Shown here piece after piece: positions 1-64,000 of a stretch of 64,000 nucleotides of DNA. Each line of letters opens with the position of its first letter. Position 1 is the first letter of the stretch. Under the pieces are notes generated by a model. That model had not been told where the DNA came from. It did no database searches and saw nothing but the letters and a program-made list of their open reading frames with translations. The position numbers and the translations under genes are program-made. Source of the stretch: Entomortierella parvispora E1425 (taxonomy: Eukaryota > Fungi > Mortierellomycota); contig BQFW01000001.1 of assembly GCA_020891255.1 (NCBI GenBank), positions 2,790,001-2,854,000 on the forward strand, written 5' to 3'.

Positions 1-12
1 TTCTTGCTCATC

Positions 13-2568
13 ATGGACGACCCCTACGAGGACAGGTCCATGCCTGCTGACTATGGAAACAATGCCGACCTGGAGGATCTCGACCTCGAGGACATGAAGC
101 CTCCCCAGCTGGATTACTACGCCGTCCTGAATCTGTCAAAGTCTGTGCGTGCCTCACTCCTCACTCCTCACCCCTTCTACTCAGTTTTTGCTGTTGTCCG
201 GAAAGCTCCCACGGGAACTTTTTGCTTGCGCACCGACTGCACCTGACTAACCGCGTCGGAATTCTCTTGTTGTACATAACAATAACGCAGGCAACAGAGG
301 ACGATATCAAGGACTCTTACAAACGACTTAGTAGAATCTTTCACCCTGACAAGCACAGTGATCCCACGTTGAAGAAGGCTGCAGAGACAAAGTTTCATGT
401 CATCAACAAGGCCTTTGAAGGTATGCCTAAAAGAAAAAGATGGATCAAAAATCAGATCTCCTCATGACCTTGGCAACTAATTCAACTCTCTGTCTGATTA
501 GTTTTGAGCAACCCTCAACTCCGAGCTGCTTATGACGAATATGGCGAGGAAGGACTGAACACAAAGTGGGAAGTGGGACACAGGATCAAGACCCCTCAGG
601 AGGTAACGATGACTTGATGACAGACCGGACGATCTACCCAACATCTGCCAACGGCTAATTCAAAAACATCTTGTTCCCTGTTTACAGCTCAGAGAGGAAT
701 ACGCTCGTCTTGCAAGGGAGAAGAAGGAGATGGAACTGGAGAGTTTGGTTCGATCCAAGAATGACATCACCATCAATGTGAACGCAACCCGTGTTTTCAA
801 GGGAGAGGAGATTCTCTCTCCTTTTGGGGGCACTACTTTTGCCAAGCAGTCTTCAGGAGGATATTTGAGCGCGCTCAAAAGAATGCAGATCATGCAACTT
901 TACATGAAGAACTCTTTTGAGGTAAACGATATTGGGCTTTTTTTTTTTGACAGTGGAATACGGCAGATGGTACAGAGTTTTACTCACCTTTTTTTTTTTT
1001 TTTTTTTTGGTCAATTTATAGACTCCATTTGGAGCTAGGACCCAAATGATTGTGGGCGGACAGATGACAGCAAGCTCAGGCATGGGAGGAGGAAACGTCG
1101 TCGGTACTCTTCGTCACAGCTTTTCTCAGAACCTGAACGTTGAGGTAAATTCTCCTTGATTATGAAATGGACTCTGAGGACTGAAATCAGGAGCTTTTGG
1201 AAATAACACAATATTGGCAAATTATAGGTTGGCTCGTCCTTGCTCAACCCCAGGATTGGTGTGCTCAAGGGAACGTATTCAATTGATCCCCTGACTTTTA
1301 TTACTGGAACGGCCCAAGTCAGACACTTCAACGCGCCTGCTCCTCTTGTTTTGACTTTTGGACGAAAAATCACCCAAAAGGCCACAGGATACATGACCTA
1401 CCGCACCGGAGAATGGGCTATTGGATCATGGGGGCCTGTTTTCGACAGGCGTCGAGACTTCTCCTCTTTGGCCCTTGGCTTCAGCTCGCAGGACGAAAAC
1501 GGAAGTTCCCAGGCCGAAATCCAGACTGGAATCATGCAGTCTCATCTTTCTGTTGATCACACCTGGACCTTGGATAGCTCAACAAGAGTCCGTGTAGGAG
1601 GAAGTCTTTCAACCACTGCAGGAATTAATGCCAGCATTGGAGGCGATCGTAAAATCACTGAACATACTAAGGTCGGATTAGCCGTAGAGTTTGGACTCTC
1701 TGGAGGCGTTGCCTTCAACATCAAGTAAGAGATCGTTTCGATGGTGCAACCGTGTACGTTGTTATCCATGTGAGCCCCTTCTAACCTTTGATGACCATTC
1801 TAGGGTCAAGCGTTTGGGCCAGAGTTTGACGATGCCCATTGTGCTTGCTTCCGAGTTTAACCCACGACTTGTTCTCTGGGCAACAATTCTTCCCCTCTGC
1901 GCCGTCACAGCTCTGGATATGGGATATGCAAAGCCAAAGAAGAGACGCGAGAGACAGGCCAAACTTAAAGAACTTCGGGAAGTTCATGCCGAGTTTATTG
2001 CCACGCAAAAGAAGGAGGCACAAGAAGCCATTGATCTTTTGAGAGAATCCACCAACCTTAAAACACAGCAGGAACAGGACAAGGATGGACTTGTGATTAT
2101 CGCGGCCGTCTATGGAAACCTCCAGGCTGCTCCTGAGCTGGGTTTGGTCACTGATGTGACTATCCCTGTGCAAGCTTTGGTGAACAACTCGCAATTGTCG
2201 ATGCCCGCTGGTCACTCCAAGGTGCGTTGTTTTAACTCGTTGCTCAGCCGTTGGACCTATATGCCCTATTGGAGGAGCAGATGATTTCTAACAAAACCGA
2301 TTTTTTGACATTGCGACTTCTATAGAACCACATTTTGGGCTTTTACGACCCATGCTTGGGTGAGAAGAAGCAGCTCCGGATAAGATACGAGTTCCGGAGA
2401 AGAATGCACGAGGTTGTCGTGTCAGACCTGGCGTCTGTTGCAGCCCCCGTTCGCTGTAAGTCCTCTTTCCAAGAGAAGTTCATATTTGACATGCTTCCTT
2501 GAACCACAAATTCTAATTCAAGTTTCCATGTCTTTTTTTTCCCCTCAATAGCACATCTCTTGGCATAG
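13..2568 (+). CDS. DNAJC11: DnaJ homolog subfamily C member 11 (mitochondrial J-protein), multi-exon
   Basis: The J-domain is split over exons (LDYYAVLNLSKS|ATEDDIKDSYKRLSRIFHPDKH with HPD; VLSNPQLRAAYDEYGEEGL). The C-terminus reads GLVIIAAVYG...DVTIPVQALV...GFYDPCLGEKKQLRIRYEFR. GT-AG introns join the ORF fragments, and the last mini-exon gives RSHLLA* ending at 2568. Confidence 0.92.
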
Positions 2569-2939
2569 AATATTGCCCGTTTGATACTGGCATGAAATAC
2601 AAAAACACGCACACACTCTTTTAATGAAAAATATCCATGAACTCTTGAATGTGATCCTCTCGATCGCCAATGTCTAGAAAGTCCTAGAGTGTGGTGTTGA
2701 GGATACGTGCACGCGGCGGTCCTGAGCCCTGGTCATGATGTAGTACGTGGGAGTTGTGAACGGACAACTGTTTGCACCACTATAGAGATGTCGCGTGCTC
2801 TGTCTTTTTGATTCTTCAGTAGCTTTGGGTAAGAAGTATTGAGGATCATCTTGCTATTGTTGCATGTTCGCCTGTCGTCCTTGTGGCGGGGTATCGGGTG
2901 AGAAGGAAGGGGAGGGAGGAAGTAAGGAGAGATTGAGGA

Positions 2940-3319
2940 TCATTGACTGCTTTGACTGAGGGCAGGATCCCGACTGCTGTAGATATCGTCGCCCTCGTTG
3001 AGCTGAGAAGCTGAAGCATGAAAGTTTTTCCAGAGTTGCGAGAGCTGTTCGAATTCCTGCCCAATGGTGATGATTGTCTCGAGACTCCGGTTTAGGTTAT
3101 TGACATTGGCAATGACTTGACTCATTTCCTAAAGTTTTGCAGGTCACAAAGACAATAGAATCAATGACATGGTTCCTTTGACGCGAAATCTCTTCTTCGT
3201 TGACCATGAGGAACGTAGATGAATGAGATGTGTACCATGTTGATGTCAGAGACGAGTCTAGAGCGTTCGGCCTCGAAGGCGGCTGTGTCTCCTGCGGATC
3301 CCTGCTGAGCAACTGCCAT
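2940..3319 (-). CDS. DAD1: DASH/Dam1 outer-kinetochore complex subunit Dad1, 2 exons
   Basis: Exon 1 (MAVAQQGSAGDTAAFEAERSRLVSDINM) splices via GTACAC...TTTAG to EMSQVIANVNNLNRSLETIITIGQEFEQLSQLWKNFH. This matches the Dad1 pattern FE..R..L...I...M..V..N...LNRSLE....G.EF......W..F. Confidence 0.85.
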
Positions 3320-3684
3320 TGGAACGGATTGGTGGCGACGAGTGGAGCGGCAGAAAGGGTTGAATGCAAGAATGCAAGAAACAAAGAAAGAAAGAAAGAA
3401 AGAAGCAAGCAAACAAACCGAGAATGAAACCCAAGGAACGGAACCCGAAGGGTTCTCCGCCACAAAAAAAAGAATCCAAAAAATCAAAGTTGACTGGAAC
3501 CTGCCCTGCAGCCACGGACAATGAACGTGCGCCAGGAGCGAAATGTCCGTTCCTTTCCCGAGTTTCTTTTTTTCTCTTCCCCCTCTCCCTCTCCATCTCT
3601 TTCTCCTGTTCCTCTTCTTTCCTTCTTTCTTGGCTCCTTCACACTTCCTCTTCTCCTCCATCTTCCTCTCCTCCATACTTCCAT

Positions 3685-5395
3685 ATGTCGTCCTCCCCCG
3701 ATGGAAACCCTCCGCCTTTCAGGGACAGGCTTAAAGAGACCATCCACACCTACTTCAAATTTGGCTACACCACCTTCGGCGGCCCTGCTGCCCACATTGC
3801 CATCCTCTACGACGATATCGTTATCCGCCGCCAATGGATCTCGAACGAACAGTTCACTGAGCTCTTTGCCATCTGTCAAGCCCTCCCTGGTCCCGCCAGC
3901 ACCGAACTCGCTTACTCGCTCTCGCTCGTCAGATCTGGGTTCCTTTGTGCTATTGTCGCGTTTCTCCTCTGGAGGTAAAAAAAAAAAAAGCACTCACAGT
4001 TTAAGCTCATTCTTTTTTTGTTGTTGTTGTACTGAAGTGCATGCATCCCCTGCTTCTATCTTCCGAATAGCCTACCTGGAGCGATCGTCATGACGGTAGC
4101 AGGGGTGTTGATTGGCAAGATCAAGAGCGACATTCCACTGTGGGCAACTCGACTGGAACAGGGACTTGCTTCCGCCGCCATTGGTCTCGTGGCTTTGGCG
4201 GCCTACAAAATGTCGACCACCCTGGCGACTGATAAACTTACCAGGATCCTGGCTCTAGTGGCGGGAAGTGTCTCGGCTCTGTACAGCGCGCCTTGGCTGC
4301 TTCCAGTCATGATGATTGCAGGGGGTCTTGTCAGTTATATCTTTGACACCTTCTTGCAGCCGCTCTATATCAAGACGACCGAGAGGCGGGAGAGCAAGTC
4401 TGACAATAATGAACAAATAGCTGGGAATGCGGAAGCCCACAGCGATCAACTTTCGACTGTGGTTCAGGACATGGATCTTGAACAAGGACATCCGGATGCT
4501 GCTCTGGAGCTCGCAAATGTAGATGAACCGAAGGCCAAGAATAGTAGCGATAGTACGTCTCTTCGAAACCGCAATCGAATCGACTCTACAGTGGTAGACA
4601 TGGACGCCGACCTAAACCCCGTAACGAGCGAAAAGGTAGCAACTCTTTTTTTTTTTTTGGAGGAAGACACTTTTCTTCAGGATCCCAAGACAAGACTAAC
4701 CAACCGATCGGATACAGTTTGAGGCGCGTCGTTTGTTGTTTACCTATTCGAAAAAGCTAGGTCTAGCCTTTTTTGCCGTCTTTCTCGTATTGTTGATAGC
4801 CGCCATCCTAGTACGTGTCCTCGTTCCGACCTCCACTGAAGCGGAATATGGTCAACTAGTTGCGACGTTTTACTTTGTCGGATCCATCATCTTTGGTGGC
4901 GGACCCGTCATCATCCCTCTCCTTAAGACCTACACCGTCGACTCTGGATGGATGACCGATCAACAGTTCCTGGTCGGACTCGCTTTGATCCAATCCCTGC
5001 CAGGACCCAATTTCAACTTTGCCTGTTTCCTGGGGGCTGTGGCAATGGTCAACGCAAACCAGAGTGGCGTCGCTGGAGCTGTTCTCTGTTACTTGGCCAT
5101 TTTTTTCCCAGGGTTGATTCTCAAGAATGCCATCATTCCGTTTTGGCAGTTTGTACGAAAACACGCTGCTGTGAAACGCATCTTCAGAGGTGTAAACGCC
5201 TGTGCGTTGGGCTTGGTCTTTTCAGCCATGTGGCTGCTATGGATACAGACGAATGCTATGGGAGGCAACAGTGGATACCATGCCGTGATTGCCAGTATAG
5301 CATTCGTGTTCTCGGGTTATCTGAACATACCCGCACCACTGGTCATTCTTCTCGGAGGTGCGCTGGGTGCAATTGAATACGCTGTCTCTGTGTGA
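3685..5395 (+). CDS. Long-chain chromate ion transporter (CHR family), 3 exons
   Basis: Two homologous halves carry the CHR motifs FGYTTFGGPAAHIAIL...FAICQALPGPASTE and GSIIFGGGPVIIPLL...GLALIQSLPGPNFNFA. There are multiple hydrophobic helices. Confidence 0.92.
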
Positions 5396-6016
5396 CCCCA
5401 GCTCTATAGTTCTCTGTACAATACCCTACCTTGAGATAATATTAAAAAGTGGTGGTCCAGTATGGATGCAAACATATCAAAAGAGAATGGCCAAAAAAAA
5501 ATCAACATGTGTGTTTACATACAAAGTTTTATTGTCGTCGAGGCCTTACAACCTTCAAGTGTATTTCGACGATCTCGATCCTTGATATATTTGCATTCAT
5601 AGGAGAGTTCCAGAAGGCCTGTATAGACGTGGACGCCATAAGTCGCATATCGAAAGTGTTGGAATTAAACGAGTCAATCATCCACAAGCCGTCATCAAAG
5701 ATCATGGCCATGTCGCCATGGTGTGGTGAGACTCGACAAATCCTAGAGAGACATTTTGTAAATAAAACTCCCGGTAATGAAGGGGGTCTTGGGAGAATAA
5801 CATTGGCTATCTTGAGCCATAAACCTGATCGAGAGAAGTTTACCCATCAAAAGTCAAGGAGACTTTTCGACGGCTTCCTTTGTTTGTGGGGGGGGGGGAT
5901 TACGAGTTCAGGCTCGACATAAAGATAATGGCACAGTGCCGTCCTTGCTCTTGACGAAAAGTATCAGGGAAGCTCAGAGTGGGGTCAAATCAGGCAGGAG
6001 GGGGCCGCGGGGGGGC

Positions 6017-6301
6017 TCGTACTTGAAATAGGTAATAGGCCCTTGAGTGCCACCCGAGATGGTCGAGTACGCTGAAAAGAGTTGCTTCCTGGAGTTCGTA
6101 CTTGAGAAGGGTAATGGTACTGACAGGTTTTGCTGGAACGATACATCGAGTTTGGGCCCAAGAGAGTGTGTTTTCTTTAAAAGTGCGTGTGTCTTGAAAG
6201 TCGGATAATTGGTTTGTACTGAATTGTTGGAGGATGCTCGGTCGAAAAAGGCGAGTGATGCTTTTTTTTGTTTTGAACGTTTCGTACTTGAAATAGGTAA
6301 T
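6017..6301. repeat. Three dispersed copies of a 20-bp motif TCGTACTTGAAATAGGTAAT
   Basis: Identical copies at 6017-6036 and 6282-6301, and a 3-mismatch copy at 6096-6115. Confidence 0.8.
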
Positions 6302-6858
6302 GGGCTTTTTGGTCTTGGGAAGGAAAAGCAGGAGGGGCTCTTTTGAATCATGGTGGAGGTGCTGGCAAGGCAAATCTCTCCCTTTCTATCCAGTGCCGAC
6401 AAGATGCAACAATGTTGGTCAACCAGAATTTTGCAATTTTATGGAAGGGACCCAGCGAGGGGGTTCTTTTTTTTTTTTTTCCTATTGTTTGCTTGTGTTA
6501 CCTTGGCTGGATCGCCATTGTTGTGTGCTCTCCTCCTTCTTGGACCAATGGTTGCTGGAAAAGAAAAATGGGGGACGAAGGTGGGCGGGGGACAGCCATT
6601 CATTCTGCTACTGCAGGTACAACAAATGGCCGTGAACTGAAGAACAACGGAGGGGTGATAATCTTTCTCAAACACTGGGTTCAGATCCTGGTTAAAGTCC
6701 TGGCGTGCAAGAGTTGGGGGAAGGGAAAAGACTGAAGGGAGTTTCAGTGGTTGAGAACCACGTCAGGACAAGAGTAACCGCAGGCAAAAAAAAGAGAGAG
6801 AGAGTGGAATCGCGTATCAGTGCCGTAAAGACTGGAGTCAACGGGAAGAAAAAATCCA

Positions 6859-6884
6859 CGCGAGGTTGTTTAAACAACCTCGCG
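6859..6884. repeat. Perfect 26-bp palindrome
   Basis: CGCGAGGTTGTTTAAACAACCTCGCG equals its own reverse complement. Confidence 0.95.
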
Positions 6885-7082
6885 CGGAGTGGAAAGGTGA
6901 ATGATGAGAGATGTGATGCCCAATGGAGAAGAAACGAGAGCGAGAGAAGGTGGGTATGAGGTTCACAAAACCTGCTGGAGTTGAAAGTGTCAAACGAGAA
7001 GAGGGAGTTTTGGCAGAGAAGGGAAAGAATGGGACCAGAAGGGTAGAAAGCACAGCTTGCCTTTTTTTCCGGCACCGCGTTA

Positions 7083-7130
7083 ATCACGTGGTATGACGTC
7101 ACGTGTATGTAATTTGTCATCACGTGATGA
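7083..7130. promoter_or_regulatory. Cluster of E-box (CACGTG x3) and CRE (TGACGTCA) motifs
   Basis: ATCACGTG 7083-7090, TGACGTCA 7094-7101, CACGTG 7100-7105, and the 14-bp palindrome TCATCACGTGATGA 7117-7130. Function is inferred. Confidence 0.5.
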
Positions 7131-7176
7131 GAAACGTTGGGTTTATTATTGAACTTTCTGACAACTTTGATGAATT

Positions 7177-7784
7177 TGTCGTGACTCTCGGTATCACGAC
7201 TGATCCTTAGGGTGTGTCGAGCGTGTTCTTCTACACTGGGCACCACAGTCAGCTACCTTGACTGTAATCGAGATGGAAGGGCAAAGAAAGGATATGTTTA
7301 ATAAGATATTCTGTGTGTTACTACTGATAGGGTTCTCAAGAGGGTTACCTGTAATCGAGATGGAAGGGCAAAGAAAGGATGCCGTTCTAAGTCTCGATAC
7401 AGAGCTACTTATACACTGAAGGTAGTGAAGTGAGACTATACTGCTGACACTATGGAAATAAATAGTGAAGGGCTTATGACTATTCTGGAATAGGGGCCCT
7501 AACGTCCGAGGTTTCAAAGAGCTTGGTCGACCGGCGTGGAGACAAGCTTTTGATTGGCAACGGTTGGTAGGTTAATGTCGGAGAAACATGAAATGCTCCG
7601 TTCGTGAGTATACACGGTTGAGGGTAGTCGACCTGGTGATAGTCAACGACGATGACGCGCGGCACAAGTGCAATGAGGGCGCGCAACAAGGGTCCATTCA
7701 TCAGGCGTGTCGGCGGTCAGGTGATCGTAAGTCATGTGATCAGACGCGGAGCTGGCGGGGATAAAAGCAGTCTGATTCACGACA
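7177..7784 (-). mobile_element. Isolated LTR (608 bp) of the Ty3/gypsy family whose body is at 61259-64000
   Basis: It is the reverse complement of 61259-61867 with only two differences seen by eye (one substitution, one 1-nt indel). The termini are TGTCGTGA...TCACGACA inverted repeats, and there is an internal 32-bp direct repeat (7262-7293, 7349-7380). No target-site duplication is visible. Confidence 0.95.
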
Positions 7785-7804
7785 TTGACAAGCTCCGACA
7801 ACAA

Positions 7805-7875
7805 GAAAGTGTAGTATATGGGTATCATTCCGGCCTTCCAAGCCTGAGAACCGGGTTCGAGTCCCGGCACTTTCA
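7805..7875 (+). tRNA. tRNA-Gly(TCC), atypical acceptor stem
   Basis: Acceptor stem GAAAGTG/CACTTTC plus discriminator A; anticodon arm CCGGC-CTTCCAA-GCCTG; T-arm CCGGG-TTCGAGT-CCCGG. A TTTT run follows immediately. Confidence 0.85.
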
Positions 7876-8034
7876 TTTTGCCTCCTTCCGAGGATCAGAA
7901 TTCTTTTTGTGGTCTCAAGGAAGGTGCCCTTTTGACCGTCCTGAATCAACTCCAAGAAACCCACGCCAGGATTTTTTTTCCTTTTTTTTTTTTTTTGGAA
8001 GAAGTGAAAAGGAGAGGTCTTTATTCTATTAACA

Positions 8035-11000
8035 CTACTTCCAGGTTGAGCCGGACACTATTGTAGGAGAACGATGCAAATTAGTACCTGGACATCACCG
8101 TTTGAAAGGAAAGAAATAAGACGGAAAAAGAAAAGAGCGAAAACTTACAAGAATTAGAAGAGACAGATCTCGCAGCTCCAAGTTTCGGGATTCGGCTGGT
8201 ATTAGGGGTGCTGATGCTGGAGCTGGTGCCACGTCCGATTTGATGGCTGGTGGCGGAATGCGGTATCGAGGATGAAGATGCAGATGAAGATGAGGATGAC
8301 AAAGAAGAGAGGCCATTGGGCACCACGATCGGCGGACAGACAGGATCCAGAGGATGAACTGACTCCTGATCAAGATATCGTGGTGGGTAAGATCCTGGAC
8401 TTCCTGCATCTGGGCCGGTCGTGTGTGTGTAATGGTGGGCGGGTGGAGAATAAAGACCAGTCCCCTCGGTCGCTCTGGAAGACGTTGGGGTTGACCTCGA
8501 TTGAGAGATGTACTCGGGAACATCCAATAGAGCTGATCCAGAGGGCGAAACAGGTGAACTATTGGCCATAAAGGCAGAGCTATGCGATCGACTCACGGAG
8601 GCTGAACGTCCTGTGCTTCTGGATGTTGGAGAGGTCACAGCAGAGGTGGTTGCAGAGGATGAAGTAGAGTTCTGCATAGTGTTCGATCTGGTCATCTGGG
8701 ATCGTCGCGTACTGCTGGGCAGACTCTTTTTGTTCTTTGGACATCCTCCATCCTCCATCAAATGTTGCTTCCATGAAGATTCGTCGCCTGGAGAAATAAT
8801 GGTCTGGCAAAGTGGACAACGGACAGTCGATTCTGGCACTCCTACAACAATGAAAACCCAGGGGAAGAAATAAATGAGTATGCAGGAAGATTAAGAGATC
8901 ATCGCTGTTGACCCTGATCAACTCTATAGGTCTCACTCACCTTGACAGCCCGTTGCGACGTGGGGCAAAAACATGTCGGCTGGCATGATCTCACGACACA
9001 TCTCACACTGCTTCACAAACTTCCGCCTTGTACACTCGTGAAGGATATGTTCTGTGAGAGTGGGGACTTCAATAATCTGGTGAATCGCAAAAAAGGAGAG
9101 AAAAAAAAAATTCAATGCAAACTCGAAAACGAAAAAGATCTGCTTCACCTCCCATCGCATGATTTTCCAACTTACAATCTTGCAAAACTGGCAATTCGCG
9201 AGCATGGCACATTCGCTCCAGTAATGTGTCACTAGCCCCTCGTCTGTGAATGCACTGTTCCGCTCATCGCAAAAGACACAGAACCTCTCTTTGGTTGAGC
9301 TAGACGGCGGGCTTGCATCTGATTGATTCGAGCTTTTTTCCACCGCAGGAACACCTGGCTTTTTCAGAGACCTCTGTTGGCCGGCCTTTGTCCTTGGTTG
9401 AAGAGGACGAACAGCCGTTCTGGGAGCTGTGCTCGGTGGTGTTGATGTCAATGACTACGAGGGCAGATCCGCAGGAGCAATGTCAGATCATGGTATTTTC
9501 AGTACGCAGACATCAAAGATGAGAATCCTACCTTTGTTGTTTCGGAAGAGGCTGTCGATTCGTTGGCCTCGTCGGGAGACATTGCGCTCTGTTTTTTGGC
9601 CATGGATTTTGGGATACCTAAAAAAAGGAAAGGCGGTCAGTTTCTCGAAAGATGGAAACGTCGCTCGCGTCAACAGGTGGTAATCCTTCTTACCGGTGTA
9701 CAAAGCCTGTGTTGCTTTGATGGAAGATCGAAGTGGCATCTTCAATCGCGCTTGATGGGCTAAAGCAGCATCTGACCGCTGTCTGGTGCTCTGGCGACTG
9801 GAGGGTTTAGAAGTAGTAGGTGACTCGGGTGGTTCGACCAAAAGCCTCTTGAGCGAGTCCATATGCAAGTCAACAAAAGGAATTGGACCCCGACCCTTGC
9901 TCGAACGAGAGGTATCGGATGGTGGTGAACGTGCCTCCTGTGACCGAGAAGAGGTATTGAGGGTTCTTTCTGCAGGTGGTGTCGGTGTCCTCAAGCTGGC
10001 AATGGTGGGTCTCTTGCGCTCCAGTTCTTTTTGAATGCTCTGCCAGATTTGAAAAAAAAAAAAAAAAAAAAAAAAATATGAGATTCCTCGCCATAGTCCC
10101 CTAAGTAGATAATGATCCTTCAGCGGCGGTGTCGTTCTTTCTCTTACCTCTATGATCAGTGGCTTTACTCCGGGCAGGAACTGCTCCACCCGTGTTTTGG
10201 ATAAAAACTTGCAAACATCAATGATGAGCTTTCTAGCCGCGACACGGACCTCGGCATTGGTATGATTGATGTAAGGAATCGCAAATTCGGTAATGTTCTA
10301 AAAAAATCCATTCAAGTTGTTAGAAGAGGGACAGGCGATATAGAACATTGATTTCCCCCTTTGCAAGTCCAAGGTATCCCTTTACCTCAAAGTCCAACCC
10401 GCCTGCGGTTCCGATCCCAGCAGTTCCATCATAGACACCAAATTCATTTGCCAAACGAGCCACGATCTCCACGCGTGCTTGAGCTTGTCGGTAAAGCACC
10501 GTACTCCTGGCCGGCTTGAACACCAAGGGGAGGACGGAATAAGGATGAGACCTGAAGCAATTACAGAGCATCACAATTCGATCGAGTGTCCCTTGGCGGA
10601 CTCTGGTATTAAGATCGGATGCACGGATCAACAACAGCGCGAAAATTGGTTCCAATGACTGGAATGTGGACGACGTTGGTACCTCATTTTGCAAGCTGAA
10701 TTCTAAAAGAAGGAAACCGTGGCGCTTGTTACTCTCTCTGAAAGCAAAACAATCTCCTAAAAGCGGCCGTCAAATATTTGTCCTGTCAAAAACTTACTGA
10801 CGACCTGATCCAAAAGCGCAAAGGACATAGAAACAACTTTTTCTCGCGTGTCGGTCAGAGCTGCATTCAAAATCTGAAAAGTGGCACTTGACAAAAGAAC
10901 CTACACGTTTTTCAAAAAAAAAAAAAAAAAAAGTTTTGTCAACAACAGCCAACCGTGATGAGAGAACGATCTGATTTGAGCTTTCCTGAGGCGAATCGTG

Positions 11001-13170
11001 TCGGATATCACATTTTTACCTTATCGCAAGCCAGGTCAGTGTCGTCCTGGTAGTTTTCATTTTCCATAAACTCCTTGACATACTCGAGAGCATAGAGACG
11101 ATCTTGAAGGTCTCTGCTCACGATTGATGAAATGATCCTGCTATTGAAAATCTCTAGCGCGATCGCGTACGTCTTGCGATCTTGCGCCGAGAGATCATCC
11201 TCGCTCCCGCCTTTGCTGTAGCTATCCTGTCCAATACGCGACATGTTTGCCTCCAAAGGACGTTCTGTGATTTCAGTCAAGACGGGCGACGTAAAGTGTG
11301 CCTGTGGGATTTTTGGCGATCCATGAGGATGTCTGATGAGGCCTGAAGAGTGGGATCTTGAGAATGGCAATGGAATCTTTCCAGAGTACTCGTTCCTCCT
11401 GGGTCGCTCAGGATCCGAGCTATTCTCGCTGGTTGTAGAGGGTGGTCGATGAATTGAAGGCGTGGGGGGCAGACTCTTGCGGCTCGTTTGGAGACGTCTA
11501 TGCGATCCCTCAAAACTGCTATTTGTGGTGTTGAGTTGGGCCGAGACGTTGGAGAAATTGCCCACAGATGCACTCTTTGTCAAAACGAAGGAGGACTGAT
11601 TACGTTCGCTGGCATCCTCTTGATCCCTTGGAGGTGTCATTGAGATGCGAGTAGCATTCTCCTCCTCCACAATGTAGAATCCGTTTTGCGAGAGATGTGC
11701 ATCCATTTTTGCTTTGATGTCGTTGACCTGTGCTTTTAGATCCTGAGCAAGATCGAAATCCTCTGTTTCTGCAGCTTGTCTTTTTTCAATGTCCAGAGCC
11801 TGAATTTCATCCGCCCACTGGTTTTACAATAGCTTTGTTAGTATTCATCTTGCATTGGTCCACTTCACCTCGACAGATCTTCTGGGCTCATGGGACTCAC
11901 CTGGATCACTTGCTCGTATCCTGCCTTGTAGAGCTTTGCAGAGTGAAAATCCTCGACTAACGGTAAAAGATTCAGGTTAGCAGATCGTTGACAAGACAAT
12001 TCTGAGAGAGGATCCGCGTTTAGTACCTTTCACGGCATCCAGCTTCGCCTTTATAAATCCCGACACAAGACGCTGCACCTCCTGGTCCAAGTAAGAATCC
12101 TGATGAACTTTAGTCTCGGCTATAGAAAGGGAGCGAACAGCGTCCCCAAGCGAGGGCATATCGGGCAAGATTGGCTCGGGTTCTGGAATGAATGACTGGA
12201 TGGCAGAGGTCGCCTCTGTGAATCCCTGTCCTGGGCCGTTAATGACCTCGCACTCGTCAAAGTCCAGTCTCTCCGAGTCAGCCACAAGCTCATCATTCAG
12301 GGGTTCGCCCAATACATTCAGAGCGAGAATTGCGACCTAGGGTGTGGTTCCGTGGGGTCTGATCAATACAAAGTCATTCTTCTTTGGACCGAAGAATATA
12401 CACCAAAAATCGAATGAATTGTACCTGATGATAGATATTGAGTGGGTTGACGTGACATTGTCGGATAACCACTCGAAGGTATTCACCCTTGACATCAAAG
12501 TTAATGGAGCGCAGCTCCCGTCCAGAGTAGTTTGATCCGGCGTTGCTGTCAAACGATATCGAGCCGAGCTTTTGAAACTGCAACACAGGAAGCTCCTTTT
12601 TGGGGATGTCGTAACCGATTAAGTCGATACTGTCGTCCTCTGCTTCATAATTGTTATCTCCACCGTCCTGTCCATAATTTGCATCCTGTCCGTTCTCCTG
12701 TCCTCCGTTCTCATGAATGTCAGAGAGAACAGCACCTTTCCGGGAACCCATCCAAAAGTCGAGCTTGCTTGCAATCTTGTACTGATGGGACAGGATCTGA
12801 ATCTTTCGGATTCTCGAGTATCCACTCGAGAACCGAAGCACGAGGTCCTGAGGATAGCTGCAAAACCTATTACGTTATAGTCCCAAGCAAGCGGTTTTTG
12901 TAACATGAGCAATCAGTCCTCCGGCAATTCAGGAGCCACAACGTTTTCCCGTTTCATGACAAGGGATCCTCGTCTGTTTTTTTTTTGGGGGGGGGGGGGG
13001 AAGAGTGATAAAGGGCGTCAATCCCTGCACGATGATCTCTACCTGGGAGTATGCCATCCTTTTCCCACAGATGTCTGCATCAAACCGACGAGCTCTTCTG
13101 GTGGATATCCTGCATCCCATCCCGATGCCATCTGGATCTCGTAATGCAACCGTTGGGGTGCTAGGACCAT
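8035..13170 (-). CDS. CEP104: Centrosomal protein CEP104 homologue (N-terminal jelly-roll, coiled coil, TOG/HEAT repeats, C-terminal zinc fingers), many exons; start codon tentative
   Basis: The N-terminus reads ASGWDAGYPPEEL...KGWHTPR|FCSYPQDLVLRFSSGYSRIRKIQILSHQYKIASKLDFWMG, followed by YSGRELRSINFDVKGEYLRVVIRQCHVNPLNIYHQV. There are HEAT-like segments (DLNTRVRQ, GVKPLIIE). The zinc fingers are FCVFCDE...HYWSECAMLANCQFC, EVPTLTEHILHEC and RCPLCQTII...WKQHL...GCPKN. Confidence 0.85.
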
Positions 13171-14530
13171 GAGGTACTCCTGCAATGCCTGAATGTTTCT
13201 CTGCAAGGGGACGCCCGCCTGCAACTCTGCCACATCTCTATCTTTCAGCGTCACAAGGACTTGATCATTTCCGCCATCCTCGGGCCGTTGGTGGTGCGAT
13301 CCTAGAGATCCAGACGAGAACGGCACGCTGCTATGGCGGATGTTTAAAGAGAGAGCATGTCAGTCTCAAGTTGGTTTGTCTTAGGCTGATAATCTGTTTG
13401 CCTGTCGGTCTGTCCATCGGTCGGCCGGTCAGTCAGCCAGGCAGTGTTTGTTCGTTGTCTGTCTGTCCAAGACTGCTTGTCTATGTCCGTGTTGTCTGTT
13501 TGTCTAAGACCCTTTGTCTCTGTCCGTGTTGTCTGCGTCAGTCTATGTGGTCAAATGGCCTCGGCGAGTCGGGAGAGTGACGAGACGCGGGCGTGACACG
13601 AGTTTTCGTGTAGGGTTTGAAGCAGATCCGCGGTCAATGTGATTGCAGCAAATGGCTGGCTCCCCCTCCCTCTTACGCTTTGGATCGACCAATGAGCGAT
13701 CGACGACGTGCCCGCACTCGGAGGTTGGATGGCAGCTTCTTGCTGGCCTGCAGATGGGCTGGATCGGCCTTGGAGGGAGGACGCATCTCGCAGGGGGTCA
13801 GTCAGGCACAGTCAGGTACAGTCCGGTTCTGCGAGCAAAGAAAAGAAAAAGGTGCGAAAGGAGGAGAAAAAGTCCGTTCTGTTCCCTGCGAACGATTGCT
13901 TTGCTGACAAGGCAAGGAAGGAGAGAGAGAAGGAGAGGGGAAGGCTCCGGTGGGGCGAGCACGGGTGAGATGATGGTCTCGAGAATGAGCAGAGAGAGAG
14001 AGAGGGAGAGAGAGGGAGGGGCGGGATGAGAATGTGAATGAAAGGGAATCCAAAGGGTGAGCAGGCGAGGGAGGAGGATAGCAGACCTTCCCTTGTCTTC
14101 TTTGCGATAAAAACAATGAGAAAGAAAAAGAAAAAAGAAAACACGCGCGCGTGGGCTCGCATTGCGCTTTCTTTCTTTCTTACTTTCTTTCTTCTCGCTT
14201 CTCTTTTCTTCGCCAGCGAACCACCAGAACCCCTTTTGTTCAGGTGAAAGAGCCACATACACCGGGAGAACATGACCCCTACGCTTCCTCTCCATCAAAA
14301 CCAAGGTGGACGATCCCTCACCACCCTCTTGTCGCTCTCGTTCTCAAAGCCATTGTTAGCACTGTGGTAGTCCACTCACTGCCCCATGTCGAGAAATAGA
14401 TATAGTTGAGGTCCCGTCAATGCTCCCCTTGCTCACTTTACTCGCTCTCCTCGTTCTTCTCGTTTTTTTTTGTTGGTCTGTCTGCCCGCTGACTCTACTG
14501 CTTCAGTAATATACAGATTATTATTATCAT

Positions 14531-15748
14531 CTACGAAAAGAAGTTCTTCAGCGCATCCGATGGGTCCTTGGCCTCAATACGCCGCCGTTTGACAACTTCA
14601 TCAGCTAGAGAGCGTAAAACAGCAAATGCATCAAAGTCAGTTACTGCAACCTTTTCTTTCCTGCAGAAATAAACAGAGTGGAGTGGAGTGGTCTCTTACA
14701 TTGGCCTGCCTGTTGCGATTGGTATGCTCTCTTTGCTGAAATTGCATCCCGTCTAGAGTCAAGAATCCCGAGCACTCTTGGTACTATTATCGCCATCCAA
14801 TAAAAACAGTATAAGTTACACGGTCATACAATCCTATTGTGTCTACACAGTGACTTGGAACCAAGGGTCTTACGTAGAACCTGCATTCGTTTGAGTTCCT
14901 GGGCCACCTGGGAGTTGGGCGACACAATGTTTGCCTCGACTTTGCCTGCATCTAGTCGAGTGATTTCGCTTTGAAGAGTCTAACCCAAAGGGTCACCATC
15001 ACAGTTTAGTCCATGCTCAATAAAGGTTTTTGATCCCGGTTTCCTGTTCAGTCATACCTTGTAGTAAGAGTGCTTCTCCTGAAGAGTCTTGTATTTCGTC
15101 TGGAGAGACGCGATTCGCGAGCGCAGATCGGCGTATTTTTGTAGCCGTGAAGACGTTGCTGCAGTTGAACCTCCCTGGCCAGACGATTCGCCTTGGACGC
15201 CATCTGCACTCCCACCCTCATCATCCTGATGATGCTGCCAAGTTTCTGGAAAAGCGTCGATCCAGTCTGACTCAAGAATCTCGGGCACAGTCTTTGTTCT
15301 GATGATGATTCCTCCCTGTCGCGCCTTTTTCCGCAACTCGTGTTGATGTGCCTCTAATTGTTCCAGTAATTGGCGTATAGACTGATGGTTGAAGGACAGT
15401 CGCAGTGACTTTGTACTGGTGGCATGGACTAAGAAAACAATTCAGAAAAAAGAGATTGCAAAAACAGGGGTCAGCGACATGATCCCGGATCAGGTGGACA
15501 TGAGCCAGATACAACCCTTGCAACACAAAAAGATCGCACGATACGATACGTTTGGCTAGGGCCGCGTTGATGACGGGGACGGGGATGGCCTGTGCTTTGC
15601 TGTTTGCTGCGAGTCTAGATAAATGGCGGTTCAAGTCGTCTGCGGGCAGACTAGGGGCCTGCAAGAGTCTGACCTGGGCCTGGAGGAATGCCTTCTTGTC
15701 ATGGTAGTAACGTGCTTGACTGCTCGGTTGAGCAGGTTGAGATGCCAT
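14531..15748 (-). CDS. Inner-kinetochore Fta4/Nkp1-like protein, multi-exon; 3' exons tentative
   Basis: Segments YHDKKAFLQAQVRLLQAP, SIRQLLEQL and EANIVSPNSQVAQELKRMQVL resemble recalled Fta4-family motifs (K..FL..Q.R.L; ..EQI; NLV..D.E...EL.RM..L). Confidence 0.55.
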
Positions 15749-16257
15749 GCTGGCTGTCAGTGTGTCAGTTCCTGTCTGTCTGTCTGTCCGTCTGTCCTTC
15801 AGGCTGTCCGTGTCCGAGTCCTTGTGGCGTGTTTCCTGTGATTGATGTGGCGATGGAGTGCAGTGAGGACAGAACAGGACATGCAAGCATGCACAAGTGG
15901 CACGAAAAAACACAGTGAGACCCACCGCACAGAGCGAGAGCGAAAGGGCAGTCGGTGGCTTTGCTGCGCTGACATTCGGCTTTTTTTGTGCATTGCATTA
16001 CTTTATGCTCTTTCTCTCAATCCATCCTCCTCTCTCAATCCATCGTCCTCCTTTCTCTCCATTGCCTCGATCTTTACGCTTGCTCTTTTCGTCTCTACTT
16101 TCTTCCTTCTTCCTCACTCGCTCTCTCGCACACACCTGCTTTGCTGGACAGCCCGTTGCTGCAACACTGAGATCCTGTCAATTCGTCATTTGCTATTAAA
16201 ATCTTTTTGTATGTGCTTTTTTGTCTGCTTGGTCCTCCTTGCTTCCTCGATCCTCGT

Positions 16258-19200
16258 ATGACTAACGTCTTTCGCCCTTCTAGTTTGTCAGCGTCTATTC
16301 AAATGTACCAACACTACCAACAGCAGCAGCAGCACTATCCTGGGGGGCAGCTTCATCATGGCAGAGAGACCACGGATCCAAACGCCGTCCGCCAGATGTA
16401 CCGGAGAGAGCTGGCGTCGCTGACGTTTAATTCCAAACCCATCATTACCAGCCTGACCATCGCAGCTGGCGAGAATGTGACTGCATCCAGTACCATTGTT
16501 CAAGCGATCGAGGAGAGATTGAGAACGGTATGGAATCCACTTGCCTGTCAAGCTGCAATCTGTTCGTTGTACCACATCGTCGATTTCGCTCTCTGCAGAG
16601 TCAAACTAATTCGTTTCATTCTTTGTCTTCACTAGGCTCCTCCCGGTCAAAAGCTCCCCACTCTTTATTTGATCGACTCTATTATCAAGAATGTTGGCGA
16701 ACCGTACTTGAACTTGTTTGGAAGATCCATTGTCAGTCTATTTTTGGATGCGTACGCGGTGGTCGATGGTGCTACTCGATCCAGTTTTGAAAAAGTGCTT
16801 GGTACCTGGCCCAACTGGACAACTCTGCTCTTTTCCCGGGATACCATTGGCAGGATCAATCATGGCGTCCAGTCCATCCATATGCAACAATCTGCGTCCC
16901 GATCATACCAACCCCCAGCCTTGGATAATTACAATACGGTAAGATACTTTTGCATGACGAATGATTTATACCCCTTACGACCTGGTAGCTGTAGATTAGA
17001 CCGAATTTTTTATGTGGTCAAGTTCGCTCTCTTTCAAAAAAAAATACCCATCGCCCATTGTTGTCTTTTTCTTGTCCAATTGGCCATGATGAGCATGAAT
17101 TCTTGGAGATGACAGTTGGCCTCAACAATCTAGGCCAGGATGTGCCTATTTGGATGGCAATTTCAGGCTGCAGCCTTCAGACACAGTTTTCATACCATGA
17201 ATCATTCACTGCAGCCTGTGCAAGCTGTTCAGCTTAAACCGAGTAGAGAGCTAGTAGGGTGATCGCCATGAGTGCACTAGAAGTCGCGGAGAGCGAGTAG
17301 AGTAGCACGATCTTGGATGCAGACTGGACGGCAAGCAGTGGACAAGGCAGTGGTCAGGATTGAGTGTTGAATTATGGCTTTTTTTTTCTGTTGCACCGTC
17401 AGGACAGAGCATTCAGTAGTCAACACAGCTTGATAGAGCAACTCGCATAGAGCTTTCGTTCATCCTTTTGATCGCGTGACGATCCTTGTGGCGCCAAAGT
17501 GGCAACACTTCTTTGATGTCTACATGATTCTGACTGCGATTACCTTCTTCATCTTTATCCCACCACTGGTCTGTTCCTGAATTTGTCTATTATATTGCAT
17601 GCCGCCCTTGGGACGGCCATGATCTTTTTGCATCACTACAGAACCGAGCCATGCCAAGAGCGCCAGAAGGCCCATCCGGAGACAATGTGCTTTTGCAGGA
17701 TATCCAGCTTCTGATGATGCAGAAACAACAGGCCATGATTGTGAACCCGGGCGACCAAGCGAGCTCCAAGCAGATCGATATTCTCCGCCAGGTAAATAAG
17801 AGGATGTGGTTCGCATGCGTGTTATTTGCAACTGAAAGTGATGAGGGGATTCCAAAAACCAGCGATAAAAAAACAAGAAAAAAAAATATCAAAAAACTAC
17901 ACAATTGTGCGGTTGCCCCAAAATCAGATACCAGTGGATCAATGGCGCCGACATTGTCCTCCATTGAACTCTGCATTTGCACATAGCCGTGATGGATGGT
18001 TGATTCCCATTCAATGAACAAACGCTCATTCGTCGTTTTTTGTTTGATCCGCCCTTTATTTCTTTGCTAGCTCGAGTCGATCGTCAAATCGACCCAGCTC
18101 ACGCCCGAGCATGCCAATATGATCCGCCAGCAGTTGGCCCAGTTGATTGTGCCAGTGCCCCCAATGGCCGCGCCTGCGCCTGTTCCGCCATACTTCCAGG
18201 GAGGGATGCCTCCTATGCCCCCTGCGTCGTCTTTGGCCCCTCCTCCCCCGATGCCCATGCCCATGTCGGCCGCTGGTCTCCCTTTTAATATCCCCCCTCC
18301 AGGACATTTTGCTGGTCAACCGTTCCCTGGACCTAATGGACCCGCAGCTATTTCACAGCCACCCTCTTCACAACCGCCATCGGCACCACCAGTAGCACCA
18401 GTAGCTGCAGCTGCACCACCACCACCACCACCGGCCGCGGCCGCCAGCAATCTCTTTGCAAGCTTGATGCAGTCAGGACTTCTTGGGCCTAACGGAACAT
18501 TGTCGAACCAGCTTTTGCAGAATGCAGTCAATTTGAATAGGGGATCACCGTCCCCTGTCCCTGCGGCGGCTACGCTTCCCATGCTCAGTGTACCCATTGC
18601 TCCTGCTCAGCAGGCCAATGACCTTGACCTTGGCGTCATGTCTCTTGGCCCCATCGAATTAACTAGTCAAGATATCCAAAGGTTAGTATCTGAGAGGCAA
18701 TTGTCGATCGTATTGTATTGCGGACGTGTATCTTCAGAGCCCTCGCCCTAACATGCCACTTATTGACTTTGATGGACATTGAAAAAAAAAATGTATCTAG
18801 GAAACGGCCAGCAGCGCTTCAAGTCATGTATGGAACCCCGCCACTTCAATGTAACCAGTGCGGGTACCGATGCCCCAAGGCACCGGATGCCCAAAAGAAG
18901 ATGGATGCTCACTTGGACTGGCATTTTCGTCAGAACCGTCGGTTGAAGGACAAGGCCAAGAAGAGTCATTCCCGGAGCTGGCTTGTGAATGAGGAGGATT
19001 GGATTCATTCCCGAGAAGGAGATGTGAGCCAGAGTCAACAACCGGTTTTCTTTGATATGGGATCCGGCATCAACAAGACCAGCAAGGATGAGCAGGCTTT
19101 GCAAGAGGAGATCGCGGCCCTGAAAGAGTCGATTGTGTCAGAGGCAGAGTTGACCCATGAGCTTTGCAAAGGGGGCGTAATGACCACCAGTACAGCCCTG

Positions 19201-19906
19201 GCTGCGATTGCAAAAGGATGCTCAATCTGCATGGAAAAGTTCGTCAAGGTCTGGAACGATGTGGATGAAGAGTGGTCCTACAAGAACGCGATGGTGGTTG
19301 ACAATGTGGTAAGTCTTTTCAGCACGCACTAATGAGCCCCTCTCCCAGTGAAACCAAAATTGATGTCTGAAAGGACTTTCTAGAACAGCTCTAACCCTTT
19401 TATTGCCTTGACATGCATAGATTTACCATGCTACGTGCCATGCGGATATGGTGCGGTCCAATTTGCGCAAGACAGCTTTGGCCGAGGCCAACGGAACGCC
19501 CGCCTTGTCATCCACAGACTCCCCTAAACCTGAACCCGTCGCAGATCTCTCGCCTCCCACTTCTTCCTCTTTAGCCACAGAAAGCAAGTCGGATGTGAAA
19601 GAAGAAGAAAAGAAGGATTTGTCAAATCTTGTGGAGAATGGCAGCAGTGCAGACCATGATATGAAGGAATTGGAACTTGTCACGTCGTTGAAGCGCAAGG
19701 TAAGATTTCTTTTTTTTTTTTTTTTTTTTTTTTTTTGGATTGGAATGCTGGGCCTCACCCTCCCTCAGTCCTATCCTTTTCATCCTAAACGTTGTTCAGA
19801 TTGGACGTGAAACTCATACTTTTGCTCTCCTTGTTCGTCATAGCTTGAAGAAGATCAGGAGGACCAAGACCAATTAGCAACAAAAAAGGCCATTCTCTCT
19901 GAATAG
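16258..19906 (+). CDS. PCF11: mRNA 3'-end processing and termination factor Pcf11, multi-exon
   Basis: CID domain YRRELASLTFNSKPIITSLT...KLPTLYLIDSIIKNVG; Pro-rich middle region; zinc fingers CNQCGYRC...HLDWHFRQN...SRSWLVNEEDW and CSICMEKF..VWNDVDEEWSYKNA...YHATC. Confidence 0.93.
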
Positions 19907-20205
19907 AAAATACCAGAAACTCCAAAAAAAAATTGCTTGTTGTGTGTTCTTTCATGTATCTCTTTTGTCCGTAGCCTTTGTAGTATCCAATATACAATAT
20001 CCCACCTTAATCTCTCATGCATCCCCCCAATGGTAGCATTGGTGACTTATATATGTTTCTGGCTGTTTATTTATTATATTTTTTTGGTTTGTTTGTTTGT
20101 TTGTTTGTTCTGTCAAAGAAAAGGAGGGAAGAAGGGCTCGCTGAGCAGAAAAAAAAAAGATCCCTACAACATAGTTGATTTTTTTTTTTTTTTTTTGGAA
20201 ATCAC

Positions 20206-22442
20206 TCAAGGACCCTCAGTCATTTCTGTGTCCTGGTCTGATCCAGCAGTCGCCGGTACTTGTGAAGCTCCCAAGGAATGTGTGCTAGACGATGCGGACG
20301 AGACAGGTGGGGAAGCAGGTTTGGCTGCGTCCATCACCACATCCCCATCCTTCTCCTCAGCTGCATCTGCAGCGGGGGTTCCTTCTGAGGTAGTCGATTC
20401 TGTCTTTCCATTGCCGTTCTTGCCGGGTTGCAATCTAGTTGCTGCCTCTGGCAAAGTATCGACCGTGCCACGGGTCCGAGAACGGGAGGGCGCCGTTGCA
20501 TCGGCTTTGGTGGCCCTTCCGTGACGGACCGAGGATGTGTAACGAACACCATGCAACGAGTTGGACTCCTCATCCTCTGAATCTTCAAACTCGTTCTCTG
20601 GCACCACCCTCTTGTCCCAAAGTCTCTCTATAAAATGGAAAAAAAATGTCAGCAAAAAAAAAATAAGATCACAACCTCCAATGAAACAGGCAAAAAAAAA
20701 AGGACTTGGCCTTACGAGGGACTCTCTTTTCTGGATCATCCTGATCCTCGTCATCTGAAAGGTCGAGATCCCGTGGCACAGGCTGCATCTGAACAGAAGG
20801 GGCTCCCTTGGACCGGGCCAAGTTCTCAAAGACCTGTTGCTTAATCTTTTCCAGGTACTCCATCGAGTTGGCATTGTCCATATTGCTAGGCTTGACATCC
20901 AGTTTGTAATCCGGTCCGAAATACTCGTAATAGTCATTAAAGGGCATATCGGGCCCGACCTCCTGTCCCACAGCGACTCCAGTCTCATAACACCACGCTC
21001 TCGCCACATTGCGCATCGTGTATCCACCCCCTCCCAGAATCAAGAGAGGAAGGTTCAACTTTTTAACAAATGCAACACAGTTGGCATGTCCTATTTACAA
21101 TCAAAAACAAGTTTAGTCCTGCAGTTCTCAACTCCAATTTGCATCCCAAAATACAGATCGCCCCGTTTCTGTTACCTTTCATGGACAGATTAAAGCATCC
21201 AAGCTTGTCGCCGCTCAAAGAATCTGCACCACACTGTAATACAATAGCACCAGGCTTGTACCAATCCACGACATGCTGAATCACTGGCTCAAAAATACTC
21301 TTGTAAGTGGTATCATCGATGCCGTCCCGAAGGGGAAAGTTGACAGCATAGTATTTTCCATTTCCTACTCCCACATCCTAATAGAAGAAGACAAAAAGAA
21401 CCCCCATGTCGGTTATAATCTGGAGACTTCCACACCAAATTGAAAAAAGTTTCTTTTTTTGAACTCTGTCGTCCAACTTACTCTCACTTCTCCTGTTCCT
21501 GGAAAGTATTCTCCATGCTTATGAAAACTGACAGTCATGACACGGTCCGTGGTATAGAATGCCTCCTCCACTCCGTCACCATGGTGAATATCGATATCGA
21601 TGTAAAGCACACGAGGGTGGTATCGGAGCAACTCCAAGATCGAGAGCACAATGTCGTTCACATAACAGAATCCACTAGCCTCTGTCTTTTTAGCGTGGTG
21701 AAGTCCTCCTGCCCAGTTGACCGCGATATCGCAAGAGCCATTGTTCAATCTAGCGGCACCCTCTACAAGCATGGGACAAACAGAAAAAGGTCAGGGACAT
21801 GTTTTCGAATTCAAGATATGATCCCCTTGGTCAGCAATGACACACTTGAGCAATTGAAAGACGAGGTCGGACGACATACCCATAGATCCTCCGGCAGAGA
21901 GCTGACAGTATTCAAAGAGTCCTTCGAAAATAGGGCAATCGTCTCCTACGTTGACTTAAGGTTTTGGAAGAGAAAAATGTCGAGTCAGTCCAATGGAGTC
22001 GCAAACACTGATCTGTCCATAGGGGGTGACCCAAATGTCCAAAACAAGAAGGGAAAAAAAGCCATACATTTGACCTGCTCCTTGGCATATGATTCCATGT
22101 TGTCAGGCGAGACTCTGGACAAAAAGTCAATGTACTCGTCCGTGTGAAATGCAGTCATCTCCTTCTTGCTTCCTGGTCTTGCGCGCTACAACAAAAGCAA
22201 AGAACGAGTCAATATAAACATAGAGAACCAAAGGGTAGGAGTATCGCAACGCTTGAGCCGGCCTGGCAAGGCAGAAAGCCGCTTACGTAGATCTCCATCT
22301 TGTTGTAGAGGCCATAGTTCATGACCAGACTGTGACACATGCGAATACGATGAGGCTTCATAGGGTGCCCTGGTCCATAATGGTAGTTTCCAATGTTTTG
22401 ATCGTAAAAGTAGGCGACTCTCTTCTTGGGTTCAGCAGTCAT
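20206..22442 (-). CDS. RPD3: Class I histone deacetylase Rpd3/HDAC1, multi-exon
   Basis: [86 protein letters not shown] and [19 protein letters not shown], followed by an acidic tail. Confidence 0.97.
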
Positions 22443-23255
22443 CTGTCCCGGAACGTGAAGGGTAGATGAGCCCGATGCCGAGATCTACTCCCGTATCAAA
22501 CAGATCGAAAGAGTAATACAAAAGAGGTAGATCGTGATGATAACGATAAAAAGGAAAAAAAGAAGCAGACATGAGGGTTAAAAGGCGTTTCCAGTACGTC
22601 GACAAAACATGTCTGCCTTTCATCCTCCTGTACAACACAGTAGGAGTGTTGCCTGTGGTCCAAGCCTGATCCCCCTGCTGCATCAGAGTTGGCATTCATC
22701 CCCTACCTCTGAATCATCTCGCCGAGACATTGCTGGTTACAGGGGCTTGTGATCGCGAGTGGAAATGAGGCGATTTGTTCCAAGGGAAGGGTCCAGTGCT
22801 TTGTCCAACTGGGCTTTCTGTAGGTTGGGCGCGTGCTTAAAGTCCTGGTGGGTAGAAGCGAAGGATGGGAGGTAGGAAGACGACAAAGAAGAGAGAGCAT
22901 GCATGCATCCAGAGGGAGACCTGTGACTATGACCTCTGGAACATATTATCATCGCAGATGCTGCGTTGCGCCCATCTTCGGGATCGGGCCTATCCCCTTA
23001 TTTTTTCCTTGTGCCGCCTTTTTTTTTTTTTTTTTTTTTTTTGGTACAAGGTCAAGGTACAATAGCTCTCTTTTACTGTCGGAACAAAGACTCAGACATT
23101 GGTGCAGGGGCATGGATCGCATGATGGCAAGGGTGGTATCGAGCAAAAGCGTTATTATTTATTATACAGTCAGAGAATACATTGGTTTCGCTTTGTTGAA
23201 AGAAAAAAAAAAGGGAAAGAGAAGGACGATTTCTTTTCTTTTTCTCTCTCGTTGA

Positions 23256-25353
23256 TTAATTAGTGGCGTGTCCTGGGTAGACAAGCCCATCCAAAGGTTG
23301 AGAAGAACCAAAAGAGTTGGGGCCAACTCCAGGACCAGAGGCTGGTGAGAATAGCAAGCCGCCGGCCATAGCCGTTGCCATCGTATTGACCATGGGTGCA
23401 GCCGGTGCCATATCTGGACTAGTCGACAGGGGCTGTCCTGCCGAGAATTGAGTTCCAGAGTGATGCATCGTCGCCATCGGGACAGCCCTTTCGAGATCGC
23501 CGTAGCGCAATTGATCCGTTTGAAAATGAGTACCTGATGGGCGGCGTTGTAGTTGATGTTGATGCTGTTGTTGCTGTTGCTGTTGCTCTTGTTGTTGCTG
23601 CATTTGTTGCTGTTGCTCTTGTTGCCTTTGTTGCTGCTGGCGCTGTTGATGCTGCAAGTCGATATTCCAAAGCGGTGGCTGATGCTGGCTTGGTAGATGG
23701 CCCCCATTGGTTTGCAAAGGGTGGTACCGATTGGCAGATCCATAATAGGGCGCAGGGGCATTAAAAGTCACCGGGACAGTTGTCAGCCCATCTTGGGAAC
23801 GACGCGTCAATGGAGGCGGGATAGCCAAGAGTTGAGCGTATTCTTGCGGAGTCAGGACAGCAGGGGTGGAGGCGCTTCGTTTCTTGGCTGCGGCTGCCGT
23901 AACGCCCGAAGCAGCCGCCATGGCCACAGCCGCGGCCGCGGCAGCTCCTGCGGCCGTGGTGCTCCCGTTCCTGAGGGAGGCGGAATCCAAGGTTCTTGAT
24001 TTCCGTTTACGGACCTTGTTGACATCATGGGTCCGGATGTGCTCCTTGAGGACATCGGAACGCGAGAAGCTTTTGCCGCACTGGGGGTGTGGACAAACAA
24101 AGGGCTTTTCGCCACCATGGGATCGGATGTGTCTTGCCAGATGGGCCGAGCGAGTAAAGGTCTTGTGGCAGTCGGGCCAGACACAGAAATGAGTCTTTTT
24201 CGGCACTTGTTTGCCTCCGGGGGAACGAGGATCCGACAAAGGAGGCGAGGGCATTCTTGGCGTGTTGGAGGTCCTTGGCGTGGTAGAGGACGACGAGGAA
24301 GAATAGGTAGGACTTTGACCTAGAAAAGATTCAGGAGTAAAGACGAAAGAAAAGAAGGAGGGGAAAAAAATATCAAAAAAAAAAAAAAAAAAAGAGAAAA
24401 AGAAAAGAAAAATGGTTAGAAGTGTTTAGGTCCAATGGGTATTGTGAGTTACCAGACCCGAGATGAGTAGACGTGGGTCACTCCACCTCTGAGCAGAAAA
24501 TATGAGGGAAACAAGGGCAGGGGCAAGGCTTTGCCTCTTTAATATTACCATCATCGTAGGAGTAATTCGACTGCAGAGACAGGCGATGGACAAGACGAGG
24601 ATCGTTGGTGTTGGTGTACGACATCGGGAGAACCGAAAAGGAAGCCCTCGTGTGCACGTTCTGATTCATGTCCACGGCAAGATTCATACCCATATCCAGA
24701 CCACCGCCTCCGCTGCTGCTCAGGCTCATGTTCAGGTTCGAGTTCGTGTATTGAGACTGAGACGTGGACTGGGCCACAGGGAGCGGAGTTGTGCCCATGA
24801 CCCCCAGGATCGACTGATCCGACTGAACTGAGGAGGAATTCGACCCGAGGAAGTGACTCTGACCTGCGCCGCCCTCAACAGCGTACAAAGGTTGGTTTGA
24901 GTACACGGGTCCTGCAGGGAAAGAAGTCGTCATCATCAAGAGCTGCTCTGGAGGCAATTGCCATGGGGCTACCGTGCCCTGAGGAGGAATAGTAGACGAT
25001 ACCGGGGACATTTGCATCGGTGGCTGCTGTGGGATCGATACACTACTCTGGTCCCAGTAGGAAAAGGGAACGGTTGATGAAGAGTGTGTATGATTTTGCT
25101 TGGTCATGTCTGTTTCAGGGCGTTGCTCAAAAAGGCTCAGAAGATCGGGACGTTGGCTGTAGTGGTTCTTGGAGGGAGTGGGAGGTGAGATTGGGCCGGG
25201 GGATCTGGGGGAACAGGGCGAAGAGGAGGGAGAAGGCAAGCTGCAGTCGGTTGCAAGCGAAGACGGGGATGAAGTACTGGACGAGGAGGTTGGCAAGAGT
25301 AGGTCCAAGGATGATCCGAGGATTATATCGTCCAAGTTGAGCTGGGCGGACAT
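23256..25353 (-). CDS. C2H2 zinc-finger transcription factor with two fingers and poly-Ala and poly-Gln tracts, probably 2 exons
   Basis: [55 protein letters not shown]. An upstream Ser/Pro-rich exon (MSAQLNLDD...) joins in frame via GATG|GTAATA...TTCTAG|GTCAA. Confidence 0.85.
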
Positions 25354-26748
25354 TGAGCGGGTTAAAAAAAAGGTGGAAAAAAAGAAGGAAAAAAAAAAAA
25401 AAAAAAAAGAGCAGAACCTCTTTGAATATGTTGGATGAAGGTGAACAAAGAGGAGGAAGAGGAGGGAGAAAGGAGATAAAAAAAAGAGAGGGAACGAGCG
25501 CGGCTTTAATCGAATTCCTCCAGAACCAAGAAAGTGGAAACAAAAATGAATGAAAAGAGGGTCAAAAGACGACAACAGACTAGGTCGACGACGACGAGCG
25601 ATAGGAGGGTGATTGGACGGGAAACAGGGAGAAGGAGAGGAAAAAACACAAAGAGAGAGAGGGAAAAGCTGCCCGTGGGTTGGTGCGAGGAGAAAGAGAG
25701 GGGGAATCAAAGAGGAGGGATTGGAGTGTGGGACAGAAAGAGACAGAAAGAGTAAGGGAAAGACAAGAGAAGAGGGGGTGGATGCGCGAAGGAGTGCAGA
25801 AGGAGAGAGAGGAAGGAACGAGAGGGAGGAGATGTGTGTGCAAGGAGTGCAGATGGGTGTGTAAGCGAGCGTGAGTGAATGTTGTGTTGAAATGGTAATA
25901 CAGTGGGAAGGCAAAGGGGCGGCAGGGACGAAAAAAAACGCAAGAGGAAAAGAGAAAAGAAGATGGAAGGAAGGGGAGAAGGGTGCGGTTACTTATCCTT
26001 TTTTTTTCTTTGCTGCAGTTGGAGTGCAACCATTGAATGGGATTGAATCGACACCGTAAAGAGGAACGCAAACCATTCGATCCCGCTCGCTCGTTTTGTT
26101 TGCTGCAGTAACAAACAAACCGACAGAATACGTTTGTTTCCAACAAACAAAATTATATTAAAGACGCCTGTGGCTCTCACCTTATAGCTGTCATTGCGTT
26201 CTTTTGGTCCTTCCTCTCCTTTCGCCCCCTCATTACCTGGCAATTGCAATTGATGCCGAAGAGTACCGATTGGAACTCATGAAGTATGTAGTCAGTCCAA
26301 GTGTACATCTCGACTAGATTCTGACCCCTCTCCTTTGATCCTTTTGATATCGGATCGCGTTCGTCCCAATCTGAGGTTCCTGTGGACGACCAGTTTTCGG
26401 GCGACCCGGCAACCTCTGATCACAAGACATGAATGACATCGCGAGACATCGAAATAGAAGCTGAGCGCCCGAGAGAGACAAGGACAAAAAATCCTCCGGT
26501 TGCTTTCCAGTTGGTCAATGCCTCCTATTGGCCAGAGCAACCGCCATATTGCCTCCCTCCGTCTCTATCCGAGGCACGTTCCTCATGGAAAAGCTACCAG
26601 GTTTTTAGCAAGGTCGCCGCAGTCTTTTTGGGAAGAGAAAAACAAAGTAGCACGTCCCTCATTGAATCTATAATTATTCTATTGCCTTCTTTATTGGGGA
26701 AACAATCCAAAGAAAGAAAAGGTCTTTGCAGCAGACCCTACAGATATT

Positions 26749-27916
26749 TTACAATGGCAATGGCAATTCGTCACGAGGAATGATCTCGGTCTCCTGAGAG
26801 GCAAGAGCAGCCCATTCCTTCATGGGCCCATACTGCAGCATATGCCGCATGTAGGCCTGAGCGTGCTCGCCTTCCACCTTTGAAGCCAAATCGTAGGAAT
26901 TGAAACGGAACATGATAGGGGCGTACATTGCATCCAAAGCGGTAAACGTTCCAAACAAGAACCCCTCGTCGTTCTTTCCCTTATTCTGGGCGGCCTTGGA
27001 ACGCAATTCCTCCCAGATATCAGAAAGACGCTTGATATCGGCAGCGACCCGCTCATTGAAAAGCTCAGGTTGAAACCTTCTGTGCTCACGCAAGTTCATG
27101 GCGTAATTTCTCACGGCAAAAAAGCCGGTGGCCATCTCTGAAGACAAGGACCGAGCGTAGGCACGCTCGTAGCGATCTGCAGGCCACAAGGAAGGGTAAT
27201 CTATCGCAAATAGCAATTGCAAGCAAAAGTAAAAAAAAAAGGGCCAATCGAGACGATGATAAAATTTAGAAAATGTAATCGATGAAACCTGGCCCCTGCT
27301 GTGGGAACCGGACTCCCCACATTCATTTCTCCGAGTCCCAGCCAGAAACAATCTACTTCGAAACCCAGGATCAATCCCATCAAGCCGTTCTTTCACCTAG
27401 TTCTCAAGTAGGGATCGTAGCCGTTTATGGAGGGGCCGTTTTGGCGGGACGACGGGCAGGGCCCAACCGTCTGCATGGATGTTGTCCTAATCTGGCAGGC
27501 CAGTGTTCTTTCTTTTGCTTCCAATGTTCTTGCTCCTTCCGCTTCGGTGCTCAAGCTCGTTGAGTGGATCGCCCATTTCACGGTATCAGAAACCGTTAGA
27601 GTCAGCAGGGCGAAAAAAAAAACTTTTCAGGCTTACCTTCGGCGAGATATTCCATAATGGCCAAGGACTCAAAGATAATGTGGGTCTTGCCCGGGGCTAT
27701 TTCCACATGGAGTGCCGGGACCTTGGAGGTAGGACCCGCACGGAGCATCAGCTCGTTGGCTGCAGGCAGGCCCAAGTCGGGAATCTCTTTGGTTCCCACG
27801 ATCAACATCACAGGCTCCAACTCGATATTCAAAGCACGCATCGCCAACCAGGCCCTGAGCGACCAGGACGAGTAGTTGCGGTTAAGCATGTACAGCTTTG
27901 GGACAGGGGATGACAT
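26749..27916 (-). CDS. Glutathione S-transferase of the NxNYSSWSLRxWL subfamily, 2 exons (intron 27201-27636)
   Basis: KLYMLNRNYSSWSLRAWLAMR, KVPAL, FESLAIMEYLAE|DYPSLWPAD...RAYARSLSSEMATGF and FLFGTFTALDAMYAP. Confidence 0.88.
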
Positions 27917-28581
27917 ATTTCGGCTGTGAGAGTTTGATGGAAGGTGAATGAGAAGGATGGAAATGAGAAAGAATGAATCAGCGAGGCCCATGATCCCCGT
28001 TTGTGTTTTTTATGGTTTTTTTTTTTTTTTTTTTTTTTGCGCCGCGCGGTCCGGACAAGAGGCTCGAACGTTAAAAAAACCCCCTTCGACTCGGAGAGCA
28101 TCCCGGGGTGAGGCACAAAAGTGTGGCGATGGGTTCTTGGATATAAAGGTTCTACCCGACTCGTGGTCGAGTGCGTTTAGCGATGTTGCTAAACTGAGAA
28201 CCCTTTTGGATGGAAGCGCAATGACTCATCATGATTGGCTTAGAACAGCTGCTTGGGGAAGGACTTGTGCGCGCTTTCGTTGTGTAACCGTCCTGGGAGC
28301 CAAAGGAATGGACGCGTCGACTCTACCCCCCGCGGTCTCCAAAAAGGCTCACATCGTGCTTGACTCAGAAAGAAAACTTGGGGTCACAAAGAACGGACGG
28401 GATGGCCTTTGCTTGCCTAGATCTCTTTTGATTTATTTTGCAATATGCCTGCTGTTCTAAATTACGTGTTTTTGGTGGTGGTCGGTGGTTTGTTTGTTTG
28501 TTCGTCGTCAAGCAAGAGCAGAAAGAGGGATCAGATCCTCCCCTTTCCCCCCACCCCCCTTGTGCTCGCCTCCTTGGGAAT

Positions 28582-30096
28582 TCACGCATCTGTCCTTGAA
28601 TGCAACACAAAGGCGTCCAGACGTGACCCACAATCGGCATCATAGGTTTCCCAGATCAAGCGACGGTCTCCCGTGATCTTCATTAGCACGTAGTGGTGAC
28701 GGATCTTGATCTTGCCATTTTGCCAGACTGGGTAGTCCTCGACTTGCTCTTCGTCCAACTGTCCACCGGCGCCACCAATGATAGTGTACACCATATGACC
28801 ATCTTGTCCTCGCATGTAATTGTGCTGATGTCCTGAGATCACCAGATCTACTCCATACTGCTGGAACAATGGGACATACTTTGTCCTGACAAACGAGCCC
28901 CAGTTCTTTTCGCCCTTGTTCTCCCATGCATCCTTTTCCCAATATTGCGTATAAGGCGAGATGTGGACAACAATGAGTCTGAACCAAGCCTTTCTCGAGT
29001 CTTCTGACTTTAACTCTTCTTCCAACCATTGATCCTGCTGTGAGCTGTTAATGTTTGAATCCAGAACAATGAATCGTACACCGGCCAAAGTGTAGGCGTG
29101 CCACTTGCGCGCTCCAGTGTAAGGATAAAGTCCCTTGGAATCATAGTCGTGGTTGCCATGTGTGTAGATCAAGGGTGTGGTTTGACCAATTCTGTAGTGG
29201 GACATGGGCGAACTAAAGTCCGTTTGCCAGTTATCAAGAGAGTCGTAGTCCTGAACGGCATCGCCCGCGTGGATCAGGTAGTCGACCTTGTGATGTTCTG
29301 TCATGGCTTTGAGCACCTTCATGAACTGGGAGACTTCACATTGGTTGTCAGAGATGGCGCCAAAACGGGCAATCTCCCGGGTATCCAGCGAAGGCGGGTT
29401 GGGCAGATGTGAAAAGGTATAGGTTCGGTAGAGATGCGAAAGCATTCTTGGCGGGTTGATCGAGTAGGTGATGTTGGTATTTTGAGTGGGCATGCCTGTC
29501 AGCGTGGCGGTGTAAACGATATGGGTCTTGTCGAGAAGCTCAAATGTCGTCTCTGCACTCCTGGAGTCTTCAAAGTCGACACTGTCCGCGGCAGGGACCC
29601 AAGTCAGATCCATCTCTGGCAACTTGCAGTTCATCTCCCAGATGACTAGAACCGAGTTTGAGTCCTTGACAAAGAGCATGGGGTCCTTGCGGTATGAGCA
29701 TCGCTTCACGTCCCAGTTGAAAGCCATGTTCTTGTACTTGAATCCGGCGACTGTGACCCAGGTCGAGACGCCCTTGAAGTAAAAGTAAGAGAGGAAGAGA
29801 TAGAGACCGAGGGCAATCGCGATCGGGTACCGGATCTGACGGCGGCGGCGGGGGACAAAGGACAGGACCTGGTCCAGCCAGGCCGAGATTCGATTGCTTG
29901 GCCCTCCATGGAGCATCATTGGATGTTGACTACGGGGATGGAATCGAGACCCGAGCGGTCCTGATCCCGTGGCAGAGGGCGGGGTGGCAATGATGGTCGG
30001 TTGGTTGCCAGAGGTCGAGATTGGGGCGGGCGCGGGCATGCTCTGCCGACGATGCTGGGTCGACAGACGCTTGCTGGCGCTGCTCGTGCCTGACAT
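28582..30096 (-). CDS. Calcineurin-like metallophosphoesterase (purple-acid-phosphatase-like), membrane-anchored, intronless, 504 aa
   Basis: Metal-ligand motifs FGAISDNQ, HAGDAV, THGNHD and VISGHQHNY; N-terminal hydrophobic helix (YPIAIALGLYLFLSYFYF); uninterrupted ORF. Confidence 0.85.
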   Translation of the reverse strand: MSGTSSASKRLSTQHRRQSMPAPAPISTSGNQPTIIATPPSATGSGPLGSRFHPRSQHPMMLHGGPSNRISAWLDQVLSFVPRRRRQIRYPIAIALGLYLFLSYFYFKGVSTWVTVAGFKYKNMAFNWDVKRCSYRKDPMLFVKDSNSVLVIWEMNCKLPEMDLTWVPAADSVDFEDSRSAETTFELLDKTHIVYTATLTGMPTQNTNITYSINPPRMLSHLYRTYTFSHLPNPPSLDTREIARFGAISDNQCEVSQFMKVLKAMTEHHKVDYLIHAGDAVQDYDSLDNWQTDFSSPMSHYRIGQTTPLIYTHGNHDYDSKGLYPYTGARKWHAYTLAGVRFIVLDSNINSSQQDQWLEEELKSEDSRKAWFRLIVVHISPYTQYWEKDAWENKGEKNWGSFVRTKYVPLFQQYGVDLVISGHQHNYMRGQDGHMVYTIIGGAGGQLDEEQVEDYPVWQNGKIKIRHHYVLMKITGDRRLIWETYDADCGSRLDAFVLHSRTDA

Positions 30097-30793
30097 TGTT
30101 GGGCGATGTGTATGAGGGTGTGTGATGTAGATGACTGTCCGTGGCAAGCAAAGGGCAAAGGGATCCGTGTCAGTGAGTGATGCTTGCTTGCTTGCTTTAC
30201 TTGGTCGAGATGAGATTGAATGGCAGACCCCGACTAAAAACAAGGCAGATGGACAATTAGATGATGAGACATTGTCGGATCAGGCCGTGTTTGTTCATAT
30301 TATCGTTTGAGGGGGGTTGTGGTCCTCAGCCCTGTTCTGTTGTTACCTGTGCAAGGGGTTGGCAGGATAGAAGGGTAGAAGGTGAACGAGATGGAGGACA
30401 GGGAGAAGATGAAGAAGAAGGAAGACAAAGAGACGGAAAGTACAGTGCAGTGCAGTACACCTGTATGTGGTGAAGAGTACAGGCCGATGCAAGGACAGAA
30501 GGAAGGATGGAAAAGAAGAAAAGAGAACGAGTAATCACAGACACAGATGAAAGTGAGCATGTGCAATGAAGAAGGGAACTCGACTCCCGAGTGGTGATGA
30601 GCACCCAGACGGAAACAGACAAATAGGGTGCGGACGAAAGACAACGAGAGATTAAATGAGTGCAGAAGGCGAGGGGGCGTGAGAGCACTTTGCAACCTTC
30701 TTTATTGCCATGTCCATCGAGAGGTTCAGGCACAGGGACAGGGACAGGGTGCGTGTGGATGGGGGGGATGTGGACACACACCGGCATGCTCGC

Positions 30794-30824
<31 letters not shown>

Positions 30825-31298
30825 GTCTGTCTCACTTTAATGGTGGTCGCACCGTGCCACACACACACACCATGGGTCATGGTCATTCATTCGTCCTGAA
30901 GGGTCGACTCAAAGGAAGAGGAGATAAAGTGCAAGAGATCAAACAAGAGCAGAGCGACCAATAGGACTAAGCATACCAGGGATTGTCGGTCAGGGAAAAA
31001 GGAACAGAGAGTTCAAAGGCAGAGAGGCTAAATATGTGCAAGGTTCGGGCTTTGATGGCGGTAGCATCGCCATCAGGGCTATGGCTGGGTGGAAGGGGAA
31101 TGGAGAAGAGAGAGGAGAAGACAGAGACGGGAAAAGAGAGAGGGAAGGAAAAAAAGAGGACAGAGAGGAAAGAGAGGGAAGAGGAGAGAGGAAAGAGAGG
31201 CGCAACAGACGCGTCCACATCGCGTCAGCATCTACGGTGACACAGGTGGGACACAAGTGTGGGTGAGCATGCGATGGGCCGGATCCAGTCTACTGCTG

Positions 31299-32391
31299 TC
31301 ATTCCTCTCTATCGAACCCTCTTTTCTTCTCCCTCTCTTTTCTCCACCCTCTTCTCTGCACCCCTCTCGGTCGTGTCCAAGGGATGTCCTCCTTTCCCAA
31401 CAAAAACAAAAAAAAAGTTTCGGAATGTCGTTCTCTTATTGCCATGTCTCTCGCTTCCAAATCCAACCTTTTTTGCGCCATCTCCATGGCGACTCGAGAT
31501 CTTCCACTAGCAATTGAGGCTGTTCGCATTGTCGCATCAGACAAAGTTGATAGTGGTGGCGGCGGCTCTCCGCGACGTCGAACTTTCGTTAGCAATGACG
31601 ACCCGACGGACGTGCTGCTTGGTCCTACAGCCGTGGAGCTGGCCGCGGACGGGTCTTCTTCATATGGACCACGGACCACTTCTTTGCCTTTGCTGCGTGT
31701 TTGGTCACGTCCACCTTGGGCGGGACCTTTCCTCAAAACAACGAAGTCGGTCGAAGAATGATATCGAAGTTTCAAAGTTTAGTGGTCAGACAAAGACGAA
31801 ATGAACTTGACATGCAAATCAGGCAAACATACTACGGCCATTCGTCATCCTCACTCAGTACAGAAGGTTCCTTGTCCTTGGGCTTCTCAACTGTTTTAAC
31901 GAGTAGTTCTTCAGGCACCTCATTCGAAGAAGCGGCGGTTGGGCCTTCAGGTAGACTAGACAAGCTAGGAACTGGTCATCAAAACCAACCCCCACGCCCA
32001 AGTCAATAAACACACGTACCTGCTTGCTTTGTGCCTTCAGCACGCACAACAGGAGGGTTGTACTGCACAGCTGTGTTAAGAAGAGCTCTCATCCGCTGCT
32101 GTAGCGCGATCGTGTCTTTGCCTTCCTTGACATTCGAAGGTGCGGCTTCGAAGTGTCCATCGCCCGTACTTCCTTTCCCGTACTTGACCCTGAGGTTGTC
32201 CCATCGAGAGATAATATCTGCAACCGACAGTGGCCCCCTCCAATTGTAATCGCAGGGAGTTGCATGTAGTCCACCAAGACAGCTCTGTGAGCTGTAAAGA
32301 ACCGCAAACGCTTCTCCTCGGCCCCATTTGTGCCGTCTCGCACTTTCCGTTTACCCTTTCCTTTGGACGGTAGCTTTTTTGTTTTTGTCAC
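31299..32391 (-). pseudogene. Frameshifted Myb/SANT-like DNA-binding protein, possibly a PIF/Harbinger ORF1 relic
   Basis: AVLVDYMQLPA reads into YNWRG after a 1-nt frameshift near 32250. It continues VADIISRWDNLRVKYGKGSTGDG in a frame absent from the ORF track. A downstream spliced acidic segment and a coiled coil (MAQKRLDLEARDMAIRER) follow. Confidence 0.45.
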
Positions 32392-33197
32392 AAAGGCGGG
32401 GATGGTTCAGAGTGAGAACGTTGGGGGGTGAACAAGTCAGCTAGCTTCCGATATCGTGCAGATCAAATGTAAAAAGGTATGGAAAGCGGTTCTGAACTCG
32501 CCGACCATTGCACCATCCATAGTGCAGGACCATGCAGTTATAGGAAGGCAGGCTGGGCTACTGGGCTACTCCTCGACATAAATTTTAAACCGCTGCTGGA
32601 TAAATTTTTATCAAAGATCCATGTGGCATCCATTTGCATTCTCGATTCGGCTTCTCCAGCCACCTCGGCTGCCCCTTTTTCCTCTCCCTCGTGTGCTCTA
32701 CCTGTTTTACTCCACAACACGATCGAAGCTCACTTGCACAACCCACGCGTGCACATGCATTTCTTCAACAACCCCAGAACTCGTCTCCAAGTTTTTTTTT
32801 TGGTCCCATGCTACCTATCCCATAATGATACCGTGTGTCCCCCTCCCTGTCACCGTGTCCTGCTCCCTCTCTCCTCTCATTGGACTGTCTTACCCCACAC
32901 GACACCTGGACTCCTGACCTTCCCCAATTCGTCTCTTTTTGAAAAAGGGAACCCCACCACCCCCACCAGCCACGCTGCTTACCAGCACCTGTCCCAAAAA
33001 AAAGCATTGAAATACTCAACCCTCAGAATGTGTTTTTTTTCCTCTCCTCTCATTCTTCCTCGCACCTACACTTCTTTCTACAAACAATCCCCCCACTCCG
33101 CATCGCCTACCTTTAGTGAATATTTATCTGGAGAACATCTTCACATCTTCTTTCAAGCACAGCACTCTGACCCATTTCCACCCACCAGCCCGTGATC

Positions 33198-34437
33198 ATG
33201 TCTGCCCTCCCTCAACAACACTCTGCCCTCATCTCTCACTCTCAATCCAAGAGACCTCGCAGGTCCTTGGATTTCCCGGTCCGTAACCTTCGACGGTACC
33301 TCATCATGGTCTCCAAACAAATCGCCACGGGCGCGTCTTTAATTGTCCGACATCCTTTTATCAAACCTCCCGTCCCCACCTGGCCTTTGCATCTGGCCCT
33401 CTTCGTGGCTGTGATACAAGGCACAGCCGATCTGCAGGAACATGTCGTGGACGACATTTCCGACATTCGACTTCTGATTGACACATTCTTTTATTACCTG
33501 CCGCATCTGCCCACGATGCAGATTGTGCCCTTTAAATTGGTTATCCCAGAGAGAGGAAGGGGATTCCCGGGCGTTTTGGCAGACGCAGAGGCCAAGGAGA
33601 ACGGAAAGAGGACGATTCCTGGGCAGTGGATTGCAGACCGAAGTGTTTGGAAAAAGGTCATGACCTTGCCGCCGGCCACGACCGCGAGAGAGGCCAACGA
33701 TCCTTACGCGGCGAGAGAAGGCGAGAAGGTGATCTTCTATACGTAAGGAAGAATTGAATCATATCATGGCCGCAACTGAACAGTGGAAGGGTGGAAGGAT
33801 ACTCGGATGCTGACGTTATTCTCTTGCTGCTCAACCCCACGCGTCTCTTGTAGCCACGGAGGAGGCTACTTCATTTGCAGTACGGCCACGCACCGAGAGA
33901 TGCTGTGGCGGATCTCTCGCGCCACTGGAAGGCGTATCTTTGGTAAGAACTTTGACTCCTTCTCTCCTTTCCTTACTCTTTGTTTTGCTCTTTTCTTCTC
34001 ACTCTATATCTTTCTCTCTATCCACCCCGGCTGCCTCTAGCGGTAGATTACCGTCTGGCCCCTGAGCATCCATACCCATCAGCGCTTCAAGATGTATCCC
34101 ATGCCTTCAGCTACCTGACAGATCCACTCGGAAGTGGATTTGAGCCCAAGAATGTGACCATGGCCGGCGACTCTGCTGGAGGTGGATTGACGATCGCCCT
34201 GATGATGTATCAACGTGATGAAGGTTTACCCACACCCTCCAAGGCTCTTCTTCTCTCTGTAAGTTCGTCCGTTGCAGCTTCATACTTCCCATCAGCTCTT
34301 GACGATTTTTGTTTATGAAAAAAGAAAAAAGAATGCCTCGTGAAAGGGAGGGGGCTGACGAATAGCTGACATATGACAAGGGTACAAACAAGCGAAAAAG
34401 CACTGACCCTTCATCGCGTCTGATTTCCCGCGCGTTT

Positions 34438-34473
<36 letters not shown>

Positions 34474-35096
34474 AAATCCAGCCCTGGCTCGACCTGACCA
34501 TGAGCTGCGAGTCGTGGGAGACCAACACGATGGACTACTTGCCCCGACCTCCCAAGAAGGATCACAAGTTCAACCCGATCCGGTTCTACTGCTCTTCCTC
34601 TTCCTCCAGTCCAGAAACCAACGTCAATTTCAAGGCCCTAGCCCAACACCCATATATCTCGCCTCTGTGGGGGAACCTAGGCGGACTGCCCCCAATGCTG
34701 ATCCAGTGCGGAGAAGCCGAGCGGTTGCGGGACGAGTGTATCCTGTTCACGCACAAGGCCGGGGGCGGACAACTGGGGCCTACCTCGCCGAACCTGCCAA
34801 AGTTGTCTACACTCTCGACAGAGTCTCAGCCTTGTTCTCAAACACCACAACCACAGCAGCCACATTTGGGTTTCGACCCGCAGCCATCGCTGACACCGAC
34901 AGAACCCGCGACGATAACCAGGAAGAAAGTGTCTCTCCCGGTAGAACTGGACATGTACCCGGGCATGGTCCATGTCTTTCAAGCGATCCCCTTCTTGCCC
35001 GATGCGAGTTTAGCCCTTCAACGGATGTACGAATTCTTGGAACGAAAGGAGTCTGAAACGGATGACAAGAATGAAACAGACATCAGGGAACCATAG
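33198..35096 (+). CDS. Alpha/beta hydrolase fold-3 (hormone-sensitive-lipase-like esterase), multi-exon
   Basis: HGGGY, AVDYRLAPEHPYPSALQD, nucleophile elbow GDSAGG, PWLDLT, LPPMLIQCGEAERLRDE and YPGMVHVFQ. Confidence 0.92.
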
Positions 35097-35450
35097 AAAA
35101 AAGGTCTTGCGTAGAATAAAATTAATTCCCTCCTTTGAGGATGTGTCAACGCCAAAGACCTTCGCCCCAAGACAACGTTTTCAACCTTCGCCACCCCACC
35201 CCACCCCACACCACAACCACCCGAAGAATGGATGACTCTTCACGTGGAGTCATATCTGGAGCCTCCATAGTCACCACAATGTCGTTCCCTAGATTTCATA
35301 AAACCTCGCGTCCTAGGATGACACTCTATAGTCGCTTATTTTTTTCTCTTCTTCGACTCTAGAGAATCTTTGAGTTTTTATTGGCTTTTTTGGGCATGGG
35401 TGCTGCCCATTCTTCGTCTCCTCTCCTCGACCTAAATGTACATCACTCGC

Positions 35451-38400
35451 CTACTTTTTTCGTACATAAAACAGGGTATATCCGTGTTCCGACTAGTCAA
35501 AAGAAGCAAACAGTGGTCAGTATCATTATCAGCATAGCAACAGTACCGGAGCAACAAGAGCGAATTAACATATCCTTACCACAGCGACACTCTGGTCGCA
35601 AGGAGACACGCGCGTGTCGTCAAAGTTGGTCCAACTATTGGGCGCTTCGCCTCTCACACAGGCCGTGTAATGACCACTGCTGACCTCACCCGAGTGATTC
35701 GACACTGCATAGAGGTCATAGATCGCTGGCTCTGGTCTTGCATTCTTGGAAGGTGCTGGCAAATACTTGGTCAAGTCCAGATCCTGCATTGGGTATTGGA
35801 CCATCGCCTTGATCTTGTTCTTGAACGGTCCGTCCGAGGAAAACCGCTTCAGTTGGATCAACAACACGTCTGGCAGGCGACTGAGTGTCATTTGCTTGGT
35901 CGCCTTTCGGGCTTTCTTACATCCTGGACAATGCCATGCATTGTCGCCCTCCATTACTTCCTGCTCCACAAAGTTGTTCAGACACCCCAGCAGTGTCTGT
36001 GGCTGTCGCCCACTGGACTTGGCTTTGATCGGCAACGCCAAGTACATGAAGGAATTGTAGGTGGTCGAAGTCTTGTTGCATTTCGTGCATCGGAGCTGGT
36101 TCCTGAATTGACCCTGGAATAAACTCACAATGATCGAATTTTCTCTTCGCAAGTACCGCTGCCATGCAATGTTGGAAGCCTCATAGTCCGGCAGACTCTC
36201 CATCATGGCATCGTCGGCTGCAGATCCCTCTGGCTGCTCTCCTGGTGGTGGACGTTGAGGTTCGCTCTTGAGATCCTCGTGCAAGCCGTCCAACAAAAAG
36301 GATAAAAACTCTTGCGAATCGTGCTGCTCCGTGCCCTTGAACTGGGGTGCAAACCCTGCAATGGCATATCGGAAGCTTGTGGGCGAAATCACAAGAGACT
36401 GCCCACTCCACATACTCCGGATCAGCTCTGAGAAGGCTTCCGCCAACCGTCCTTGGGTGCCCAATGAATTTCGCATGTTGATGTAACGCTTGAAACTGCC
36501 GTCCATGAAGAAGCGGGTCAAGGGAGGCGTTGAGATCAAGCATTGAATCACCGAATTCATATAGCAAGTGTTGCCCAAGTTGGTCAATCCGGTCTTGCCC
36601 AGCTGCGAGCTGCCGATCTTTGAAAAGCCTGATCCAAACTGCGTGTAATTCCTCAGGTCGTTCATTCCTGGTGGTTGCGGGAGCGGTCGCATGGGCTTCG
36701 CTGGAATGTCGGGTCGCATATGGTAGTCAGAATAGGAAGCGGGGACCATCTCGCCATTGTGGTTGCTGTTGTAGGAAGGTCCAGACGAAACTATCTTCCC
36801 TGAGGCAGCTGAAGACATGGACGATCCTGGAAGAGGAATCTTGTCGGGAATAGGAGGCGAAGTCACTGTGGGCGATTGAGGCTTCTCAGCTGCACCGAAA
36901 TTCCTCCAGTGGTCATCATAAACGGTCAAACGCCTCTGTAGACGGCTTGAATCTTGATTGCTAAGGTTTCCGCCCACCATTGTGAACCCATCGCTCGTTC
37001 TGTGATCGTCCATGCGGCCGTACTGTCCGGGCGCATTAGGTGGATAACTACCGGATCCATTCGTCGCGGCAAGAGCGGAATTAACGGACGAACTTGAATA
37101 CATATTTTGAGCTGGGGGATATGACGACGCGTTCAGATTGCTGTAAGGAGTTGCTTGCGGTGGATATGCCATCTTTGATAGTCCTGCTCCGAGCTTTGGG
37201 TTGATCATTGACTGAGGACCATCGCTGCTAGAGATCTAGGATAACATGAAAAATGAAAATAAAAGGTCCGATAGGTAAGGAGAAAACAGCCAGAGTGCCA
37301 ACGATATCATCAAAGCTGAGGTGGGAACGTACATATTCACCAATACTTCGGCTAATGAGGCGACCATCACGCCGATTAATACCGCCTCCTTGGGCCACTT
37401 TGGTGAAGATTGCATGATTGTGAGGCTCGTGATCCCCTGGGATCGGTGTCGATGCTGGCCGAGTTGGGTCGGAATATCCGCTGGTCATCGTTGACGTTGT
37501 TGATGATGCTAGTGTAGGTGTCGCTGTAGACGTTGGGGCCACATCCAGCTGGAGGGCGGCATCTACATCATAGCCCTCCACCCACTTCATTCCCGCACAC
37601 TCAAGCCAGGCGAAAAACCCGCCAACGAGTAAAACGGGTCGTTTTTGCAGAGGCCTTTCAAACTCAAGATCATGCAAAGCTCGAACGAGGTTGATCAGCG
37701 CCGGCGTGTTCATCTCAGTCGAGTCTTGATCATAATAGATTACCAACTGGCTGCTGGCACGAGCACTGAACCATTCTCTTTCCTGAGGTGGGTTATTAAA
37801 TAAACCCTGCTCAGCAATTGACTTTGCAGTAACCCTTTAGGGAGAAGGATAGTCCAAGTTAGTTGCCATACCTAGATACTGTCAGACCAATACATTGACC
37901 CAAAGAGGTGACATTGCAAGACTTACCCTTCACGCAAGGCAACCGGCTCTATATTGACAACCTTTCTGTATTTGATTTTGGCACTCCTGCATTGGAGTTG
38001 AGTCCTGACGTCCAATAAAAGGAGATCTGGGGGTCCATTCGGTTGTGTCATGTACTGGAGGAGTCGCTGCGGCTTAATAGACAATGGATGCTTGTATTCT
38101 TCACCGCTGGGTGTTGAGGTGGTGTATATTGGCTTGCTATTGGTGACAGCTGCTGGGGCCGATGTTGGTGGAGGCAGTGATGCAACTGGCCTAGGAGCAG
38201 GCACAGGACTGGCTGGATTTTGTGCATTTGAAAAGGAGCCTGGTGCAGAGGTCACGGGTATAGGTGAACCAGAATACTGTCCTGAAAATGCTGTCGATGT
38301 TGGAACTGATCCCAAATTACCATAAGAAGTTACCATTTGCTGCTGCTTAGAGGGCACGGATGAGGTTTGAGGAGATCCGTAGATCGTTGGTTGAAGTGGT

Positions 38401-39736
38401 CTGTAGGATGGAAGTGACGAAGGTGGTGGCAAGTGTGGCGAGCTGCCGTTCGAGCTCAAAGAAAGACTGGACATAGATCCCTGCATTGCTGTAATTGACT
38501 CTGAGCTCAGTGAGGGTGAAGAGGATGGCACAGAGGTGAGATACCCAGTTGGAGGCGTGGCGGGTGCCGAAAATGACGAGGTCGGGAGCAAAATTGGGGC
38601 AGATATCGACGTGGCGAAATCAGTTGTCGCGGTGGTCGTGGTGGTATTGTTGGTCTGACCATCATGTCGCGCAGAAAGGAAATCAGGCTTGGATGGCTTT
38701 GGTGGTGGCTTTGGACGACCAGGTCTGGCAGCAGTGGCCAAGGCAGCGGCCTCGATCTCCTGAATCTGCTCGTATTTTGCCTTGAGGAGATCCTTGATCT
38801 TTTCCGTGTCGGAGAAGAGCCCCATAATCCTCTGATATCAATCGAATGTGAAAGAACGTCAGTATGGATCGCCCACTGGACAAAAATAAAGTCTTGCTTT
38901 CAATGAGTTGTCCAGGACACTGATCTGCGTACCTTTTTAAGAGCCAGATATCCCGAATCCGTCTTGTGCTTCTCATAGTCCTTTGTTTCCTTGACAACCT
39001 CGAGCACAATCCTATTTGAAATGATGCCAATGAGAACACGAATATGAGCCTTGGGTGATCATTCGGTTTGATCTCTCGATTCTCCTCAGTCAGCCTCCTC
39101 CTCCTCCTCTAGTGAACCCTCGCCTTGACGATCCATCCTCGGCGTTATTTCCAAACACTTTTGAACCACCCTTGCTCGATGACAGCGCGTGGATCCTGAA
39201 AAGTCGCCTTTGTGCTCATGTCAACTGTAGCCCTGCCTTACAAAACAAGCAAAAATGGGATGACGACGATGATGCAGCGCACAGCAAACCGCCTGCCTCT
39301 CCTTTTCGCGTTCGCAGCTCTTTCTTTTTTCGGTTCCCGACCCTGTTGTAAAAGCCCAAATGATGTCTCTGCTGTGATCTGTCCTGAGCAACAAAAAAAA
39401 ACTCACGCTGTAGCCTTGAGATATTGAACAAATGCTCCTTCCATGTCGCCCCTGACTCTCGCTAGATCTGCCTAGAGTGTGTAAGAGAGAAATAGAAGCA
39501 CGTTAGTCTACTGGTTTCCTCACAAACCGACACCGATGGCCCTTGCCCACGACACAACCCAGAGCACTGCAAGAATGTCTTACGCTGTTGAGGAGGGTGT
39601 TGGCGGAGCTGACATAGTTTTTGAAGGAGTAGCTTGGGTCAAGCTGGACCCTGGCTCTGTCCACTAGGTCCTTAATCTTTTTTGCGGGCGAGTCCAGGAC
39701 ATTGGAGGTGGATGGGGATGAATGAATGGGCATCAT
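35451..39736 (-). CDS. DOA4: Ubiquitin carboxyl-terminal hydrolase Doa4/USP8 (N-terminal helical domain, rhodanese domain, USP domain), multi-exon
   Basis: Cys box TGLTNLGNTCYMNSVIQCL, QHDSQEF, His box YDLYAVSNHSGEVSSGHYTA and final exon GYTLFYVRKK*. The rhodanese segments are LLLLDVR and PVLLVGGFFAW. Confidence 0.9.
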
Positions 39737-40125
39737 GTCTGAAGAGAATGAAGTAAAAGGATATTAAAACGATAAGTCGACCTCGATGCGAAGCACGGAC
39801 TGAATGTGGGGTAGGAGAGGATGCTCCCGGTGGATGGAGCGAGTGTCGCGATTAGTGCAGGGCTGGGGATGGAGGGGAGTGATTAGTTGGAAGAGAGGGA
39901 AGAGAGGGAACAAAGTAAGGAGAGGGAAGGAAAGGAAGGAAAGGAAGGAACGATGCACAGATGCACAGAAGGAAGGAAGGAAGGAATGCAACGAACGAGC
40001 AAGACAGAAAGGCACCCAAGAAAGAAAGAAAGAAAGAAAGACAGCCCACCCCCGCAAGCGTCATGAAGACTCTTTCTGTCCCTAGCATCCTCTGTCCTTG
40101 GTCCTTGGTCCCTGTTGCTGTCGTC

Positions 40126-40269
40126 TGTCCTTGTCCTTGTCCTTGTCCTTGTCCTTGTCCTTGTCCTTGTCCTTGTCCTTGTCCTTGTCCTTGTCCTTGT
40201 CCTTGTCCTTGTCCTTGTCCTTGTCCTTGTCCTTGTCCTTGTCCTTGTCCTTGTCCTTGTCCTTGTCCT
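40126..40269. repeat. Perfect hexamer microsatellite (TGTCCT)24
   Basis: 144 bp of uninterrupted TGTCCT between the DOA4 5' end and the AIP1 3' end. Confidence 0.95.
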
Positions 40270-40610
40270 CTGCCCGCTGTCTGCCTCATTCATGCCTCAT
40301 GCCCCATGTCTGCCAATGGCCCCCCCCCTTCCTTCATCCTCATGTCATCCTGTCTCCCGTCCTCTTGTCGCACTGCCGCCAACGTGCCTGTCAGCCGTCG
40401 CTGGGTCACTCGCCGCCACCTCGTCTCCTACTCCCCTTTCCCCTCCCCTCTTCTCTCCACAGCCGGCCTCGCAATTGCTGTGTTGCACAAGGCAGGAGAC
40501 AGCCCAATGACACCATGCCACCCCTAGACAAAGAAAGGGCCATGCCATCTTTATTTGTTCTTATTGTCTACTGGAACAGCAACGGGTCTGATCCACTTGC
40601 TTTAACCTTT

Positions 40611-43214
40611 TTAATGATGCGTCAGCTTCCATTTCTTGATGCAAGCATCCGCTCCCGTCGACACCACAGTCTCCTCGTCCAAGAAGGCCACGCCAGAGGT
40701 GCTCAGAGCGTGCGCGTTGAGGATCGCAGTCTTCTTCATGGTCTTTTCGCGACTCCACACATACACGTTGGTATCGAGCGAGCCACTAACAGCATAATTT
40801 CCACTGGGCGACCACGCAATCGAGGTAATACGCGCAGTATGGAAGACCCAGTGAGCGATCTTGACCTCGCCTGTTGCTACATCGTACACGTAAATCTTGC
40901 CTGCGCTGTCACCAGCAGCCAACAAGGTGCCATCGGGGTTAAATGCCAGTGCTGTAATGGCGCCCTTGTTGTTGCTCAGGGTATGAACTGCCTTCAGACT
41001 GGTACCATCCAGCGTCATCACATACACCTTGGCATCCTATAAAAGTAAAACAGCGAAACCCCAGGAACCGGTCAGGTTAGAAAAGTCATATTCACATGAT
41101 CCGTCCTTGACAACAGCCCAGCTGTCTACCGCATTTCTTACCTGACTTCCAACGGCGACTGTGGTTCCTTGAGCGCTAATAGCAATGGAGGTGGCACTGT
41201 AGGACACAGGCAGCGATCCGACCTTCTTTCCATTTTGAACAATTCGCACCTCAGATTCGGTAGCCATCACGACCGTCTGATCATCGCTGACAGAGACACC
41301 CTTGGGAAGTCCTCCTGTAGAAACGACGGAAACATTGTTGCTGGAATCAAGAGATGAGATCCTCAAAGTATCATCCATTCCTGCAGAGACGAGTTGAGCG
41401 CCGCTGTAGGCCATTTGCATGACTTGGTTATCGTGGCTTGACTCTTGCAAAGGCGATCCCTCACCAGACTCCTCCTCCCATGACATGACACGACCGTCAT
41501 AACTTCCAGTGAACAGTGTCTTCTTATCAGACGAGACTGTAAAGGCAGTGATGGCCTTTTGGTGACCCTGAATACATGACCATTGAAAAAAGCATTAGTG
41601 GAATGATTTGAAGATATGAACACCGCTTGGATATTTTTGCATCCTCTTACCTTGACGACGCGAGATGCCTTGCTGGTGCTGGGGTCAAGGTAGCTGAGGT
41701 CTCCACCCAAAGCCAAACTGAGAAGGTTGTCGCCCTTCCAGACGTTTCCAACTTGCTGACCATTGAAATTAGTGCCTTGAGAAGAAAGATCAAAGGTTCT
41801 GTAAAGAAGGATATGGTGGGTTAGAGATACAACATACAATGCTTCTTTGATGATGTCTGCCATGATTTCGTGCACTTACGAAACAACACTGGATCGCTCC
41901 ACGTCCCAAATCTTGGCGGTTTGGTCGGCAGAAGAAGTCAAAATACGAGTACTGTCGGGAGACCAAGACAAGGCAAAGATACCGCCAGTATGTCCATTCT
42001 CTGCAGCAGAGAGTTCCTTGATCTTGTCTCCAGTCTTGGCGTCATACAAGAAGATCTATACAAACAACATAGCGGATATGGTCAACCTTCTGCAATCATT
42101 GTCAAGCACGACCCTCTCTATTTTCGTTGAGCCTGATCATACCTTGCCATCAGCACCAACAGATGCAAACATATCGCCATTGTTGCTGAACTTGACCTCC
42201 TGCACAAAGCGCGTGTGGTCCTGAATGGTCTTGTTGTATACGAATGGGACGCCGTTCGAGAAGACCAACGAATTATCATCTCCTCCGGTTACCGCGCGGA
42301 AAGGACGTGTCTGACGGATAGCGACAGTGTTGACAACTTTGGAGTGACCCATAAGCTCTCCGCAGGACGACCCAGTATCGGCCAAAAACGCGTGCCCAAA
42401 CCTATCATTGACGATCAACAGCCATGTCAGCATAAATAATAAAGTCTAGACCATCCTGTGGCTTTTCACCAGACTTACTTTTCCCGTCCATCTCCAACTG
42501 CAATGATGCGCTTGCTCTCACCATCCCAGGCGAGATCGTTGATACGACCATTGATAGCCTAGATCAAAAAGTAACGAGAGATGTACATTAGATCAACTTG
42601 GACAAGGTCTCCATCAAAAGATCGCTCCTTCATCTGGGACAAGGCAACTTACGCGACTTTCCAACTTGAGAATCTGTTCATCACCCACTGTATCCCAGAC
42701 TCTGACGTTGCCTCTCTCATCTACATGGTTCAAGGACAAGGCGGTGTTGGTCAAACAGAAATTATGCCAAAGAATTCTGAGAGAATAGCTTCTTACCACC
42801 CGAGGCAATGTAGTATCCAGATGGGGCAAACTTGGCCACGGTGACATTGCAGGAGTGCTGGTTGTACTCTTTGGAGATATAGGGTTTCTAGTAGATGCAT
42901 CAAAGGTCGTCAGGGAAAGAGAACTCGCTCCTCTGGAAGAAAATAAAGTCGACAGACAAAAAGCTTTAAACAATACCTCGATGTTGCGAATAAAGACAGT
43001 CTTGCCATTGGTATAGAGAAGGTTCTCGCCCTTGGGGTCAGTATCGAGGTGAACAGCCTGGCCGCGAGTGGCGGAAGGAGCACAGGCAAAGATAGAGGCT
43101 AGGAACAAGGACGAGAGGAGAAGGAAATATCCAGAGCGTGTGAGTTGTTGACCCATTTGCTGGTTCAACCACAAGCGGTTCCTGAGATGGGGACATACCG
43201 CGGACAGCAGACAT
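40611..43214 (-). CDS. AIP1: Actin-interacting protein 1 (WDR1), WD40 double propeller, multi-exon
   Basis: MSAVR|[75 protein letters not shown] and [27 protein letters not shown]. Confidence 0.93.
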
Positions 43215-43462
43215 GATGGCAGTAAACTGGGCGATGACAGGACTGAGTAGAGGAGCGGATGTGAGAAAGAAAGATGGGAGGATGGGAGGATGGGGGGGAG
43301 GAGTGAATGAAAGAATGAAAGGGAATGAAAGAACAAAAGAAGAGAAGACAGAAACCCCTGCCCCACCTGCCCTGACTGCAGACTGCTGGCATCAAAACGT
43401 CATAGTTTGAGTCGAGTTGAGTTTGCACAAGGAAAAGGAAAATTTCCGCGTGCTCTCTCTCT

Positions 43463-43510
43463 CTGCCCGTCTGTCTGCCCGTCTGTCTGCCCGTCTGTCT
43501 GCCCGTCTGT
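43463..43510. repeat. 12-bp tandem repeat (CTGCCCGTCTGT)x4 in the AIP1/NNF1 divergent promoter
   Basis: Four consecutive exact units, read directly from the sequence. Confidence 0.9.
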
Positions 43511-43609
43511 CTGTCTGCACTGCACTCTGTCGCGCTGCACTGCACTGCTCTCCTCTTCCCAAACGCCAAAAGCCCGATCACGGAATCCGACTCGCCAGCA
43601 CCTGGAAAA

Positions 43610-44653
43610 ATGGTCCCTGCCCAGTACATGCAGGATCAGCACATGGACCTGGACCATCCTCAGGAGGAGTACCAGGAACATCAGTCCGAGCTAGCGCCAG
43701 AGCCAGAGGGAAAGCGCATGACCAAACTGCGTGGCCTTCTCGACAAGGCCCTGTATGAAACTCTTCGCACATGCAACTTTGACGCTATTCAGGAATGTTT
43801 TCCTTCCCTCGCCGCCGCCAATCCTGAAGAGTTGCGCGTTGCACATGAGAAGGTCTGCACCTTCCTGGATGTCGAGGTTCATGTATGTGATTTCGGAAGG
43901 TTAAGAGTTTGGATTCCGTGCCATGGTCGAAAGCCTACAAAAGTCTGATCCTAATTAAATGTTCTTTCTTTTAGAATGAATTCGAGCAAATCATCAATGA
44001 ACGAAGCATAATCTTCAAACTTAATGCCCTGGATCGTCTGATTGAAGATGCCGAGCAGAAAGGAAGAACAGCTGGATCGAGCACTATTCTGAACCTGTAA
44101 GGGGAATGAACCAACACAGCCCGAGAAAGTCCACCAGCTCGATATCCACAGCAACTAATGACATTCCTCCACAACATAGGTCACCCGATGTCGCTGTAAG
44201 GGCCCGCACCGTGCCTACAAAGGAAGCAGAGATTGAACGACTGAAGGCCGAGTTGGAAAGGGTACTGCCAGCGCTTTGGTTTTTTTTTTTTGTGTGTGTG
44301 TGTGTTATGAGCAATCCATGTTCATGTCATGGTCCACTCATACCGTGCTCCTTCCTCATTCCTATTACAGGTTCAACTGGACAATCGACGCCTTGGAAAT
44401 GCACTCAACCACTCAAAGGCCGAGCAAGCGGCCATCAAGATAGATCTGCTGGAATCCTACAACGAATTCCAAGAGGTAATCGAACGGACCAATCCTTCTT
44501 CTCTTGTCATAGGATGCTGCCAATGACTGGCTGACAAACTCATTTCTATCCCTTTCTACAACTACGCAGGGTTCCAAGAATGCCTCGAGTATCCCAATCC
44601 ACGAGATGGAGCAGCTTCTTGATGCAGCCATGCTTCATGTGCAGGACCTTTAA
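43610..44653 (+). CDS. NNF1: Kinetochore MIND/Mis12 complex subunit Nnf1 (PMF1), multi-exon
   Basis: GKRMTKLRGLLDKAL...FDAIQECFPSLA...NEFEQIINERSIIFKLNALDRLIEDA...SPDVAVRA matches the Nnf1 pattern (CFP; EF..I..ER....KLN.LD.LI..A). Confidence 0.82.
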
Positions 44654-44949
44654 TCACCCAAGAATCATCTTGCTGACCAGGCCCTTATTGTCCTTTGTCC
44701 GTCTCCGTTCCGCCGTCTTGCTTGTAGCCTTTCCCCCTCCCCTTCTGCACATAGTCCGCTTCACAAACACCTTGTACCATACATTTTTTTTCAACAAATA
44801 AACTTGACCCCACACCAAATGAAGAACTCTGGGAAAATTTCACTCTCTCCGACCCAAAAAGAAACCAACGGCGTCCAGCTGATCAATTCGCATTCTTTCT
44901 TCTTTCATCCCTACTCTTCCTCTCCCCTCCCTCCTAATCGCATCGCACC

Positions 44950-46351
44950 ATGAACGTCCGTCCTGTCTCAAGGATCGCTCTGAACTTGACCAGAGGCGCC
45001 TTCCAGCAGTCTGTCAGACGCTCCCTCAACGTAATGCATTTCACCCACGCTGGTAATGATCACCAGATTAGCATTGCTCTAACCGCCGAATTCCTTCTCT
45101 CTCTGCGCAGACCACCTCTGTCTCCCCTGCCGCCTCCCTCTCGTCCAAGTTTGTCAAGATTGTTGAGGTTGGTCCAAGAGACGGCCTCCAGAATGAAAAG
45201 ACTGTTATCCCTGCAGAGACCAAGATCGAGTTTATCAACCGTCTCTCGGATACCGGCTTGTCTGTCGTGGAGGCCACCAGCTTTGTCTCCCCAAAGTGGG
45301 TCCCTCAGGTACGCCTCTTTTCATCCCCACCGCATAGAAAGTGAACCGGAGGAACTGACCACGGCTTCCTCCTTTCAAATAGATGGGCGATGCGACAAAG
45401 GTCATTACTTCCATTAACAAGAAGCCCCACGTCAACTACCCCTGCCTGACTCCTAACGTGAAGGGTCTTGATTCGGCCATTGAGGCTGGTGTCAAGGAAG
45501 TCGCTGTTTTCTTGGCCGCCTCCGACTCTTTCAGCAAAAAGAACATCAACTGCACAGTAGAGGAGAGTTTCGAGCGTGTCCGTCCTCTTATTACAAAGGC
45601 CAAGGAGAACGGAATCCTTGTCCGAGGGTAAGTTTCGATGTGTAGTCCTATGGACTTTGCAAGCATTCTTTCCTTTCATCGCGACTCACGCCTTCATCCT
45701 GTTTACCTTTTTCTGTCTTCTCGTATCAGATACGTCTCCTGCGTTGTCGGCTGCCCCTATGAAGGTCCTATTTCCCCCCGCAAGGTGGCCGAGGTCTCCA
45801 AGAAGCTCTACGACATGGGATGCTACGAGATCTCTCTTGGAGACACCATTGGAGTCGGTACCCCTGGCTCTTTCCGCGAGCTTTTGCATCAAGTGTCCCA
45901 GGTTGTTCCCATGAAGGCCATTGCTGTCCATTGTCACGATACCTATGGTCAGGCCCTTGCCAACATCCATTGCGCGCTTGAGGTAAGAAAAAAAAAAAAA
46001 AAAAAAAAAAAACTGATGGAGCTCGATTGCTTGGAGTACAGGGGAAACTAACCACCGGCTTTATCATAATCCTAATGTTAGATGGGAGTCCGTGTGGTTG
46101 ACAGTTCGATGGCTGGATTGGGTGGATGCCCCTATGCCCCCGGTGCATCTGGAAACGTTGCTACGGAGGATGTAGTTTACATGTTGCAGGGCATGCACTA
46201 CGAAACTGGTGTGGATCTTCAAAAGGCGATCCAGACCGGTAACTGGATCTCGGAGCGTTTGGGCAAGCAGAACGGATCCAAGGCAGCTCGCGCTTTGACT
46301 TTGAAGGCTGTCGCTGCTGCTGCTGCCTGCCCCCCAACTGCCAAGCTGTAG
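44950..46351 (+). CDS. HMGCL: Hydroxymethylglutaryl-CoA lyase, multi-exon
   Basis: [57 protein letters not shown] and [19 protein letters not shown]; ends in AKL*. Confidence 0.96.
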
Positions 46352-46667
46352 ATATTTCATTGTTATGGAAGAATAGAGAAAAGGGGAGCAAACCCCCCGA
46401 AGAATGTTTTTATGTGGATTACTTTCCCACGGCTTCTACGCCATGTAAGCTTGAATTGGATGTTTTTCTGTGCTCCGATGTCGACGGTCCAAATGATTTT
46501 TTGGATCAAAAAATAATTTTGGCGTGCAATCTTACCAGGCTCGGGGCCTGAACTGTCGAACAGCTGTCCCACTGCGACTTTGTGGAGCACAGAGCTGTTG
46601 GTCCAATTCCACACAAGAGTGAGAGAGACAGAGAGAGAAAAAAGAAAAAAGGTGTGAGCGATGGCCA

Positions 46668-46830
46668 CAGTGTGCAGTGTGCAGTGTGCAGTGTGCAGTG
46701 TGCAGTGTGCAGTGTCCAGTGTGCAGTGTGCAGTGTCCAGTGTGCAGTGTGCAGTGTCCAGTGTGCAGTGTGCAGTGTCCAGTGTGCAGTGTGCAGTGTC
46801 CAGTGTGCAGTGTGCAGTGTCCAGTGTGCA
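46668..46830. repeat. Heptamer array CAGTGT(G/C) x23 with 21-bp higher-order periodicity
   Basis: Six CAGTGTG units, then [CAGTGTC CAGTGTG CAGTGTG]x5, then CAGTGTC CAGTGTG CA. It starts 3 nt past the stop codon of the PQ-loop gene. Confidence 0.93.
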
Positions 46831-46833
46831 ACT

Positions 46834-47715
46834 TTATTTCATGTCATCGGGATGACCGCCCACCTCTTCTTCCTCGAGCTCCCTGGGTTGGTTCCTTTGC
46901 CGCCTTTGTCTCGTCACCACAAGCGCGCCTGCCAACAAGATCAAGACTCCCAGCGGACAGACAAGACTCACGGCCGAGGTCCTCAACACCAACAGAGCCG
47001 CAAACCCTGCTAGCAACAGACTCAACAGGACCGTAACCGGATGGGAGATTCGCTTTGGTTGCGTGTAAATCACCAATTGCATGAAATTGAAATACGCGAG
47101 CGTCGAGGAGAAATAGGTCATGTAGACGTATTGCGTGGGCATCAACAGCGAGAATTGCATGATCACATCCGTGGTCTTGCCCACAAACGACAAGGCCAAG
47201 GAGATGTAGCTTTGACCCTCAACGGACCGACGTTGCATATTGAGGACGACTTGGAAATAGGTTTCGACTGACCAAAGTACGATGGAGATCCAGACCATCT
47301 TGGAAGACGTCTCTCCGCCTCCCCCAAAGACCTTGACCGTCTCCATTGCGATCAAAGCCGAATATACAGAGAGGGACAGGACAGTGAGGAGGGCCTTCCG
47401 GTGCAGAGAAGCCTCTGAATAGACCAGGAACTGAAGAAGCATGCCAGCCTCAAGAATGGGCATGTACCAACCGCTGATACGAGTGAACAAAGGCACTTGA
47501 ATCTGGAGAATGAAGAAGAGATTGATAAGACTGGCCGTGAAATTACATGAGGCCCAGAGGAAGCTAAGACCATCTGTGGAGCGTCTCCGAAAGTTCTTGA
47601 GAAGCTGAGGAAGCAAGACAAGGAACCAAATGACATTACTAATGTATCCGCACACGTTGGCGAATACGCAAAGACCTTCGGGCAGATTGCCGTCACAGTT
47701 CTCGTGAAGACCCAT
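46834..47715 (-). CDS. PQ-loop repeat membrane transporter, intronless, 293 aa
   Basis: GYISNVIWFLVLLPQLLKNFRRRSTDGLS, and a second repeat SVETYFQVVLNMQRRSVEGQSY. There are multiple transmembrane helices. Confidence 0.85.
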   Translation of the reverse strand: MGLHENCDGNLPEGLCVFANVCGYISNVIWFLVLLPQLLKNFRRRSTDGLSFLWASCNFTASLINLFFILQIQVPLFTRISGWYMPILEAGMLLQFLVYSEASLHRKALLTVLSLSVYSALIAMETVKVFGGGGETSSKMVWISIVLWSVETYFQVVLNMQRRSVEGQSYISLALSFVGKTTDVIMQFSLLMPTQYVYMTYFSSTLAYFNFMQLVIYTQPKRISHPVTVLLSLLLAGFAALLVLRTSAVSLVCPLGVLILLAGALVVTRQRRQRNQPRELEEEEVGGHPDDMK

Positions 47716-48457
47716 GGGTTCTTTCTTGTTGAAGAGGTCAGAGGGACAGGGGCGGGCGCGAGGCAAAGTCTGCTCAGTACGAGAGGGAAGGATGAGGAGG
47801 AAGGAAAGAGGGGAAATGTGGGCGTTTTTTTTTTTTTTTTTGTTCTTTTAGTCTGCACCTTTGTGTTATCCCTCAATTGCTTCGAGCAAGGGCTCAGTAA
47901 GCACAGAAGCTGTGCCCTCAAAAACTCTCCGCGCCTTGCAGACTTTGTGACCAACACTCTTTCCTGTTGGAACCCGATCCATACTGAGTTCAGCGAGCCC
48001 TGTCCTCTTTGCTTTGCCAAATGGTAAATGGCAACCATTGGGGTATGTGACCAGAGTCGACACGTTCAAGTAGCATCAAATGGCATCAACGAACAACTCA
48101 TTCTCCAAACCAGCGACTTTTCAGCTATATCAGGCACAATTGCAAATGTAGAACCTATCCTAAATTGTTCCTCGACCGCTTTTACTCGAGAATAAACGAC
48201 TGATCAAAAGCCACAACTCGACTAGACGATGATTGGCGACGAAATCAGGCACTCAAAATTTTGGCAAAGTAAACTCGCTAAGGGCTGCAAGCATGCTGCA
48301 TGTTTTTCAGAAGTCAGGTATCCAACCCGTTTTTTTATATTTAAAAAAAAAAAAAAAAAAAAAAAAATCAAAACATCCATGGTCGACCGTTTAGGAAGAA
48401 GGTCCGTGAACACAGACCCTGCTTTTTATTTCATATTTTCCGTTTTTTTTAAAAAGT

Positions 48458-49351
48458 CTAGATCTTGATCTCGAACGAGGTATCGCATCCACAAGAGTGC
48501 GCTGCGTGGGGGTTGGCGAGTACCTTGAACGCAGATCCGATGAGCTCCTCGATATAGTCAATCCTGGATCCACTGATCATGGGCAATGTGATTGTGTCGA
48601 TTACTACGCGAGCATCATCCTTGACAAAAAGACTACAAGAATTCAACGCGATAAAAGGGTGTAAAGGGGAAGAGACATGTTAATAATGCACGATGTTCAC
48701 TCGACGGTCAATGACAAAAGGCTCATTCATGAAAATCAACATTACACGTCGTCCTCGTTGATCTGGTCGGTAAGATCCAGCAGGTATTGATATCCATGAC
48801 ATCCACCAGAGTCCACTGTGATTCTGAGTGCTTGAAGTGGGTTCTTTTCCCTGGTAGCAATGTGCTTCAATTGCTGTTGGGGAGATCATTCAAAAAGAAA
48901 AATATTAGTCATCCCTACGTTAAAAAACCCCACAACAGATCGAAATAAACATATCGACGCTGCAGAAACACTTTCAGGGCTTTTGTCGCCTTGATACCTT
49001 GACAGCTTTGTCTGTGATCTCCACGGTCAGTTCCTTTCCTGCCTCGTCGTACTGAGTGTTGTGGATCTGGAGCCCTGGTACCGTTTCTGTCACAGTCGAG
49101 TTTGCAGGTACAGCAGAGGCGACATTGCTACTCCAGCGGTGCTGAACCGTGGCAAAAGTGGGAGTCAGAAGCGAGCGATTTCCTGTCCGTACGGTAGTCC
49201 TTGCCATTGCTGATGCAGCTGATGACAAGATGGCTCCTCTCCGGACATTGGTCGAGAATGGCCGAGATGTGGTCGAGACTGCGGAGAAGGCTGGGCGAGT
49301 GATCGAGGAGGTCCGGACCAGACGAGAAGCGCATCGGAAGCAAGGGTTCAT
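48458..49351 (-). CDS. ISA2: Mitochondrial Fe-S cluster assembly protein Isa2 (A-type carrier), 3 exons
   Basis: Arg/Ser-rich presequence; ITDKAVK|QLKHI...LRITVDSGGCHGYQY; GSRIDYIEELIGSAFKV...SCGCDTSF. Confidence 0.93.
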
Positions 49352-49761
49352 TGTATATGGGTTTCTTCTTTGACTGTTGACGGCTGTTGTGATGATGCAA
49401 AACGGTGGATGGAAGAATGCGGAGTGCGGAGCGGATGCGGATGGATGCGTGAAGAGAGACGAGAGGAGAGAGAAGAGCGAATCCCGAGAAGGGGATCTTT
49501 TCTTTGGTCACGTGCGCTGGCTGACACCTTGCTTGGGTGTTGGTGTTTGGTTTGATGGTGTGCTCATGAATTCCTTTTTTTTTTTTTTTTCTTTTTTCTT
49601 TTTTCTGTCTTCTTTCTTCTTTCTTCTTGTTCATTCCCATCCAGTCAGTCCGTCTGTCTTTCAGTCACGCATCCATCCATCTGTCCACAACACAGCAAGA
49701 GTCGCCCAGTAGAACTACAAGGACAAGCGAATCAGACGGATCTGACATTACTGCAATCACC

Positions 49762-52700
49762 ATGTCCGGCCCCCCAGTGGATCTCGACGCCCTTCGTGCG
49801 GCGCTATTTCTTTCCAGGAAACAACAACAACAACCGCCTGCACCACCACCCCCTGCATCCCCTCTCACTCCTCCCACTCCTCCTCCTCCTCCACCGCCAC
49901 CACCACAGACTACTCAGCCGCCCCCTCCACCCCCAGCCTTTAATGCACCATCACCCCTGAGGCACCCAACATCGATACCGCCAGAAGGTAAGAGCTTGCT
50001 CATCGACAGTGTTGTAAATAGTCTGAATTGAGTCCTGACAATCCATTGATGATAGATACCATCCCAGGCCTTGGTCGACTGCCGCAGCAACAAAAACAGT
50101 GGCAACAACAGCAGTCAGCACCATCGCGGCCACATGACATGGAAGATGGCGAACTGGCAGAAGAGGATAGAGGGTCGACCTCTGTATCTGCATCGGTCAT
50201 GATAAAGCCCAGCCTCACCTCGTTGGCCCCTTTACCGTCACCTATCCCAGAGCCTCCACAGCGGCCACGAACTATCACACAACCTTTATCGTCAGCAGAA
50301 GCATCACAGCGGCCGCCGTTTAAAGCCTCACAGAGGCATGTTCGATCCAATGCAGCTACCGGAAGAGACAGGGACAGAAACCACCAGCATCCTTATGAGA
50401 GTCTGGCTGCCCCAGATCCAGACTTCAACGTGTTGATTGCCGAGTACCAGATGCAAAAGGCAAGGACGGAGGAAAAATCCGCGAAATCCGGCGAGACTCC
50501 CACAGTATCTGATATTCCAGGCTTGGGCCATGCCTCGCATCCTAAGCAAGGCGCCCAGTCTTTCCGACAGAATTCTCCTGCCCAAAATACGCGGCTGTAA
50601 GTTGAGTACTACGATGGAAGGCTCAGCTAGGACGGTGCTATTTTCATAAGATTCAACTAACCTGCAAACCACATTTCTCTTACAGGCTGAACAGACAACG
50701 GCCAGCAACTGGAGGAAACCATTTTACTCAAAGAAATGGAGGTCAAAATACCTACACGCCATTCTCGCCCCACTCACAGCCCTCATTGAACCATGGACGA
50801 CACGGAAGTACGTTTCAGTCGACATCTCTGGAAAGTGCTGCACGAGTGCCGTCGATGCCTGCGCACCTTCCACGTAAGTCATTTGTGCTGGCGCTACACC
50901 CTTATTTGGAGATGATTATGGGTAGTGTATGTTAATACCACGTTGAATTGGGATAGAAGCCACCGACGAGCGTGTCTATGCCCTTGTTAATGAGATTCTC
51001 AGCCATCAAGATGTTGACCCCAACCTTTTTGCCGGCATGGGCATTGACATGGCGGTTGTAAACCATGTAATGAGACAGCGGAGGGCGAACATCCAGCCCG
51101 CTCATGGTCAAAGATGGATCCAGGAATCACAAACAATACCCCCGCATGCACAACACAATATCAGTACGTCGACAAACCCACAAGGCTTTCCAGCAAACAG
51201 CCATGTCGCTTATCAGCATTCTCAATGGACACCTCAGCAACACCAGGTGCCGAATCCTCAGCACCAACAACAACAAAACCATCATATTCGATTTCCAACA
51301 TCGCCACAACCTGCGCTTCCACCCCCTCCACCTCCGCCGCCTGTTCCCGCTCCTCCAACTCAACTCCATCTGCCATCAACAGAGAATATGTCCCATGAGA
51401 ATCGATTGGAAATGATCTTGGGTCTTGCGTCTCAGATCATGCCAGGATGGCAAAACTTGCTGCAGAGCATGTCGCCAAGTGCCGCAGCTGCCTCTGTGTT
51501 TACACCGAGTGCCCCTGTATCGATAAAAGCAGAGGAAACTGACGATGGACCACCCGCTTTGACGATGACGGCGCGCATGGACTCTACTACGGAAAAGGGC
51601 GGTGACGATACTTCTTATCCAACATCGAAATTCGGCGACCTATCAATATCTGTTCAGAAGCCAGCGCAAGCGACCAATGCCCCTAAGGATTTATTACAAG
51701 CGAACCTTTCCATTGCCCAAAATACCCACTCTATCAAAAACACGCAGACATCACCGCAGCCTCCTGTTACGGCCTCACGTTCGCCTCCAGTTCAAACACA
51801 ACCGTCAAAATTCCCACCTTCATCAAACGATACAATCCCAGACGCTCTTCCGATTTCCAGGGCCACCTCTGTGCCTGAGGGACCAACAGGAAGCGTCAAG
51901 GCAAACATGGAAGCAACAGAGGGGAGCGAGAGTTCAGTTGAGGTGCAAACACGTGAAGGATCGACAGACTCGCAGGACGACATGGACTTGGATCTGGACG
52001 ATGGCTTTGTTGAATCTACTATTCTCGACGGATCCTGGAAGACAACTATAGAGCCCCCCGCGACCCTCAACTCTGTACAAGCAGCTCCTATGCCTTTTCA
52101 TTTGATCCGAGTAAACGACATTAGGAGTAGTTTTCAACTGGAGACTCAGTCTGCGCCTCCAGTAATGTCAAGCCCATCAGGGCGACCATTTGGACACTCA
52201 GAGTTTCCATTTCCGATGGCAACATCACGCCCCCAGCGGGCGGCACGACGAGCCACCGCAATGGATTTCATCTCTCGAGTCCAACAGCCCATCCCATTTG
52301 TATCCGAAAGAGCACTACCCTATCTTATCGACTTGGACGATGAAGATGGCGACGAGCTTGGTCATGAACCCAGACACAGTACTGCATCAGACCACTTGTA
52401 TGCTGCGACTTCACGATCAGGATCTGAACGCCCCCGTCAACCCCTCTCATCGTTGGACGCCTTGCAGCAAAAGTTGGACGACCTGAACAATCGTATTCGT
52501 GCCAAGGAACTTCAAAAGCAGAGCTCGGCTGCTTTGACACAATCATCTCGACCATCATCTCGACCATCATCTCGACCAACATCCCAACCCACTTCTCGAC
52601 CAGCATCTCAATCCCCAGTGTCTGTGCAATCCGTGACCGTTATACAAGGAGATTTGACCTCAGAAGCGCCAGCAACTAAGGGAGTCGAGGACGAATGTGA

Positions 52701-55700
52701 TGAGCTTCGATCTTCACTGAACGAACATACAAAGGACCTGGATCTGCTCCGAACATCGATGATTGAGGATGAGCGAGCTATAGCACGCGCTGTAGACGAT
52801 TTAACAGCTGGGAAGATCGACGTTTCGATGGAATCAATTACTATTCAAGAGAGGGAACAAGATGTGACGGCCGCGAGGGCTACTGTGGCGCTCAAACTTG
52901 AGGAGCTCAAACAAGCAGAGGCATTGTTGAAGGAATCCGAACGACTTTTACATTCCTCACAGCAAAAAAAACAAGTCGCCGAAAAGACAAAAAAGTCGCT
53001 AGAGAGCATTGTGGAAGCAGCGAACACCAAGCTAAAAGAGAGAAAGACCTTGGCTGTCGATCTACAGCGAGAAATCATCCGCAAGCGTACTCGACTCATG
53101 ATTCTAGAGCCCAAACTAGGTGTTGCTCCCTCTACAAAAAAGGATGAGGTCCAAGTGGATTCACCTGCGCAGTCTACCTCCACATCAGACGTGGATCAAG
53201 AAATAACTGAAGAAGAAACTGGTACGTGATGGCTTGTTGTGACTGAACTTGTTTTCTCTTTGGAATGATGTGTCTGACAACATGTCATTGTTTGTCTTGG
53301 ACGTTCATCAGGTACCAAAAGGAACAGCGATTCGTTGGACCAGGCACCTCCGCCTGCAGCTGTAAAGAAACCGAGGGTTCACGCTCAGGAGGAATTCATG
53401 GCCCTCACAAAGAAGATGCAGGACTTGCAGAATGAACTCCAACGCTCCAAGAACTCACCACAAACAGCCACGCCGTCGACTCTTGCAAAATCGTCTGGCC
53501 CAAACAACTCGACAGTTGACCGTCGACATGAAAAGAAGGCGTCCTTACCTCAGTCGGAAATGCCCCTGGCACCATCTGCTGCCATTACGCCACGGTCTGC
53601 GCCGTTGAAGTCGATTCTCAGCGGCGCATCTGCTGTAACGAAAAGCGCGCCCACAAAGTCCAATACCAAAACACTCACCAAGCTCGATGAGTTTCTGGGC
53701 CAAACCAAACGTCTTGCGAACAAGCCCAATTCCGGCACAGTTTCTCCCAGTGACGCGGACCGTTTAAAGTGGAAGTCTGAGGCAGGAATCAGTCCACTTG
53801 TGTGTATAGACTCTTGTCTGTTCGAGTCTGGCCAGCTGTGTTTACCTACAGAGCTGATTCCATACACGATCCCAGATGACAAGTCTGCGGCGCGTGCCAT
53901 TGCCCCACTCACGAACTCTGCAAGTTCAAATACCCTGTCTGGCGATGATTCAGTTTATCGATCACCGCTATCCATATTCCGGTCATATCGATTCTCATCC
54001 AGATACATCGACACTATTGCTGGCGGCTATCGTTCGTTAACTTTTAGCAACAAGATCAACCCTCAGTCCAAGATGTGCCTGTATGAGCTGTCTGGTGGAT
54101 CTTGCAACGACGACACGTGCCTATCTCAACATATTCGGGACTGTGGACTGACAGACGACGAACTTGTCATTGACATGGCACGGTATTCTGAAGGCACCAG
54201 CCCTGAGCAACGTCAGGTCTTTGCAGACATGCAATCTGCCAAACTTTCTCACCTCCGGGCATCTGGAATCCATAATGCGAATCTCTTGGTGGACTCGATT
54301 GTCAGAAACCATCGTGACTTTCTCAACGATGGCTCACGCTCCATAAAGTTTGGTGAGCGCGTTGTGATCAAGGATTCGAATGAAAAACTGGAATCGCAAA
54401 ACCCTCAAGGACACTCTGGCATTGGAGCCATCGACCACCTTCTTCGCGTCTCCAGATCACACCCTCCAAAGCAACATGACATTCCTATCAAGATGGAGAT
54501 GATTTCAAAGAGACTGGATGGATCACCATCAAAGACCAGCAAGCGGTACCATGGACTCTACACGCCGGAAGACTATGAGAAGCAACTGCGTATGGAAGGG
54601 TCAAAGGAAGAACTGTGGATTGACTACGCCATGTCAGTCCTCGCTCAGGAGTCTACAGCGCCAGAGGACGATAACGAACCCATTGTGAGGACACTGCAGA
54701 TTCTTGCAGAAGCCTTGAGTTTGAACCCCAAATCAGAGCGACTTTGGAGCTTGTACATGGACTTGTATGTCGAGCGCGATGGAGACAATGAGACCCGCGC
54801 AATGTTTGAGGACTGCCTCTATCAAGTCCCCAACTCACGTCTATTGTGGTTTAGGTATGCCTTGCTTTATCTTGTTGTCCAATGGAGCGGTGGAGCGACA
54901 AATATGTTGAAGATGCTAATTCTCTATCGTCACCGATGGATAGATACTACCTCTTTGGGCAGGATATAGGCTTGGGCGCGTCTATCCTTGACAGGATGCT
55001 TGCTGGAGCTTGCATCGAACCTGTGGAGGCTAGCGAGGATAAAGTCCTGCGATCTCGATATATCGTGGATGTGGTTCTGCAAACTGTCAAATCTCTCGTC
55101 ATGGAAGGAACAGTAGAAGGAGCTAAAAACTGGATGCAAACGTTCCTCACATGTGGATCTTGGGACGCAGTTCAGCCATCCCAACTCTGCCAGGATGACG
55201 TTTGGGAGGAACGAGATATGGTCGAAGATATGGGGTCCACATTTGCTGCAAAGGTGCTTACATCAAAAGACCATTGCATCTTGTGGATGTCATATGTACA
55301 CCTTATTTGGTTCCACGAGCTGCCTTCGGAGCTTTTTTTGGATCCACCAAACGGCTATCTCTCGGATGAAAACCTGTTTCTCATTCGCTGGCCTACAATT
55401 GAGGAATCCGAAGAGGAGAACGAGCTACATGGCATCGTCCATGAGATATTCATCGGACTGACCTTGCACTATATGGAAGATGCCGACGCCCGACCCTCCC
55501 TTGTGACAACTCTGAAGAACTCTGTGGGATTCCTTATGGCACGTGGATCGGCCATGGAGGAGGTCTTGGAGCTAGTTAACCCTTCCAATTTCCCGGATTC
55601 AATTCAAGAGATCAGGGACTTGTATGGCCAAGTTCTGATGGTAAGTATCTTTGCTTTATTTGTTTTGGAGCTCGAGGGACAGGCTGCTGACCCCCCCCCC

Positions 55701-57069
55701 CCCCCTTTTTTTTTTAAGCGCTTTGGACAACCAGAAGAGGCAAAGGCTACATTGCGTCAAGCATTGGCAGAGACGTCGACTCAAAGCTATCTCTGGAATC
55801 GATATGCTCGACTCCTCTCCGGCTCTGAACAAGTAGCAAGCCTTGAGGCCTGTGTATTTGCTTACTTTGAGTTGCCGGATGCGAGTGCAGAGGATCTCAG
55901 TGGTCGACCTGAGTTCGCTACGCTCCTGTACAGGAAGCTTCTAGGCCTCGAGCTGCCCTACGCCACTCAATTGCCCCGGGAGCGCATTGATATCTCGACA
56001 TGCAAGTCAGATGTGTTCCTGTGGCTGAACTATCTGTCCTTGCTGACTATTCGAGGCTTGGTAGATGAGCTCGAAATGGCCCTGCCTCTCGCTCTGGAAA
56101 AGCTCAGCTCGGAAAGCAAGGCCGTTATCCGACTTGAGTAAGTCCATACGTTTGACATCAGCACGCAAGGGTTCCACGACAATATTTCTCTAACTCTTTT
56201 GCTGTACTACTTTGTGCTTGTATTAGGATGGCCGTTCATGCAATCATGAAAGAGTTGGGTACTGGTCTAAGCAAAACTTTACCCTCTGCCCTGGGCTCTA
56301 TTGCTGTGAGTCGTCCCAATCCCTATGACATGTACTCTTCTCAGGTTTACAGGGTCAACTCTCTAGATGACTACAGGCTGTTAGATCAGATTGTGGACAA
56401 ATTGTGGCGACACACTGAGAATGGACATAGCCAGATGCGAGTGGACATGATGGATCTCCTCCTTCGAATGTACCCCAACAACCCTGATATTTATCTAAGG
56501 TAAGAAAATGTCCCTTGAAAACGCACCATTGCTGGTATATTTGTTTTCTCGGCCTTTAACACCTCTGCACTCCATGCCTAGGTTGGGAGAGGCTCAAGAA
56601 GAGGCAGGAAATCTAGAAGAGTGCAAGAAGGTTTACGTGGCTTGCCTCCAACGATTCCCGGATTCGGAGCACATCTGGAAACGGTTTGTGATTCTTTGCT
56701 ACTAGAATACCTCTGTGAGCTGACAAGAATGTGATGCCAATGACTTTTCTTATTCCTCCTCCGGGCCACGTCTCTATTGGTCGCTCTGCTCTTTATAGAG
56801 TATCGCTGCTTTTCGCCGATCAGCTCTCGAGAGATGTGTTGAATAGGACAACTCTCTTTACCCCAATGGCGGTGAAGAACATGAGGATGGTAACATGAAG
56901 TGACAGAACAAGAGACGGATTTGCAGGCAACCACAAAAGACAAAAAAAACAGACTGACGTCTTTTTTTGATTCGTTATTCCATAGCTTGGCGGTGGATCA
57001 AGTGAGCGACAGGATACAGCAGATGCGTTGTCTCCCACAGAGACCGAGGAACAGGACATGGATATCTAA
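49762..57069 (+). CDS. ZFC3H1/Red1-like nuclear exosome adaptor (zf-C3H1 plus C-terminal HAT/TPR-like repeats), multi-exon; 3' exons tentative
   Basis: YRSPLSIFRSYRFSSRY...SLTFSNKINPQSKMCLYELSGGSCNDDTCLSQH is the zf-C3H1 signature. It is preceded by a coiled coil and followed by HAT-like repeats (ELWIDYA, SERLWSLYMDLY, SRLLWFRY, SEHIWKR). Confidence 0.8.
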
Positions 57070-57964
57070 GCTCTCCGACTACAGACCTCCTCTTGCTATT
57101 GATATTTTTTTCCCATTTGTTTTGGAGGCGTTTACAGGAGTGGCCCTGGTCGCCGAACATTTTGTACATATTTTGAGGCAGGTGGAAAGTAAGATTACAA
57201 CTGAATCGAGGCATGACTTGTGCCCAATATCCTTCCTTTTCTCCTCTCGACATCCACCATCTGACAAAAAGACAACCGCATCCAACAAAAAAAAAGGAAA
57301 AGAGTCATGATGATCTTGCTCTTGCTAATAGCTTTATCTGCTCCCGTAGTTTGTTTATTTGCAAACATTCGAATAGGTCTTTACCGACTCAGTTGATCTC
57401 AATCTCGAGTACGAAGGTGTATTCTTCATTCATAAGTTGAATCTGTTTCCAAGCTCTGCCGTACCACTTTTTTTTTTTTTTTGCATCTCCCCTTTCCCGA
57501 TCCCTCCCCTTCCCCCATTTTTAGTCCTTGTTGTTTGATATGTGGTGACGAATGTGTAAGAAATGTTCCAACATCTGACGCTGAGCGGTCAGCAAATCCC
57601 AAGGAGAATCCCCAGTCGCTTGCCAGTTTGCTCCTCCATGGACCTTTCAACAAAAAACAAGTAAAGCAATCCGCAGGAGTTTTCATACACTGCATTTTTG
57701 GCTCCACCTGGATCATCGCGATCAAAATAGAATGAAAAAATAAACGAAGATCATCCGAAAAGAAATATTGCTCTAGTTCGCTTTTTTGTTGCATCTCATT
57801 GTCCATTGTTGAAGGTGCTTGGCCCTGGATTGAAACACCGAAAAGGGTGGATCCCAAATGTGCCTTCGCCCATGATCCGTCGCGTCGTGTCGCACCCGCG
57901 TTTTTTCTTTTTTTTTTTTTTAGTTGTCAAGGAACTCCAGGGCACCGTTGAAGCTCATCTTTAT

Positions 57965-59251
57965 CTAACTTTCCCTTATTTTCTCTCTTCGGATGCGCTG
58001 CTTCAAGGCAACCTTGGGTTCGATGGCACGGAGGATCTCCAAGGGAATCTTCTTTGGTGGCGGCTTTGGATGGTTATGGTTTCCTACATTACATATCTTG
58101 ATGAAATTCTCGCCGGCAATGTGATGCAATCGTCACATCTGATGTAGGAGGGCTTGCAACCATGTGTAGGGCAATCCGCTTGCTCAATTGGAGGGTGGAC
58201 ATCTTTCCTTTTCGGCTCGGGCGTTTTTGGTCGCTTTGTGAATCCACAACCCGGATCCTTGTCGCAATAGTACACACCTACGCAGTGTTTATAGTATACC
58301 ATCTTTAAGACCGGGGCTGAGGCATGTGTGGCTTGATGAAATAGTTCTTTCTTGGATTTTCCTTCAGCACCCTTCAACCGGATCCACTTTTCCCCCCTGA
58401 GCTCAAACAGATACTGCGAACTAGTATATGTAGCCCACCCAACACTGCGAATATCGCGAGGAGTATCGCCGGGTTGAATTGAGCGGATCTTGATGTCGTT
58501 TCCATTTGGAAACTCCGTAGTCGATACATGATTAAATGTCTTCCTGGCTCTTGATGACGAAGGAGTCTGCGTGGCCGCAGTAAGAGGGTCACTGGTTGGA
58601 CACTCCTTGACTGGAGACTCGCTGTCTGGAGACTTCAATGAGACTTCGGTATGACTTAATTCGACCTGGGCGGCTCTCCCGGGAAACGGACTATGCCTTG
58701 GGGAATCAGGGTACTCAGGGCACATAGACATCGACTCCTGACTCCAATAAACAGACGCCGCCCCATCATCCGCCTTCTAACCGACGCCATGAACATAAAT
58801 GAATACAAAGCTTATTAGAAATGAAACGCCCACACGCCAAGTTATATTTTCAAACCTGTTCAACAGGTGCTACCTCCGGGGTTGGTGATGCTTGGAGAGG
58901 TTGTCCCACGCCTTTCAGGTATGGGGTTGGAGTAGGTGATCCAGGCAGTTTATCTGGCACTTGCTTTCCCTGCATATTAAGATGGGACTGTAAGACAATT
59001 GCGAGATGTTTATCGTTCTGCAACCAGAAATGGTGAAGTTGTACCTGGAAAAGAGGATATATATTCCGCGCAATTTGCTGCCCCAGTCGAACGCAACGGT
59101 CTCCATCCAGAGGTCCACTAGATGCAGCAGTGGCTAGGCACTTGATGATGTACTCTGTAATGGCAGCTAGAAGCTCTTCACTGGCCCGACGGTGAGCAAC
59201 ACTGGCTTGACGAAGAGCAACAGCGGCCCTCCTTAGACGGTCTTCAGACAT
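57965..59251 (-). pseudogene. GCM-like (WRKY-GCM1 fold) zinc DNA-binding domain protein with a frameshift before the terminal His ligands
   Basis: ORFs 58850-59251 and 58084-58731 join in frame through GT-AG intron 58777-58855. Motifs GWA...YKHCVGVYYC...C...KRP...CPTHGC....IRC are followed, in another frame, by GNHNHPKP (HNH at 58070-58078). These parallel recalled GCM motifs (GWA; KKSCLGVVVC; LRP; CP.C; GEHDHPKP). Confidence 0.55.
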
Positions 59252-59312
59252 GAAGGAAAGCAGACAGAGCCAAAAAAAAAAAAAAAAAAAAAAAAAAGCT
59301 TAAGGGCTTCGG

Positions 59313-59352
59313 TGACGTCATAGGAAGCAACGGCGGCTAACTATCACGTGAT
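59313..59352. promoter_or_regulatory. CRE (TGACGTCA) and E-box palindrome (ATCACGTGAT) upstream of tRNA-Leu
   Basis: TGACGTCA at 59313-59320 and ATCACGTGAT at 59343-59352. Function is inferred. Confidence 0.5.
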
Positions 59353-59398
59353 TAGCTGTGGTCAAAGACGGCTGAGAATTAATACAAAACATGAATCT

Positions 59399-59481
59399 GG
59401 AGAGATGGCCGAGTTGGTCTAAGGCGCCGCGTTAAGGCCGCGGTCTATTCGTAGGCGTGGGTTCAAATCCCACTCTCTTCA
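59399..59481 (+). tRNA. tRNA-Leu(AAG)
   Basis: Acceptor stem GGAGAGA/TCTCTTC plus A; anticodon arm CCGCG-TTAAGGC-CGCGG; long variable arm; T-arm GTGGG-TTCAAAT-CCCAC. T-runs follow downstream. Confidence 0.95.
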
Positions 59482-61126
59482 CTTTCTTTTACTCCTCAGC
59501 GGAGTACCTCTTTTTTTTTGCCAAAAACTCCACTAGCGTGTCTGCCCGTGGCATATGCCCCGGGACCGCTCTCTGGACCGTCGAATTTTTTTCATCCTAT
59601 CCACCGGTATGTAATTGGCCAAGACAAAAAAGATGATGGGAGAAGAGACGAAGGTAAGAGGAGTTTGGATGATGGATTCAGCGGGTACGATTGGAATTTG
59701 GTTCGGAGCGGATGGTTTTTTGGCGCGACAAGGCTGGTGACAAGACTTGGAGTTGCAGGACTATCAACCCCGGGATAGTAGACATGCTTTTGTCAGGTAG
59801 GTCGGTAGGCTGGCAAATAAGAGAAAGAAAGGTTGGTGGTTGGAGAGGGCTCAGTGAGGATCAGTGAACATGTCAAAGTCGTCGAATTCATTTTCTTTTT
59901 TTTTTGTTGTTGATCGATCGGACAAGTCTCCAACATCCCAACATCCTTCTTTTTGAGCAATCCTACATCCTACACCAGCTGGATCACTAGATAGTTTTCG
60001 GACAGCCCGGTGAGTCCCTGGGTCCCTATCATCATTCACAATTGAGACCGATTATATGACTATTGTATAATATTATCTAGGACACGCCTCTTGCACTCTG
60101 ATCCAACGATCCAGTCCCGAATGGCGACGCTTCTTGTGTATAGCGTGGATGAGACGGTTATGGGACCATCAGCATTCCTTGTATTTACCTCGCCTCCAAG
60201 ACGCAGCTTCACATTTTTACGCTTCTCATGCATTTAATAATTCCGCGCCTCCGCGAAGGCATACTATCGGCCCCTATAAAAGAGGTCCCAGTCCTGAGAT
60301 GTACTGTGCTTCCTCATCCCGACGACAGCGCCCTAGTGGTCAGTCGGGGTCCTCGTCTTTCCTCTCCCTCCTCTACCACAGACGAGTCAGCGCCAACACT
60401 TTAAAAACCATTGTTCCGCCGCCAATAGTTCCTGCTGCAAAGCCTTCCCTCACCAGCACCATTGCGCGGATATCAAGATGCAAGATGAGTGCGTTTACCG
60501 GCTCATCTCGACTCAATTCGTCTGGGGCAAAGCACTGCCCTGCCGTAGATAGAGCCCATCGCTTTTTGGAACGTCCTAAAAAGTCTGAGAGTTTCATGAT
60601 GCCTCAAGCAGCCTTTTTTTTTTTTTTTTTTTTTTTCTGGATCAAACGAGAAATAAACATTGCTTGGATCTGAATTTTGTTTGACGGTTGGAGCCAAAGT
60701 GTACACAAAAAAACAATGGTGTCGCTTTAGACGCGAACAGAACGCGAAAAAAGCCCCTTGTACACACAAGTGCTGTGTCAGCTGCAGCCAAAAAAAAAAA
60801 AAAAAAAAAGAAGAAGTCGAAGAGACAGTAGCTTGCCACCCAATGTTCAACTGTAACACTTATCCCTGCCCCTGCTGTCAGGCTAGTCCAGTTTTCGAAG
60901 AATTCTCGATTGCTCAATGGCTCCTCCCTTCTTCTCGCTGGAAACAAGAGGATCAGGTTTACCGTCCGCCATGTTCGGACATTTCGGCCACAGGGGTTGT
61001 CAACGAATGATAGTTAGAGAATGGTCAGGTCGACAGAAAAGCGACCCAAAAAAGAAAGTTCTCTCCTGGTCGGCGGATAGATCAAAGGGTTACCTTCGGG
61101 GGGTTCCAAAAACAAAACAAAAGTGA

Positions 61127-61155
61127 GAACTCATCAGGAAGATCCTGATGAGCCC
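61127..61155 (-). other. Hairpin in the 3' trailer of tRNA-Met
   Basis: Perfect 10-bp inverted repeat (61130-61139 / 61143-61152, 3-nt loop). It extends to 13 bp, including two G-U pairs, in the tRNA sense only. Confidence 0.75.
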
Positions 61156-61165
61156 GCAAGTCCTA

Positions 61166-61238
61166 TGCTCTCTGGCAGGTTCGAACTGTCGACCTTCAGA
61201 TTATGAGACTGACGCTCTGCCAACTGAGCTAAGAAAGC
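61166..61238 (-). tRNA. tRNA-Met(CAT), elongator type
   Basis: GCTTTCTTAGCTCAGTTGGCAGAGCGTCAGTCTCATAATCTGAAGGTCGACAGTTCGAACCTGCCAGAGAGCA. It has G1-C72, a U31-U39 pair and a TTCG T-loop, which mark the elongator rather than the initiator type. Confidence 0.95.
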
Positions 61239-61258
61239 TAGGAAGGATTTGATGACGA

Positions 61259-61867
61259 TGTCGTGAATCAGACTGCTTTTATCCCCGCCAGCTCCGCGTC
61301 TGATCACATGACTTACGATCACCTGACCGCCGACACGCCTGATGAATGGACCCTTGTTGCGCGCCCTCATTGCACTTGTGCCGCGCGTCATCGTCGTTGA
61401 CTATCACCAGGTCGACTACCCTCAACCGTGTATACTCACGAACGGAGCATTTCATGTTTCTCCGACATTAACCTACCAACCGTTGCCAATCAAAAGCTTG
61501 TCTCCACGCCGGTCGACCAAGCTCTTTGAAACCTCGGACGTTAGGGCCCCTATTCCAGAATAGTCATAAGCCCTTCACTATTTATTTCCATAGTGTCAGC
61601 AGTATAGTCTCACTTCACTACCTTCAGTATATAAGTAGCTCTGTATCGAGACTTAGAACGGCATCCTTTCTTTGCCCTTCCATCTCGATTACAGGTAACC
61701 CTCTTGAGAACCCTATCAGTAGTAACACACAGAATATCTTATTAAACATATCCTTTCTTTTGCCCTTCCATCTCGATTACAGTCAAGGTAGCTGACTGTG
61801 GTGCCCAGTGTAGAAGAACACGCTCGACACACCCTAAGGATCAGTCGTGATACCGAGAGTCACGACA
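61259..61867 (+). repeat. 5' LTR (609 bp)
   Basis: TGTCGTGA...TCACGACA termini; near-identical to 7177-7784; putative TATA box TATATAA at 61628-61634; internal 32/33-bp direct repeat at 61663-61694 and 61750-61782. Confidence 0.95.
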
Positions 61868-61871
61868 AATT

Positions 61872-61888
61872 TGGTAGCAAAGGACAGT
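61872..61888 (+). promoter_or_regulatory. Primer-binding site, probably for initiator tRNA-Met
   Basis: TGGTAGCAAAGGACAGT lies 4 nt after the LTR. Its complement ACTGTCCTTTGCTACCA resembles the 3' end of eukaryotic tRNAiMet (…CCTCTGCTACCA in vertebrates) and does not match any of the three tRNAs in this window. Confidence 0.75.
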
Positions 61889-62016
61889 AGCAGTCCTACC
61901 GCCACGCCCATCCAAAGGACAGTAGCAGTCCTACCGCCACGCCCATCCAAAGGACAGTAGTAGTCCTACCGCCACGCCCATTCAAAGGACAGTAGTAGTC
62001 CTACCGCCACGCCATT
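61878..62016 (+). repeat. Four tandem 35-bp units in the retroelement leader, the first overlapping the PBS
   Basis: CAAAGGACAGTAG(C/T)AGTCCTACCGCCACGCCCAT(C/T) at 61878, 61913, 61948 and 61983 (the last unit is 34 bp). Confidence 0.93.
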
Positions 62017-62052
62017 CAAGACGACCACCTTCCCTACCCACTTCCTTACATC

Positions 62053-62976
62053 ATGAATCAACATCAACACAACTTCGACGACGATATTGACGATGAACCC
62101 AACACGTCAAGCTATCACGCCGCCTCCACCTTCACCGTTCCCGAACCTGTAATCCACAATGATCGTCCCTAAAAGAACCTTTTGCCCTCGGATCATGAAA
62201 CTTTCAATGGCACCTGCTCCCACCACGAGGCCCGAGCATGGTTGCTACAGACAGAGTTGATTGCAGACATCAGTGAGATTCCTAGACCGAAATGGCCCAG
62301 AGCCGCGATTGCCAAGCTTCGAGGTGACGCAAGAGTCTGGGGCCTGAATTACAACTCACTCCACACCAATGCCACGTGGGACACTTTCTCAGCCGCCTTT
62401 TTAAGTCAGTTCAGCTCAGAAGACTTGGAAGAGACCCTTCGCAACGAACTCGATAGTGTTGTCTGGGAAAAGACAGACACCCCCAACACCTTCTTCCACC
62501 GTTTTCAGTTTGCTTTGATGCCTCTTGGTACCAATGTATCTGAAGGAGAAAAAGTACACGTCTTCAAGACCCGAAGTCCACAATTTTTGCGAAAATTTCT
62601 GATCGAACACCAAGTCAAAACCTGGCAACAAGTCCGCCAACACTGTGAAATCCGAACAGAGATGAGCACAAGCCTTGGTATCATTTCCCAATCCGCGCAG
62701 AACCGAATCAACCAAGCCAGACAAACGCCGCCGTCTCGCCCTTTTGTTGCTCCATCACGCTTTGGTTCCCCAAGACTTTTCCAACACCACGCTGCTGCAA
62801 CAGCCCCGCCCCCTCGTCCCTCTCACATTACTGGAAACCCCACTACTGGTTTTTCAACTGGAAAACGCGTTAGTTTCTCTGGTCATCCGTTTTCACGCCC
62901 TCCAGATCGACGAGACAGCACCCAAAACCAAAAATCAAAGTCAAGGTCGTCGATCTTCGATGGATATGGACGTTGA
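62053..62976 (+). pseudogene. Retrotransposon gag (capsid-like), interrupted by an in-frame TAA at 62170-62172
   Basis: ATG 62053 (MNQHQHNFDDD…) is in frame with ORF 62182-62976 (AIAKLRGDARVW…TWDTFSAAFLSQF). The zinc knuckles lie in the +1 frame. Confidence 0.8.
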
Positions 62977-64000
62977 TGTGTTCAACATCGAGTGCCACAA
63001 TTGCGGAGACAATCACAAGGCCGCAGAATGCCCCAAGCCGCAAACTTGTTATAACTGTGGACAGCGAGGACACTACAAACGCGACTGCCCTCAAGGAGGA
63101 CAAAACCAAGGACGACCACAACGAAGGAATCGCCCAAACGTGAACATCAACATGACCCATATCGATCCACAAGATTTCAAGCCCGAAACTTGCCCATTGA
63201 TGGTCGTACCCCTCTACGTCGACGGTTGGCAATTCGACGCCCTTTTTGATAACGGCGCCAACGTCAACGTTATTTCTTCTCGTGCCCTCGAAGTTATCCG
63301 TGAAGAATCCCCGGAATCCATCCTCGATGAAAAACGAATCTATGAGCCGACCCCTGTACGAACAGCCCATGCAGGGAGACCTAGGTGCTAAGGCACTAGG
63401 CGAAGTCATCCTTCGAGTTGTTATTGGAGAACACACCTGCCGTTTCACAGCCACGGTTGTTCCCGACCTAGCTCACGATGTTTTCATTGGACTTCCATGG
63501 ATGTTCCGCTACAAACCTCAAATCAATTGGGATCGCTACTCATTGACTTGGCAAGTCAATGGCCGAAAACACGAAGCCATCGCCAGATCTCAGCCCGCCA
63601 GTACCCTTCTGCAGAACGAACAGGTACCTGAACTTGCATATGTGCAGACGAACGCACAGCGGTTCTTACACACCATGGCCGCCGATGATACACAAGAAGC
63701 AGGAATCGTTTGGTTAATGAAAACCCACGTTCCAGAACACACCCGAGCAGAAGAGCTCATGACCAACCCGGACCTGACAGTAGAACAGCAAGCTCAAATC
63801 GATGAGATAGTGAAGGAGTACCAGCAGGATGTATTCGCTCCACTCTCAGAGATGCCACCAGCCCGTCCCGGTTTCGATCACCAAATCCCCACTGGAGTAA
63901 CAAGTCCTGTGGTCAAGAAGATATATAAGATGTCACCCCTCGAGCTCAAGACTCTCAAAGAACAGTTGGATGAGCTGTTACGGTTGGGGTACATCCAGCC
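62870..64000 (+). pseudogene. Nucleocapsid knuckles, protease and RT start of the retrotransposon, with a frameshift near 63375; left boundary approximate
   Basis: MDMDVD-CHNCGDNHKAAEC-CYNCGQRGHYKRDC and LFDNGA are in one frame. After a +1 shift at GCAGGGAGAC, the frame GDLGAKALGEVILRV…GYIQP stays open to the window end. Confidence 0.85.

Follow-up and report, generated by a model that had tools for sequence, protein, structure and literature searches.

Targeting of tRNA genes is a textbook form of safe-site choice by retrotransposons, known from work on budding and fission yeasts and on social amoebae; it arose there several times, through different protein contacts. Well-known representatives are Ty3, Tj1, Tca8, Ylt1 and DGLT-A (PMC5911963). 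For Ty3, the insertion point lies 1-4 bp from where Pol III initiates (PMC5911963, PMC8632968), the Ty3 integrase docking on TBP and Brf1 with insertion 2-3 bp from the start (PMC8632968), and in DGLT-A it is the RNase H that binds Tfc4 of TFIIIC (PMC6101501). Tj1 of Schizosaccharomyces japonicus and Tca8/beta, Ylt1, Tyl3 and Tyl6 of Candida and Yarrowia are Ty3/gypsy elements too, all from Ascomycota yeasts, and have been observed, or demonstrated by experiment, to insert 1-30 bp upstream of the tRNA start or coding region (PMC5911963, Table 1). In a review published in 2018, the Ty3/gypsy elements listed as tRNA-targeting come only from Ascomycota yeasts and Dictyostelia, with further fungal examples predicted (PMC5911963). 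In the searchable literature we found no tRNA-targeting retrotransposon for Mucoromycota, Mortierella or early-diverging fungi, which agrees with the suspicion, voiced in an earlier note on the DNA studied here, that the family described below was undescribed. The strategy of tRNA targeting by Ty3/gypsy elements is known and the phylum is new; a clean young family with full-length copies extends this safe-site strategy to Mortierellomycota.

The stretch of DNA analyzed here (the window) is 64 kb long and corresponds to G000:C1:2790001-2854000 of a 38.9-Mb assembly in 20 contigs. The ubiquitin hydrolase encoded in the window has its nearest matches in Mortierellaceae (Modicella 80%, partial; Linnemannia 75%; Dissophora 74%; Podila 67%), consistent with the early-diverging fungal host that had been proposed. 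ARAGORN identified three tRNA genes (Gly, Leu and Met) in the window, and the features at and around them are as follows.

7084-7127, no strand: three (T)CACGTG boxes of the former tRNA-Gly upstream region, pushed away by the 608-bp LTR
7177-7784, minus strand: solo LTR of the same family, 608 bp, its 5' edge at 7784 toward tRNA-Gly
7785-7804, no strand: 20-nt spacer between the solo LTR and tRNA-Gly
7805-7875, plus strand: tRNA-Gly(TCC), target of the solo LTR (ARAGORN)
59344-59351: TCACGTGA box upstream of the empty tRNA-Leu(AAG)
59399-59482, plus strand: tRNA-Leu(AAG) with no LTR, the comparison gene (ARAGORN)
61166-61238, minus strand: tRNA-Met(CAT), elongator, target of the full-length element E2 (ARAGORN; Rfam match at G000:C1:2851166-2851238)
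61239-61258, no strand: 20-nt spacer between the LTR and tRNA-Met (from the sequence)
within 61239-61258, read toward the tRNA: CATCAAA motif, next to the ACGA duplication on its tRNA-Met side
61255-61258, no strand: target-site duplication (TSD) ACGA of E2, repeated right after the 3' LTR at G000:C1:2867112
61259-61867, plus strand: 5' LTR of E2, 609 bp, TGTCGTGA...TCACGACA, with TG...CA ends (LTR pair comparison)

The two LTRs in the window are 99.7% identical, being one substitution and one indel apart, and each lies 20 nt from its tRNA gene with the TGTCGTGA end toward the tRNA, across spacers of unrelated sequence. All LTR and tRNA coordinates in the earlier note proved correct on re-analysis, and its description of two unrelated tRNAs and spacers facing the same LTR end was re-derived with ARAGORN and an LTR alignment. 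Two of the three tRNA genes are occupied as it had reported (Met and Gly, with Leu(AAG) empty), and the ACGA duplication that it predicted for the far end of E2 is indeed present there. The CATCAAA motif beside this duplication is presumed to be the Pol III start region. At the solo LTR, comparison of the flanks gave no matching TSD (TCAA versus AATT).

To assess how the family is distributed, we searched the 38.9-Mb assembly with the LTR, and obtained 27 matches, which represent 15 insertions: ten full-length elements (E1-E10), four solo LTRs (S1-S4) and one LTR fragment of 113 bp (F1). According to ARAGORN on the flanks, each of the 15 insertions has a tRNA gene immediately next to its 5' LTR edge, on the upstream side, and in every case the arrangement is divergent, with the tRNA transcribed away from the element. 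Distances from the LTR edge to the mature +1, for which two ARAGORN tRNA ends were adjusted by one base by hand, are 7, 14 (four insertions), 15 (three), 17 (two), 20 (three), 22 and 35 bp, giving a median of 15 bp, a range of 7-35 bp and a peak at 14-20 bp. The 15 targets span 13 anticodon classes (Met, Asn and Glu twice each, and Cys, Ser, Leu(AAG), Leu(CAA), Lys, His, Gly(TCC), Gly(GCC) and Asp), and the family occupies five of the 63 best-scoring tRNA genes. Even if all 1,193 loose tRNA candidates in the assembly are counted as genes, a single insertion would have a probability of about 4e-4 of falling into this interval in this orientation, and all 15 together of about 5e-51; the orientation bias by itself gives p = 6e-5 for 15 insertions. 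Chance placement is excluded. The genome-wide test of LTR-to-tRNA distance that had been suggested from the window thus returned tRNA genes at every insertion, one orientation and a peak at -14 to -20. Two of the earlier claims stand in part: a spacing of exactly 20 bp is correct for both window copies but not across the genome, where the 20-bp distance is a coincidence of the window and not a rule of the family, and the description as a Pol III-targeting family holds for tRNA genes, but not for 5S or U6 genes, at which there is no copy, since none of the 15 insertions in the assembly lies away from a tRNA gene.

The full-length element is approximately 6.1 kb long, with LTRs of 608 or 609 bp, TG...CA ends that form an 8-bp terminal inverted repeat, and a 4-bp TSD. 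Its features within the window, from the LTR promoter to the start of the coding region, are listed below.

61628-61635, plus strand: LTR TATA box
61663-61694 and 61750-61782, plus strand: two copies of a 32/33-nt repeat in the LTR
61741-61746, plus strand: LTR poly(A) signal ATTAAA
61872-61883, plus strand: primer-binding site TGGTAGCAAAGG, complementary to the 3'-terminal 12 nt of the host tRNAiMet, CCA included
61880-62020, plus strand: tandem repeats of 35 bp in the 5' UTR, their number differing by one unit among copies
62053-64000, plus strand: start of gag-pol (gag, CCHC knuckles and the start of RT), which continues past the window end
62170-62172, plus strand: in-frame TAA in the gag-pol of E2

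GTAAC follows the first copy of the LTR repeat; ATTAAA stands just before the second copy, which has AG as its last two letters. The region 61663-61782 is probably the R region and may hold an intron. LTRs of relatives with 72-80% identity share this repeat layout in a different sequence. AATT (4 nt) separates the 5' LTR of E2 from the primer-binding site, and the host has five identical 72-nt tRNAiMet genes with the 3' end CCTTTGCTA and the hallmarks of initiator tRNA-Met. A longer primer-binding site of 16 nt was rejected, as no tRNA matched it and pairing with tRNAiMet is limited to the first 12 nt. At the other end of the element, the polypurine tract GGGGGGAG immediately precedes the 3' LTR.

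In E5 and E6, gag and pol form a single frame that extends about 140 nt into the 3' LTR; in E5 it encodes 1,627 aa, counted from its first ATG. Pfam places gag at residues 86-172, CCHC at 332-348, RVT_1 at 662-822 and RT_RNaseH at 920-1023, followed by Integrase_H2C2 at 1112-1167 and rve at 1182-1280; for a protease, no Pfam model scored above threshold in gag-pol. The copy in the window is dead, given its in-frame stop codon and the nested insertions described below. Frame breaks occur in eight of the ten full-length copies, and the single-base indels in the eight copies of standard length all fall in homopolymer runs, several being common to more than one copy; these homopolymer indels may be assembly errors.

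The RT-RH-IN order, together with Ty3 as the best solved relative of the RT/RH (E 2e-76), upholds the Ty3/gypsy identity that had been assigned from the window. The integrase matches Ty3 Gag-Pol at E 3e-24, no better than it matches foamy-virus integrase, so common descent of Ty3-type targeting is unproven. After the SH3-like C-terminal domain (CTD), the integrase continues in a tail of approximately 130 aa that is conserved in relatives at 57-80% identity and has no Pfam match, including no canonical chromodomain (PF00385). An AlphaFold model of this tail has three helices and no second barrel at a mean pLDDT of only 58, and thus indicates, with limited confidence, a helical tail instead of a chromodomain barrel. 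The closest relatives of the pol are metagenomic/Logan proteins (57-80%), followed by chromodomain-less Ty3/gypsy elements of Mucoromycota (42-50%); the chromodomain is missing in these closest Mucoromycota relatives and present in plant and algal matches. The contigs with the closest relatives (P0002 and P0004, 72-80%) are collapsed, element-length and free of flanks, and are uninformative on tRNA targeting. Among Mucoromycota relatives at 42-43% identity, a tRNA gene lies 0.5-0.8 kb past the 3' LTR at two of three loci, in the same direction as the element and with other repeats in between; this proximity is suggestive, in an arrangement that is not comparable with that of the family inserted upstream of tRNA genes.

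The family resembles Ty3 in its RT-RH-IN order, its tRNAiMet primer and its narrow window upstream of tRNA genes, and in a long helix modelled between integrase core and CTD, where Ty3 has an extended linker. It differs from Ty3 in the TSD, which is 4 bp in the Mortierellaceae family and 5 bp in Ty3, whose host belongs to another phylum. Two copies here have one gag-pol ORF, whereas Ty3 has a +1 frameshift, and the vestigial chromodomain with which Ty3 contacts Brf1 was not detected in the present integrase, where a helical tail is predicted, so that the Ty3 contact with Brf1 is not simply transferable. Moreover, orientation is single in all 15 insertions, while Ty3 inserts both ways with Tfc1 (PMC5911963). 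Chromoviruses carry PF00385 at the integrase C-terminus, unlike this family. In Tj1, gag and pol are separate ORFs and a stop codon is suppressed, and for none of Tj1, Tca8/beta, Ylt1, Tyl3 and Tyl6 is an LTR edge reported that resembles a tRNA promoter. The strict orientation, the 4-bp TSD, the non-chromodomain integrase tail and an LTR edge of this kind are distinctive of the Mortierellaceae family.

We consider it highly probable that this is a young Ty3/gypsy family whose integration machinery is aimed in one direction at the Pol III start region of tRNA genes, likely through TFIIIB. The Pol III pre-initiation complex assembled upstream of a tRNA gene would be where the intasome docks, with TFIIIB on the TATA-like box as the platform, and the cDNA would be joined a few bp upstream of the start site in the fashion of Ty3. 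Such a reaction would leave the U3 end of the 5' LTR beside the tRNA, and transcription of the element would run in the direction away from the tRNA. The strict orientation could result in part from purging of insertions in the opposite orientation.

To examine what sets the position of insertion, empty sites were rebuilt from the flanks and the spacing of motifs was determined. At 13 of 14 sites, 35-46 bp (mean 41.4, SD 3.1) separate the end of the closest upstream CACGTG box from the TSD. A TATA-like (C)ATAAA(G) precedes the TSD by approximately 16-25 bp, and the TSD itself is followed by YATC or CAAC. In the window, six of nine TCACGTG occurrences are found at most 100 bp upstream of tRNA-Gly (in its pre-insertion region) and tRNA-Leu; in the host genome, tRNA genes generally have CACGTG boxes upstream. 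The box-to-TSD spacing has an SD of 3.1 compared with 6.6 for the distance from LTR to tRNA, and the LTR-tRNA distance follows the box-tRNA distance with a slope of 0.92 and r = 0.89, the two quantities not being independent of each other. The difference in spread between the box ruler and the tRNA ruler has p = 0.007 in an F-test and p = 0.2 in Levene's test. We favour the upstream promoter as the ruler, since it fits the insertion point better than the tRNA body does, a comparison of motif spacings that rests mostly on the two outlier loci at 7 and 35 bp from the tRNA, where the box spacing is normal (42 and 37 bp). This pattern suggests that the insertion site is the Pol III start site, reached through TFIIIB; it is from such spacing that we infer both the docking partner and the location of the start site.

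Targeting could instead proceed through TFIIIC bound at the A and B boxes, in a manner comparable to the contact between DGLT-A RNase H and Tfc4. DGLT-A resembles the present family in inserting 13-33 bp upstream of the tRNA coding region, in the single gag-pol ORF that the unbroken copies share with it, and in its lack of a chromodomain (PMC5911963, PMC5006619), and it reaches this similar window via TFIIIC (PMC6101501). Eleven of the 15 insertions fall 14-20 bp from the tRNA, and TFIIIC sets the directionality of Ty3 (PMC8632968) and may account for the strict orientation observed here. An intragenic ruler, however, needs a constant distance to the tRNA, from which the 7- and 35-bp cases deviate while retaining their normal spacing to the upstream box, so that a ruler on the upstream promoter complex is favoured over one set by intragenic TFIIIC. 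DGLT-A also differs in inserting in either orientation and in having no full-length active copies, and its RNase H-Tfc4 tether (PMC6101501) contrasts with the spacing here, which points to an upstream ruler. We regard targeting through TFIIIC as unlikely, although not negligibly so.

The upstream ruler could also be the CACGTG box itself, with a protein bound to it serving as the tether in place of TFIIIB and fixing insertion at about 41 bp. The constant box-to-TSD spacing of 35-46 bp is as this reading would have it. Against it, E7 has a TATA-like box and no CACGTG within 200 bp and is otherwise typical, no LTR is found at the TCACGTG occurrences of the window that lie away from tRNAs (35240, 49508 and 51950), and each of the 15 insertions is located at a tRNA gene, on the side of the box that faces this gene. 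We judge a CACGTG-binding tether slightly less likely than one through TFIIIC, and return to TFIIIB at the Pol III start as the preferred docking site.

The insertions are independent and young. Perfect 4-bp TSDs, all different, are present in eleven of the 15, among them nine of ten full-length copies and one of four solo LTRs (S1), and the flanks of the insertions are mutually unrelated. LTR pairs within a copy differ at zero or one position (in E2, by one homopolymer base), and between copies 8-26 substitutions are seen over 6.1 kb. Both LTRs of a copy carry the variants private to it, including the three deletions of E10, as expected from reverse transcription. Collectively, these are features of a family that is either active or was very recently active.

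Empty sites were identified both within the source genome and in other isolates. E1 sits between two head-to-head tRNA-Met genes, and the empty twin tRNA-Met beside it preserves the exact pre-insertion sequence, with a single CAAT. In Logan contigs of the source strain, the LTR has a depth approximately 23 times that of unique sequence, in agreement with the assembly, and in three other isolates of the same species label, LTR depth is zero at 80% likeness. Contigs of two isolates bridge the upstream region to tRNA-Gly without the 608 bp of the solo LTR: in one, the empty-site joint falls exactly at 7785, and in the other, the bridging contig is approximately 610 bp shorter than the window.

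A second Ty3/gypsy family, copies of which interrupt E2 (bringing its total to 15,853 bp) and E8, serves as a control in the same genome. This element spans 5,066 bp, has LTRs of 111 bp and a 5-bp TSD, and shares approximately 39% identity in pol with the tRNA-associated family; at least 41 matches to its LTR, often clustered, are present in the genome. The nested insertions were also considered as a DNA transposon with inverted ends, a candidate rejected on account of the 111-bp direct LTRs and the pol. None of 25 LTR loci of this second family has a tRNA within 1.5 kb, and association with tRNA genes is therefore specific to the first family and not a property of the genome's repeats generally.

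These data bear on the possibility that integration is random or weakly biased and that only harmless insertions upstream of tRNA genes survive selection. The genome is gene-dense, the upstream regions of tRNA genes are classic safe havens (PMC5006619), and the copies observed are only those that became fixed. Nevertheless, the identical LTR pairs leave little time for selection, all 15 insertions fall into a 29-bp window in one orientation although safe intergenic space is far larger, and the same genome retains the second family at dozens of sites away from tRNA genes. Selection acting on untargeted insertions is, in our view, very improbable. Least credible, and in effect refuted by TSDs, flanks, anticodon classes and empty sites, is a single ancestral tRNA-LTR junction spread by segmental duplication, or a tRNA that is part of the element: E1 and E2 do lie beside identical tRNA-Met genes, both at 20 nt, but their spacers and TSDs (ATTG versus ACGA) differ and their flanks are unrelated, the targets fall into 13 anticodon classes, the TSD is located between LTR and tRNA, and the tRNA is present without the LTR in other isolates.

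The layout of CACGTG and TATA-like boxes upstream of host tRNA genes makes the question of the positional ruler approachable. Mortierella-type fungi can be cultivated and transformed, and the tether could therefore be found by experiment; a tether to tRNA genes is also of interest for tools that insert DNA site-specifically.

In addition to its placement, the family has an LTR edge that resembles the upstream promoter of the tRNA genes it targets. The elements of this likeness in the 5' LTR of E2 are the following.

61277-61282, plus strand: TTTTAT (ATAAAA toward the tRNA), at the LTR edge
61305-61310, plus strand: E-box-like CACATG, LTR nt 47-52
61320-61325, plus strand: E-box-like CACCTG, LTR nt 62-67

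Within its first 70 nt, read toward the tRNA, the LTR contains a TATA-like ATAAAAG at nt 18-24, and the spacing of this box to the E-box-like motifs (about nt 45-65) equals the native upstream layout of tRNA genes. CYTTTWA (nt 18-24) is conserved in four diverged LTRs, namely those of this family, of two metagenomic relatives (72-80% in pol) and of a different family whose LTR abuts S4. These motifs, together with the position of S4 beside the neighbouring LTR, make a substitute upstream promoter possible: the LTR edge might act as a surrogate Pol III upstream promoter that replaces the displaced region, keeps the tRNA gene working and re-creates the target, a tentative proposal to which we give a minor though real chance. 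The same bases may simply be integrase-binding or U3 enhancer sequence. As regards a surrogate promoter that re-creates its own target, the LTR of the different family has perfect CACGTG boxes at its nt 43-48 and 57-62, and S4, inserted 4 bp from the edge of that LTR and 42 bp from its CACGTG, appears to have used such a re-created target.

In addition to the tRNA-targeting Ty3/gypsy elements (family 1), the assembly (G000) carries a second Ty3/gypsy family and a third LTR retrotransposon, at the following positions (C, contig; L, stretch of retrieved sequence):

G000:C1:2855492-2865631, just past the window end: second Ty3/gypsy family
G000:C8:1246256-1251321 (L035 3364-8429): second Ty3/gypsy family
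L022 2100-3599 (G000:C14:2004120 onward): third LTR retrotransposon, immediately behind the family 1 solo LTR S4, at tRNA-Asp

The second family (5,066 bp, with 111-bp LTRs, a 5-bp target-site duplication (TSD) and a 967-aa pol ORF) is abundant, with at least 41 LTR hits that are frequently clustered, and shows no tRNA-gene association. Second-family insertions interrupt two tRNA-targeting copies; in one of these, the window element, one second-family copy is nested within another. The LTR of the third retrotransposon (~590 bp) matches that of family 1 over the initial 8 nt and also has the GCTTTTAT motif. The element's primer-binding site (PBS) is for tRNAiMet, as in family 1; its RT is only ~48% identical to that of family 1. 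At the tRNA-Asp locus, two retrotransposon families are stacked at a single tRNA gene.

A Ty3/gypsy relative of 42-43% identity in a Mucoromycota-like genome of low GC content (JGI record) has a tRNA gene 0.5-0.8 kb past its 3' LTR, in the same direction, at two of three loci (L074 10080-11044; L073 ~10360-11214). LTR-like repeats lie between this 3' LTR and the tRNA gene. Accumulation of transposable elements near tRNA genes may thus extend to other early-diverging fungi.

At tRNA-Gly, the solo LTR of the window lacks a matching TSD, its flanks (7172-7176 and 7785-7789) reading AATT versus TTGA, both toward the tRNA, and the empty-site contig of another isolate has its joint at 7107, not 7176. 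The unmatched ends and the displaced joint would fit either recombination between two adjacent insertions or a small deletion.

Host tRNA genes, as seen in the window and in the flanks of the full-length (E1-E10) and solo (S1-S4) copies, have between one and three (T)CACGTG(A) boxes ~50-90 bp upstream of the mature 5' end:

window 7084-7127 and 59344-59351: CACGTG-type boxes
flanks of E1-E10 and S1-S4 (L006, L011, L017 and others): CACGTG-type boxes

Across the 64-kb window, six of the nine TCACGTG matches lie at two tRNA genes. At E1, two identical elongator tRNA-Met genes form a head-to-head pair whose upstream regions mirror each other (L006 2109-2323 = G000:C8:601137-601351); several CACGTG boxes lie upstream of each, and only one of the two received the insertion.

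Repeats also occur within the elements themselves:

window 61663-61782; L040 ~4568-4712 and L041 ~5185-5322 (relatives' elements): ~33-nt repeat, two copies per LTR
window 61880-62020: 35-bp units repeated in tandem within the 5' UTR, overlapping the PBS end

Of the two ~33-nt copies in an LTR, the first begins ~30 nt past the TATA box, with GTAAC or GTAAG after it; the second lies immediately 3' of the poly(A) signal and has AG as its last bases. The relatives' LTRs keep this two-repeat layout with different sequence. The pair could delimit an R-region intron whose splicing would take out the 5' poly(A) signal, or could act as a strand-transfer device. The 35-bp repeats include a hairpin (AGGAC...GTCCT), and their unit number varies by one among family 1 copies.
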